A DNA stretch of 64,000 bases from Mizuhopecten yessoensis (taxonomy: Eukaryota), in NCBI RefSeq assembly GCF_002113885.1, contig NW_018408912.1, positions 520,947-584,946 of the forward strand, given 5' to 3'. The position numbers were made by a program, and so were the translations under genes. Within the stretch, counting starts at the first letter, position 1. Each line of letters begins with the position of its first letter. Shown in pieces: positions 1 through 64,000 of this stretch. Under the pieces are notes generated by a model, which saw only the letters and a program-made list of their open reading frames with translations, had not been told where the DNA came from and searched no databases.

Positions 1-720
1 CGACACTTTCTATATTTAGAATCTGTAGAGAAATGTTGTCATCCGACACTTTCTATAATTAGTATCTGTAAGAGAGAAATGTTGTCATCCGACACTTTCT
101 ATATTTAGAATCTGTAGAGAAATGCTATCATCCGACACTTTCTATATTTAGAATCTGTAGAGAAATGTTGTCATTCGACACTTTCTATATTTAGAATCTG
201 TAGAGAAATGTTGTCATCCGACACTTTTTATAATTAGTATCTGTAAGAGAGAAATGTTGTCATCCGACACTTTCTATATTTAGTATCTGTAGAGAAATGT
301 TGTCATCTGAGTCTTTCTATATTTATAATTTTTAGGGAGAATGGTTGTCTTCAGATATTTTTTATTCAGTATCTGTAGAGAAATGTTGTTACCTTACATT
401 TCCTATATTTAGCATGTGTAAAGAGAAATGTTCTCATTTGACGCTTCTTTATTTATAAAAAAAAAATCATTCCACGCTTCCAGTTTAGTCACTGAAGAGG
501 AAAATTTTATCACCTGGCTCTCTTTCTGTATTTAGTATCTTACGATACTTCCTATATTTAGTGTTTGTAGAGAAATGTTCACATCTGGGTCTTTTTTATA
601 TTGGGTATATGTTGAGAAATGTTCTCTTTCAAAACTTTCTATATTTGGTATGCAAAGAGAAATGTTGTCAATTGGCTCTTTCTAAACTTAAGTATATGTA
701 GTGAAATGTTGTCATCTGAA
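1..720. repeat. 43-bp minisatellite (CGACACTTTCTATATTTAGAATCTGTAGAGAAATGTTGTCATC), decaying rightwards; truncated by window start
   Basis: CGACAC recurs at 1, 44, 90, 133, 176, 219, 265 (period 43, or 46 with an extra 3 nt). The GAGAAATGTT core is still recognisable to ~720. Confidence 0.95.
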
Positions 721-849
721 ATGTTAACTTGTCGTTTGCTTTCGTCCGTAAGCTTTGGCTTAAGTACGGTCTGAGTTGTGTGTGTATTTGGTAAACAAAC
801 ACGTGTGGTGGAATAGTTTGAGGTCGTTGTCATATACAAGCCTTTGCAA

Positions 850-2830
850 CAACAAGTATTCACGGACAGATGGTTTCGTGGGTGACAGAAGCTGGGATTT
901 GCACGGCGAATACATGTGTCATTGAAGAAGACGCTGGAGATGGATTGCCATGGCAGTCAAACTAACGGTAAAACAGAAGGAGATCCGATCGCCGCACGTA
1001 AAACCCATTTTATTTTAACCAACAATTTTAGTCTGTTGATTCAACATGTCGAGAAGTCCACATAACAATGGCGGTATGCATGGAGTTTTATTGGTATCAC
1101 GATTTACACGTGTAACCAACGATTTAACTAATTGCTGGTGTAAGAATGTCTTTGTTTGGCAGCCTGGAAGTACTATCGTCAACAGAATGGGAAAAGGGGG
1201 ATACGGTAATGATTGTAGCAAAAGAATTAAATGCGGTTGGAAAACGAAAAATGCACAGGGTTCTATCAGGGATGAAAAAAAAGGAAAAGTAAACAGGGAA
1301 TGTCATGGTTTGAGATCAAATGAAAATAGAATTGGGAGTTAAGTCGTCACTATCTTTGGAGCCAAAGACCTGCTCTACAGAGAACTTAATTCATATCAAA
1401 GTTATTTGTACAGCTAGGAGAATGACAACGATTGCTGAGATATAAGTTTTTCGATAATGACGGTAAATACGGAAGAAGGAAAATGTGAATCAGGCAGAAC
1501 AGTATTCGTTGAAGAAGGAAAAGCTGTTTTACTCCGAACAAATATTAATGAAGAATGATGTTTTGCATGAAGAAGTCGTGGAAGATTAATGTCAGATGAT
1601 GTAATGAGTATGATAGAATTTGCAGTGAACAACAACTTTAGTCGGGGCGGGAAGAACTACACGCAGAAGGGAGGAAGTAGTGATAAGCTCGAGGCAAGGA
1701 GGACATTTCACATGTACATTACATATATAAGGAAGTGGGAGGAACTACTTTATAAAAGGAACTTCTTTATAAAAGGTACTTCTCCCAGGTGTTTAGCAAA
1801 CGGTTTGGAAGTCAGGAATCTGCTTTGTTTTGCTGCATACATTAACACAATTCACAAGAGCGCCTAGATCGAACTTAAATGGGACCGGGGAAAACGAGAG
1901 CTAGATTTACATCTGTATAAAAGACGAGTACATATTTATACATGAAACCACCTGACAAACAACTGTGCTTGTAAGGAAAATCATGTCACTCTACCCCTGT
2001 GAAGAGGCAATGATATATGTTTAGGAGTGAGGATCAAACGTAGAAAGAAAGACACTACCCCAGAAAGAAACCGTGGATGAAGCGGGGCATTTGTGTTTGA
2101 CCAACTGAACCGGTTGGATGCCGTGAACAAGAGAGAAATTTTAAACTACAAATAAAATAACAACGATCGGTAAACATGTGTGCCTCTAGTATCAACATTC
2201 CCTCACCTTCTACTGGAGGTCTATTGTGGCAACGTCAGAGAACGCTCAACGACTCAGATGGTATGGTCGTCACAATATTCAAAACGGGCCACTTGTTAGT
2301 GCATGACATGTGTAGACTCGGTGAACGATCTTTTCAATATCCATCACGCAAGTTTTCGCCTTTTGTGAAGTAAATGTGACACTACCATCTCTGTAGGTGA
2401 AACAGAAAGATTTGTGATAAGACAGTAAGCGAACACTTGAATATGTAAAGAACCAATGGGGGAAATTAATATACCCCATCATTGAGACGCCGAAAGATAA
2501 ATCTTGGATGAATAGAACTTGGTTAAAACAACTGGCTACACACTAGGGATGCAGAGTTACTATACATCATACTGTATGTAAGTATATTGTGACATCATAA
2601 TTACCAAATACAAAGCAAATATCTATAGGCAACTAGACATTCGTGGTGACAAGACGGACATCATCTAGAATCAGAAGCATTCCTACAGTTCTTGACGCGG
2701 GCCAGAATGACGTATCCAGCATCCGAGAGCTTTATTGTTCAATACCACCCATATAAACTCCCTGAAGGAGATATGATATTAACGTTAGTTGAAGAGGACA
2801 ATGGTTATGGGAGGCGGAACATGATTATCC
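850..2830 (+). mobile_element. Degenerate Penelope-like retroelement (RT + GIY-YIG endonuclease remnants)
   Basis: Frameshifted translation gives PLE-type motifs in the expected order: MIEFAVNNNF..GKNYTQKGG..KL..Y..KWEE (1607-1745), INTIH (~1840), KPPDKQL..SCH..VK.AMIY.LGVRIKR (1945-2041), VPLVSTF (~2180), VGETER (2393-2410; YIG-type motif), and a C-terminal W-M-N-R segment (~2505). Boundaries are approximate. Confidence 0.8.
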
Positions 2831-3034
2831 AGAATATGAATAACCAACGTCCATTTTTATGGTCTAAAAAAAGAAGAGTTAACATATCTGTTATCTGTAG
2901 AATAGCATATTCATTAAATCACGTTATTGTCTGAAGAAATGAGTTGTCATTAACACGTGTTCATTCCTATTGCCTGTACAAAAGTATAGGGATCAACCCA
3001 GATCAGCATTTATTGTCAGTAGGGAAGTGTTGTC

Positions 3035-3612
3035 ATATACCAACGTCGATACACTTATTGGTAGAGTCCATATTACCAACGTCGAAACACTTACTGGTAG
3101 AGTCCATATTACCAACGTCGCAACACTTATTGGTAGAGTCCATATTCCCCACGTCGAAACCCTTATTGGTAGAGTCCATATAACCAACGTCGATACACTT
3201 ATTGGTGGAGTCCATATTACCAACGTCGAAACACTTATTGGTAGAGTCCATAATACCAACGTCGAAACACTTACTGGTAGAGTCCATATTACCCACGTCG
3301 AAACACTTACAGGTAGAGTCCATATTGTAGAGTCCATATTACCAACTTCGAAACACTTATTGGTAGAGTCCATATTACAAACGTCGAAACACTTATTGGT
3401 AGAGTCCATATTACCAATGTCGAAACACTTATTGGTAGAGTCCATATTACCAACGTCGAAACACTTATTGGTCGAGTTCATATTACCAACGTCGAAACGC
3501 TTATTGGTAGAGTCCATATTACTCACTTCGAAACACTTATTGGTAGAGTCCATATTACCAACGTCGAAACACTTATTGGTAGAGTCCATATAACCAACGT
3601 CGATACACTTAT
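3035..3612. repeat. 36-bp minisatellite (TTATTGGTAGAGTCCATATTACCAACGTCGAAACAC), ~16 copies
   Basis: Near-perfect tandem units are directly visible, with one partial unit at ~3313-3326. This explains the 12-aa-periodic ORFs on both strands. Confidence 0.96.
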
Positions 3613-4496
3613 TCAAATGAATGACCTTTACTTATATTCAATGTCACAGGGGTCAAATATGTTTAAAACCTTTATACAACTTCTTCTGAATAACCAAGAG
3701 GCCTAGGGTTATGATATTTGGCAAGTAGCATGCTGGGATAAAAGCTACCAAGTTGGTTAAAATGAATGACCTTGACAAATATTCAATGTCATAATGGTGA
3801 AATATATTTGAAGCCTTTAAACAACTTCCTCTCAATAACCAAAAGGCCTAGGATTATGCTATTTGGCCAGAAGCATGCTGTGATGAAGCGCTACTAAGTT
3901 TGTTCAAATGAATGATCTTGACTTATTTTCAAGGTCACAAGGGTCAAATATGTTTAAAACATTTAAACAACTTCTTCTGAATAACCAAGAGGCCTAGGAA
4001 AATGATATTTGGCCAGTAACATGCTGGGATAATGGGCTACCAAGTTTATTCAAACGAATGACCTTGACATATATTCAAGTTCAAAGGGGTCAAATATGTT
4101 TGAAACCTTTAAACAACTTCTTTTGAATAACCAAGAGGCCTAGGATAGTGATATTTTCCCAGTAAAATGTTGAGATAAAGGGCTACCAAGTTTGTTCAAA
4201 TTAATAACCTTCGTCCATATTCAAGGTCACAGTGGTCATTATGTGTTTAAATCTTTAAATTATTTTAAAATATTTTGCCAAAAGCATGCTGTGTTGGAAG
4301 ACTATAACTCTATTAAACCTAATGTCCTTGTTCGACATTCAAGGTCACATGCGTCATATGTTTAAATCTTTTGATATGTTCTTATGAATCAAACACTGAT
4401 ATTCTGTCTGTAGCTGTATTTTAGTCCACTTTTAAGATTACAAGTGTGAGATTTATTCCAGGTGAGCGATTCAGGCCCATTTGGCCTCTTGTTTTT
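3613..4496 (+). mobile_element. 3' portion of a Helentron/DINE-like non-autonomous element with an internal ~146-bp tandem array
   Basis: AAATGAATGACCTT-like starts at ~3616, 3760, 3906, 4052, 4198 (period ~146, 5-6 units). It ends in CAGGTGAGCGATTC (subTIR-like, 4459), the hairpin AGGCC-CATTT-GGCCT and CTTGTTTTT, a terminus type common in mollusc Helentron-associated elements. Confidence 0.75.
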
Positions 4497-4865
4497 CTTA
4501 AGATAAATGTTTTCATCCGACTTTCAACATATATCATATCTCTCTAGGGGAGTTTTGTAATCTACATGCGTTTATTTATTTTCACCTGTTAAGTGAGGGT
4601 TATAACAGCGTCGTTTTCCACATAAAGTTTTGAGTGCGATAACTCTTAAAGGAAACTGTGATTTTCATTACACTTCTCTTCGATTTTGAGTTTGATCGAA
4701 AATCCATTATGTTCGCAAAAGATCGTCTGGGAGATTTTGCAACTTCAATTTCCACACAAAGTTTTTCGTTTAACTATTGAAAGATTGTTAAATTTCTTTT
4801 CCTACAGACGCATGTATTTCCATTCTCCGCTCATTTTTTTTTTAAGTTGATCCCAGAATGCTTTA

Positions 4866-6117
4866 ATAATAATAATAATAGACCTTATTTATACTCGATA
4901 GTAACATGTTGAGTCACAGACTCTTCTCACACATGGTCGAGAACATATATACAAGTATGTACACCATGGATAATACGTTACAAATATAAGAGATAATGCA
5001 AAACACATACATTATAAAGATATATTGTATACATATATAAAGCTATACTGCTTTTCAATTGAATTATTAATTATATAACTACATTTCATTACAACACATA
5101 TGTCAACCATACTGTTATAGTAACACACGCTGCTGAAACATAATTACATATCGTAGTATATTGCTTATTGGGAAAGTCGTAATGTCCAGATCAGGCCGAA
5201 AGAGAGGTGGTTTTTTTTGCTTTATACTAGTAGTTTAAAATCGTTTCTGCAGTAGTTTTTAAATACTGCAAGTGATTTGGAGGATTTGGTTTGAGTGGAT
5301 AGATGTGGTCCTTGATATAAAAATGACCGCTTGAATAGTTCTGTTTTGTGTTTTGGTATACGGTAATTTCCTGCTGTTGCGTTGCGTGTGTTTCTGTTGT
5401 GACTTTCCTGGACTAAAGTGTGTGTTTCTGTTGTGACTTTCCTGGACTAAAGTGTGTGTTTTGAGATATGCAGGGGCAAAATCATTGATAACCTTGTACA
5501 TTAATATGCATTCATTATATGCCACTCTTTTGGGAAGAGGCAACCAATTTAACTTTTTAAATAAATGTTCAGATGGTGAAGAAAAATCTGCATCAAGAAT
5601 GGATCTGGCAATTCTCTTTTGAATTTGTTGGGAGTTTATGAAAACTTTTGGTTGTACAGTGGCTCCATATATTAGAGCAGTTATCAAAGTATGGAAGCAT
5701 AAAACAGTTATAGTATGTGATTCTGGACGGTATTGGTAAGAACATTTTAATTCTGTTAAGATGGTGTAGTTTAAAAACAACTTTCTTAATTCTCGAACTT
5801 GCATATCCCACGACAGATGATCATCAATGCACACTCCAAGAAGCTTTTCTGATTTTACATTTTCCATAGTGGTATCATTAAAAATAACATTAAGTTTGTT
5901 AGCACATGCTTTCCTTTTCTGTCTTGTACAAATTAACATAGCTTTTGTTTTTTCCGCATTTAAACCCATTTAATTTTCCTTGCACCAAGTCGAGACATTC
6001 ACCAAATCGTCATTTAAGGCCGTTTTATTTTAGAAATATCCTTGTCAGCTTTGTGCATTGACGTATCATCTGCGTTTAAATGCATATCACATGAGTTGAC
6101 ATAAAAGGGTAAATCAT
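4866..6117 (-). mobile_element. 5'-truncated CR1/L2-clade LINE (RT C-terminal part, 3' UTR, (TAT)n tail)
   Basis: The minus strand reads NDLPFYVNSCDMHLNADDTSMH (6117-6052; YADD-equivalent), then LNAEKTKAMLI, KLLGVCIDDHLSW, QKRIARSIL, LFKKLNWLPL..R, LMYKVINDFAPAYL. The 3' UTR has a GAGTC-TGT-GACTC stem, and the 3' end is AATAAGGTC(TAT)n at 4866-4890. Frameshifted. Confidence 0.9.
5386..5460. repeat. 34-bp direct tandem duplication inside the LINE
   Basis: GTGTGTTTCTGTTGTGACTTTCCTGGACTAAAGT occurs twice. Confidence 0.9.
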
Positions 6118-6699
6118 TGCTTTATTTGTACCTTGCTTCGTACAGATATGTTTACATAAATTATTATAAAACTTGCCTTGAATACTGCCTACCCTCCCTC
6201 AAGATGATGCTCGGTAAAGTTAACGCATATTTACTGAGGGTACAGCGGTCTGATTCTATAGCGAAAATTTCGTTGGAATGCCATGAAAACTGCCTGGTAT
6301 ATATTGTCGATTTCCCGAACAAATTCCGAAATATTTGATGAGGCTGCTGCGATCTGATCAATAAAACAACGACAAATATATTGGAATTAATTCCTTCATC
6401 TTGGGGAAATTAACCATTATTCCAGAGAAACTGGTGCAGCGAGACATCCAGAATTCGCGTTGTTGTCCGTGTTGATAAGTGTTGTCATACCTCTATTCTC
6501 ATTGATAGTATAGGCATGTTATCGCCCTTCGTCCATACTGACTGTATAGACGTGTTATCACCATTCCATGTATACACATGATGTACTTAATATCTGTAGT
6601 ACACATGATGTTCTGAATGTCTGTAGCGACTAACATATTAACTGTGGATATGTGTTGCCATTAATTGTCTGTGTGAAAGTTGTCGTCAACTCTTATTGT

Positions 6700-7937
6700 C
6701 CACCACGTGTTTTCTGTAGAGAATTGTTACCCATCATTGTCCACCACGTTTTGTCAGTAGATATAGGTTACCATTCAATGTCCACCACGTTTTGTCAGTA
6801 GATATAGGTTACCATTCAATGTCCATCACGTTTTGTCAGTAGATATAGGTTATCATTCAATGTCCATCACGTTTTGTCAGTAGATATAGGTTACCATTCA
6901 ATGTCCATTACGTTTTGTCTATAGACATATGTTACCTATCATTGTCCACCACGTTTTGTCAGTAGATAGAGGTTACCATTCAATGTCCACCACGTTTTGT
7001 CAGTAGATATAGGTTAAAATTCAATGTTCATCGCGTTTTGTCAGTAGATAGAGGTTACCATTCAATGTCCATTACGTTTTGTCTATAGACATATGTTACC
7101 TATCATTGACCACCACGTATTGTCAGCAGTGATATGCTACCTTTAATTGTCCTATGTTACCTATCATTTCCCACCCCTTATTGTCAGTAGAGATATGTAC
7201 CCATCATTGTCATATTCGTATCAAAGGTAGAGATATGTTACCTTTAATTGTCCTATGTTACCTATCATTTCCCACCCCTTATTGTCAGTAGAGATATGTA
7301 CCTATTGATGTAGCACACGTATTGTCAGAAGAGATATGTGCCTATCAATGTCCATCACGTATTGTCAGTAGAGATGTATACCTATCATTGTCATATTCGT
7401 ATTAAAGGGAGAGATATGTTACCTATCATAGTCCACCACGTATTGTCAGTACAGATATGTACCTATCAATTTCCACCACGTATTGTCAGCAGTGATATGC
7501 TACCTTTAATTGTCCTATGTTACCTATCATTGACCACCACGTATTGTCAGTACAGATATGTACCTATCAATATCCACCTCTTATTGTCAGTAGAGATATG
7601 TAACCTCTAATTGTCCTATGTTACCTATCATTGACCACCACGTATTGTCAGCAGTGATATGCTACCTTTAATTGTCCTATGTTACCTATCATTGACCACC
7701 ACGTATTGTCAGTACAGATATGTACCTATCAAAGTCCATCACGTATTGTCAGTAGAGATATGTTACGTATCATTGTCCACCACGTTTTGTCAGTAGAAAT
7801 AGGTTACCATTCAATGTCCAACACGTTTTGTCAGTAGATATAGGTTACCATTCAATGTCCATTACGTTTTGTCTATAGACATATGTTTCCTATCATTGTC
7901 CACCACGGATTGTCAGTAGAGATATGTTACCTATCAA
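6700..7937. repeat. 41-bp minisatellite (GTCCACCACGTTTTGTCAGTAGATATAGGTTACCATTCAAT and variants)
   Basis: Units start at 6739, 6780, 6821, 6862 etc. The central part has variant and composite units (TGTCAGTAGAGATATGTTACCTATCATT). Confidence 0.95.
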
Positions 7938-8509
7938 TGACACGAACTAGCTTCCGTGTATTTTGTATGAAAAAGATATAGAGATTTTCTTTTTGTCCAT
8001 ATTTATCGACTGTCTAGATCTGTTGCTTGTTCAGTTCACACAGACCAATATTTAGGCACATTTTCGTAAATGAAGACCAGTTTACGCGCATAAATCATCC
8101 GTAAATTCCATTTCGTACTGAACAGAATATATGCCTGCGGTTTTCAGTACATATATACAGTATCTTGACCTAATTATATTATTGCTATATACAGACCATC
8201 TCCATATATAGACTAACAATTATGAATGATTTTCAGCCCATACAGAAATTCATTTCAGATTCTATCATTTATGTCTTATTTATCAGTGCAGATCAGTATG
8301 TTTGCCACCTTGTTCAGTATATTCAAGCAAGCATCACATAGGATAGCTGCCAGGTACATCCTGCCCAACACATTGGTCTAACTGTTCACGTGATACAGAC
8401 AAACATATGGACACAATGTCTTAGTAAATTTGACTGCTGAATATGTGCTACTAACCAAATGTCTTTTTATTAAACTGGGTTTAGTTTCATACATCTAGAA
8501 TGTTGTGAT

Positions 8510-11500
8510 GCAAGCCGGATCTGTCATCAAGTGAAGTCCTCCTTCCTAGGTTGTTTCGGCGCTGTCCATTTCAATCTCCGGTGGAGCGCTGTCTGGGTTG
8601 ATCAGTCCCCAGCCCTGACCCGTCTAGCTGATCACCACGTGTTCTGCCAATGTATGATGCAGTTGACAGTACTTAACACAATCTCACATCACCTCTGTTT
8701 AAAGTCGCAGAGTGACCACACTACTGTTTCCCCGATGCCCAATAGTCCACTTCTTCCACGGCCACTAAGAAGCTGTCTTTGTCTGCCTGCAGACTCCACC
8801 AATCAGTTGCTTCCTGTCCCTGCCTACGACGCCTATGATTCTATGGCTCTCCCGAACGACTACCCTGTAAGGCCACTGCAACCTACATTATACAGTAGAC
8901 ACCAACTCACTATCCTTTATGATGAAATCCGTTCATCAATTCGTGCTTTGCCTTCTTCTCTGATGTATCCACCATACACTCTTCCTATGGTATTGTCAGC
9001 TCTATTTGGACGAAGGTGACAAAAGCATCTTGTGATGACACCATGTGTATCGGCCCTCATTTAGTGCAACCGAGAGGGAAGAATGTATGTGTGCCTTGTT
9101 GACCATTCTACGGCACAATAAAAACCGTGGTTCATCATGTAGCCTCCACAAGAACAGGCTTGCTGCATATCGTACACCTACTTCAGCAGAAATCGAATGC
9201 GATGTTCCTCAATGGTCCAAATGTGCTTTTCCCATAAAAGGTCCTTTTGTCAAACGCCCTTTCAAGTTCAGCCAGCATCCTTGTTAGACTTTTTCTGCTA
9301 CAATAATCGTTCTTCGATTTGCTTCAATTGCTCTGACTTACCTTTACTCACTTTTACTTACTAGTTCCCTCTTCTCCGCCTGTCCTGTCCTATTCCGCAT
9401 TGAATTTGCTATTATTAACGGTCGTTTTCCGGCTAATGCTAGCGTCCAAACTATATTTCCATGGCGCAGCCTCGACTCCACTTCTGTGATGACTTTGTCT
9501 GTTGCTCCTTTCATTTCTGTCTTCGCTCTCATATGTGCCGGGACACATCAGACGTGTATTTTTAATCTGTTGACCCTAGGACCACCGATGAGTTCGTAAA
9601 TGTGCAGAATGGTCATTAGATGCAACAAATGCTTACTTAAAAAACAGCTTTATGCATCGACTCACTAAATTTTAAAGCATGATCTACTTTACTTCTGTAG
9701 TGATTCTTATACACCACAAGGTGATAGACGCTGTCGGTGCACTATCAGCCCGTGAGGTTGGCCGTAACTGTGTAGCAAGAATTTACTCTAGCAAGGTGTA
9801 CATGAAATGAAATACTACATAATGCACTTCAAACATGGTCTAGCTGTGGAGACGAAAGTTGGAAATTGGGATTTTCATTATTTTGACCTTTGATACCGCT
9901 GCTGACGAATGAACTGAATCGACGTCATGTTCTCAAAAAAGTGCTCCTTTACTTCATATTCATTCTTCTTCGTATTCTTCGCATTTTCTTCTTCCATCTT
10001 CTCACCCTTGCTGTTCTGGACTATGAGCCATTCGGTAATATCCTATCAATTAAATAGGGGTTTCAGCGGAGAGCCCGCTACTGGCATAACTCTTAGAACT
10101 CCCATCCTCTTACCGGGATATCTGCTCCCCATCCACTCCGTTCTCTTAACTAATGTCTTCATAATACAACAGTAGGTACCACTACAGCCTTGATAACATT
10201 CGGTGGCTGTAGATCTTTGCCTGAAATCGTCCTTGTAACCCTCACTTGTTCAGTGTTGTCATCCGTTCATACATTGATTCGGCATCCTTATGTACATCAT
10301 TGACTTTTTGAGACAGTATGTCTCCAGTCCGATCCTGAACTTTTTCTATTTGTTTTACTTTCTTTCATTTTCTTAAAAACCAGATTCCGAAAGCTAGTCG
10401 GCTTGAATTTCATGTGTGTCCATGATCCGACTTCTTCCAATTCCTGCATTAACGTCACTGTATCGTTTGTTACTGTCATGTCGTCCCTAAAGGCTAATGT
10501 TAATGACTCTGCCTTATTCCAGATGCCATGTTGGGTCCTTGGTTCATTTCTTCAGCAGATTTCACTATCAGATTCATTGTTGCTGAGAAAAAGATGACCG
10601 GGATTGTACAGCCCATCGCCACTTTCGCATCCAAGCGTGGGCATGTTGTTGTGTAGTCATGCATGGTGAATGCATATGGAGGAGTTCGGAGTACTCTCTC
10701 GGCGCATGGAACCGCTCTAGCATTAGCTGAACTATGTTATCAGTGTACATCGTTGCCTTGTATGGGTTGACCAGGTCTAGGAAAATGACTTTCACGTCTC
10801 CTTTCCCTTTTTAGCTTTCCTGATGACCAGAGTAAGCCGACTGATGAGATGAACACAAGCCGAGACTCCTGGAACTTCTGTAATGTATCTTGGCAGAACG
10901 ACTAAGAACATCCCCCTTTCCACGTTCAACAAGACATAGTCTGAACTATCCAAGTGTCCTTCTTTGGAATGAATGATCCCTCTACATCAAGCCCCCTGGC
11001 AGCCAGCCACATCACCCTCATTGTTCCTCTAAGAAGCTTCCGCAGCTCATCGTCATTCTCGAGCAGTTTTTATAATCCAATATGGTATCTCAAAAGGTAC
11101 GGGCAATGCTGTTACTCTATCCTTCATGATAATTTCAATCACCTCGAAGAGCTTTGGTTCATTGTCATCTTGCATAGAATATCGAAAGACTCCAGGTCTT
11201 CTCTTCGGCGCATGTCGTGGTGAATTGCCTTTATGGAGCTTTCGACCTCTCTATCACATGACAATTGTGCGACCCCTTGTTGTTTAATAGTTTTGACGAA
11301 AAATGAAATGGATTTGTAATAAATGTTCCCTTCATCTGAATGTATTTAACTCTATATCATTTACAACAATTATGAAACAACTTTCGTCAACCTGTAGTTT
11401 AATCACTGTTGTTGCAGCAGTAGGAGAAAACCCGCGTCTTCATTATATCCACCGCTGGTTTAACATTTATGTTTTTTCGGGACAAAATCTATCCTATCCG

Positions 11501-11750
11501 CTGTCAAACCTTATCGTTGTCCTTGTCTCCATTTTCCTATTAATGTTGCCTTCCAATGTAATGTTTACTACGCTGTCTACATCATCGTCGTACTGTTCCC
11601 GTGCTTTTGATCTTCTGTTCGGTGGTAATATCCTCTTCTTACATCGTTGTCCTTCCTGTCCGTTGTAAGTTGCATCCTCTCCGCTGTTCTCCCCGTCGTC
11701 TTCTGGAAAATGACTGTGGAAACTAGGATGTTGATCCTAGATCGCTCCTC
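8510..11750 (-). mobile_element. Highly decayed non-LTR retrotransposon with restriction-like endonuclease (Hero/NeSL, R2 group)
   Basis: Minus-strand motifs in canonical order: TNPFHF..KLL (~11320), SLLNVE (~10930), PG.S.C.H (~10865), VIFLDLVNPY (10790-10760), GCTI (~10610), AFRDDMTVT (10494-10468; RT catalytic), WTHMKFKPTSFRNLV, VYD, EGRYTWCHHKML (9058-9023), IELTIP*EE (RLE, ~9000), VGCSG (~8880), S*WPWKK (~8760). Many stops, frameshifts and deletions. Confidence 0.85.
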
Positions 11751-14700
11751 CTGACAAACTACAAATACCATATGACGAACTACCTAAACAACATGACGAA
11801 CTACATATACCACTTGACGAACTGCATATACCACATGACGAACTACCTAAACCACATGACAAACTACCTAAACCACATGACGAACTACCTTAACCACATG
11901 ACGAACTACCTAAACAACATAACGAACTACCTAAACCACATGACGAACTACCTTAACCACATGACGAACTACCTAAACCACAAAACGAACTAGGCAAACC
12001 ATATGACGAACTACGGAAACCACATGACGAACTACCTTAACCACATGACGAACTTCCTAAACCACATGACGAACTACCTAAACCACATGACGAACTACTT
12101 ATACCACATGACGAACTACATAAACCACATGACGAACTACCTAAACCACATGGCGAACTGCATAAATAACATGATGAACTACCTAAACAACATGACGAAC
12201 TGCATAAACCACATGACGAACTACCTAAACCACATGACGAACTACATAAACAACATGATGAACTACCTAAACCACATGACGAACTACATAAACAACATGA
12301 TGAACTACCTAAACCACATGACGAACTACATAAACCACATGACGAACTACGTAAACCACATGATGAACTACCTAAACCGCATGACGAACTACCTAAACCA
12401 CATGACGAACAGCATAAACAACCTGATGAACTACATAAACCACATAACGAACTACCTAATCCACATGACGAACAGCATAAACAACATGATGAACTACATA
12501 AACCACATAAACTTATACCACATGACGAACTACATAAACCACATGACGAACTACATAAACCACATGACGAACTACGTAAACCACATGATGAACTACCTAA
12601 ACCGCATGACGAACTACCTAAACCACATGACGAACTACTTATACCACATGACGAACTACATAAACCACATGACGAACTGCATAAACCACATGATGAACTA
12701 CCTAAACCACATGACGAACTACATAAACCACATGACGAACTGCATAAACCACATGATGAACTACATATACCACATGACGAACTACATATACCACATGACG
12801 AACTACCTAAACCACATGACGAACAGCATAAACAACCTGATGAACTACATAAACCACATAACGAACTACCTAATCCACATGACGAACTGCATAAACAACA
12901 TGACGAACTTCATATACCACATGACGAACTGAATAAACAACATGATGAACTACATAATCCACACGATGAACTACATATACCACATGACGAACTACCTAAA
13001 TCACATGACGAACGATCTAAATCACATGACGAACTGCCTAAACAACATGATGAACTACATACACTACATGACGATCTACATATACCACATGACAAACTAC
13101 ATAAACCACATGACGAACTGCATAAACCACATGATGAACTACATAAACCACATAACGAAATACCTAATCCACATGACGAACAGCATAAACAACATGATGA
13201 ACTACATAAACTACATGACTATCTACATATACCACATGACAAACTACCTAAATCACATGACGAACTATCTAAATCACATGACGAACTACCTAAACCACGT
13301 GACGAACTACCTAAACCACATAACAAACTACATACACCACATTACGAACTACATATACAATAATCCGAACTTCATATACCACATGACGAACTATCTAAAC
13401 CACATGACGAACTACATATATCACATAACGAAATAAATAAACCACATGACGAACTACCTAAACCACATGATGAACTACATAAACCACATGACGAACTACC
13501 TAAACCACACGACGAACTTCCTTAACCACATGACGAACAACCTAAACCACATGACGAACTTTCTAAACCACATGACTAACTACGTAAACCACATGATGAA
13601 CTACCTAAACCACACGACGAACTTCCTTAACCACATGACGAACAACCTTAACCACATGACGAAATACCTAAACCACATGACGAACTGCATAAACAACATG
13701 ATGAGCTACATAAACCACATAACGAACTACCTAAACCACATGACGAACTGCATAAACTGACGAACTGCATAAACAACATGATGAACTACATACACCACAT
13801 GACAAACTTCCTAAACCATATGACGAACTACCTAAACCACATGACGAACTGCATAAACAACATGACGAACTTCATATACCACATGACAAACTACATAAAC
13901 CACATGACGAACTACATATACCACATAACGAACTACATAAACCACATGACGAACTACCTAAACCATATGACGAACAACCTAAACCACATGACGAACTTTC
14001 TAAACCACATGACTAACTACGTAAACCACATGATGAACTACCTAAACCCCATGACGAACTACCTAAACCACATGACGAACTACATAAACAACATGATGAA
14101 CTACATAAACCACATAACGAACTACCTAAACCACATGACAAACTACCTAAACCACATAACGAACTACATATACCATATTACGAACTTCATATATCACATG
14201 ACGAACAGCATAAACAACATGATGAACTACATAAACTACATGACGATCTACATATACCACAAGACGAACTACCTAAATCACATGACGAACTATCTACATC
14301 ACATGACGAACTACCTAAACCACATGACGAACTACATATACCACATAACGAACTACGTAAACCACATGACGAACTACGTAAACCACATGATGAACTACCT
14401 AAACCCCATGACGAACTACCTAAACCACATGACGAACTACATATACCACATAACGAACTACATAAACAACATGACGAACTACCTAAACCCCATGATGAAC
14501 TACATAAACCACATGACGAACTACGTAAACCACATGATGAACTACCTAAACCCCATGACGAACTACCTAAACCACATGACGAACTAAATAAACCACATGA
14601 CGAACTACCTAAACCACAAGATGAACTACCTAAACCACATAACGAACTACATATACCACATGACGAACTACATACCCCACATGACGAACTGCATAAACAA

Positions 14701-17700
14701 CATGACGAACTACCTAAACCACATGACGAACTGCATAAACTGACGAACTGCATAAACAACATGATGAACTACACGAACTACCTAAACCACATGACGAACT
14801 ACTTAAACCACCTGACGAACAACATAAACCACATGACGAACTTCCAAAACCACATGACGAACTACCTAAACCACATGACGAAATACTTATACCACCTGAC
14901 GGACAACATAAACCACATGATGAACTACCAAAACCACATGACGAACTGCATAAACCACCTACCTAAACCACATGACGAACTACCTAAAGCACATGACGAA
15001 CTACCACATGACGAACTATCTAAATCACATGACGAACTACCTAAACCACATGACGAACTCTTATACCACATGACGAATAACATATACCACATGACGAACT
15101 TCCTAAACCACATGACGAACTACCTAGACCTCATGACGAACTACTTATACCACATGACGAACTACATAAACCACATGACGAACTACGTAAACCACATGAC
15201 GAACTACCCAAACCACACGACGAACTTCCTTAACCACATGACGAACAACCTTAACCACATGACGAAATACCTTAACCACACGACGAACTGCATAAACCAC
15301 ATGACGAACTACCTCAACCACATGACGAATTGTATAAACAACATGATGAACTACATACACCACATGACGAACTACGTAAACCACATGACGATCTTCCTAA
15401 ACCACATGACGAACTACCTAAACCACACGACGAACTTCCTTAACCACATGACGAACAACCTTACCCACATGACGAACTACCTTAACCACATGACGAACTA
15501 CTACCTAAACCACATAACGAACTACATATACCATATTACGAACTTCATATACCTCATTACGAACTGCATAAATAAAATGATGAACTACATAAACTACATG
15601 ACGATCTACATATACCACAAGACGAACTACCTAAATCACATGACGAACTATCTAAATCACATGAACTATCTAAATCACATGACGATCTAACTAAACCACG
15701 TGAGGAACTACCTAAACCCATAACGAACTACATATACCACATTACGAACTACATATACAATATTCCGAACTTCATATACCACATGACGAACTACCTAAAC
15801 CACATGACGAATTGTATAAACAACATGATGAACTACATACACCACATGGCAAACTTCCTAAACCATATGACGAACTACCTAAACCCCATGACGAACTGCA
15901 TAAACAACATGATGAACTACCATGACGAACTTCCTAAACCACATGACGAACTACATATACCACATAACGAACTACATAAACCACATGACGAACTACCTAA
16001 ACCATATGACGAACAACCGAAACCACATGACGAACTTTCTAAACCACATGACTAACTACGTAAACCACATGATGAACTACCTAAACCACACGACGAACTT
16101 CCTTAACCACATGACGAACAACCTTAACCACATGACGAAATACCTTAACCACACGACGAACTGCATAAACCACATGACGAACTACCTAAACCACGTGACG
16201 AACTACATAAACAACATGATGAACTACATAAACCACATGACGAACTACCTAAACCATATGACGAACAACCTAAACAACATGACGAACTTTCTAAACCACA
16301 TGAGGAACTACGTAAACCACATGATGAACTACTACGTAAAACACATGACGAACTTCCTAAACCACATGACGATCTCCCTAGACCACATGACGAACTACTT
16401 ATACCTCATGACGAACTACATAAACCACATGACGAACTACCTAAACCCCATAATGAACTACATAAACCACATGACGAACTACCTAAACCATATGACGAAC
16501 AACCGAAACCACATGACGAACTTTCTAAACCACATGACGAACTACGTAAACCACATGATGAACTACCTAAACCCCATGACGAACTACCTAAACCACATGA
16601 CGAACTACTTATACCACCTGACGAACAACATAAACCACATGACGAACTACCAAAACCACATGACGAACTGCATAAACCACATGACGAACTACCTAAACCA
16701 CATGACGAACTACATAAACAACATGATGAACTACATACACCACATGACGAACTACCAAAACCACAAGACGAACTGCATAAACCACATGACAAACTACCTA
16801 AACCACACGACGAACTACCTAAACCATATGACGAACAACCGCAACCACATGACGAACTTTCTAAACCACATGACGAACTACGTAAACAACATGACAAACT
16901 ACCTAAACCACACGACGAACTTCCTTAACCACATGACGAACAACCTTAACCACATGACGAACTACCTTAACCACATGACGAACTACATAAACCATATGAC
17001 GAACTGCATAAACCACATGACGAACTGCATATACAACATGATGAACTACATAAACCACATAACGACCTACCTAATCCACATGACGAACTACCTAAATCAC
17101 ATGACGAACTATCTAAATCACATGACGAACTACCTAAACCACATGACAAACTACCTAAACCACATGACGAACTACCTAAATCACATAACGAACTACATAT
17201 ACCATATTACGAACTTCATATACCACATGACGAACTGCATAAACAACATGATGAACTACCTAAACCACATGACGAACTACCTAAATCACATGACGAACTA
17301 TCTAAATCACATGACGAACTACCTAAACCACGTGACGAACCTTCATATACCACATGACGAACTACCTAAACCACAATAACCAATCTACAAGGCTTCGACA
17401 TGACGAACTGCATAAACCACATGACGAACTCCCTAAACCACATGACGAACTAATAAACAACATGATGAACTACATAAACCACATGGCGAACTGCATAAAC
17501 CACATGACGAACTACCTAAACCACATGACGAACTAATAAACAACATGATGAACTACATAAACCACATGACGAACTTCCTAAACCACATGACGAACTACCT
17601 AAACCACATGACGAACTGCATAAACAACATGATGAACTACATAAACAACATAACGAACTACTTAAACCACATGACGAACTACCTAAACCACATGACGAAC

Positions 17701-20480
17701 TGCATAAACAACATGATGAACTACATATACCACATGACGAACTACCTAAACCACATGACGAACTACTTATACCACATGACGAATAACATATACCACATGA
17801 CGACCTCCCTAAACCACATGACGAACTACGTAAACCACATGACGAACTACATATACCACATGACGAACTACATATACCACATGACGAACTGCATAAACAA
17901 CATGACGAACTACATAAACCACATAACGAACTACCTAAACCACATGACGAACTGCATAAACCACATGACGAACTACATATACCACATGACGAACTACATA
18001 TACCACATGACGAACTACATATACCACGAACTACATAAACCACATGACGAACTACATATACCACATAACATACCACATTACGAACTACCTAAACCACATG
18101 ACGAACTACGTAAACCACATGACGAACTTCCTAAACCACATGACGAACTACCTAGACCACATGACGAACTACTTATACCACATGCCGAACTACCTAAACC
18201 ACATGACGAACTACCTAAACCACATGACGAACTACCTAAACCACTTGACGAACTGCATAAACCACATGACGAACTTCCTAAACCACAAGATGAACTACCT
18301 AAACCACATAACGAACTACATATACCACATAACGAACTACATATACCACATGACGAACTACCTAAACCACGTGACGAACTACCTAAACCACATAACGAAC
18401 TACATATACCACATAACGAACTACATAAACAACATGACGAACTACCTAAACCCCATGATGAACTACATAAACCACATGACGAACTACATATACCACATAA
18501 CGAACTTCATATACCACATGACGAACTGCATAAACAACATGATGAACTACATAAACTACATGACGATCTACATATACCACATGACGAACTACATATATGA
18601 CGAACAACCTAAACAACATGACGAACTTTCTAAACCACATGAGGAACTACGTAAACCACATGATGAACTACCTAAACCACACGACGAACTTCCTTAACCA
18701 CATGACGAACTACCTTAACCACATGACGAACTACCTTAACCACATGACGAACTGCATAAACCACATGACGAACTACCTAAACCACGTGACGAACTACATA
18801 AACAACATGATGAACTACATAAACCACATGACGAACTTCCTAAACCACATGACGAATTACCTAAAGCACATGACGAACTGCATAAACAACATGATGAACT
18901 ACATAAACCACATAACAAACTACCTAATCCACATGACGAACTGCATAAACAACATGATGATCTACATATACCACATGATGAACTACATATACCACATGAC
19001 GAACTACCTAAACCACATGACGAACTACCTAAACCACATAACTAACTACATATACCATATTACGAACTTCATATACCACATGACGAACTACCTAAACCAC
19101 ATGACGAACTACTTATACCACCTGACGGACAACATAAACCACATGAGGAACTACCAAAACCACATGACGAACTGCATAAACCACATGACGAACTACCTAA
19201 ACCACATAACGAACTACCTAAACCACATGACGAACTACCTAAATCACATGACGAACTATCTAAATCACATGACGAACTACCTAAACCACATAACGAACTA
19301 CCTAAACCACATGACGAACTACCTAAACCACATAACGAACTACATATACCATATTACGAACTTCATATACCACATGACGAACTACCTAAACCACATGACG
19401 AACTACATATACCACATAACGAACTACATATACCACATAACGAACTACATAAACCACATGACGAACTACGTATACCACATAACGAACTACATATACCACA
19501 TAACGAACTGCATAAACCACATGACGAACTACATATACCACATGACGAACTACATATAGCACATGACGAACTGCATAAACAACATGACGAACTACATAAA
19601 CCACATGACGAACTACATATACCACATGACGAACTACATATACCACATGACGAACTACATATACCACATGACGAACTACATATACCACATGACGAACTGT
19701 ATAAACAACATGACGAACTACATAAACCACATGACGAACTACATATACCAGATTACGAACTTCATATACCACATAACGAACTACATAAACCACATGACGA
19801 ACTACATAAACCACATAACGAACTACATATACCACATAACGAACTACATAAACCACATGACGAACTACATATACCACATAACGAACTACATATACCACAT
19901 AACGAACTACATATACCACATAACGAACTACATATACCACATAACGAACTACATATACCACATAACGAACTACATATACCACATAACGAACTACATATAC
20001 CACATAACGAACTACATATACCACATAACGAACTACATATACCACATAACGAACTACATATACCACATAACGAACTACATATACCACATAACGAACTACA
20101 TATACCACATAACGAACTACATATACCACATAACGAACTACATATACCACATAACGAACTACATAAACCACATGACGAACTACATATACCACATAACGAA
20201 CTACATAAACCACATGACGAACTACATATACCACATAACGAACTACATATACCACATAACGAACTACATATACCACATAACGAACTACATATACCACATA
20301 ACGAACTACATATACCACATAACGAACTACATATACCACATAACGAACTACATATACCACATAACGAACTACATATACCACATAACGAACTACATATACC
20401 ACATAACGAACTACATATACCACATAACGAACTACATATACCACATAACGAACTACATATACCACATGACGAACTACCTA
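11751..20480. repeat. ~8.7 kb satellite array of a 21-bp unit (consensus ATGACGAACTACCTAAACCAC), roughly 410 copies
   Basis: Directly visible. Variants are confined to a few positions. There is a near-homogeneous ATAACGAACTACATATACCAC block at ~19860-20460. Confidence 0.98.
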
Positions 20481-21000
20481 AAACACATGACGAATTACAC
20501 ATATATTACTGTTATTTCTGATGTGACCAAATGACGAAATACATTTGAACGATTATTGCTGACATGACGAACTACATAAACCACATGACGAACTATATAA
20601 ACCACATGAAAAACTACATATACCACATGACGAACTACATATACCACATGACGAACTACGTATACCATATTTCGAACTTAATATACCACATGACGAACTA
20701 CATATACCATATGACGAACTCAATATATCCTGAATGACGAATTTAATATGCCATATATGACGAACTACATATATATTACTGTTATTACAGATGTGACCAA
20801 ATGACGAACTACATTTGAACGAGTATTGTAGATATGACCACATGACGAATTACATATACCATATGACGAACGAAATATGTACTGCTATTACAGATCTGAC
20901 CACATGACGAACTACATATAACATATAACGAACGAAATAAGTACTATTATTGTAATTACTATATGAGGAACTTATGAACGACATATTTACTGTTATGGTC
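20481..21000. repeat. Degenerate flank of the 21-bp array with longer composite units (ATGACGAACTACATATATATTACTGTTATTACAGATGTGACCAA)
   Basis: The ATGACGAA core is interleaved with a recurring TTACTGTTATT..GATGTGACC segment at ~20505, 20776, 20880 and 20987. Confidence 0.85.
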
Positions 21001-21970
21001 TATTCTTGTCAACATGGCCACATGCCAATTACAAACCAATATGTATTGTTATCAGGCTTGACCATACGACGTCAAGACACGAAAGTATAAGAACCAGTAC
21101 GTTGCCTTTTCATTTGGTAGAAAAACAGATTCATGGTTTTGTTTTGGTCATTGATTTCAGTAGAGTATTTTCATATTTTTTATATGCGATTATGAGTTTT
21201 AAATAGGTTCTCCACAGGTTAATACAGAGTGTTTTCCTTTGTTTTGTAGTTGAAAACAGACCATTGAACCCTACTCAACAGTACAGTGACAGTAACCACG
21301 GGAATATACTACTATGTAGTCGGCTCAACATAACTCCCGTAATTTGTCATTGGGTAGCAATGGAATCGTACATTTTCAAGCATTAAGTTAATAAATATTT
21401 ATAATTCCCCACATTCTCATAATTTCAAAAACGTATGCGTGTTTACATCATTTTTTATTGTAGGACTCGACCTTCAGAGGTTAGGATGGTCAATGGTGGC
21501 AACTCTCAAATAGGAACCTCTGCTCAACTTTCATCAATTTAAATATCTTATTACCCGGACTTTCATTGAATTGATATATATATTTAACGAAAATTGTGTA
21601 ATTTATAAATTGTTTACTGATTTCTGCTCTTATGTAATATTTGATGTATAACTGTGGAGGACGTTATGTGAACCATGTTATGAAAAAAGTCCTTATGGAT
21701 TTCACTCTTGCAGGTCGGGGATCGGAAAAAAAGAACACACCTGCTGTTACCCACTCCATGCATCGTAAGAGGCGACTTATGTGGGAACCCCTCCAGAACT
21801 GGGTATTTGCTTTTGTTGTGACCTCTACTTTGGGGACAAAAAAACGACCAAAATAAATATGCTACACCCATTGCAACATTTGAGATCTTTATTTTTCCTT
21901 CTTCTTCTTCTTCTTTTTCTTCTATCTACCTTTTTATTTCCTAGCGCCTTTCTTGACAATACCTCACTTT

Positions 21971-22200
21971 TAGCTTCAATGTTGAGCGTTCGCCCAGGTG
22001 AGGCATGGCATTTCAGTTAGATAGCACTATTAAGTCGTCGTCAGATCTGCGCTTTCACAAGGAGGCAATTACACCAACATACCCTGTCTCCCACTTAAAC
22101 ACACATTGCACGCATACACAACACACATGAGGCACGTCCTTAAATGACCATAGCTGTTAATAGGCATTAAACAAAACAAAAACAAAACCAAAACCAAAAC
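21971..22200 (+). mobile_element. tRNA-derived SINE remnant (internally deleted)
   Basis: A-box-like head TAGCTTCAATGTTGAGCGTTCGCC, body with CAGTTAGATAGCACTAT, and 3' end GTCCTTAAATGACCATAGCTGTTAATAGGCATTAAAC plus an (AAAAC)n tail, resembling mollusc SINEs. No B box seen. Confidence 0.65.
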
Positions 22201-23449
22201 CTTATGGGTTTTCAAAATGTTATTTTGTTGACCAACGTTTAGATAATTCTCAATGATTACGTATTTGATTCTATGAAGTGAAACATTGTCGACGTATGTC
22301 ACCTCCATAGCATGCTAGTTTTATGTTTGCTTTGTTTTGTTTTATTGACAAGTGTATATCTCTTGCATTTGCTCCCTTCAGGACAATATATTGACCCTCA
22401 CATAGGTTTGCAAATAACAACACTTTTGCTGAACCGAAATTTTAAGATTTCTTTACCATTGCTTAAATGTCTATGCTCTTTGTTGAAGTGCATCTAGGGG
22501 TACCATGCTTATCCTCGGATTAAACAATTGCATGATTTACTGGTCAGTCTACGTTGTTAAATACTATGTCGACCCAAAATGTAAGACGTTTCCAATGCAT
22601 GTTTTGCCGGGCAAATATAAATGATCGCTGAACACACCGATTCTATCCATAGATACTTGAGTACACAGGGTTTCCACCTACAATGGGGGAAATCTACTCG
22701 AGGATGTTAGCGTGTTTTCGTGGTTCAGTGTTCGAATTAAGTTTGAGATTTCTTTTGAATATACACTTAAATTAATGTTTGTTCATAATATTTCCCCTTA
22801 GCAGCTACGTGGTAAAATTATAACACATTTATACGTTGTTTTGTAAGCATAGTGTTGTCTCGTTCACTTGTGATAGACAAGTAAATCGACCAGTGTAATT
22901 TGAAGATTCTATGCTTTAAAAAAATGTATGCAACATATGGATTCTGTTTTGCAAATCACATTGGAATTAATCTAAATGAACACGTACCCGATGAAATTGG
23001 AAGAAAAATAATAGTTTTCTCTGTAAGAAAGAAAAAGTTCTATATTAACTGTTACATTTCATATAGGCGGCATACATTGAACATATTAATTGCTTAAGAT
23101 GATGTTTGTTTAATTGACCCGTTAAATTCATTACACATTTCGTTTTTGATTGTAACATATTATACAGGGTCTGTGACAATTAACATTGGTGTGTGCTTAC
23201 CCAAAATATATCACAGAACGGTGACGCGGAGAAATAACGAAGAGAAACAATAAAAATATGAGCTCCAGATTAAATTAAGAAACCTAATGCAAAAATCAAT
23301 AAGACTTTTCGATTTTCCAACTTTGCTAGTTTTTAAATATTTTAGTTCAATAAGAACAATACAACGGATTTCCCAAAAGACCAGCAACGATTTTATTTAA
23401 TTCGTGTCTTATACTTTTATATCCCCAATATTTTATCGTATTAGTATGA

Positions 23450-24300
23450 CTACAGTCAAGTGTTTTGTATACGTTTTTTATGTCGGATAGTAAATATTCA
23501 TCCATGCCGAAAGTAGTCCGCGCCGGTAAACCAACGCCGCAATGTATAAACTACTACAATATTCGATTCATACAGCTAACACAACAGCGACGCCACGCTG
23601 TATATCGACTGCTAAAAAATCGTGTGGGGCATATGTGATCACTGTGGCTTTACCGGCGTATCCGGCTCTCTGGAAATAGATTTAATGATAAATTGGCTTT
23701 GTTATTGTTTACTACGATATGTCGTCTATAAATATGTAAATTTGGCGAATTTTATTTAATAAAACTTTAAAATCAAGCCCAAACTTTGCTATGTTTCCCT
23801 ATTGAGTTTCGATGCACGTGTTGATAAGTACAGTCTCGTTAAACTAGAGCATGTTTACTTCAAGTTATCTGCCCATACTCCGTTGCACTCGCTAATACGA
23901 CCTTCCGAACTCAAACCAACTTCAGCATAGCCTGCGCTTGGTTTCTATGTTGTATAAACCGATACGTGGGGTGGTGTTTTATAACGGGAACAGCCACAAA
24001 ATACTTTAAAGCAATTTATTTTTATGATTTCGAGTGTATTATACTTATTTCTTTAAATTTTTCGATTAGAAAAGTATTTCTCTTCATTCTCAGTTTCATA
24101 AATTGGTCCGAAAGTCTAAAGTCATATGCAAAATTCCGAGCCATATTATCGAAGGGAAAAAACGAAAGAGATACATTTGCGTGCTCAATAATATCAGGTC
24201 TGTCGCCGTATTGACGTCAGTACGAAAGCCCCTATGGCAAATTATGGCTGTTCCTTCTACCTCCCTGCGTTAGGAGTAATTTCTTTTTATTTCCAGAGAT
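23450..24300 (+). promoter_or_regulatory. CpG-enriched putative promoter region of ARID1
   Basis: CpG density is visibly higher than in the introns, 0.7-1.5 kb upstream of the first coding ATG. The TSS cannot be determined from sequence. Confidence 0.45.
24212..24219. promoter_or_regulatory. Perfect palindromic CRE (CREB/ATF site) TGACGTCA
   Basis: Exact match within the CpG-rich region ~810 bp upstream of the ATG. Function untested. Confidence 0.5.
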
Positions 24301-25021
24301 AAGGGACTATTTTCTGTAGGAATTGCTTGAAAATATAGACAATTTATCATCACCAGGAATAAAATTATAAAATAATTTTAAACAAAATACATTATTAAGC
24401 TGAACACATTCCAGTTTCATAACATAGTGCGGGAGGTGTATTGATCAGCTAATTGAAACAGCAGTATTGAAAAGAATGCCTTAGACGCATTACTGCCAGA
24501 AAATTGTGTTTATCCGCTGAGTGGACAATTTACGAAAAAGAATTCCCGAATTTGTTTGAAGGAATACCGCTTGATGATAACGTGTGTTTCAACTCGGGAA
24601 ATGTGTTATGTTAGGTACACCGGTTATTAGTGTTAAAGTTAGGGGCTCGGATTGGCAATAAGTATATATATAATACAAATGCGGAGGAATCGCTTTGATC
24701 TTCCGATATTCCCGCTTATTGAAGTGTACCGCATAATAGCACTATGTATGATAAGACCATGCTGCCATCCGACTAAGTTTTACTGTATGTACATTCAACT
24801 CAAGTGCACGACACGTGAGAAGTGACAGTTTTGGACAGAACTGTGTATGTCTGGAGGAAGAGGAATATGCTTGAATGCCGATTTAGCTTCGTCCTTGTCG
24901 TCCATTTGGGTGGGTAAACAGCATTATGCTGGATCAACTCAACTGCGTGAATAACAAAGACGGGGACATAGAGCGGTCGGACCATTCCCGACTGTCACCA
25001 ACTTTTCGGTAAGTGTTTATA

Positions 25022-25789
25022 ATGGAACATGTCAGTCCTGTTGAAAGCCAGGAAAGATATATGTTAAACAAAAAGCTTAGATCACCAAATCAACTTGGTG
25101 AAAACAACACAATGGACTCGTTTCAAGATGGAGGCCAGCAAAACATGAACACTGAACAGAATGATTTCATGAATCCAATGGACGGGCCCCACATGAATGC
25201 AGACATGAACAGTTATCCCCCATCGTCTAGAGAACAGATGATGGGGGTTGACAGTTACAGCAGAATGAATCAAAACATGCATCCTAGTCAAATGTCGGGG
25301 TATAATGCGTACAACCGAGAGAATTTCAACTCTGGCGACCAACAACATGGCGGTATGCAGATGACAGGAAGTGGCGATTTTGCAAATCAAAATTCGCCTT
25401 TCCCGGGTCAGTATTCACAATCCAATGCCAGATCAGGTTTTCAAAGCAATGTCAAGCCTGTCATGGGCTCCATACGCCCAGGAATGGCCCCACCTGGAGG
25501 GGGTATGATGCCAGGGTACCCCCAGTCACAAAGGAATATGTTGTCGGGGCAAACCATTTCACAACAAGGTGGCCCTACCCCAACACTTAATCAACTCTTA
25601 CAGAACCCAAATGCACCTCCTACCAGGATGCCATCAAACAGTTATGACTTTCCGCAGAAAGGGGGTATGGACATGGGGAACCCAAACATGCCCTATGGAA
25701 TGCAGCCTGGTTGGGGAGGGAACCAGCGACCCATGGGAAACTATCCTCAAGGTCCCATGTCAATGCCAGGAACGCCTTATAGAAATCAG
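25022..25789 (+). CDS. ARID1: ARID1/osa coding exon 1 (Q/G/M/P-rich IDR, LxxLL motif)
   Basis: ataATGg start (alternative ATG at 25112). Contains GGPTPTLNQLLQNP. Donor CAG|GTAGCG, phase 0. Confidence 0.9.
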
Positions 25790-28003
25790 GTAGCGTATGC
25801 CATTTCTTTTCTACTTTCAGTTTGTCTCCCACTTCACCTCTGACTGACTTGACAGCTACATTGTCCATGGTTTATAATCCCCGCCATTGATATAAATATA
25901 ATCTTATCAGGCCACTGCACAATGGAACTACATGCTGACAAGTGCAGGGTCGATGTCTTGGTCCCAACAGTAAATCCAATACACAGGATTGTTTACATCC
26001 TAACATACAGGTTGCTTGCTCCACATGCCAGCAATCAATGTTTAAATTTGGGAGGCAAATTCTGGCCTTTGATGATATGGACCAATGTGCTAATGCTACA
26101 CTCTGATTGGCTGATGCCCCTTTGTCAAACAATCAATTAATCACAGTGCTGTGATGATCTATTTCATATGTCAAGTGATTCAGATGGAAGGGAAGGCAAA
26201 TAATAATAGAGCAATAAATAAAGAAGTTGGGTTTTCCCTTATTTATTTTCCTTTAGGTTGCAAATATGCTGTGTACACAGGTTAAATGGTTGCATTATTT
26301 ATTCATAATCCTGAGCAGCATGAATCAATTTTAATTTTACAAAGGATTTACAAATTACTATTTTTGTTATATTTTACAACTGATAAGCATTTATTTAATT
26401 ATCTTTCCATTTCTTGAATTTTTGAGGTAAAGTGTTGGTTTTATGTACTTCTCAATTGTATGTTCCCCATTTGAAGGAACTCCTGATTTACATTAAACTT
26501 TATGAATAACATTTAGAAAGATAGGTTTCCTATGAAATTGTATACATTTGGCAAATTAATGTCATTCACAATTGTAAAAACCTGTTTACATGACATCACT
26601 GTTTGTATATTACTGGGATGTACCAATTTCCAAGGTCTTTAACTTGAAACAATGGTATGAAGATGATTCTTTGCCTAGCTATAGCTATAATGATATGATA
26701 GATAATGGGTATTGGTAGGAAGTGTTTCAGATCTGATATTCTTACCTGTTTATGAACCTATCGCATAATGTTTGAAGCAATTATTCAAACATGCTCATTA
26801 GTAATCCAAGTTGTTTATTAGTTTTAATTATTTAAAGCGTTTGAAAGAAACTGATACTTTTAAGTAAGGCTGTTCAGTTTTTATAGGAATCTGGGTCTGA
26901 TAATGTGTGCCCTTATACCCATCTTCTGATGGGTAACTGTGTGTGATTGTGTTTGTCAGAAAAAGAAGAGAATGTAATGCTTCGTTTAATATCCCAGCCA
27001 AATTTTGTTTTAAATGACGGGATGATATTTTTAGTATCTTGTTACATGTTCAGGAGTAACGTTGTTATTTTGTTTTCTCACAGTGACTTGGGCAGAACTA
27101 GTGTTACAGTAGACATAACTTGTACTTGTAAATAAATGGAATATGTTGGTTTTTACTTAAAAAAATTCAGTATATGATTGTTTGATTTCTTGACTGCAGC
27201 GTTAAATTGATTGTACCGTGTCAAGCCTGCCAATGTTATACAAGAAACAGGTCTGCGAAAATCTGCATATGTCTTGCTTCCTGTTGCACATGTGAAATAA
27301 ATGTGTCAACATGCGTATTTGCTCATGTTGTGAAAGTTACCGCAACTCGTGACTTGCATACCGGTATATGGGTTAAAGATGTATTGTTTTTCGGTTATAA
27401 ACAGCTGGTCAGAGAAAAGATGTGTCCATCAGTGAGGTTAAATCACATTCATTGTGATTATAATGTTTTTGTTTTCTGATGATATTGACCAGCTACATTA
27501 AACATCAATGTTTTGCATCGGTCAAGTATTTCAAGTACCAGGGTACAAGCTTAGGTTTCAAATTGCGGGTACAATAAGGTATTTAGTATGTCCCTGAAAT
27601 AACTGATATATTGGCAGTCAAAGATGCTAAAACTTGACCATATGAAATGCAAGATAAGTTGACAAACATTTTATAAAACTTAAATTCTGATAGTATTATT
27701 AAATATGCATTATCGCTAACAGTTTAAACCTACTTGGTTTCTCTTAACTTGATCTTTGAAACTTGATCTTTGAAACAAGCTGCAGGAGTCATGATTAAAC
27801 TTCATGCGCTTATTTACATCTAGAAATTGAAAGTATGTGTACAATCTCAAAGTGAGGCTGTATCAGCCATCGCTTGGGGCAGATGACGAGATAGTAAAGT
27901 TGTCTCCCTTATTTTTTTTTTAGTTTTGCAGTATTTGCATTTCATTTTATCTACTGGTCAGTTAAAACTTTTTTCACCAATAAACTTGTTCATGTTGATA
28001 TGA

Positions 28004-28107
28004 GTTCTTTGTTAAGCAAATGCTTTTCAGGAGAAATATAAGTTCTTGGTCAAGCAAATGCTTTTCAGGAGAAATATACGTTCTTGGTCAAGCAAATGCT
28101 TTTTAGG
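28004..28107. repeat. 38-bp tandem repeat, ~2.7 copies (intron 1)
   Basis: GTTCTTGGTCAAGCAAATGCTTTTCAGGAGAAATATAN at 28004, 28042 and 28080. Confidence 0.9.
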
Positions 28108-30160
28108 GCAAAGTGTGACTTAAAGTATTGTATAAAGCAACCGTAAATTCAGAAAATAATAGCGAATTAGTTGTCAATGAAAATGTGTCTTGAGAATTTT
28201 TCATAATTATGTGAGAGACCAATTTTGTCACTTTTTTTCATGGTAAAGAAATTCATAACCTAACTTGTCCCAAGGTTTTGATTCTTGAAAACACAAAATA
28301 ATTAATAATCGTTATTTAAACAAGGACCAGTAAATGAATCAAGACTGAGCAATTTGTCTGCTAAGTGAATAACCAAAAACTATTTTGTCAAGAAAAAATA
28401 ATGGTTTCTTAAAGATTTTAAATAAGTATATCTGAGATATATATGGAACAATGAAAAAATCCAACTTGAAATAGACAGCAGTAGGATGGCACGTGTCATA
28501 ATACTGTCATTTTGTCCTGCTGTAAAATTACAGGTAGATCCTATGTGTGATAAAAGAAGTAGTTCCAGTGCATTGTCCATGTGACTAGGATTAATGCACT
28601 ACTTGACACCACATGGAAAGTTGTTTACACACACCCACTCAGGCTGTAGTCATTATGCTGATTAGCCATGTGCTTTTTGACAATCAGTCATTGGCTGTTG
28701 AAGAATGTAAACAGCCGGCAGATCTATCTTCTGGACTCTGAGTAATTGTGAATGGGATAATGGGAAGTTACACACACTTCGCACACATGGGGGCTCTTTT
28801 ATGATTGGTATATATGAATGAATGACTAGGTCACAACCTGTATGTGTTTTCCTGCCAACTTTATCTGCATCTATTCATGCTACTATATACACATTCCGGA
28901 GGGGATTTACTATTAAATCCCTCGGTAAAGAGTTCAAAGATTTAATAGTAATATTGATTGAATGCATTGATATGGCTTAAAGAAATTAGATTGGTTTTTG
29001 CTTTTTAATTTTACATAGGCTAAATACTCAAAATGATGCAGTGTTACAACTTAATTATGAATTTAACTTTCGTGTCATATAAAGCATTCATAATGTTAAA
29101 GAAACAGATCCATACTTTTGGTGAAATCTTACTTCAAGCAGCATATAATTTATAAGATAGATAGTAAGGTAAGTACTTGGCTAGATAATAGATTCAATTT
29201 CAAAAATGATTTTTTTATATTGATGGAATTTAAATATTAATACAAAATCTATTCTTAATGGTGCTTGTCCAAATAAAGATAATTTGTATATATCGGGGGG
29301 GGGGGGAATGTTCTTCTAGTTTCAAATGGAGACATTGATTAGTAGGGATGCAATTACATTGATACAAGTGTGATTTGTGAAAGGGAATGAAGGTCAACTG
29401 TTTGGGGAAAAAATAACCCACTTATACAAGGACAGTGTTTATATCCCAGCTTCAAACAAATTCAGGGTTATTTCATAGTATTTACCATGTCCATCGAGTG
29501 ATATATAATTCAAAGCTCTATTCAGCATCATTTAACAGATTGACTCTTATTTAAGAAATGTAGTATGAAAAATTGTCCTCAAAGCCCTCACTTCATGTTG
29601 ATAAATATAGCTTTCCTGTGGAAAAAAGGAAATTTTAGGTAAAACTGAATTATATATAGCTGTACAGGGTCACATCCATAAATAAATGTAATATGGACAG
29701 GTGCTATTGTTTATCAGAAAAAAGTGCATAAAATCTCTAGGATCAACAATTAATAAGTGCATTACCCTAAATAAAAAATATTATTTTTTGTTGCCTCATG
29801 ACCAGTTGTTATCATTTTATTGACATAGTGATTTTAGCACAAGTGAAACAGGAAATAAATAGTTGCCTTGTTGTTAGTCATAAGGTACTTGGTGTGTTTT
29901 CTATTTTGTGTACAGATTTGGAAAATGAAAATATTAAATAATAGTTGTGATGTTGTTATCAATGGGATGTGTATTGTGTTATTTGTTTTACATGGTCCTG
30001 GTTTGTCATAATGTAAAATCCTATGCATGTGATCCATTGAGGGTCACAGGAGTTGATACTTTGCATGCTCATACATTGTAGAAAGTACCAAAGGGAATGA
30101 AATGTTTGAGCTGTTTGTTACTTGATGAAGTAACATAAATAAGGAACTGCAGTTAATAAT

Positions 30161-30570
30161 TGTCTCCCCTTCACATTAAGCCTCAAGGGAGACATCATTA
30201 TTGACTACTTTCTGCTTTTCTAATAACATCTCACAAGTCTGTATTGTAAGTATTACACATATATCTTGATGAAATTTAATATAGTTTATCTGCATCATCT
30301 GGAAGGTGTGCAGTGCATTGTAATGAGGTCATTGTGACCTTTGTCTCTTTGTCGAAATTGGTTTGGTCCATATATTTGTAACCGTCTAAAGATATCTTAA
30401 TAAAATTTGGAAGTGTACCTGCATTGCCTACAGAAGGTGTGAAGTGCACTGAACTCGCAGTGACCTTCACCTTAAGGTCAAATTTGTTCTGAAATCTTGA
30501 CGCTGTGATCATGACTATACCTGCATCACATTAGTCACCGTCACCTTCACCTCTAGGTCAAAGGTTAAAA
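30161..30570 (+). mobile_element. Old Helentron/DINE-like non-autonomous element remnant (intron 1)
   Basis: 5' hairpin TGTCTCCC..GGGAGACA (30161-30194). Internal repeats CTTGATGAAA..TACCTGCATCA..AAGGTGTGCAGTGCA..GTGACCTT are shared with 38440-38960. Confidence 0.55.
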
Positions 30571-31581
30571 AAATCACCTAAAACAAGTAGGGCTGTCATG
30601 AAAAATATAAGTCCTGGAAACTTGACATTCGACCCATGCAAAAACACAATAACTGTTTACTGTTATCAGTTGATAATATGTAACTGAAAAAACATGAATT
30701 AACCCTTGTATGCAAGTTGCAATAATGATTGAGCTGAAAGGCGATTTCTTTTACACGTTTACTGAAGTAGAGACAATTCATGCTTTACACTGGCATGCTC
30801 CACTCCGGCACGGTACAGTTACCTTTTAGTTGCAATAAAGAGATCAAATCACAGAACATTATAATGCATTAAACCAGCAAAATCTCTTTGATTGACACAT
30901 CAGAATCAATAAATGAATTATCCTCAATAAATAAAGTTTATTATAAAATAAAGTATAAAGTTAGTCTTGCTCAAGTCATTCCATCACATGTCTGACATGA
31001 CTGAAATTCGAAGGGGATCCCCAGGGGAAATACAGCCATGAGTAAACAATGTTGCTCTTGAACAGGTTCTAAACGGATGAATGGCGAGTAAAAGCAAAAC
31101 AATGGCTGGAATATTAAAATAGTTCATTCGTTTACTTTGTTGGGCAGTAATGAACAATGTCGTTTTTGACAGGTACCCATGTACACATTTTCAGACATTT
31201 GTTCCAAACCAAACAGTATTAAGTACTCCTTAAAGCCTAAAGAGAGAGATCATTTTTCATTACAAACAAATTCAAGTTGGATTTTGTGCTTGAAGTAAAA
31301 GTTAATTTGCAATTGCAAGGGGATTTATTGAATAATTTGTACATAAAACCAACAAGTTGGGGGAACAAGATTCAATGGATTTATGGTGGATTTCTTTGCA
31401 CATATTCAAAATTGATTGTAGATATATTCCTATTTCTTTCGTACAATACAATGTTTTATGGTAATTTATTTGAGACTTATTGGGATATCAGTTTGTATGT
31501 TGAAAAAAATTGGATTGTCTTAATCAGAACTTATCTTACAGATTTGTTGCATTTATTGAAACATGATGAAATATTTTGCAG

Positions 31582-31746
31582 AGTATGGGAGAAATGAACC
31601 AACCAAGACCGGGTTACACCTCACCAGGCAACTACCCGCCCCAGAGTCAGTACGGCCAGCAATTCTCGCCCAATTCACGCTTTGGCATGATGAGTGGTAA
31701 TTCCAGTCGCCCTAACCAGATGGGAAGCCAGGGGTTTTCAAACCAG
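31582..31746 (+). CDS. ARID1: ARID1 coding exon 2
   Basis: ttttgcag|AGT ATG GGA..AAC CAG|gtgaaa. Translates SMGEMNQPRPGY..GFSNQ. Phase 0-0. Confidence 0.9.
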
Positions 31747-33071
31747 GTGAAAAATATTTATTTTTCTAAACATTGCACTTCTAATGTATCAAACTGACCT
31801 AAGATAGATAATTATATATTCAATGTTTATTTTATTCTTTAATAAATTAATCCGTCAGTTATGATTTGCATTAATAATAAAACAGTATTGGTCAGTTTTG
31901 TTGTTAATTGCTTTTTCCTGACAATATAATTCACAATTAATTGCTTTGCTTTTTCTCTATAAACACTGTAATGGATTAAGTTTTGTTTATGTCAAATGGG
32001 ATATAATAGATGATAGTTTTGACCCAAAGGTATTCCAGTTTTACTAACTTCACTACTATATTCAATTTCCTTTAAATACCCTGTAATTTAGGTGCAGACT
32101 TGTTTCAATGAAATTTTCCCAGTTGAAAAAAAATCGATTAAAAAAAGGAAAATGTAATGTGATGTTTCAATTGATACTTATTAAATATTCATATACAATG
32201 AAATCAAATACATGTCCATTCATGACTATTCTGAATGAAAAAAACATCAGCTTACAAATATACAAAAGTTATTGTGTATCAAGATTTATAAGCTAATATG
32301 CAAATGTATGCCCTATTTATTTACCTCCGATTTGTAGGTCTTGCACCGTTGTAATTGATGGAGTTTCTGTTGTTTGATACAAAAAAATAATTTTGTAAAT
32401 GAATTGCCTTTGAACTCCCAAGAATGCAAGCTTGATTTGTTCAAAGCGGTATTTGCAATATTAAAACTTAAATCATAAAATAATTGTATAAGTTACTTAA
32501 CAGGAAAGAAAAAAAAAGAAAAAAATGTTGAAGTTAAGTTATTTAAGGTCAAGTAACTTTTGCATTTTGAAAAGTTCATCAGGATTTGACCTTTGGCATG
32601 TGTTGAGGTATAACCGCGCCATTTATCACATGAACATTGAGATGTTTGTAAATTATCTGCATATCTTGGATAATGTAGTAACAAGACACCACGGTGTAAG
32701 GCCAGCTGGTCAAGTTTAATATGACGATCATGGGTTAGAAAGGATATTGGATTTTGTAATATTTATCATATGTGGAAACAAAACCATTTGGGAAATAATA
32801 GTTGAACATTTATATTTTAAGAGATTTAGCTAGCTACATGTACATATTATTACTAACATCACCTGCTTTATTCATGTCTTACCAAAAACTAGGGTATTAA
32901 AAAGTCCAAAAAATGTTTGCATTAATAAAAAAAAAATCCTGCTTTCTAAAAAGATAGATAAATAAGGGAAATAAATAAGACACATTTTGTACTATAAACG
33001 ATCTTAAAAAAAAAAAATCATAGAGCCCAGACTATTTTCAATAAGGCGTTCGCTTTCGTTGTTGCATGTAG

Positions 33072-33446
33072 GGTGTTCCCTACGGTCACCAGCAACAATA
33101 TGGTCAGCAACAGTCTAACCCTGTGTCTACTGGATACTGTGGGTCACCCTCTCAACCTTCTCCTTCTTGCTCGTCCTTGCTTCAACCTCACCCTCCATCT
33201 CAGCAGCTACCCCCACAGATGTCGGGCCAGCCCCCGGGGCCCACACCTCCTCCACCTGGAGCGCGACCGTCACCATCGCCGTCTGAATCATCTGTACATT
33301 CTCTGCCACAACAATCATCGCCATCACCATCACAGTCTTCATCAACACGTCAACAGCAACAACCTCCAAACACAGCATCATCGTCACCAAAGCAGCAGCA
33401 ACAGTCAGCCCAACCCACCAGTCAAAATCAACAGTCAAGTCCTGTA
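33072..33446 (+). CDS. ARID1: ARID1 coding exon 3 (P/Q/S-rich)
   Basis: catgtag|GGT GTT CCC TAC..CCT GTA|gtaagt. Translates GVPYGHQQQYGQQ..QQSSPV. Phase 0-0. Confidence 0.88.
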
Positions 33447-35156
33447 GTAAGTATTGTACTATCAGGTCCCTTCAACATAGCAGTGGTATCGGACACTACT
33501 TGATCCCCAACCTGGTGTCAGTAATATCCAGTACTACCCCATCCTCTGTGTTACATAGTGGCATGGCATTGTATCCCTCCAGTAGACTGTTGTCTACTCT
33601 CAACCCATCCTGCCTCCCTACACTCCCTGTCTTTCTACTCTTCCCCCTACACTACAATTTCTATCCCCCCATTCTTATCCTATCACTTGTTTATATTCTC
33701 ATCTCCCCCTTTCAAACAATTACTTTGCTACCTTTTCCATTCTTCAATTCTTTCAGCATCTGTCATAGACCATTCTTACTAGCCTTTCTATTCTCCCATT
33801 CTTCTGCCTACCTTTCCTGTCCACTACTATTTCCATTTTCCCTTTCCTTCATGACCTCACATTGTTTATTCCTGTCTTCTCCACTCGATGTTTAGCTCTC
33901 TTATCCTGTCCGTTTCCCAACTTCCTATCATAACCATGTCAAATATTTATATATTCTATTTCACATATCAGTCTCTCATTGGACAACATTGTTTATTAAT
34001 CATATCGCATCATAGCCTATCCCAATCTTCTAAAGCAATGTTGAATAGTGTTAACTGTCCGATACATGTCCAGAACTACATTATACCCCGTCTTCTGCAT
34101 GGCCGAAAGAAACTTATAAGCTTTACATATTAGATTATGTAACTTTATCTTTTTTCATCAACATGCCTATTTGTACCATATTACTGTTTCTGATGTATTA
34201 TGTGAATTTTTCCAGTATATTTAATTAACACTTATCCTGCTTGCACACTAATTTCTTTCAAATAACTGATTTAATGATATGTTGATTTGTAATAATTAAA
34301 AACTGTCAGATATTTTTCAGCAAAAGAAAGAGGTGGATTTTTGTTTGCAATTTAAAAATTTGTTTTGATAAAACTTGAATTACTTCGATATGTTAGTACC
34401 TTTCCTTAGATTGTTGTGATGTTCAAATATATTTAGCCAATACATTAGTTTTCATGAATTATACTCTGCACTTAGTTTTGTGTGTGTGTGTAATATTAAT
34501 TGCTTTGGTGGTATGTGTTTGCTTCTCTACAGATGAAGTTTATACTTGCACCATAATATGGTTACATCAAGCTCCAAACCTGATTCAAAGTTTGTGGTCA
34601 TCGGTCAAAATAGAAAACGTCACCTGTTTACACATGACCACTTTTGAATTGACAATCTTTTTTATCTAAGTCTTTTAGTACATTTAGTTTATATTTACAC
34701 CATAGTATGGTAAAAACAATTTCCACACCTGATAGTTTTGGTGGCCATCAGTGAGGGTCAATAGTCTCACTTGACAGTTGACACACTTTTGAAGTAAAAT
34801 CCTTACATGTGTCTTACTTTGTTTGGGGGGTGATGGAAAGGGCCGGAACATGGATATTATTTGAGAAGTGTTGGATAACTACTATTTCTGATTGTTTTTT
34901 TTAGGGGATAGTTTGATTTTATAAAAAATGTTGATAATAGGAATGTATCCTGGTCCATTTGACTAGATATTCTAATCACAGAGCAAAATCAAGTAGAAAA
35001 ATAAACAAAAGTTAGCCAGTTCTAAATGGGTCTGAGACAGGTCAGAGGGGGATATAGAATGGTAAAATGAACTCAATATCTTGTTTAATGAAATTTGGTT
35101 TCATTGAACATGACAACATCAGCAAAACTTGAAACTTGTATTGTTTGAATTTTCAG

Positions 35157-35219
35157 GGAAGCAATTCCAGTTGGAGTGCCTCAAACAAAAAAGCCAATGA
35201 GGATAGTGAAGTTACAGCG
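35157..35219 (+). CDS. ARID1: ARID1 coding exon 4 (63 nt; not in ORF track)
   Basis: ttttcag|GGA AGC AAT..ACA GCG|gtaagg. Translates GSNSSWSASNKKANEDSEVTA. Symmetric phase 0-0. Confidence 0.75.
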
Positions 35220-35557
35220 GTAAGGTTTTCAATTTTATTTGTGTTAGCTTAGTTATGTTTATAGAACTGTCTGATTACTGAACATTGATGTTAGGAATCT
35301 ATGAATCAATCTTTCTAATTAAACTCGTCTACAGAGAAAGTATGCAAATTCAAATATATGCTGACAATGCAATAGTCCTAAAACCCCATCCCATACCCAA
35401 AATTTGACAAGGCCATATAGGGATTTTTTATGCCTCATTTAAGAGCCAAAAACAAGTTTCTTTCCCTACCAAAAAAATGGCTTTAATTTTTTTTAAATCA
35501 AGAAAAATGAAGAACAAAAATGAAGAACATCTTCCAAGTCTCTTAGATATTGCTATA

Positions 35558-35942
35558 TTTTTATCCCCCTTTTTCGAAGAAAATGGGGGATATTCAAATT
35601 GGCCCCTCTGCCCATTAGGTTTAGCTTACATGTAATAATAACTGTCCTAAAGGTAGTCAATTTCAACAGAATATGGTTTGCACATACATATTAATTTGAG
35701 GTCGAGCTCAGTCGTGAAGGTGAAGGATACAATTTTGTGATTGGCTATTCCATGCAGCAACTGCTCTAATAATGGGTCAATTTCAACCAAATTTGTTCTG
35801 CACATACATATTGACATGTCTCGGGCCGAGTTCAATCGTGAATGTTATTTGTGCATTTTAACGCCTAATTGATTAGGTAACAACAGGCTACATGTGAAAC
35901 ATGTCCTAAGAGCGGGGATATGAATTCTGTGAATTTGTTTGT
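35558..35942 (+). mobile_element. Short, apparently complete Helentron/DINE-like non-autonomous element (intron 4)
   Basis: 5' T-run plus the inverted repeat ATCCCCC-TTTTT..GAAAAT-GGGGGAT. Two internal repeats GTCAATTTCAAC..TGCACATACATATT. 3' subTIR GGGGATA plus the AATTC-TGT-GAATT hairpin and T-rich end. Confidence 0.65.
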
Positions 35943-37740
35943 CCCCATTCATGTAGACACATTTTAGGTAGAAAAACACTGCCTTTCTTGCCATATATTT
36001 ATCCTATAATTCCAAGAGGCAAACATATAAGCTCTGACTTGAAGTAGCGAGGTGACCTTATTAAAGGAAAATGAAATAACTTTGGTGAATTGTAATAGAT
36101 TTGTGTAGGGTTATTACCAGGCATGGGCTTATTACCAGATAAACTCAGTATACAATCAGTTAATACTAAACTGCTGAAATATCACATTGAGATGAGACTG
36201 ATGTTAAATTTAGTGGTGCTGAAAATAGCCACAAGTAAGCTTATCAAGTAGTTTTAAATCAAACTTTATTTCGAGTATTCATTGAAGGGAAACCACTTAT
36301 CAACTAATCAGAAGGACAAATTTATTGACTATGCATAAATATACACATATATTATATTTATTAACACGAGACTTAACATTATGTATGTGTATATACTGAA
36401 TGTTGTTGAAATTGAACAATTTTTGTAACACCTGAAGCAGGTGAGGTAAAGTGATCGTTGTTGTGTCTAGGAATCTGTTTTGTTAGTGAATCTTTTTTCT
36501 ACCAGAATGTTGGTAACCCTTTTTGCAAATAAAAAGAAATGGATCACAGTACCATTTTATATATCAAATAATGTTTTCCAGAGTAGATTTTCTTTTCCAG
36601 GTTTTAATGTCTACAATTTCAACATAAACTCTTATAAAGTTGCATTGTCCATAGGTTTTCATTGATTTGAATATTTTTTCTACAGTTGAATATGGTCTCT
36701 GTACAAAGTAATACATTTCCAAATTGACCTCTTAGTAATTATTGCCTTTGCTCTGAAACAACTAAAATGCAGAGGCTTCAAAATAATTTCACTTAGTTTA
36801 GTTGTATGGGTAGTGTAATGTGAAGGAAGTCCTATATCTTAAGCCTTACTATTACCTGCAGAGCATGTGAACTCGATGTTGTTGAAACTCCTGTGTACAT
36901 CATGTTATCATACAATTTACTGTCCACCGATTGTTGACCCTCTTCTCTCCATGCACTGTTTTGCTATCCCAAAATACTGCAACACCAGTGATTTGAATGT
37001 GACAGAAGATGACTAGAATTTCATGTCTGTGTGGTTTTGGAGAACCATACAAAGTGATGCAACTTCTTCATACAAATTTTATTTCAGATATTGCTAAGCC
37101 GAGTTTGCATATTGTTTATTGTACTGTGGGTCTAAATAATTGGTAAATACTAGAATATCAATTTATTGTTACAGTACTAGGGTAGAGTACTTGTATTACA
37201 ACCCCATGAATTTCAGACGCCATAAAGGCAAAGAAGACTAATTTGTAATTGTTGAAATAAGTTGAAGACTATCCCACCAACAAAGAATCTACACTGCCAG
37301 AGTTAACAATCACTGTGGACTTCATAGTCTAAAGTTCAGAAAAAAGGGGGTTCAGATGCCTTGATGCCATTCCTTCAACATTTGGATATATGCAGATCTT
37401 ATACACTGGAAATGTCACAGGTCTTATTGGCAAGTTCATGTAATGGAAAATTTTACCTGTGGGCTTAAGACACAGGCTGGGACAGAAACTTTTTTGAGGT
37501 GAAAAACATTTAGGACTTAGTTTCTGTACATCTCGTATAACAATAAGTTGTTGTATAGGCTTGCATGATATATTGATATTAGTATAATTTTACAGTGTTA
37601 AAGTGTGTACCTCTTGTTGTCATGTTATTTGTCAGAACAAATTGAATGTAATACGAAATGTGAAATTAACAGAAATATTTTTTTACCCTGCAAAAATGGA
37701 TTTGTTTACTAGAAACTTCTACTGTAAATATTAGTATGTA

Positions 37741-37874
37741 CAGTTGTGGGATCGCACAACGTTACACGATGTGCGGTGTGCGCACGATGTGTGCACGATG
37801 TGCGGACGGTGTGTGAACGATGTATGCACGGTGTGCGCACGCTATTTTTGGTGCGTTGTGCGGTCCCACAACTG
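37741..37874. mobile_element. 134-bp MITE (Tc1/mariner-like termini) with internal 12-bp repeats
   Basis: TIRs CAGTTGTGGGATCGCACAACG / CGTTGTGCGGTCCCACAACTG (20/21 match), flanked by TA (in fact TATGTA) on both sides. Internal GCACGATGTGTG-like units. Confidence 0.88.
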
Positions 37875-38164
37875 TATGTAACTTCCTGTGCCTTGCCATA
37901 GGGGCCATTTAGTGTTGGCCATTACCATCAGTCCGCTGATCAATCTGTTCATATGTCTTGGTTAGGCATAACATTAACTCTATTTCTTGGATACTACAAG
38001 TTGCAGTCTTCTAAATTTATTTTCAGATACATTTCCAAGAGAACTTTATCAAAATGTGACATCTAGATCACTGTGACTTCTATTTTTTGCTTCACAGATT
38101 TTAGTTAGACTAAGCATATTATCTCCATATGTGGGTTATATAAATATGTTCTGAATGTCAGTAT

Positions 38165-38225
38165 ATCGTCCATAGTTACACTCACAATTTAAGAATCGTC
38201 CATAGTTACACTCACAATTTAAGAA
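38165..38225. repeat. 30-bp perfect tandem duplication
   Basis: ATCGTCCATAGTTACACTCACAATTTAAGA x2. Confidence 0.92.
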
Positions 38226-38439
38226 ACGAGACTACAAAAATATATCCCCACTTGTCATCAAACCATCATTGAAGACAACATTTGTTTTTCACCGCAACAC
38301 ATATTCAAGTGTATTATGCCTCTGCTTTTGCTTTGCACTAAACCAAGTTATATGAATTCTCGGCCATTACTGGAAAAACCATGATTGTTTTACTAGACTA
38401 GGTCTGTACAAGAAAATATGTTTATCCTTCATTTTATAA

Positions 38440-39005
38440 TCTTGTCATAGCTTTTAAATTGAAAAAGACCTCTTTATGAAACTTGAAGTATGTCTCCACT
38501 TCATATGAAGGTTGTATTGTATTAGCATAACTTGTCAGGGTCTTAACTTTTAAACTGGAAAAGAAATCTTGATGAAACTTGAAGTATACCTGCATCACCC
38601 AAATGGGGTGTGCAGTGCACTGTGATTAGGTCAGTTTGACATTAAGCTAATGGTCAAAGGGCTAGCAAGTACAAAATTAAAAATGAAATTTGTATAGGTT
38701 TTGAACCACCAAAGACTCCAACAGATGATGTTCAACGATGAGGTCAAGGTGACCTTCAGCCCTAGGTGAAAGGTCAAATAAGTAGAAAAGTTCAGTTTTA
38801 TAAAATTGAGACTATTAAGGATAACTTGATGAAACTTACCGTACCAGAGGTATACCTGCATCACCTGCATCACCTGCATCACCCAAAGGTGTGCAGTTCA
38901 CCGTGACCTTCACAGCTACATCAAAGGTGAAATAAAGTGCCAATACAATTTACATTGGGTATTAAAGGGAGATGTATGTTTTTTTTTACAAAAACAAATT
39001 TGTGT
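38440..39005 (+). mobile_element. Old Helentron/DINE-like remnant, 3' part (same family as 30161-30570)
   Basis: Repeats TGATGAAACTT..TATACCTGCATCACCCAAA..GTGTGCAGT at ~38476, 38570 and 38827. Ends in GGGAGA plus a GTTTTT..AAAAAC hairpin. Confidence 0.5.
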
Positions 39006-42000
39006 TTACATGTAACGTATTTTGTAAAGTTCTGGCAATAAAAAAACAGAATTAAGTGTCAGATTAAATGATAGCAAAACACACTAAATAAATATATATG
39101 AATAGAAAATAATGTTTAATGAAAACATTTTAATAACCAAAATATATCGGTAATTGTAAAAGTACATTATTCGTCATATTGTCACATTAAAATATTTTCA
39201 GTTAAAAAAAGAATTTCATGCGAGTTGAAAAAAATTGTTTGGAAAAATAAGTGAAATTTATCAAGCCTGCTCTTGACTGGATCAAGTGTATATGTTATTA
39301 GGCAGTGCTTATGCTTGGTGTTGTACTATAGTCTGTTTAAAACAGCTAAAATATGACTACTAGTTAATGATAAATTGTATAGGGTACCATTAATGAAATT
39401 ATTTACATTTGACTCGTACACTGCAACAGGAAAAAGATTTGCACAGGAGCAAGATTATGTTTTGTCTCGGGATTCTTTTTAATTCTCCAGCAAATCCGAT
39501 GATGATATTTCCTTGTCGGGGGTAGGGTTCCAAAGAGACCTTTATACCCGTTGTATTTATGGGTTATGAAGGAGAGATTTGAAAAAAGGTGTGTAAAAGT
39601 GGTGTGAATTATACAAATTGCAAAACAACACTAGAAATGAAGTTTATTTCTCCTTAGAGCGAAGGCATACTCTATCGGCATACATGGTATTTAGCTTGAA
39701 ACTTATATTCACATGATTAAGAAATTGAAAGGCAGGAGTGCTTGATAATACCTCATAATATGTTCTTGAAAGTACAGTTAGCTGGCAAGGGGCTTGTTAA
39801 AAAAGTATTGAATCTCTCTTAAAAAATATTTATGTGGTAAAAGCAGATACTCTAAAATATTTATGACTTTTTCTATGCAATCAAGACATCTAGAGAGACA
39901 AAATATTATTTTTGGTTTCATGGATTTTTCCCTGGATAGAAGTTACTAGATAGATATCAGTTGCAAGTTGCTGTGACTGCCTGTGATTTTGTATGTTGAA
40001 AACAATAGGGAGACGTTCATGCTACATGTAGAAAATATGTAAATAAATTATATACAAGGATCAGATTGTACTATTAATAGCACAAACGAAAAGCTGGAAA
40101 TTTTGTGTATTAGAGGACCTAAAATGTTGAGGAAGTGTTATTTGGTTTTTCTCCCAGGGAATTTCCTAGGTGCCAGGCATAAATCAATTTGATGTAGCCT
40201 CTGACAGTTACTTAGCCCTAGCTTGACTGAACTGTTGAAGGTCTGCAGTGGTTACTGATTAAGTTGTATATATATGCATTATAATTGCAGCACATGCATA
40301 GGTGTATTTTCAATGGGATTGTCAGATCTTGCATGTTATTGCTTTGTTGTTAGGAAGGAAGGGGGGGGGGGGGCGTTAATAACTTGCAGGTCATGTCTGA
40401 TAAGTCATTGAGAATCGCCATCCTCACTTAATCATTTTACATCTGCATGTGTATTAATGGAGTGTGTACAGTAATGTCTCAAGTATTGCAGAGTTTGTAG
40501 CAGGTGTAATTCCCAACATATTATTGTGGCAGGTTGGGAAGGTTGGCGCAAATAAGATGTTAAATTGATCGGTGATTAAACAGTTTGCTTATTCCATTAA
40601 TCAATGTATAAATGTTTGTTAGGCCATAAGTCACATTTCTATAACCCACAGATCAAGTCCAGTATCTTTGGACCTTTATTTGTAAATAACTATTTACAAA
40701 TTTAGAAATACTTCTCTCCGTTTAATAGCACGACAATTATAAATGAAAATGCAATAACGTTAAGAAATTAAGCATAAAACATTAACAAGTTATGTTGGCT
40801 TTATGTCACTGAAAGGCTAGAAAAAGTTCCTGGTGTACTAGGTATTATGTAATATGGCATTTAACCCAGGTATTGTGAAGCATTATAAATAAGAGTTTAT
40901 ATACAGTAATGAATTTGGAAATAGAATACTTCATTGAAATATCATTTTCTCCATGTATGTAATTAATGATAATTCCTTGTACAAAATTTTTCTTTTTAAT
41001 AATGCTCATCAAAGTTATGTTTTACTAGTACTTGACTAACAAAGAAACATAACTTGAATTACCCTAATGGAAAAAAAAGGTCAAGAAGTCTAGTGTTAAG
41101 TTAAATCTAATAAAAGATGTGAAGATTTTACTATTGATGACTTTGATCCATAAAGGTCAGAGTTCATTGGTGTTATCTGTTTTGGCACATTGAGTTCCAT
41201 TCACACCTGTGTGTTACAATGTAAATTACTGTGTACACCTGCTGCCACTTGTTGGTTAATGACTACACCACCACGTGCTAACAAGGCTTTCCCACTGAGC
41301 GTCAAGTATTAATGTAGTATAGGTTCCCCTGGTGTGATGACCCAATCGCCCTCAAGGGTGCTGAATCTAAGCTTGGATTCAGCTGCTGCATCCAGTCAAA
41401 GATTTTGGTGTCAATAACGGGAAGGAAAACGGCTTAAATGCTTAAAAAAACACCTTGGATTTAACGAAAAAGGGAGGATTTCTCTGGAAAATAAGGAGAC
41501 AAAAACATTTGGTGACTTTATGAACAATTAGTGTTTAAAATACTGGAGTAAGATTTGTTGTATTCAAAGAGATAAATATGTCATTACTGTCCCCCCAAAA
41601 TGTTGGACGCCAACTGGTTTAATGTACCAAATATTAAAGGAAAACTGACATTTTAAAAATGTTTTTTTTTCAAATGACCTGCATAGTATCTGAGCTTATA
41701 ATGGTTGTTGGAATGAGAACTGCCTTGCCCCAGACGTGAATGACAGAGAAATACCTTCCACAGAATTCCCAAATTGGGGCAAAACCCACAGCAAGCTACA
41801 CCCCATCACTTTACAACATTACTGTAATGATAGAGATGTCAATGTATTACATGTTATATCGTTTAATGGATGAGAAAAATTACGCGAGATTATCAGATAC
41901 AGTTCGAAAGTGAGAGTTTTTAGACTACAAATGTTTCAAGGAAGTCTTACAGTTTTCCCTCCGAACGCAAGGCTTTATTGAGTATTGTTCTAGGTGTAGA

Positions 42001-45000
42001 TAATGAATGAAAATTGAATAAAACTAGGCCCGACCCATTCAATTTCAATTGCCACTGTCTCTAATTAGTTGGTTAAAAATAACCGCAGTGCAAGGAACCT
42101 TGTCAACTGGAAAGGTTTTAATTTAGAGACCATGCAAAAAGCAGAAACTGACTTTAAAAAAAGCTGTGCATTTTAAAATGAATTAGTTGAGGGAAACCAC
42201 ATCATTAGAATTATCAATCATGAAGAAATTTGTTGCAAATGATGGAGGCTGTACCCAGCATATCATACCACAAAGCTAACAAGTAATGTAACCCTTGGCA
42301 TGTCTTCCGCTGTGGTGAATATCAATCTTGCCTCTTTAGATTTTATGACTAAAAACAAATGATACTTTAGTTTTATGAATTCCCGTATCAATAACAGTAA
42401 TGACTCTGAACTTTCTTTCACAACAATATAAAGTCATACATGAAATGATTAAAGTGCTTATGTTAAAAAAAGTCCCTTGTTTTAACTGCATTGTAATTAA
42501 CACTTTATCTATTACATGAATCTGGAAATTATTGGAAAAGGATTGGAATTCTTATGGTGCTTTTATATATGTAAAATTTGGTATTTCAAAAACACTATGC
42601 CAGTAAATGTGATGCAGAATTTGAATTGTAAGCGTCAGTGTTCTATTCAGTACAGAAAATTAATGTCGGGTAACAAACTTAGAAATTTTGTCTAATCTGG
42701 AATTGTCATTTTCAGAAACAGAAAATTTCTGATCATTACATTTTACTCAACTCCCCTTTTGATGTTCACTGGTCATGTCTTTTAATCTGTACTTTCACGT
42801 TTATGTTAAGAAAAGACTGCTGCTGATCATCTTGAATATGCCTTTTCAAAATTAAATGCAACATCACCATAATTATGTTTGTTAACTATTAAAAGCAGAT
42901 AAATCTGATGATACAACAACAAAAATGAAAAATCCCCAAAACAATGCATAGAAATAAAAATACCATGAAACCTTAGCCTACAAGTAGATTTGTAATGTGA
43001 AAATCAAGTTTTTCCTGATGGAAAATCCTGAATTAAAGATATTATCCAGAAATCTCCTCCATTAATATATCATGAGTGGGTTTGACAAGGAGATATGACA
43101 GATTTCCTTAATTTTAACTTGTGTTTAAACAGTCATTTTCATCTTGCTATTTCAATTTTCATATTAAAATAAAGGACTGAAAATTGATTTTATTACACTT
43201 ACATTACAAGCAGTAGTAATTATTAAAGTATGATAGCTTTGATCGCTACATTTTATGGAAATGGTTTCTCATATGTAAATTCCTTGATATGCCCATATTG
43301 CATGCTTGTGTATTGTTTTCTCACAAAAGCTTTTAATGGACGAACAGTTTATTCAAGGCTTTCAATGATTTTGATTGCTAAATGAATTGTGGATCTTTAT
43401 GATGAAATTAATTTTGCATAAACCTTTTTGGAAATATTTGCTATTGATAATGATGGCAACTGTGTGGAAATAGCTATAACCACAGACTATTGTGTTCTTT
43501 GATCATTCATGTAATTAAAAATAAAAAGGGATTACTTTTAGTTTGCAGGATTTAGTTGATACATTTTACATCATTGTTCTAATTGTGTAGATTAGTATTC
43601 TTACTTTATCTGGAATACATTAATTTGGGGAAATATAGATATGGAAATAAAGCTGGTTATATTTAATTAAAAGAAAGCTGGTTATATATTCAGGGGAATT
43701 GAAGAAGTACTTGTTCTCCTGTACAATCCCTCAAATCTGGCTATCCCCCATTCAGTGTCCAAAGTTTTATTTAATTAGCTAAAAGGCATCAATATAAGTG
43801 TCTGCAATAGGTTAATCACTTTCGTGATTTATATCCTGTCCATTTATAATCCACTACATAGTGTGATCATTGGAGCTGAGTAAATTGTTTTTAAAATGGA
43901 GTGCTGGAAATAATTGACTTTACGTTATAAACACCAGGATCTTTCTCTGGATAACAAAATGTAATATATTGGCAAATTCCCATAGAAAATTTCAAATCTC
44001 TCCCCTTGAGAAAGGATTAAATTTAAAGATGAACTCTTCTTTTGTGACTGCTACTGCATATAAAACTTGTTGGGATATTTTCTGGGCTTGTGTTTTGTGG
44101 CAGTGTAATATTGAACCACTGAAGGGCCTTGTACAGAGAGACAGAGAAGAGCGCTAGCTAGAGCCAGCAATATAACACCGCACAGCACACACACTACAGA
44201 ACCCACCAACATACACAATCCATACAGCTAACACACTCACAGGCAGGCAGGCCTTGCTGGCTGATAAACTACACCAAGCCCTCTGCTTGGCACACAACAG
44301 CTAAAACCTACACAGCACAGGCAACCTCCACAAATAACCTGGCAGCATGACTAGGCCCCAGTCAGCTACATGAAATATGCTATAGCTTGGCAGAGTAGTG
44401 GAGCCCAGGCTTTGGTATTACCAACTCAGTACAGAGCTGCTATTGATTTTCTCCCTTTCCCTCACTGTTGTTTGTCTAGGTTTTAGATCTCTCTGGGTTT
44501 TCACACATCATAAATAACTAGCAAATTTCCTCCCTTTGTAACCCCTACAGAATCATATTTTTGATCATTTTAAGCATTGAATTTAAAAAAGTCTCCATTT
44601 GCTGTATAGTAGTTAAATTTAAAATGATCTATGTAAAAAAGTCTTTGTTATGCTTGGTAGCATTTCTGGATATATCAGATTGGTGTGTGTATTAATTTTG
44701 TTGCAGAGAATTGGGAAAAAACCTGGAAAATTAAAGCCTTTCTGTATTTCAGTATCACAATTTTGGAATTATATAATTTCCACAATGGTTTGAAGCTTTC
44801 ATCTTATTTCTATCCCTAATGATTTTGTTGATATCGTGTTACAATGGAGGATAATACTCCAGGATCTAGCAAGCAATTAAGTTTTCTGGAACAGACTATA
44901 ACGATATGAAGTAAGCTGACACACCAGGCAGTTGGCCCTATAGGGCCTAGCCCATAATTGACATAGGTTGATAAATGGCTGTAGCTGTATTGTCCCTTAC

Positions 45001-48000
45001 TGCCTGCCTGTTCTGCTTGGCTTGGCTGTGAATATTGGACCAGTCCATGTGTAGGGGAACCCAGCATCAGAAACCAGGTACAACTTTTAGTCACACAGCT
45101 GACAATTATATCCTTTCAATGATTACTCTGGCAGGTAAATATTCTGTGAGAGTAGGACAGCATTTTGAACTGACTGGGAGTTGTGTGTGGTGTGGAGGGG
45201 AGAGGGCTGTGAATTTTATGTGAGTGAATATAACTTGTGACTTGGTAGATTCTATACAGTGTTGACCCAAGCGGTGTTGGAGATATTTTTGGATTCCATT
45301 ATGTGCCTAGCAGTCTTACTCACCATGTGAAGAGGTGCATTGGTATATAAAGAAGGCTGTAGATACAGCTACACATACACACAGACAAGAGAAGTTTGAA
45401 GAGCAGGGGCCCACACAGTGGTGACTGGTTTGAATTACTTACTCAGTACAAAAACAAATGAAGCATGGGTACGTTTTAGTTATAAAATCAATGTAAACTG
45501 ACTATTGTTCTATGGCATTCATACTGTGATATGGATCTTTTTCTTTTATATAATTGATAATATTTTCCTTTAAATTTAAATTAATTGCTTTTCTTCTTTT
45601 AAGAAAAATACCTTTAATGTTTCCTTTGTGGCTGTTGAGTTGGTTGATGTGGTCTATAAATCGTTATTAAACTGACAGCATGTATTGCTGTTGACATGTG
45701 CATTTTTCTAAACCATTGTAATGAAGAACTTTGCCAGTAATTATCCTTTAATTAGACCATTTATTGGCTAGCGGATGCTAAACGAATTAACGAATTGTCA
45801 ACATATTCCTGAGAGAGGAGCTTTAATTCGGATGATCCAAAACAATACGCTGTGATGTACTTGGTGTTGTATTTTTCAGTTGGTTTAAATTCTGATGAAA
45901 ATGAGAGATGATGTTGATTACTTTTATGTCAAAATTTTTAAAGTTGCATCTAAATTTCACGGTTTGGGTTTTGTCAAAATTGAAATCCACAAAGCGCTTG
46001 TGAGTTTCAACAGCACATGTAAATTTTGATGGCAGATTATGTTTCAGAATTACAAATTGTTTTTGAGGGAAGTGTGAAGATAATGATTTTTGGTTTTTGT
46101 TTGACATTTCGTTGTATATATTTTCTTATGATGTATATGTGATTGTTTATATTCCTATTTCACTTTTTAAGGCTATACTTGTAACTGTCATTCAATATAA
46201 ATATAGTATTTGGAAACTACATTCTGAGACCAATCAAGCATTTGGAATAATGTTTCATTAGTTAAATTTAAGCACTTAAAAATATAAAAAAATGAAATTT
46301 AAAATATTAATTGCTTCAAATGTATTCTGTCTGGTTATTATTGTGTTCAATTGAGGCTTTGAATTATGATCAAATTAAATGAATACATAAGTCTTCCAAA
46401 TAATATAGGTTATGTAACACCTATTATATTTAAAAAGAATATGCACAAAAAAACTATGTGCATATCATATAAAATTATATACGTACCAATATTTTGGCAG
46501 AAATTTGAAACAGTTATCAAGTCATTACTATTTTGTTTAAAGTTTAATCTATGCAGTGTTAAAAAAGAAAAAGGGGTGGGAAGAAAAATGAAAAAATTAT
46601 CTGCTGTATAAAGATAATAAACTGCCTATTTGCAATGTTTTAAATAGAAATTGTATTTGAAGCAAAAATAGATTTCAAAATAAAATATGAAATGGGGCGG
46701 GGGGGAATTGTTTAGCAATATCCTGTATAGATGGTCACTCATGAGTTAATAAATTGGAAAGCTGTGTTTGTATTCAACTTATGTCCTCTCATATAGTGTA
46801 CCTTGATTTATGATAAGGAAAATATTACCTGTACACCTGTGTATTAATTACAATGCGCCTGTATCTTGACTAGGGAGACATACTTTTATGCTACCTTTCT
46901 TAGTTTCTTATTTGTCAGGATTTGCGATTTAGGTATGACAATACCAGGTTAGAGGCAAACCAGCCCTAAGGGGAAAACTACTCTGATATACAAGTTACTG
47001 ATACAGACTGAAAAATCCAATTTACCTGGAGAAAAAGGCAAAATTTTACCTGTGGTAGATTATGTAGATGTATTAAGAGAATCTGGAAATTATATTGTGT
47101 TCTATTATGTACTGACTACAATAGGTGATATAGTAGACAGTGAGTTACCTGTTTATTGTCAAATTTAATTACCTGTAATTGATAAAAGAGTTATACTAAT
47201 GTCAGTTAATTTTACAGATAGTTAAAAAACACCTGGGAAAGGTAATTAAGACACCAGTTGATACATTAAATACAGAATTTATAAGTGGTACATATCATAA
47301 ATTAGTAAATTGTGGCCAGAGTATACACACTCAAAGGTATTTAATACCTTATGTAACAAGAAACCACAGTCTTACTCTGTTATTTCAATTTATGACTCGT
47401 GGATCAAACACTTTTAAACCACAATTGGATTTTGTTCCATTTAATCTTGAGAAGATTGCAAAACAATTTTAGGAAGTAGGGATGATGTAACAATGATAAT
47501 GTTAAAACACTGTGATGCTATGTCCACCATTAAATCATCAAAATATTTATCGGCCTTAGTTTAAAATAAATATTTAAAAATATTTAATTTGAATTACAAG
47601 TACAAAGATACTGGGCTACTCAAAAGTTTTCTAAAAGTCTGATATATTTCTGTGACCTCCTGAGAGACTTCCTGTCTGACAGTTGGTGTAAGTGAGGCAA
47701 ATAGAATGCCCCTTTGTGGAGCCGGACTGGACCTTCTGATCCCATTGGCTGTACAGCTGCCCAGGTCTTTCCAGCTGTTGTCTGGGCAGCATTGAGGCCC
47801 ATACTCTGACAAGCAGATAATTGATCCCCAGTCTCATTAGAACTTCTAGCGCCCTTTAATGTATACCTATCAGTAGAATTAAGGATTTTAATTTTGAATG
47901 AAAACAGATATTGTGCAGTTCATAATTTATAATTGCTAATAGAGTGGAGATATAAAAAGAATGTTAATGAAACAGAGGATTAAAATAAAGAATTCCGTCT

Positions 48001-49963
48001 GCAAACAAAGTACTGATTTTATTTTAAGAAGCTCAGTGGAAAAGAGACAAAATTTTGAAAACTGACGAAAAGATGTTAATTAAATGTGTTGTTCAATTTT
48101 AAGAAATTTGTTTTTGATTAAATCTCTGAAATTTGATTTGATGTTCTGGTTTGGAAAAAAAACTAACATTCCTGTGGAGGGAGGAAGAGCAATGAATTAG
48201 TGTGCCATCAAATTTTGTATAGAAATAAATAGGGAGTCTTATAATGCCTATATTGTATAACCAGTCTGCACACGACAGGCCTGTAGGTATCATTTACCTG
48301 TGACTGCCATGCGCATGGGCAATTTCTCCCCAAGTTTTTGTGGGGTTCCTTTGACAAGCTGTTTATGTATTGAAAGGGGTAATTTTAAATATGCACAACA
48401 CAATATTGTCGCCTGTTGAAGTTGGTCATTAACATTAGGCCACAAGAAAGACAAAATCTGATTAAAGCTAGGACTTGAAGGTAATAACTACATACTGAAA
48501 AAGCGCTTTATTTTACATAGGCCATCTCATTGTCGCGTAGAAATAAGACGAAGAAGGGCACCTGTTATACTGGCATATTGATAGGGCCTCCTTTTGATCC
48601 GGTGAAAATACAGGGATTTTATATGTCCCATACTAGATCTTAAAAAGTTCTCGTGTTGGCTCGGCTAGCAATTACCTTTCAGTCATACCTGAGCGCACTT
48701 GCGTCTAACAGGTAAAAAAACTTGAGTTGAATGGTTTGAATAAAGGCTCGCAGGCATTGTAAGGCTGATAAGAGTGGCGGTCTATACTCTGTTTCACAAT
48801 TTATTATTCTGTGGTGATGAATTGATTTTCGATTCTCCAGTGAATCACAATTAATTTCTTCATTTTGTGTAGTTGAGAGAAAAGCCTAATTGCATTTAGT
48901 TAATTACTTAATATATTTATGAAAGTTTTGATGGAAAAAAGGAAAGTTATTTAGAAGAGTTATGATGTGAAAAAACCCTGTACTGGAGATCAATACTTTT
49001 ATTGATCTCTGGCAAGCTTTGTGTTTAAATTATTCAGCCTGTTCGCTGAGGATTCTGTAGTGCAAAAACACTCGATAAACCTGTCAGCTTCACGGGAAAC
49101 TTGAAAAAAAGTATTTAATATCTTTACAGATATCCAGATTTTAGAGTTGGTGATGGGAAATATGATAGGTTTTATTGATGATACTGGAGACATAATGTTG
49201 GAAAGTCTTCAGAGAGATAGTTTCTATTAAATTTGACGGCGGCTCTGTCAAGTAAGGGAAATCTATAACTGCTTTGTAGTGTTTGATCGGGAAAATATTT
49301 GTTTAAATGTTTTATTTTTACTGAATTACATGGATATTTTCAAATTTAATGTGTTATTTATTTGAAAGACAAAAATGACTTAAAAACATCAAGAAACTTC
49401 AATACATTATTTTTGTTTGAAGTTATTCACAAGAAGTGCTTTTGATGGAAATTCTAACGAAAAAAATTCTTAAAGAAAAAATAGATGACAAACATTTATA
49501 TTAGTATTATAGTCAATTGATTTATTGGATGTGAAAATGAAAAATTATATTTAAACTCTATTTTGATTATTTGGTTATGATTCAATATGTAATTTCTTCA
49601 TTGGTAAATATAAAATATTGTTTCAGCCGATGTGAAGCAGTAAAAACAAAATTTCACAATACCAACCAATTCGTAGAAAATTAACTATTCGTGTTAACAC
49701 CATCATTCTTCTATTCTGAGTTTAGTAGATTACATTTAGTCCCAGACAACTACCTGCTCATACTAGTTCTTTGTACTATTAAAATTAAATCATCACAACA
49801 ATACCATTTGACTTTTTGGGTGTGAGATAGGAAAATTCTTTTACAAAAAAAACCAGTTTTAATTTAAGAATTAACAATTTCATTTCACTGATGGAATATG
49901 AATAAAGATATTACTTCAAAAAATTTGCATGAAAATACAGAAATATTACAATTATATATTAAT

Positions 49964-50049
49964 AGTCAATTTTCATTGGAATTTCACCTTATTTCATTTG
50001 CAATTGAGTCAATTTTCATTGGAATTTCACCTTATTTCATTTGCAATTG
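49964..50049. repeat. 43-bp perfect tandem duplication
   Basis: AGTCAATTTTCATTGGAATTTCACCTTATTTCATTTGCAATTG x2. Confidence 0.92.
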
Positions 50050-50728
50050 GAGGTGCCTGTTCAACTGGCCTGTCTTTAGAACATTGAATTATTAAGAGAG
50101 AAAAAAGCTTCCGAAAATGATCACTTCTATGTCTGATCGCAAGTTTCAAACTAGGTGGAGATAAGCTTGTTGAAAAAGACAGCTAAAAAATTCCTGACAA
50201 AAACTTTGGGACAGATTGTCAGTCTAGTTGTTGTGTTCCAACAATCTGGACACTGTCTTTTTTACTTCACTAGTTAAATTGATGAAGAACAGTGAGCAAT
50301 ATATGAATTAGTACTGTGGACTAACAAGCAGAAATAATTGGTATCTTTCTCTGTATATGTACTGAAACATTGACTTTCCTGAATACAGTGAAGCAATGCA
50401 TGTGTTACCTCCCTTCAGCAAGACAACAGTTTGGAATTTACTAAACACTGCATAGCTGTTCATAGCATACTGTGATAATCTGGATAGAGAAAAAAGGATT
50501 TGATAGTGTTCTTGTTAAAATTGTCTGATCAGTTAATATTTGATGATGTAGAAAGGATTTAATTCTGGATAAATGTGTACAGATGACATTTGAAATGTAT
50601 TTAAAAATGTTACATCCTATGTTCATTTTGTGGAATTGGCGATATGTTTTGATGCTTCCCTCTCTATAATCAATTTACATATTGAATCCCTTGCATCAAT
50701 AAGATTATGTGAACTTTATATTTTTCAG

Positions 50729-50879
50729 GATTCCCGGAGTGGCGATGACTTAGGATGTGATCCCTCCCGAAACACACCAACCCCTACAGGTGTCCATCCT
50801 GCAGTGGCAGCACTCCGCCCTGCACCCTCACCTGCTGGCTCAACAGGGTCAAGGTCAAATACCCCTGCCTCTCTGTCAG
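50729..50879 (+). CDS. ARID1: ARID1 coding exon 5
   Basis: tttttcag|GAT TCC CGG..TCA G|gtaaat. Translates DSRSGDD..LRPAPSPAGSTGSRSNTPASLS. Phase 0-1. Confidence 0.88.
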
Positions 50880-53800
50880 GTAAATACAAACAATATTTGT
50901 TCAAGCAGATTTAAACATTTGGAAATTTAAAAGAAGGCAATTTAAGGATAAGATGATAATCTTGAGAAGAAATTCACTATCTCTCAATTTATTTTGTTAT
51001 TGAAAATCTTTTCATTTTCTATGAAAGTTTTCTGTCAGTAAAAATAATAGTCGTAACTTGAGTAATGAGTTGGTTGAATAAGATTCACTTTCATAGCTCC
51101 ATTACATAATTTTTCATGATTTTACTTTTAAGATCCATGTGTATATCACAACCTAACAAAATTTATCTTTGCCTAGCACTATTATACTACCACCAATTTT
51201 ACACCCTGCATGATTTATGATTTTTTGAAAGAATGGATTTTCAACAAAATTACATTTGTTAACTTGTGTAAGATTAAAGATATGTAAAATTTTATCTAGC
51301 TGATACGCAAAGAGAACAGTTTCATAATAAAGAAAAAAATGTGGTGAACTTTATGTACACTGTTAAGGATTGGTGATTTGATAAGTGGGTGAACCCTGAC
51401 AGTTTAACATGGTAATGATAAGGCATCGCAGACTGCTTTGGCTGGCTGTGGTGTAAAGCAGGAATTCCACTGTATCAGAAAAGATTGTAAATGATAAGCA
51501 ATCAATTGTCAATCTGATACGCTGACATATATATTTGATTGTAGATGGAGATAGATTTGTAAAAATAAATAGCACCATTTCACCAATGCAGTTAAACCCA
51601 TAATGGCTATATCTTATCACTGAGCTAACTCTTCCCATTGGGAAATGTGTCATTGTATCTCCCTAATGTGGCAGCTATTACTCTAGATATCTTTGAAGAG
51701 CCGCCCTATTGAAGTGCTAACAATAGCCAATTTTTTCAAGTCATTGATCATGAAAAGTGACCTCGACCTGTGCAAAGTATTATTAGGTTCATTCGGTGCA
51801 CTTGTCTTACCTGTGTTCAGGTGTATATCTACCTGTGTCTATACAGATTTCATATCTAGATTTGTTGTGTTATTAATATGGCTTAATCAGGTGAAACGGC
51901 ACCAGAGTTTTGTTTACATATAGATCAAATGTTTTGGTGTGGAGTGTGTAATTATCACTCCATGGGTACCACTAATATATGAACTGAAATTGGTTAGGGC
52001 TATATAGACTTAAACAGAATCCTTTTCCAGTATTATCTAGGATCTAAGTTCTTATCCTTTTAAAGGTGTAAATTGGTTTTTGACATGACTGGGATTATTG
52101 ATTAATATGGAAGGGTTTTGTGGTTTTATTTCATTCTCTGATGTTATTGATCCCATAGAGTGAAAGCTACCTGTATTAATTGTGCAGGTCTATAAACACA
52201 TCAGCAGGGGATTCCCCAAAGTTGGATGTCTGCATTCATTGTTATGCCAGACACACTTACCAACAGGTGGTCCCTGCCTCTTGTCAGTCAGCACTGGTAT
52301 TTCCCTGGCACTAATAATAGATAATAATCACTCTAGACAACATCAGACAGGTCAAAGGTCAGGCCTGTCTGTAGGCCGAGTACACCTGTTTTCTGATGAT
52401 TTATGACCCCCAGCAGTGAGCCATCTGAGGTCACACTTATCCTAACAAGCTGACTAGCACTTAATTTGCCCATTCAAACCCAGTCAAGTGTGCTGTGTAC
52501 AAAATATACACTTATGTCAATGCTAGTAGGTGGGATAGTGTCAATGTCTGTTTCAGAGAATGTTATTGGCACAAGTGCACTATCGCCTATTAGCATTCCT
52601 GTTGTTAGTAATTAAAAGTCTGCCTACTTGGTCTAGCTGCAAGTGTTTTATGTGTGAAGTGCCTAACAAAAAAAAAGGCACTGACGGGAGGTATCAGATT
52701 GATGTACCGCAGATCAATTATACCCATTGAGGGCTCTTTGTACAATTGATTGTTCTAGCAAGGAATATAGTGTTTAACTGATGCAAATAGCTGCTAATCC
52801 CCTTAGGGAAGCCTTAATTTGTTTCCAGCCTTGCATTTGACATAAATATACATTCGCAGCTCATTCATAAGAATTCCATTTACCACAACATATAAGCGGC
52901 ATTGATTCTTGGTTACACGCACAATGTAGTAAAAATGGTTATCATTCTTTGCCAAAGGGAGTACTGCAAATGATATTTTAAGTTTTATATGGACTTGTTT
53001 GGGATTTGAAATGATGTGAAATTGCAAGGCTATAAAATATCTATCGTGTGCTGTTAAATATTCTGAACAGTAATTGTGATTTATTTCTATGCCGTGTTGA
53101 GAGTAGGAACTGGCTGTATTATATAATATGTAAGCCAAAAGGGAATACATGTAGGTGATTTGAAAGGCTTTATTTCCTGATAGCATTTCCACAAGACAAA
53201 GACATAGTAAAAATACCACTATATGATGGTTCAATGCATTAGCAGTTGTGAGTAAAGGAGGAATGATAAAAATAAAAAGGAATTGGAATGTTATGTTTGT
53301 TCATGCGGCAGAAATTTTAACCTTTTGTTGATTGCATCATATATGACTCTTGCAGGGGTATACCGATTACTAAAAAAACCCCAAAAAAAACATTTATCAA
53401 AATTTAACTTTGATATGAAAATAATATAGGATACTTCAAAAACTATTAAAGATTCAAGGGATACATTAAAATTGTTAAGTGCATTGTAGATTTGTTATAT
53501 GATAAATTACATTTAAATAATTTTCAATGAACGGAAAATATTTTAACATAAATCTGAAAAAGTGATATTCAAATTTTAAATTTAAGAAAGCTATATTTAA
53601 AAATCTTTTGCAAAATAAATCAGCCATGTTTAAAAATGTGCTGGAAGGTTTAAGAACTGTAATATTGACAGTTTTTTTTTACGTTGTTATATTGATAAAG
53701 ATTTTTCATTGTTATGCCAATCAACTTTGCTATCTTAATCCATCTTTTAAACTTTCTAAATTCACAAATGTTAGTGAAAACGTTATTTTTCACAGTAAAC

Positions 53801-54989
53801 TATGCCAGTATTAAAGAGAACACCTTGATGCTTGAAAAGTTTAAAGTAAAATGTTACAAATTTTACTGTGATGTCAGAATTACATGGACTGATGCAGTGT
53901 CATTTGATATGGGATTAACAAGTTCTGACAACTCAATAAATCCAGGGCTCCAAATTAATTTAAAAAAAAAAATCACTAGCCTCTTGGGCAAGCAGTCGCC
54001 AATTTAACATGTCCATGTACAAATTCAATTAAGCCAATCGGGCTTGTGAAAAAACCTGCATTATTAGTAATTTGCAAAGAGACTTGAAGTTAACACAATT
54101 TACACAATTTTATACTTTTGTTGTTAATCATTCACTTCTTACTGTCAGTCCTAACCACCCCAGGATCGCTACCGCCACTATGGAACTGACTTCCTTGCAG
54201 GGAGGTTGGGTCTCCACCCCCCTGTTGTTACTAATTGTTAGTCCTAATGGTGGATTGTTGGATGAAAATGTCATATTTTTTGTATAACACAGATAATACT
54301 ACAAACCCTACTCATCATTTTAATTTGGATTACCCAATGACAACATAAAAAGATTTTGAACCTTTAAAAGAAAACCAGAATACTCTTTGTTTGTTGAATG
54401 CCAACTATTTAACTATGGACATATTTTAATTATGCATATCACTTGTAAATGAACTGTAACTGATATTCATAGAAAACCAAGAATTATTACAAATTTAGAA
54501 TTTCAGTGTCGTCGATAGTGGATCTTTCATAAGTGTTTTTGTAAAAAACAAAGAAACAACATCTGTAGCACCAGACTCTAAATGACAGATTCTGTCCTAA
54601 TGTCTATTTGATTTTCTTTCTTTCTTCACTTCTTTCATAGGAAACTTGACTTTATCAATTCGGGTCTTGTACTGTTTTATTGAAAAGGAAGGCAGAAATC
54701 TACAAGGCGCAGTTAAAATCTTGTATTTGTTTTTGACATATTTGAATAATTTCAAAATATATTTTTCACTTTGAAAATATTCAAACATTAATCAGCATCA
54801 TACTTGGAAATTTTAGCTTATTTTAGAGTAGAAATGATGAAGGAATAAAGGGGGGGGGGGAGTGCAGATATGCGGGAAGTAATATACTGGTTACAGAAGT
54901 GACTGAAAGATGCACCTTTCAAACTTCTCCATCAAGACATCCAGCTAATCAGTGTTAACTATGCACTGTACTGCGAAATCTGGCAACAA

Positions 54990-55071
54990 ATGTTCTCCCG
55001 CAGGTAGGCTAAATGAAGGATGCTCTAACTATGTTCTCCCGCAGGTAGGCTAAATGAAGGATGCTCTAACT
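54990..55071. repeat. 41-bp perfect tandem duplication (intron 5)
   Basis: ATGTTCTCCCGCAGGTAGGCTAAATGAAGGATGCTCTAACT x2. Confidence 0.92.
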
Positions 55072-56426
55072 TAGAATAAACATACCCTGAGCTGCATGCA
55101 GTGCCTTCTCGCTCTCCTGGTGATGCACTTTTGTTTTTATCCCACAAGGCTTATGGAAAATTCATTCATTAGGTACATTTAGAAATGCCGCAAATGATAG
55201 TGTAGCATGATAATTGGGTTGTACAGTGTTACAAGGCCCTGATCGTACTTGAGAGCCCCAGGCTTGGGTATTGAAGTTACGGGGATAAAGGTTACAAGGT
55301 TACGGCAGTATTTACCTACACACATGCTGGATTGTTAGCATCAAAAGATTTAAGAGTATACAGATCTATATGTGTAACTTATGGCTGGTTAACTTGCCTT
55401 CAATAAATAAACCCTCATGAATATAATAAAGACAAAAATAACATCTGAATGAAGTAGTATATGTTAGGAAGTTGTAATGTAAATTGATTTTGGGTGAGTA
55501 AAAACTGAAATATCTAATTTTGAACAATACATGTATATTTAAGGTAACTTTGTTTCCATATTAGTGTTGATTCATGGTTAAGTTTACAAAACTTTTCCGC
55601 TTTTCTTCATGATTTTTGGGGCAAGCAGTGTACTTCTGATCTGACACATTCATGTACACATATAAAAAACAACATACCAATCTGTGTTCTAGCTTCCTAA
55701 CCATGTAAACTTAAAAATTCCATGACATAGAGCATCTCCACATCCTAAAAGATTTCTCATGATGGTTGTCCTATTTAATCACCATTTTAAAGGGGAGATT
55801 TTAACTTCTCTCTGATTGATGTCTCAGTTTCTTATTTGAAATGCTAATTAACAACAAAGTTAAATGAAAAATAACAATCTGAAAGTCATGTAGATGTATA
55901 TATTTAGTAGTTTTGAGAAAGAGGAATTCAAAAACAAAAAGTAACAAGATTTGACATCACTGTTTTATGGGTGAACTTGATTTGTGACTTAACACAGAGT
56001 TGTTGAATCTAGCCAGGGTGGGATTACTATTCTGTGGATATAAAGGTCATCTGCATTGTTTTGTTTAGCTGTTGACAGTTGTGGACATGAATAATTGATG
56101 TAAAATCAATTAAGTACTGGTCATGAAGCTGTATGTAATTATTGAGGGCACTTTACATGAGGTAAGGCTGTTCTGAAAGTGATGACAAAGAGATGCTGCT
56201 GTATAGCAAGTTTATAAACAAATCTCAGGGTGCCCACAGAATTTCTTGGAGTATAAAATGTTATTACTGATCGTATATTTGTGTCGTACATTAAAGGGTG
56301 TTCAGAACACCAAACTCTTGTAAGAAATTTTGGATTCAGAAAGCTAGCTATTGGATCCTCTGGAGCTGGTGATAAAGCTGATCACTGCAACAATATAAAA
56401 AAAAATTTCTCTTTATATCATTACAG

Positions 56427-56516
56427 GTAGTACCCAGGCAGGGAGTCCTATGCCAACTCGCCCCTCTTCTGATGGACAAAACACTCGCATGACGCAGTCA
56501 CCGATGGCTACTCAAG
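56427..56516 (+). CDS. ARID1: ARID1 coding exon 6 (90 nt; not in ORF track)
   Basis: ttacag|GT AGT ACC..CAA G|gtaaaa. Translates GSTQAGSPMPTRPSSDGQNTRMTQSPMATQ. Phase 1-1. Confidence 0.88.
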
Positions 56517-56746
56517 GTAAAACACGTACAGAGTGTAAGGAAACTGGACTGTTTATTATGTTGAACAAAAATATTCCAGTGCTAGTTCAGAGGAAATATT
56601 GAAGTTATAAAAATATGATTTCTAAAGTTAAGAAAATTTGCAGCTGTTCTGTTAATAGGAAATCGTCGGTTTTAAACTGTTCATTGTTCTATTATAAAAA
56701 ATCCTCAAATTATGGTAAGAAGATCAGCACATATTTGACTTTGTAG

Positions 56747-56896
56747 GTTACAACCAGCAGATGATGCCACCACCAATGGGTCCAAACCAGGGGAACTTCG
56801 GACCTGGAAGTGGTGGTAAGATTCCTGGTAGTGGCATGGGAGGTAACTCCGTGGGTGGACACTATCCTCAGTATAACTCTCACTTCTCTCAGCCAG
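56747..56896 (+). CDS. ARID1: ARID1 coding exon 7
   Basis: tttgtag|GT TAC AAC..CCA G|gtgagc. Translates GYNQQMMPPPMGP..HFSQP. Phase 1-1. Confidence 0.9.
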
Positions 56897-57946
56897 GTGA
56901 GCGACACATCAGATGTTTCCTGTCCAATACTTGCCCAATTATTGTAACAATAGTTACATTTTTGCTCCGTTATTTCCATTTCTTCAAAAGAATTTATATG
57001 TAATACAGGATATTTTGGTGGGGGTGGTGGGGGGGTGTTAATTATATTGAACTTTTATATTGCAGTGGCATGTACCTGTAATGTATAAATTTTAATGGGC
57101 ATTTGTCTTGATTAAAATTGAACCGACGTAGTAAAATGAAAATTATTAGAAGATCTGTCCATTATGAAATACAAATTTCATGCTATAAAATTGATCAGCT
57201 TAAATTTGCATTTCATAAGAAGTTGTAAACTTGCCTGTTATGTATAGTGGGAGACATCTTTTGTAGAGACTGAAGAAATCGGTTTCCCCAAAAATTCTGG
57301 AAATCTTGAAATTTGCAAAGAAAAATTATGTAAAAATTATGAGAAAAATTCCTGATGCAAGATGAACAGAATTGAATGTTTGGCTTCATTTCATGGCTTA
57401 CTACTTTTAACATATGCTTTTTGATAGGTTTTTAAGTATTTTACCAACACGATTCCTGTACTTTCGGTTATGGTAAAACAAGGTGTATAGGGTCCCATCA
57501 GAGGCAGGTATGGGAAATATGGAAATGTATCTAAGGGTGTAGAAATGACTTCCATATTTCTATATAACATAACTCCTTCTTTCACCTATCAGAGGTTTTG
57601 GTAAAAAAAATATATTGACATTGCAAATGCAACAATAAATATTGTAGACTTCATAGAATAAAGTTTGTGATGAATTTATTTGGAAAGAGCAGAAAAAGTA
57701 AAGTATACCACTAGTTTACTTAAATTGAAGCAGTCTACAATCAATTTCTGTGAAGAGATGTGGAATGTAGAAAGAAGAAATGAGTTTCAGAGATATCCCC
57801 GAATTCATTAATCATCGTACAATATATGTGTCTGCCATTTACCAACTACAGGCTTTTCTGGACATGAAATTTGGTAATATGAAAAAAACCTGCTTAAAAA
57901 TCTTTAAAAGTCAGGAATATTTAAATTGTGTTTCTGTTGTATTCAG

Positions 57947-59482
57947 GAATGTACCCTGGTAGGCAAGGCGGCAATATGCAGGGAAACGCTGTGATGCAGA
58001 ACTACCCTCAACAGAATATGTACAATGGTCCAAGTCACGGGAATGCTAACATGTATAACAATATGCCTATGGGCAACAGGAACTATCCTATGTACAGTAG
58101 TGGACAGAATAGCATGATGAATGTGAACAATCAGTATGGTAATAGTTATGGGAACCATATGGGTCAAGGATCAGGCCCTGGTCCGGGTCCGGGTCCAGTT
58201 CCGGGTCCAGGTCCAGGTCCAGGTCCTGGTCCAGGTCCTGGTCCTGGTCCTGGTCCTGGTCAGAACTCGGGGCCAGGGCCAGGGCCTGGTTCTGGGCCTG
58301 GTCCTGGTCCTGGTCCAGGTCCAGGTGCCAGTCCTGGGCCTGGAGTCTCTGTAGTCCCAGGAGGTCCAAGCCCTGGACCAATCGGTCCCAATGCTGGTGG
58401 TCCCAGCCCCGGACCCAATGGTCCAAGTAGTGGAGGTCCAAGTCCTGGGCTGGGGCTGGGACCTGGGAGTCATTCAGGGATGTCTCAAAACAGTGGCATG
58501 GCAGGATCCCTGGGCCAACAAGGACAAAACATGGCGGCAAGTAGTCCAGGACAACCAGTTGGAGCAACTGTCCCTGCAGTTAAAGGTGCACAGGCGGCTG
58601 CTCAAGCTGCTTTGATAGCGGCGGCCAATTCTGCAAAAGGTCAACAACCAGTGGCAGTACGTCCCACCATGACAAATCCGCAAAGAATGTATACGCCACC
58701 ACAGCAAATGGGCCAAATGAATCAAATGAACCATGTAGGATATGGGCACAACTTCAACTCTAACATACCAAACTCAAATATGAATCAGTTGCCCAACTCG
58801 CATTCGCCAGTGCCTAATTCTAGTTCAATGGGTGGCCATTTACCATGTACTTCACCATCTACAATGCCCAACGATAATAATAGCATGTCTGTACCAATAT
58901 CTAGTAGTGTTCCTAATAGTTCTTTACCAAATAGTATAGGCGGCAATAATAACAATGGTTCCATGTTGCCAGCAACGTCTGTGCAACAGAACATTTCATC
59001 TGGTAGTATGCCGTCTGATAATTCAGTTATATCGTCATCATTAGCCTCTTCCATGGATTCAAATATGCCTTCATCAAATATCCCTCCATCTAGGACACCA
59101 AATATGCAACAGCATGACTCTAATTCATCTAGCTCAACGTTATCCAATACAAGTGTTCCAATTACTGAAAGTGAAGTTCATTCTAGTGCTCCTGATTCGA
59201 CACAAAATAGTCAACATGACACTAAAAAGAAGGGCAGTAGTGACCCCCAGGGGGTAGCACCTGTGTGTAATACGCCCAATCAAAGCTCGGATGTAGATAG
59301 CAACTCCTCTGGTATGACAAAGTCACACCACGAGAATCAGTCAATAGATGGAAAGGATCAAAGACTAAATGCAATGTCATCAGACAGTGTACCATCAGGC
59401 ATGCCAATGGAGCAAGTATCCTCACCATTCTCATCTAAGCAAGAAATGCCCATCACCACTACAGCAACTACAACAAACTCAG
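57947..59482 (+). CDS. ARID1: ARID1 coding exon 8 (1536 nt; GP repeat, Ala-rich helix, S/N-rich IDR)
   Basis: attcag|GA ATG TAC..TCA G|gtaagt. The frame is open throughout and contains KGAQAAAQAALIAAANSA. Phase 1-1. Confidence 0.93.
58174..58344 (+). repeat. Coding 6-bp (GGNCCN)n repeat encoding poly(Gly-Pro)
   Basis: GPGPGPGPVPGPGPGPGPGPGPGPGPGPGQNSGPGPGPGSGPGPGPGPGPG within exon 8. Confidence 0.95.
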
Positions 59483-60038
59483 GTAAGTAATTTGGAGGAA
59501 GGAATATTTAGTAAGAAAATCTCAACTTTCTGATGAAAAATGCAGCAATCTTTACATAAAAAATGTTGTGTTGAAAATGATGACCTGAATTTCAGGCTAG
59601 AGTTTCAGACATTGGTCGATAATGATCAATGAATGAGGCAAACACCATACTGATCAACACCAAGACGCAAGGGCTTCCTTATTTTAGTTTTAAACCATAA
59701 TATATTAAAATTTAATATGTAACTGAACCAGTTCATTATCAGTAATTGTCTAGACCTAGTTTTAAGCAGAAATATTTCTAAAAGGAATGTTTGTAGTTAT
59801 TTCAAATCCGATACATTGTAAAGAATTTTCTGATCGAGTGACCCTAGTTGATTGCATATTTTAATGTTGGCATTGGTTCATGTTGATGCTGTTAAGATAT
59901 CAAAAGGCCAAAAAATGATGCATGGGAATATTTTTCGATGTGCTTTTAATTTGGATTAAGAATATAAGTATTCTGTAGAGAAATTTCTCCTTGTGAACCT
60001 GACTATTTACACGACTACACATGTACTTTGGTTACCAG

Positions 60039-60229
60039 ATATAAAAACGATAGTCACTCAGAGCATCACTAGCCCGGTGACGAGCATTTCCGAGGCCGGG
60101 AACAGCAACGACAGCCATCAGGACCACATTCCCATCCCCCCACAACCTAACTGTTTACCCATGCCGCCGATCCCTACGATAGAGGAGGCTCCTGCCCCTC
60201 CCCCTCCATCCACGGAGAAAAAGAAAAAG
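60039..60229 (+). CDS. ARID1: ARID1 coding exon 9 (Pro-rich, ends in KKKK putative NLS)
   Basis: ttaccag|AT ATA AAA..AAA AAG|gtacga. Phase 1-0, which is needed to connect exon 8 (phase 1) to exon 10 (phase 0). Confidence 0.85.
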
Positions 60230-61414
60230 GTACGATTCATACCCATCTACAAACACTTTAGTGTAGCTGTAAACATAATCACACGTTTTCCTGTTGATGT
60301 TTTTGATATGTCATCTGTGAATATTAAATCAATTATAACCAAATCGGTTTGTTCCAGATTTTGTTAGATGACAAGTTTAAGATTCTTTTCTTTTTTGTAG
60401 TACGTTTGTTAACACATAAATCTTCAATGATCTGATTGTTCTGTTGTAATTGTTGAAAATTGTACGAACTTGTCGGTTGTCTAACAAAAGTTTGAGCAAC
60501 TTACACGAGATGCTACTGCATACATGATTTGTTTTTGTATTCTCATTAGTTCTTGGGAAAACATAAGCTGGGATTATCTTTTAAAAAATGATTAAGAAAA
60601 AAAAGCCTGTTGTCAGAATATAAAGAAGATTTAAATATGTAACTTTCAGGCTGTTGTTTCACAGCAATTCAGATCTTGTAAGAAACGAGAGTAGTTGAAG
60701 GGAGGTAATCTGGCACAGTTGTGAAGCAGGGCCTACAATTGTAGATACAATGCCATTGACAAAATCAATAGTAACATAAATGTAGAAGTGTGGTTTTGAT
60801 TTTGACTTTTTCTGTATCAAAACAAATTCCATGAAAGTAGAAGTTATAATAGTACAACTATAAATATTGCTGAGTAACAATTGCAAAAAAATCATACTGA
60901 TTTAGGAACTAAATTGTTATTAAGTTGATTATAAATGAACAGTATGTAGTTTAGCCTTCTGTCAGCATGTGTTTTCAGGGCTTTTACTTTCAAGCTTGAA
61001 TCTCCTGTGGGATATGAACATGATTGAATGATGCACTTGAGGGTGAAGTTTGCATTTTGAGTTGATTTTGTTTCTGAGGTTGATGCTATATATGATTGGC
61101 TGTACTTTTCATAGGCAGTGACAGACTCGCTCAACAACAAATTGATCTTGACTGCAAACTCTTGCAGCAAAGGGGCTCAGCTCTCAAACATAAACCGGGG
61201 AAGAATAAACTTAACAATTGCTGCTCTGGGGCAAGTCTGATGTTTGTTGTATAAATACAATGTCTGACTTGTCCATTTAAATGAGCAATTGGTAATTTTT
61301 GCCTCGATTTACAGGTATAGAGCTAAGCTTTCATATCCACAGTAGCAATACACTGCTGTACTCACTTAGTGACCTAAGGACAGGTAATGAGCCGTAGACT
61401 TGCCTTCATTGTAG

Positions 61415-61573
61415 GAGGGTGTATTGTCACATCCACCTACTCCCGCCAGTTCAGTGGCACCATCACCTGGCGGAGCCAGTATTTCATCTTGTCACGACGA
61501 CTTTGACAATATCGCCAGTCCGGCTAGCTCCACATCTGGCCCGGCGGTGGTTCCCTCGTGGGTCACCATGACA
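61415..61573 (+). CDS. ARID1: ARID1 coding exon 10
   Basis: cattgtag|GAG GGT GTA..ATG ACA|gtaagt. Translates EGVLSHPPTPASSVAPSPGGASISSCHDDFDNIASP. Phase 0-0. Possible alternative donor at 61558. Confidence 0.85.
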
Positions 61574-63731
61574 GTAAGTCCTACACCTCCCCCGTCGCTC
61601 GCTCGATAGCCTGCTCGCTCGTCATGGGTGTGGTACCCTCCTGCATCATACCGTCCGCCCGCTGTGGGATGTGGTTGTCATGGCATTTGTATTATTTACA
61701 TATTTTATATTTATATATATATATTTTCTTTATAGTGGTGAAGTTGTGATTTTTATTATTCATAACTGGTACTGGTCTTGTCTGCCCTGCACATTGTACT
61801 GGACAATGCCAGTATGTCACAAAACATGTGGTTCCTGGATGTGACTTGCACACTAGGCTTGTACTACTGTCAGACATTTGTTATCTCCCTTTAACAGAAA
61901 CTCTTTTGAAGTTTGATTGCAATATTTTGATTGAAGCTAATATAGCATATTTGAGACAAAAAGAGACTGATATAAAACAGAGTAGACTGTGTTAGGGAGA
62001 TGACAGTGTAAAAGACCATGCTGATATATGGGACTTACTGGTGTAAAGTATTTACTACCATTCGTGCTTTGCTCACTTGGACTAATGGTTTGATCATGTC
62101 ATTTATAATTTCATTATTTGCATTTTTACTGACTCGGCACTCACAGGATCAGATGCAGGTAATATCATGCTCGAAGGCCTTGATTTTGGCACAGCTCTTG
62201 TATTTCAAAGTTTAAAGTTTATTGTTATTTATAGAAATGTTTTACTTTCAAGTTTTTGTTCAAATTTGGTTTGAAATTTCTGTTTCTTGTTGACATGGCA
62301 TATCCTATGAACTATTTATCTTTGGCTTTCAAAAATCACTTGCAACATCAGAACAAGGCATCGGGTTTGTGTTTACAAAATTGTTTCATAAATGTTTTGC
62401 CAAGATGATCAATAGCAAATTATGTAACAACTAAAATATTAATTAATACCAGTTAATTGCCATTTATTACACTACTAATTGAAAGTTTAATCACAACCAA
62501 AAGCAATGATTTTACAATTTGTTATGCATCATCAAGGTTAGATCTTTTAGCCTTCCATTTTAAATCATATTCAAATATATTTTTTGTTAAAAACAATAAT
62601 ATCCGTCAAGTTCTGCGGTCATGTCCTAAGTAAAAATAATCACATCACACACTTAGAGGAAGCTGCATATGTAGATTGTTTCATAGCATGGATGTCATTA
62701 ATAGAGGGCACCTGCTGAATTTTATGAGATGAAACTACTGTATGATGAAAGTAAATTATATAACCCATCACCTACTGCAGCCAATTAATACTAATTCATT
62801 TGCATTTTAATTACCAATGTGCACCTTTATTTCATTGTCAACATTTCATTAGTTTAACACTCTATTGGAGTTTAATTCACCTCCATTTTGACTATTAGAC
62901 CTTCTTGGGGGTCACATTTCACTTGCAAATTAGACTTTGTTAATTTGTTAATTTTCTTATTGATTTTCTAGATAGTCTTTTGCATTTGCAGTTGTTATTT
63001 ATGGCAAACTTTATCCATTTGATAAGATCAAATCCAAGTTGCACAGAGCATATATGTTTTTGTTTCCTGTTCAATCTCGTTTTGACGTTTTCACTTTGCA
63101 CTGTAAAGAGTGGTTCAGTTCGTAAGCCTTAATGTCACACTTTAGTGTTTTGCGTCAATCAGTGGTTATGAACTTTCCCTGCATCATCATGTTTTATGTA
63201 TTTTCACACGTTTTTCTCTTCTCTGGAAAATTCATGTTTTGTCATTTGTCCAATTTTGCCAAGCATTTTGCTGATAATGATTAATTGAGTTTGAAATATT
63301 CCTGGATATTTTTATTTATCTTGCTTCCTTTTCTCAACTATAAAGTAGTAATTTGAATTCAAAGACAAATTCTCTGATGAATGTTGATTCTCGTCTTGTC
63401 AATTTCTTTGTTCTTGCGTTCATTCTTTTCTATATCTTTAATCATTAGACATCTGGATTTGACAATTAATTGAGAAGAGCAAAGTATAAAATGAATTTTT
63501 GTTGTAAACCTGTCACGAGTACGTTCCATATATTGGTGATGTATTTTTTTGTATGATGAATGTTTTATTTTATTTTGTTTGTTTTTTTTCTTCTCTTTTT
63601 TCCTCCCTCCCAAACAGCACTCCGCCAAGCCTGGTAAGACAGCCCTACAGTCATTGATGTAGTATTGAAAGCATGCCATTCTCCCCATATTTCCCTGAGC
63701 ACATGACTTTCATTCCTATTTGTCTTTATAG

Positions 63732-63923
63732 AAGGGCGGTGGTGACGTAGCGAAGCTGTATGAAATGGGCAGCGAGCCTGAGCGAAAGTACTTCCTGGAT
63801 CGTCTATTTGTGTTCCTCGAGGAGCGGTCGCAGCCTATCACTTCTATGCCCTCCATCAGCAAGCAGCCCCTTGACCTATACAGACTCTACCTAATTGTCA
63901 GGGATAAAGGTGGTATGCTTGAG
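63732..63923 (+). CDS. ARID1: ARID1 coding exon 11: N-terminal half of the ARID (BRIGHT) DNA-binding domain
   Basis: tttatag|AAG GGC GGT..CTT GAG|gtaaga. Translates KGGGDVAKLYEMGSEPERKYFLDRLFVFLEERSQPITSMPSISKQPLDLYRLYLIVRDKGGMLE. Confidence 0.96.
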
Positions 63924-64000
63924 GTAAGACCAATGGATAGTCGGGGCTCTAATTGTCGGGGATAAAAGTGGTATGCTTGAGGTAAGACCAAAGGATAATG
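63891..64000 (+). repeat. 58-bp tandem repeat spanning the ARID exon end and 5' splice site; runs off the window
   Basis: CTAATTGTC(A/G)GGGATAAA(G/A)GTGGTATGCTTGAGGTAAGACCAA(T/A)GGATA at 63891 and 63949. Confidence 0.92.

What the first reader, a model, noticed from the sequence alone, without database searches (positions are those of the whole stretch)
61556..63745. 16-nt microexon plus a donor 16 nt upstream: a possible coupled splice switch, or poison exon, in front of the ARID domain
Seen: a very strong polypyrimidine tract plus CAG (63580-63617), the exon CACTCCGCCAAGCCTG (63618-63633) and the donor GTAAGA. Joined to the main exon-10 donor (61573), it shifts the frame into TGA at 63743-63745, which would trigger NMD before the ARID domain. 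Exon 10 also has a second donor TC|GTGGGT at 61558, exactly 16 nt upstream. Using it with the microexon restores the frame and swaps PSWVTMT-KGGG for PSTPPSL-KGGG at equal length, adding a Pro-directed T-P phospho-motif. Inference: frame-coupled alternative splicing controlling ARID1 dosage or the linker next to the DNA-binding domain.
Basis: partly seen in the sequence, partly recalled or inferred. Interest (0 to 1): 0.7.

Follow-up and report, generated by a model that had tools for sequence, protein, structure and literature searches.

The report
Optional exons in front of ARID
In this mollusc's ARID1 chromatin-remodelling gene, RNA shows a different, 12-base mini-exon and a usually skipped 159-base exon (likely the counterpart of the optional exon 11 of human ARID1B) just before the DNA-binding domain, while the proposed 16-base exon looks like an exon in the DNA but was not seen spliced.

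Summary
The motifs and frame arithmetic are as described, and the 16-nt candidate has strong splice signals. RNA does not show the proposed switch. Across 8 laid runs from 6 studies the 16-nt exon appears in 0, and no exon-10 donor is seen in use. 'Exon 10' (61415-61573) is not constitutive: 60229>63732 skips it in 7 of 8 runs, and its acceptor is used in 1 of 8. The whole 3.5-kb intron is covered in four intron-holding runs while its neighbours are spliced out. Exon 10 matches a Ser/Pro-rich exon found from molluscs to birds, optional in Mytilus models and, by position and length, in human ARID1B (159-bp exon 11). The 16-nt exon stays possible as a rare or NMD-hidden poison exon (about 0.35); coupling to the weak 61557 donor is unlikely (about 0.1). 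Known kinds of splicing, at a deeply conserved site.

The parts
60039..60229 (+). Upstream exon ('exon 9'), ends in phase 0 after a lysine run; common donor for all junctions seen
   Evidence: joints 59482>60039 and 60229>63732/61415/62147; translation
60230..63731 (+). 3.5-kb alternatively spliced intron, covered end to end in four intron-holding runs (likely retained or slowly spliced)
   Evidence: contig depth 9-39 against 121-193 on flanking exons, neighbour introns joined out (ratios 0.05-0.31); runs were selected for holding this stretch
61415..61573 (+). Optional 159-nt phase-0 cassette exon ('exon 10'), Ser/Pro-rich; likely homologue of ARID1B exon 11. Acceptor shown, donor inferred
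   Evidence: acceptor joint in X12 at depth 28.2; skipped in 7 of 8 runs; 51.8 bits against a profile of 14 homologous segments
61558..61563 (+).
   Evidence: 5 of 11 consensus letters; no joint
61980..62146 (+). Intron flank before the 12-nt microexon, conserved in organism B; holds a 96-nt AG-free zone, CTAAY at -65 and UGC at -28
   Evidence: X20 contig 61980-62159 with 6 differences in 180; motifs
62147..62158 (+). 12-nt in-frame microexon encoding D-Q-M-Q, spliced between exon 9 and the ARID exon
   Evidence: joint with 9 letters between in X2 (depth 89.3) and X4 (63.2 against 71.8 skipped); located and translated
63456..63617 (+). Flank and pyrimidine tract before the 16-nt candidate; 63456-63558 conserved in organism B
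   Evidence: X20 contig with 2 differences and 1 gap in 103; 18 of 20 pyrimidines
63618..63633 (+).
   Evidence: 0 of 8 runs
63732..63923 (+). First ARID-domain exon, phase 0
   Evidence: Pfam ARID E 1.9e-10; best solved matches ARID1B/ARID1A; joints

Best explanation
The intron before the first ARID exon of this ARID1/Osa gene is an alternative-splicing site whose default product skips everything, whose optional in-frame inserts are a 12-nt microexon (62147-62158, seen spliced) and a 159-nt exon (61415-61573, acceptor seen, donor inferred, likely homologous to ARID1B exon 11), and the 16-nt stretch is likely either a silent look-alike or a rarely used poison exon rather than part of a coupled switch. 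Shown: the three junctions from 60229, the frames, and coverage of this intron but not its neighbours in four runs. Inferred: the inserts change the spacing and charge between the lysine run at the end of exon 9 and the first helix of the ARID domain (4 residues with an Asp, or 53 Ser/Pro-rich residues), which would tune DNA/nucleosome binding or phospho-regulation without touching the fold; the 12-nt exon is probably cell-type regulated through its UGC, branch-point and AG-free signals; slow choice among weak sites would explain the retained intron.
For:: 28 raw reads (X24) and 3 of 3 contig sets join 60229>63732; 12-nt insert in X2 and X4 (two studies), exon-10 acceptor in X12, skip in X4, X6, X12; contigs join exons on both sides, so they are RNA-derived; both inserts keep the frame; the exon-10 homologue is present in 11 and absent in 3 of 14 Mytilus models with an ARID start (both forms within M. 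edulis and within M. galloprovincialis), 3 vs 1 in cephalopods, 1 vs 3 in Haliotis, 0 vs 13 in Saccostrea; bird ARID1B records carry a 53-residue segment at this place; PMC8393241 (passages) states human ARID1B has an in-frame 159-bp exon 11 present in one transcript and absent in another; the 61573 form keeps a Trp found in the last 10 residues of 13 of 14 homologues and scores 51.8 against 44.5 bits for the coupled form; synonymous divergence to organism B at least 0.14-0.16, against 0.03 in the flank before the 12-nt exon.
Against: Seven of 8 runs are contigs, which drop rare forms and give rough depth; only 28 raw junction reads were seen, in a sample that skips everything (95% upper bound for the 16-nt exon about 10-20%). 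No exit junction of exon 10 was seen, so its donor is unproven. The flank before the 16-nt exon is as conserved in organism B as the flank of the real microexon, and its signals are stronger, which fits a real exon. A T-P pair, which the coupled form would supply, lies in the last 8 residues of 11 of 14 homologues. No D-Q-M-Q occurs in 258 fetched proteins, none of them a close relative. The exon-10 peptide alone found nothing at E<=10. The four intron-covering runs were chosen for holding the intron. Tissues are unknown. The functional step is untested.
Confidence: 0.7

Rival explanations
1. The 16-nt stretch is a real poison microexon, spliced mainly from exon 9 (or the 12-nt exon), shifting the frame into the TGA at 63743-63745 and feeding ARID1 mRNA to NMD. 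This is compatible with the rest of the best explanation.
For: AG-free zone 96 nt, 18 of 20 pyrimidines, donor in top 1.3%; with the proven 12-nt exon it is one of only 2 plus-strand hits in 64 kb; upstream flank conserved in organism B, 3 changes in 104 against synonymous divergence of at least 0.14; the stop lies 178 nt before the next junction; NMD would hide it.
Against: 0 of 8 runs; 3 minus-strand hits at the same setting; only pieces at least 92% alike were laid, so conserved pieces are selected; the exon itself was not covered in organism B.
Confidence: 0.35
2. One reading: the 61557 donor is used together with the 16-nt exon, swapping seven residues at equal length.
For: Exact 16-nt match and restored frame; supplies a T-P pair as in 11 of 14 homologues; in X12 molecules that enter exon 10 seem to leave it soon (mean depth 22.8 fits 21.9, not 48.2) by a junction the contigs do not hold, which split exits could explain; the 61573 donor is weak too.
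Against: No joint from 61557; donor no better than 47% of GT sites by consensus; used alone it shifts the frame; removes the Trp kept in 13 of 14 homologues; no such ending in 258 fetched proteins; a GT at -16 has a 6% chance rate.
Confidence: 0.1
3. Exon 10 in this species works mostly as an alternative last exon or a dead end: after its acceptor is used the transcript reads through 61573 to a stop at 61607 and is retained, cleaved or degraded.
For: Entry but no exit junction in X12, contig unbroken 61413-63759; read-through stop after 11 codons; a few X24 reads at 61615-62258.
Against: No AATAAA or ATTAAA between 61574 and 63731; open, homologue-like frame up to a GTAAGT donor; homologues splice it in frame; contigs drop minor junctions.
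Confidence: 0.12

Closest known systems
Human ARID1B optional in-frame 159-bp exon 11 (NM_001374828.1 vs NM_020732.3; PMC8393241, passages read)
   Same: 159 nt, in frame, optional; bird ARID1B records carry a similar 53-residue Ser/Pro-rich segment directly before the ARID start
   Different: C-terminal part diverged; here mostly skipped in the runs seen and followed by a 12-nt microexon. That human exon 11 encodes this very segment is recalled plus length match, not read from a call.
eMIC/SRRM4-dependent neural microexons (bioRxiv 2021.02.24.432780; PMC10250204; passages read)
   Same: 12-nt frame-keeping exon with UGC near the acceptor, long AG-free zone, CUAAY branch point, variable inclusion between samples
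   Different: Tissue and eMIC dependence untested; SRRM_C not found in the genome search (uninformative); the 16-nt candidate lacks UGC and CUAAY
Poison exons coupled to NMD in regulators (recalled; review PMC13542418, ARID1B passages only)
   Same: 16-nt candidate would give a premature stop well before later junctions, in a dosage-sensitive gene family; conserved flank
   Different: No inclusion seen; the passages read describe NMD of mutant ARID1B transcripts, not a natural poison exon
Optional short inserts before the ARID domain in other invertebrate ARID1/Osa models
   Same: Spiders (12 residues, P0019 vs P0073, P0089 vs P0090) and a nemertean (19 residues, P0051 vs P0006) vary at the same slot
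   Different: No sequence likeness to D-Q-M-Q or to the 16-nt product; annotation models, not reads

Membership tests
ARID1/Osa (BAF250) | ARID domain closest to ARID1A/B | tested here: met
   Pfam ARID on both ARID exons; top solved matches ARID1B, ARID1A; homologues named ARID1/osa
ARID1/Osa (BAF250) | C-terminal BAF250_C domain in this gene | not tested
   only seen in homologue P0004; own 3' exons not scanned
Microexon (12-nt, 62147-62158) | Under 28 nt, AG/GT flanks, included in spliced RNA | tested here: met
   2 of 8 runs, two studies
Microexon (16-nt, 63618-63633) | AG/GT flanks with strong signals | tested here: met
Microexon (16-nt, 63618-63633) | Included in spliced RNA | tested here: inconclusive
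   0 of 8 runs, but 7 are contigs and only 28 raw junction reads
eMIC-dependent neural microexon (12-nt) | UGC near acceptor, long AG-free zone, CUAAY branch point | tested here: met
   UGC -28, 96 nt, CTAAT -65; features
eMIC-dependent neural microexon (16-nt) | UGC near acceptor and CUAAY branch point | tested here: not met
   none within 100 nt
eMIC-dependent neural microexon (12-nt) | Neural-specific inclusion that depends on Srrm2/3/4 eMIC | not testable with these tools
   tissues not on record; PF15230 search of G000 blank, uninformative for split exons
Poison exon (16-nt) | Premature stop more than 50 nt before a later junction | tested here: met
   TGA 63743-63745, exon ends 63923
Poison exon (16-nt) | Inclusion rises when NMD is blocked | not testable with these tools
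   needs experiment
Poison exon (16-nt) | Conserved exon and flanks | tested here: inconclusive
   upstream flank conserved in organism B; exon not covered
ARID1B exon 11 homologue (61415-61573) | Sequence likeness, position before ARID, in-frame, optional | tested here: met
   profile score uses a low-complexity segment (bias 10) and a direct database search was blank
ARID1B exon 11 homologue (61415-61573) | Same intron positions in genomic DNA of other phyla | not testable with these tools
   no relatives' genomes held; boundaries inferred from isoform pairs

The most novel reading that the evidence does not exclude
The ARID1 pre-ARID linker is an ancient bilaterian splice switch: the exon optional in human ARID1B (exon 11) has stayed optional in molluscs since their common ancestor, and in this lineage one retained intron combines it with a cell-type microexon that tunes the basic patch beside the ARID domain and a 16-nt poison microexon that sets BAF subunit dosage, possibly rescued by a frame-coupled donor.
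Probability: 0.15. Interest if true: 0.7.

Novelty: new member of a known kind. Interest (0 to 1): 0.38.

Why it matters
ARID1 is a dosage-sensitive DNA-binding subunit of BAF. PMC8393241 (passages) says clinical evidence for the relevance of human ARID1B exon 11 was lacking. A similar segment in molluscs, spiders, insects, a nemertean and birds, optional in at least two Mytilus species and here, argues that it has a function and gives invertebrate systems to test it. The 12-nt microexon is a concrete marker for testing whether molluscs run an eMIC-type programme on chromatin regulators. The finding as first written (coupled donor switch) would be rare and notable, but has no RNA support.

Tried and rejected
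Run search listed no holder on record as RNA; RNA nature was judged from exon-joining contigs. Exon-10 peptide search: 118 candidates, none at E<=10. Six genomic ORFs of the window and L004 were not in the protein collection, so no isoform models of this species or close relatives were obtained; ten short ARID clusters held no informative isoforms. eMIC-domain search of G000 blank, no evidence either way. Exon 10 had no cover in organism B or X22-X24: not taken as absence. Genomic DNA as the source of intron cover was rejected because the same runs join out both neighbour introns. An assembly frameshift in exon 10 was rejected: four runs cover it with no gap listed there. A second gene copy was not found. 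Use of 63618 as a plain alternative acceptor gives a stop after 14 codons, no RNA support. Earlier scan notes: nothing. Nine paper searches listed no paper on a mollusc ARID1 microexon, judged by listings; PMC6900373 (first third read) was irrelevant. Supplements were not opened; fly or human microexon tables could list osa/ARID1 events.

Full report
Setting. The window is G000:C5585:520947-584946. The exon at 63732-63923 encodes the first half of an ARID domain (Pfam E 1.9e-10; best solved matches ARID1B and ARID1A), and relatives are named ARID1/osa. The closest matches (77-79%) are oyster-like records, so the organism is likely a bivalve.

Observation. All motifs are at the stated places. 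Frames: exon 9 ends in phase 0 at 60229; exon 10 to 61573 adds 159 nt; the 16-nt stretch after exon 9 or 61573 shifts the frame; 61557 plus 16 nt restores 159 nt; 61557 alone shifts it. The 16-nt candidate is strong: AG-free zone 96 nt, 18 of 20 pyrimidines, donor in the top 1.3% of 2338 GT sites (U1 motif recalled). Yet the minus strand gives as many look-alikes (1 vs 1 and 3 vs 2 in 64 kb; 1 vs 1 and 0 vs 1 in the gene). The 61557 donor is weak, and 2 of the 12 GT sites in exon 10 would restore the frame with a 16-nt exon.

RNA. Eight of 24 listed runs were laid, from 6 studies: one raw-read run and seven contig sets. The skip junction 60229>63732 is in 7 of 8, with 28 reads in X24. The exon-10 acceptor is used in 1 of 8 (X12, depth 28.2 against 44 skipped). 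No exit from exon 10 is held in any run. The 16-nt exon is in 0 of 8. In X2 and X4 the exon 9 to ARID joint carries nine extra letters, which with the shared ends make the 12-nt stretch 62147-62158, flanked by CAG and GTAATA, in frame, encoding D-Q-M-Q; X4 holds both forms (63.2 and 71.8), X2 only the included one. This also shows that the method can reveal a microexon. Limits: contigs drop rare forms, the tool masked 63559-63606, and X24 bounds the 16-nt exon only below about 10-20% in a sample that skips everything. In X12 the mean depth over 61413-63759 (22.8) fits molecules leaving soon after exon 10 (21.9) better than running through (48.2), so an exit probably exists but is unseen; contig depth is a rough measure.

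Intron cover. In X2, X4, X6 and X12 the whole intron 60230-63731 is covered at 5-31% of exon depth while both neighbour introns are joined out, which excludes genomic DNA. These four were picked for holding the intron; the four runs show only patches. Retention is therefore real in some samples, of unknown generality.

Conservation. Organism B (X20) differs at no less than 14-16% of synonymous sites in exons 9 and ARID. Its only two intron pieces lie directly before the 12-nt exon (6 changes in 180) and before the 16-nt candidate (3 in 104); binomial P 3e-7 and 5e-5 at 15%, with the caveat that only pieces at least 92% alike are laid. This supports constraint near both and is the main reason to keep the 16-nt exon alive. 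A Ser/Pro-rich segment like exon 10 precedes the ARID domain in cephalopods, Mytilus, Haliotis, a nemertean, spiders, insects, fish and birds. Present vs absent among models with an ARID start: Mytilus 11 vs 3 (15 fetched, of 94 members), cephalopods 3 vs 1, Haliotis 1 vs 3, Saccostrea 0 vs 13; these are annotation models. The bird segment is 53 residues, and PMC8393241 (passages) reports an in-frame 159-bp exon 11 in one human ARID1B transcript and not another. Against a profile of 14 hand-picked segments the 61573 form scores 51.8 bits and the coupled form 44.5; Trp is near the end in 13 of 14, T-P in 11 of 14, so homology leans to 61573 but does not settle it. Neither microexon product occurs in 258 fetched proteins, none from a close relative.

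Mechanism. Shown: one donor (60229) with three acceptors, and in-frame products. Inferred: inserts fall between a lysine run and the first ARID helix, where the solved ARID constructs begin, so they would leave the fold intact and change charge and spacing beside the DNA-binding surface. The 12-nt exon carries the cis features described for eMIC targets (UGC at -28, CTAAT at -65, AG-free 96 nt) and varies between samples, which fits cell-type control; tissue and dependence are untested, and the domain search was blank. The 16-nt candidate lacks UGC and CUAAY; if real it is more likely a poison exon spliced from exon 9 than half of a coupled switch.

Verdict. Observation partly confirmed, interpretation partly supported. 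Microexons, cassette exons, retained introns and poison exons are known kinds; nine paper searches listed nothing on this locus (listings only, supplements unseen). The value lies in the proven 12-nt exon and in the deep match to ARID1B exon 11. Interest 0.38; odds about 0.35 that the 16-nt exon is used at all and 0.1 for the coupled switch.

Noticed in passing
window 63891-63930 and 63949-63988: The end of the ARID exon with its donor is duplicated in tandem (95% alike, second donor at 63982). All laid RNA leaves at the first donor.
   Followed up: partly
L003 about 950-9900, L004 1-1000: The intron splitting the ARID domain is about 10.6 kb and is filled with repeated units of some hundred bases (same ORFs recur many times); a related stretch seems to lie at window 59560-59660.
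   Followed up: no
window 61315-61383: 69-nt exon-like stretch with a strong donor (top 1.2%) ending 31 nt before the exon-10 acceptor, too close for an intron between them; stop at once in phase 0; no RNA support.
   Followed up: partly
window 61574-61609: Reading through the 61573 donor gives a short Pro-rich peptide resembling the 16-nt product, then a stop; codons differ, probably chance.
   Followed up: partly
window 59481: A one-letter variant two bases before the exon-8 donor appears in X24 (2 reads) and X12.
   Followed up: no
window 62435-62480: Dense cluster of allelic differences in the intron across four runs, in contrast to the flanks of the two microexon sites.
   Followed up: no
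window 58150-58350: Long Gly-Pro repeat inside the large upstream exon.
   Followed up: no
P0019 vs P0073, P0089 vs P0090, P0051 vs P0006: Spider and nemertean ARID1 models also have optional short inserts between the exon-10 homologue and the ARID domain.
   Followed up: partly
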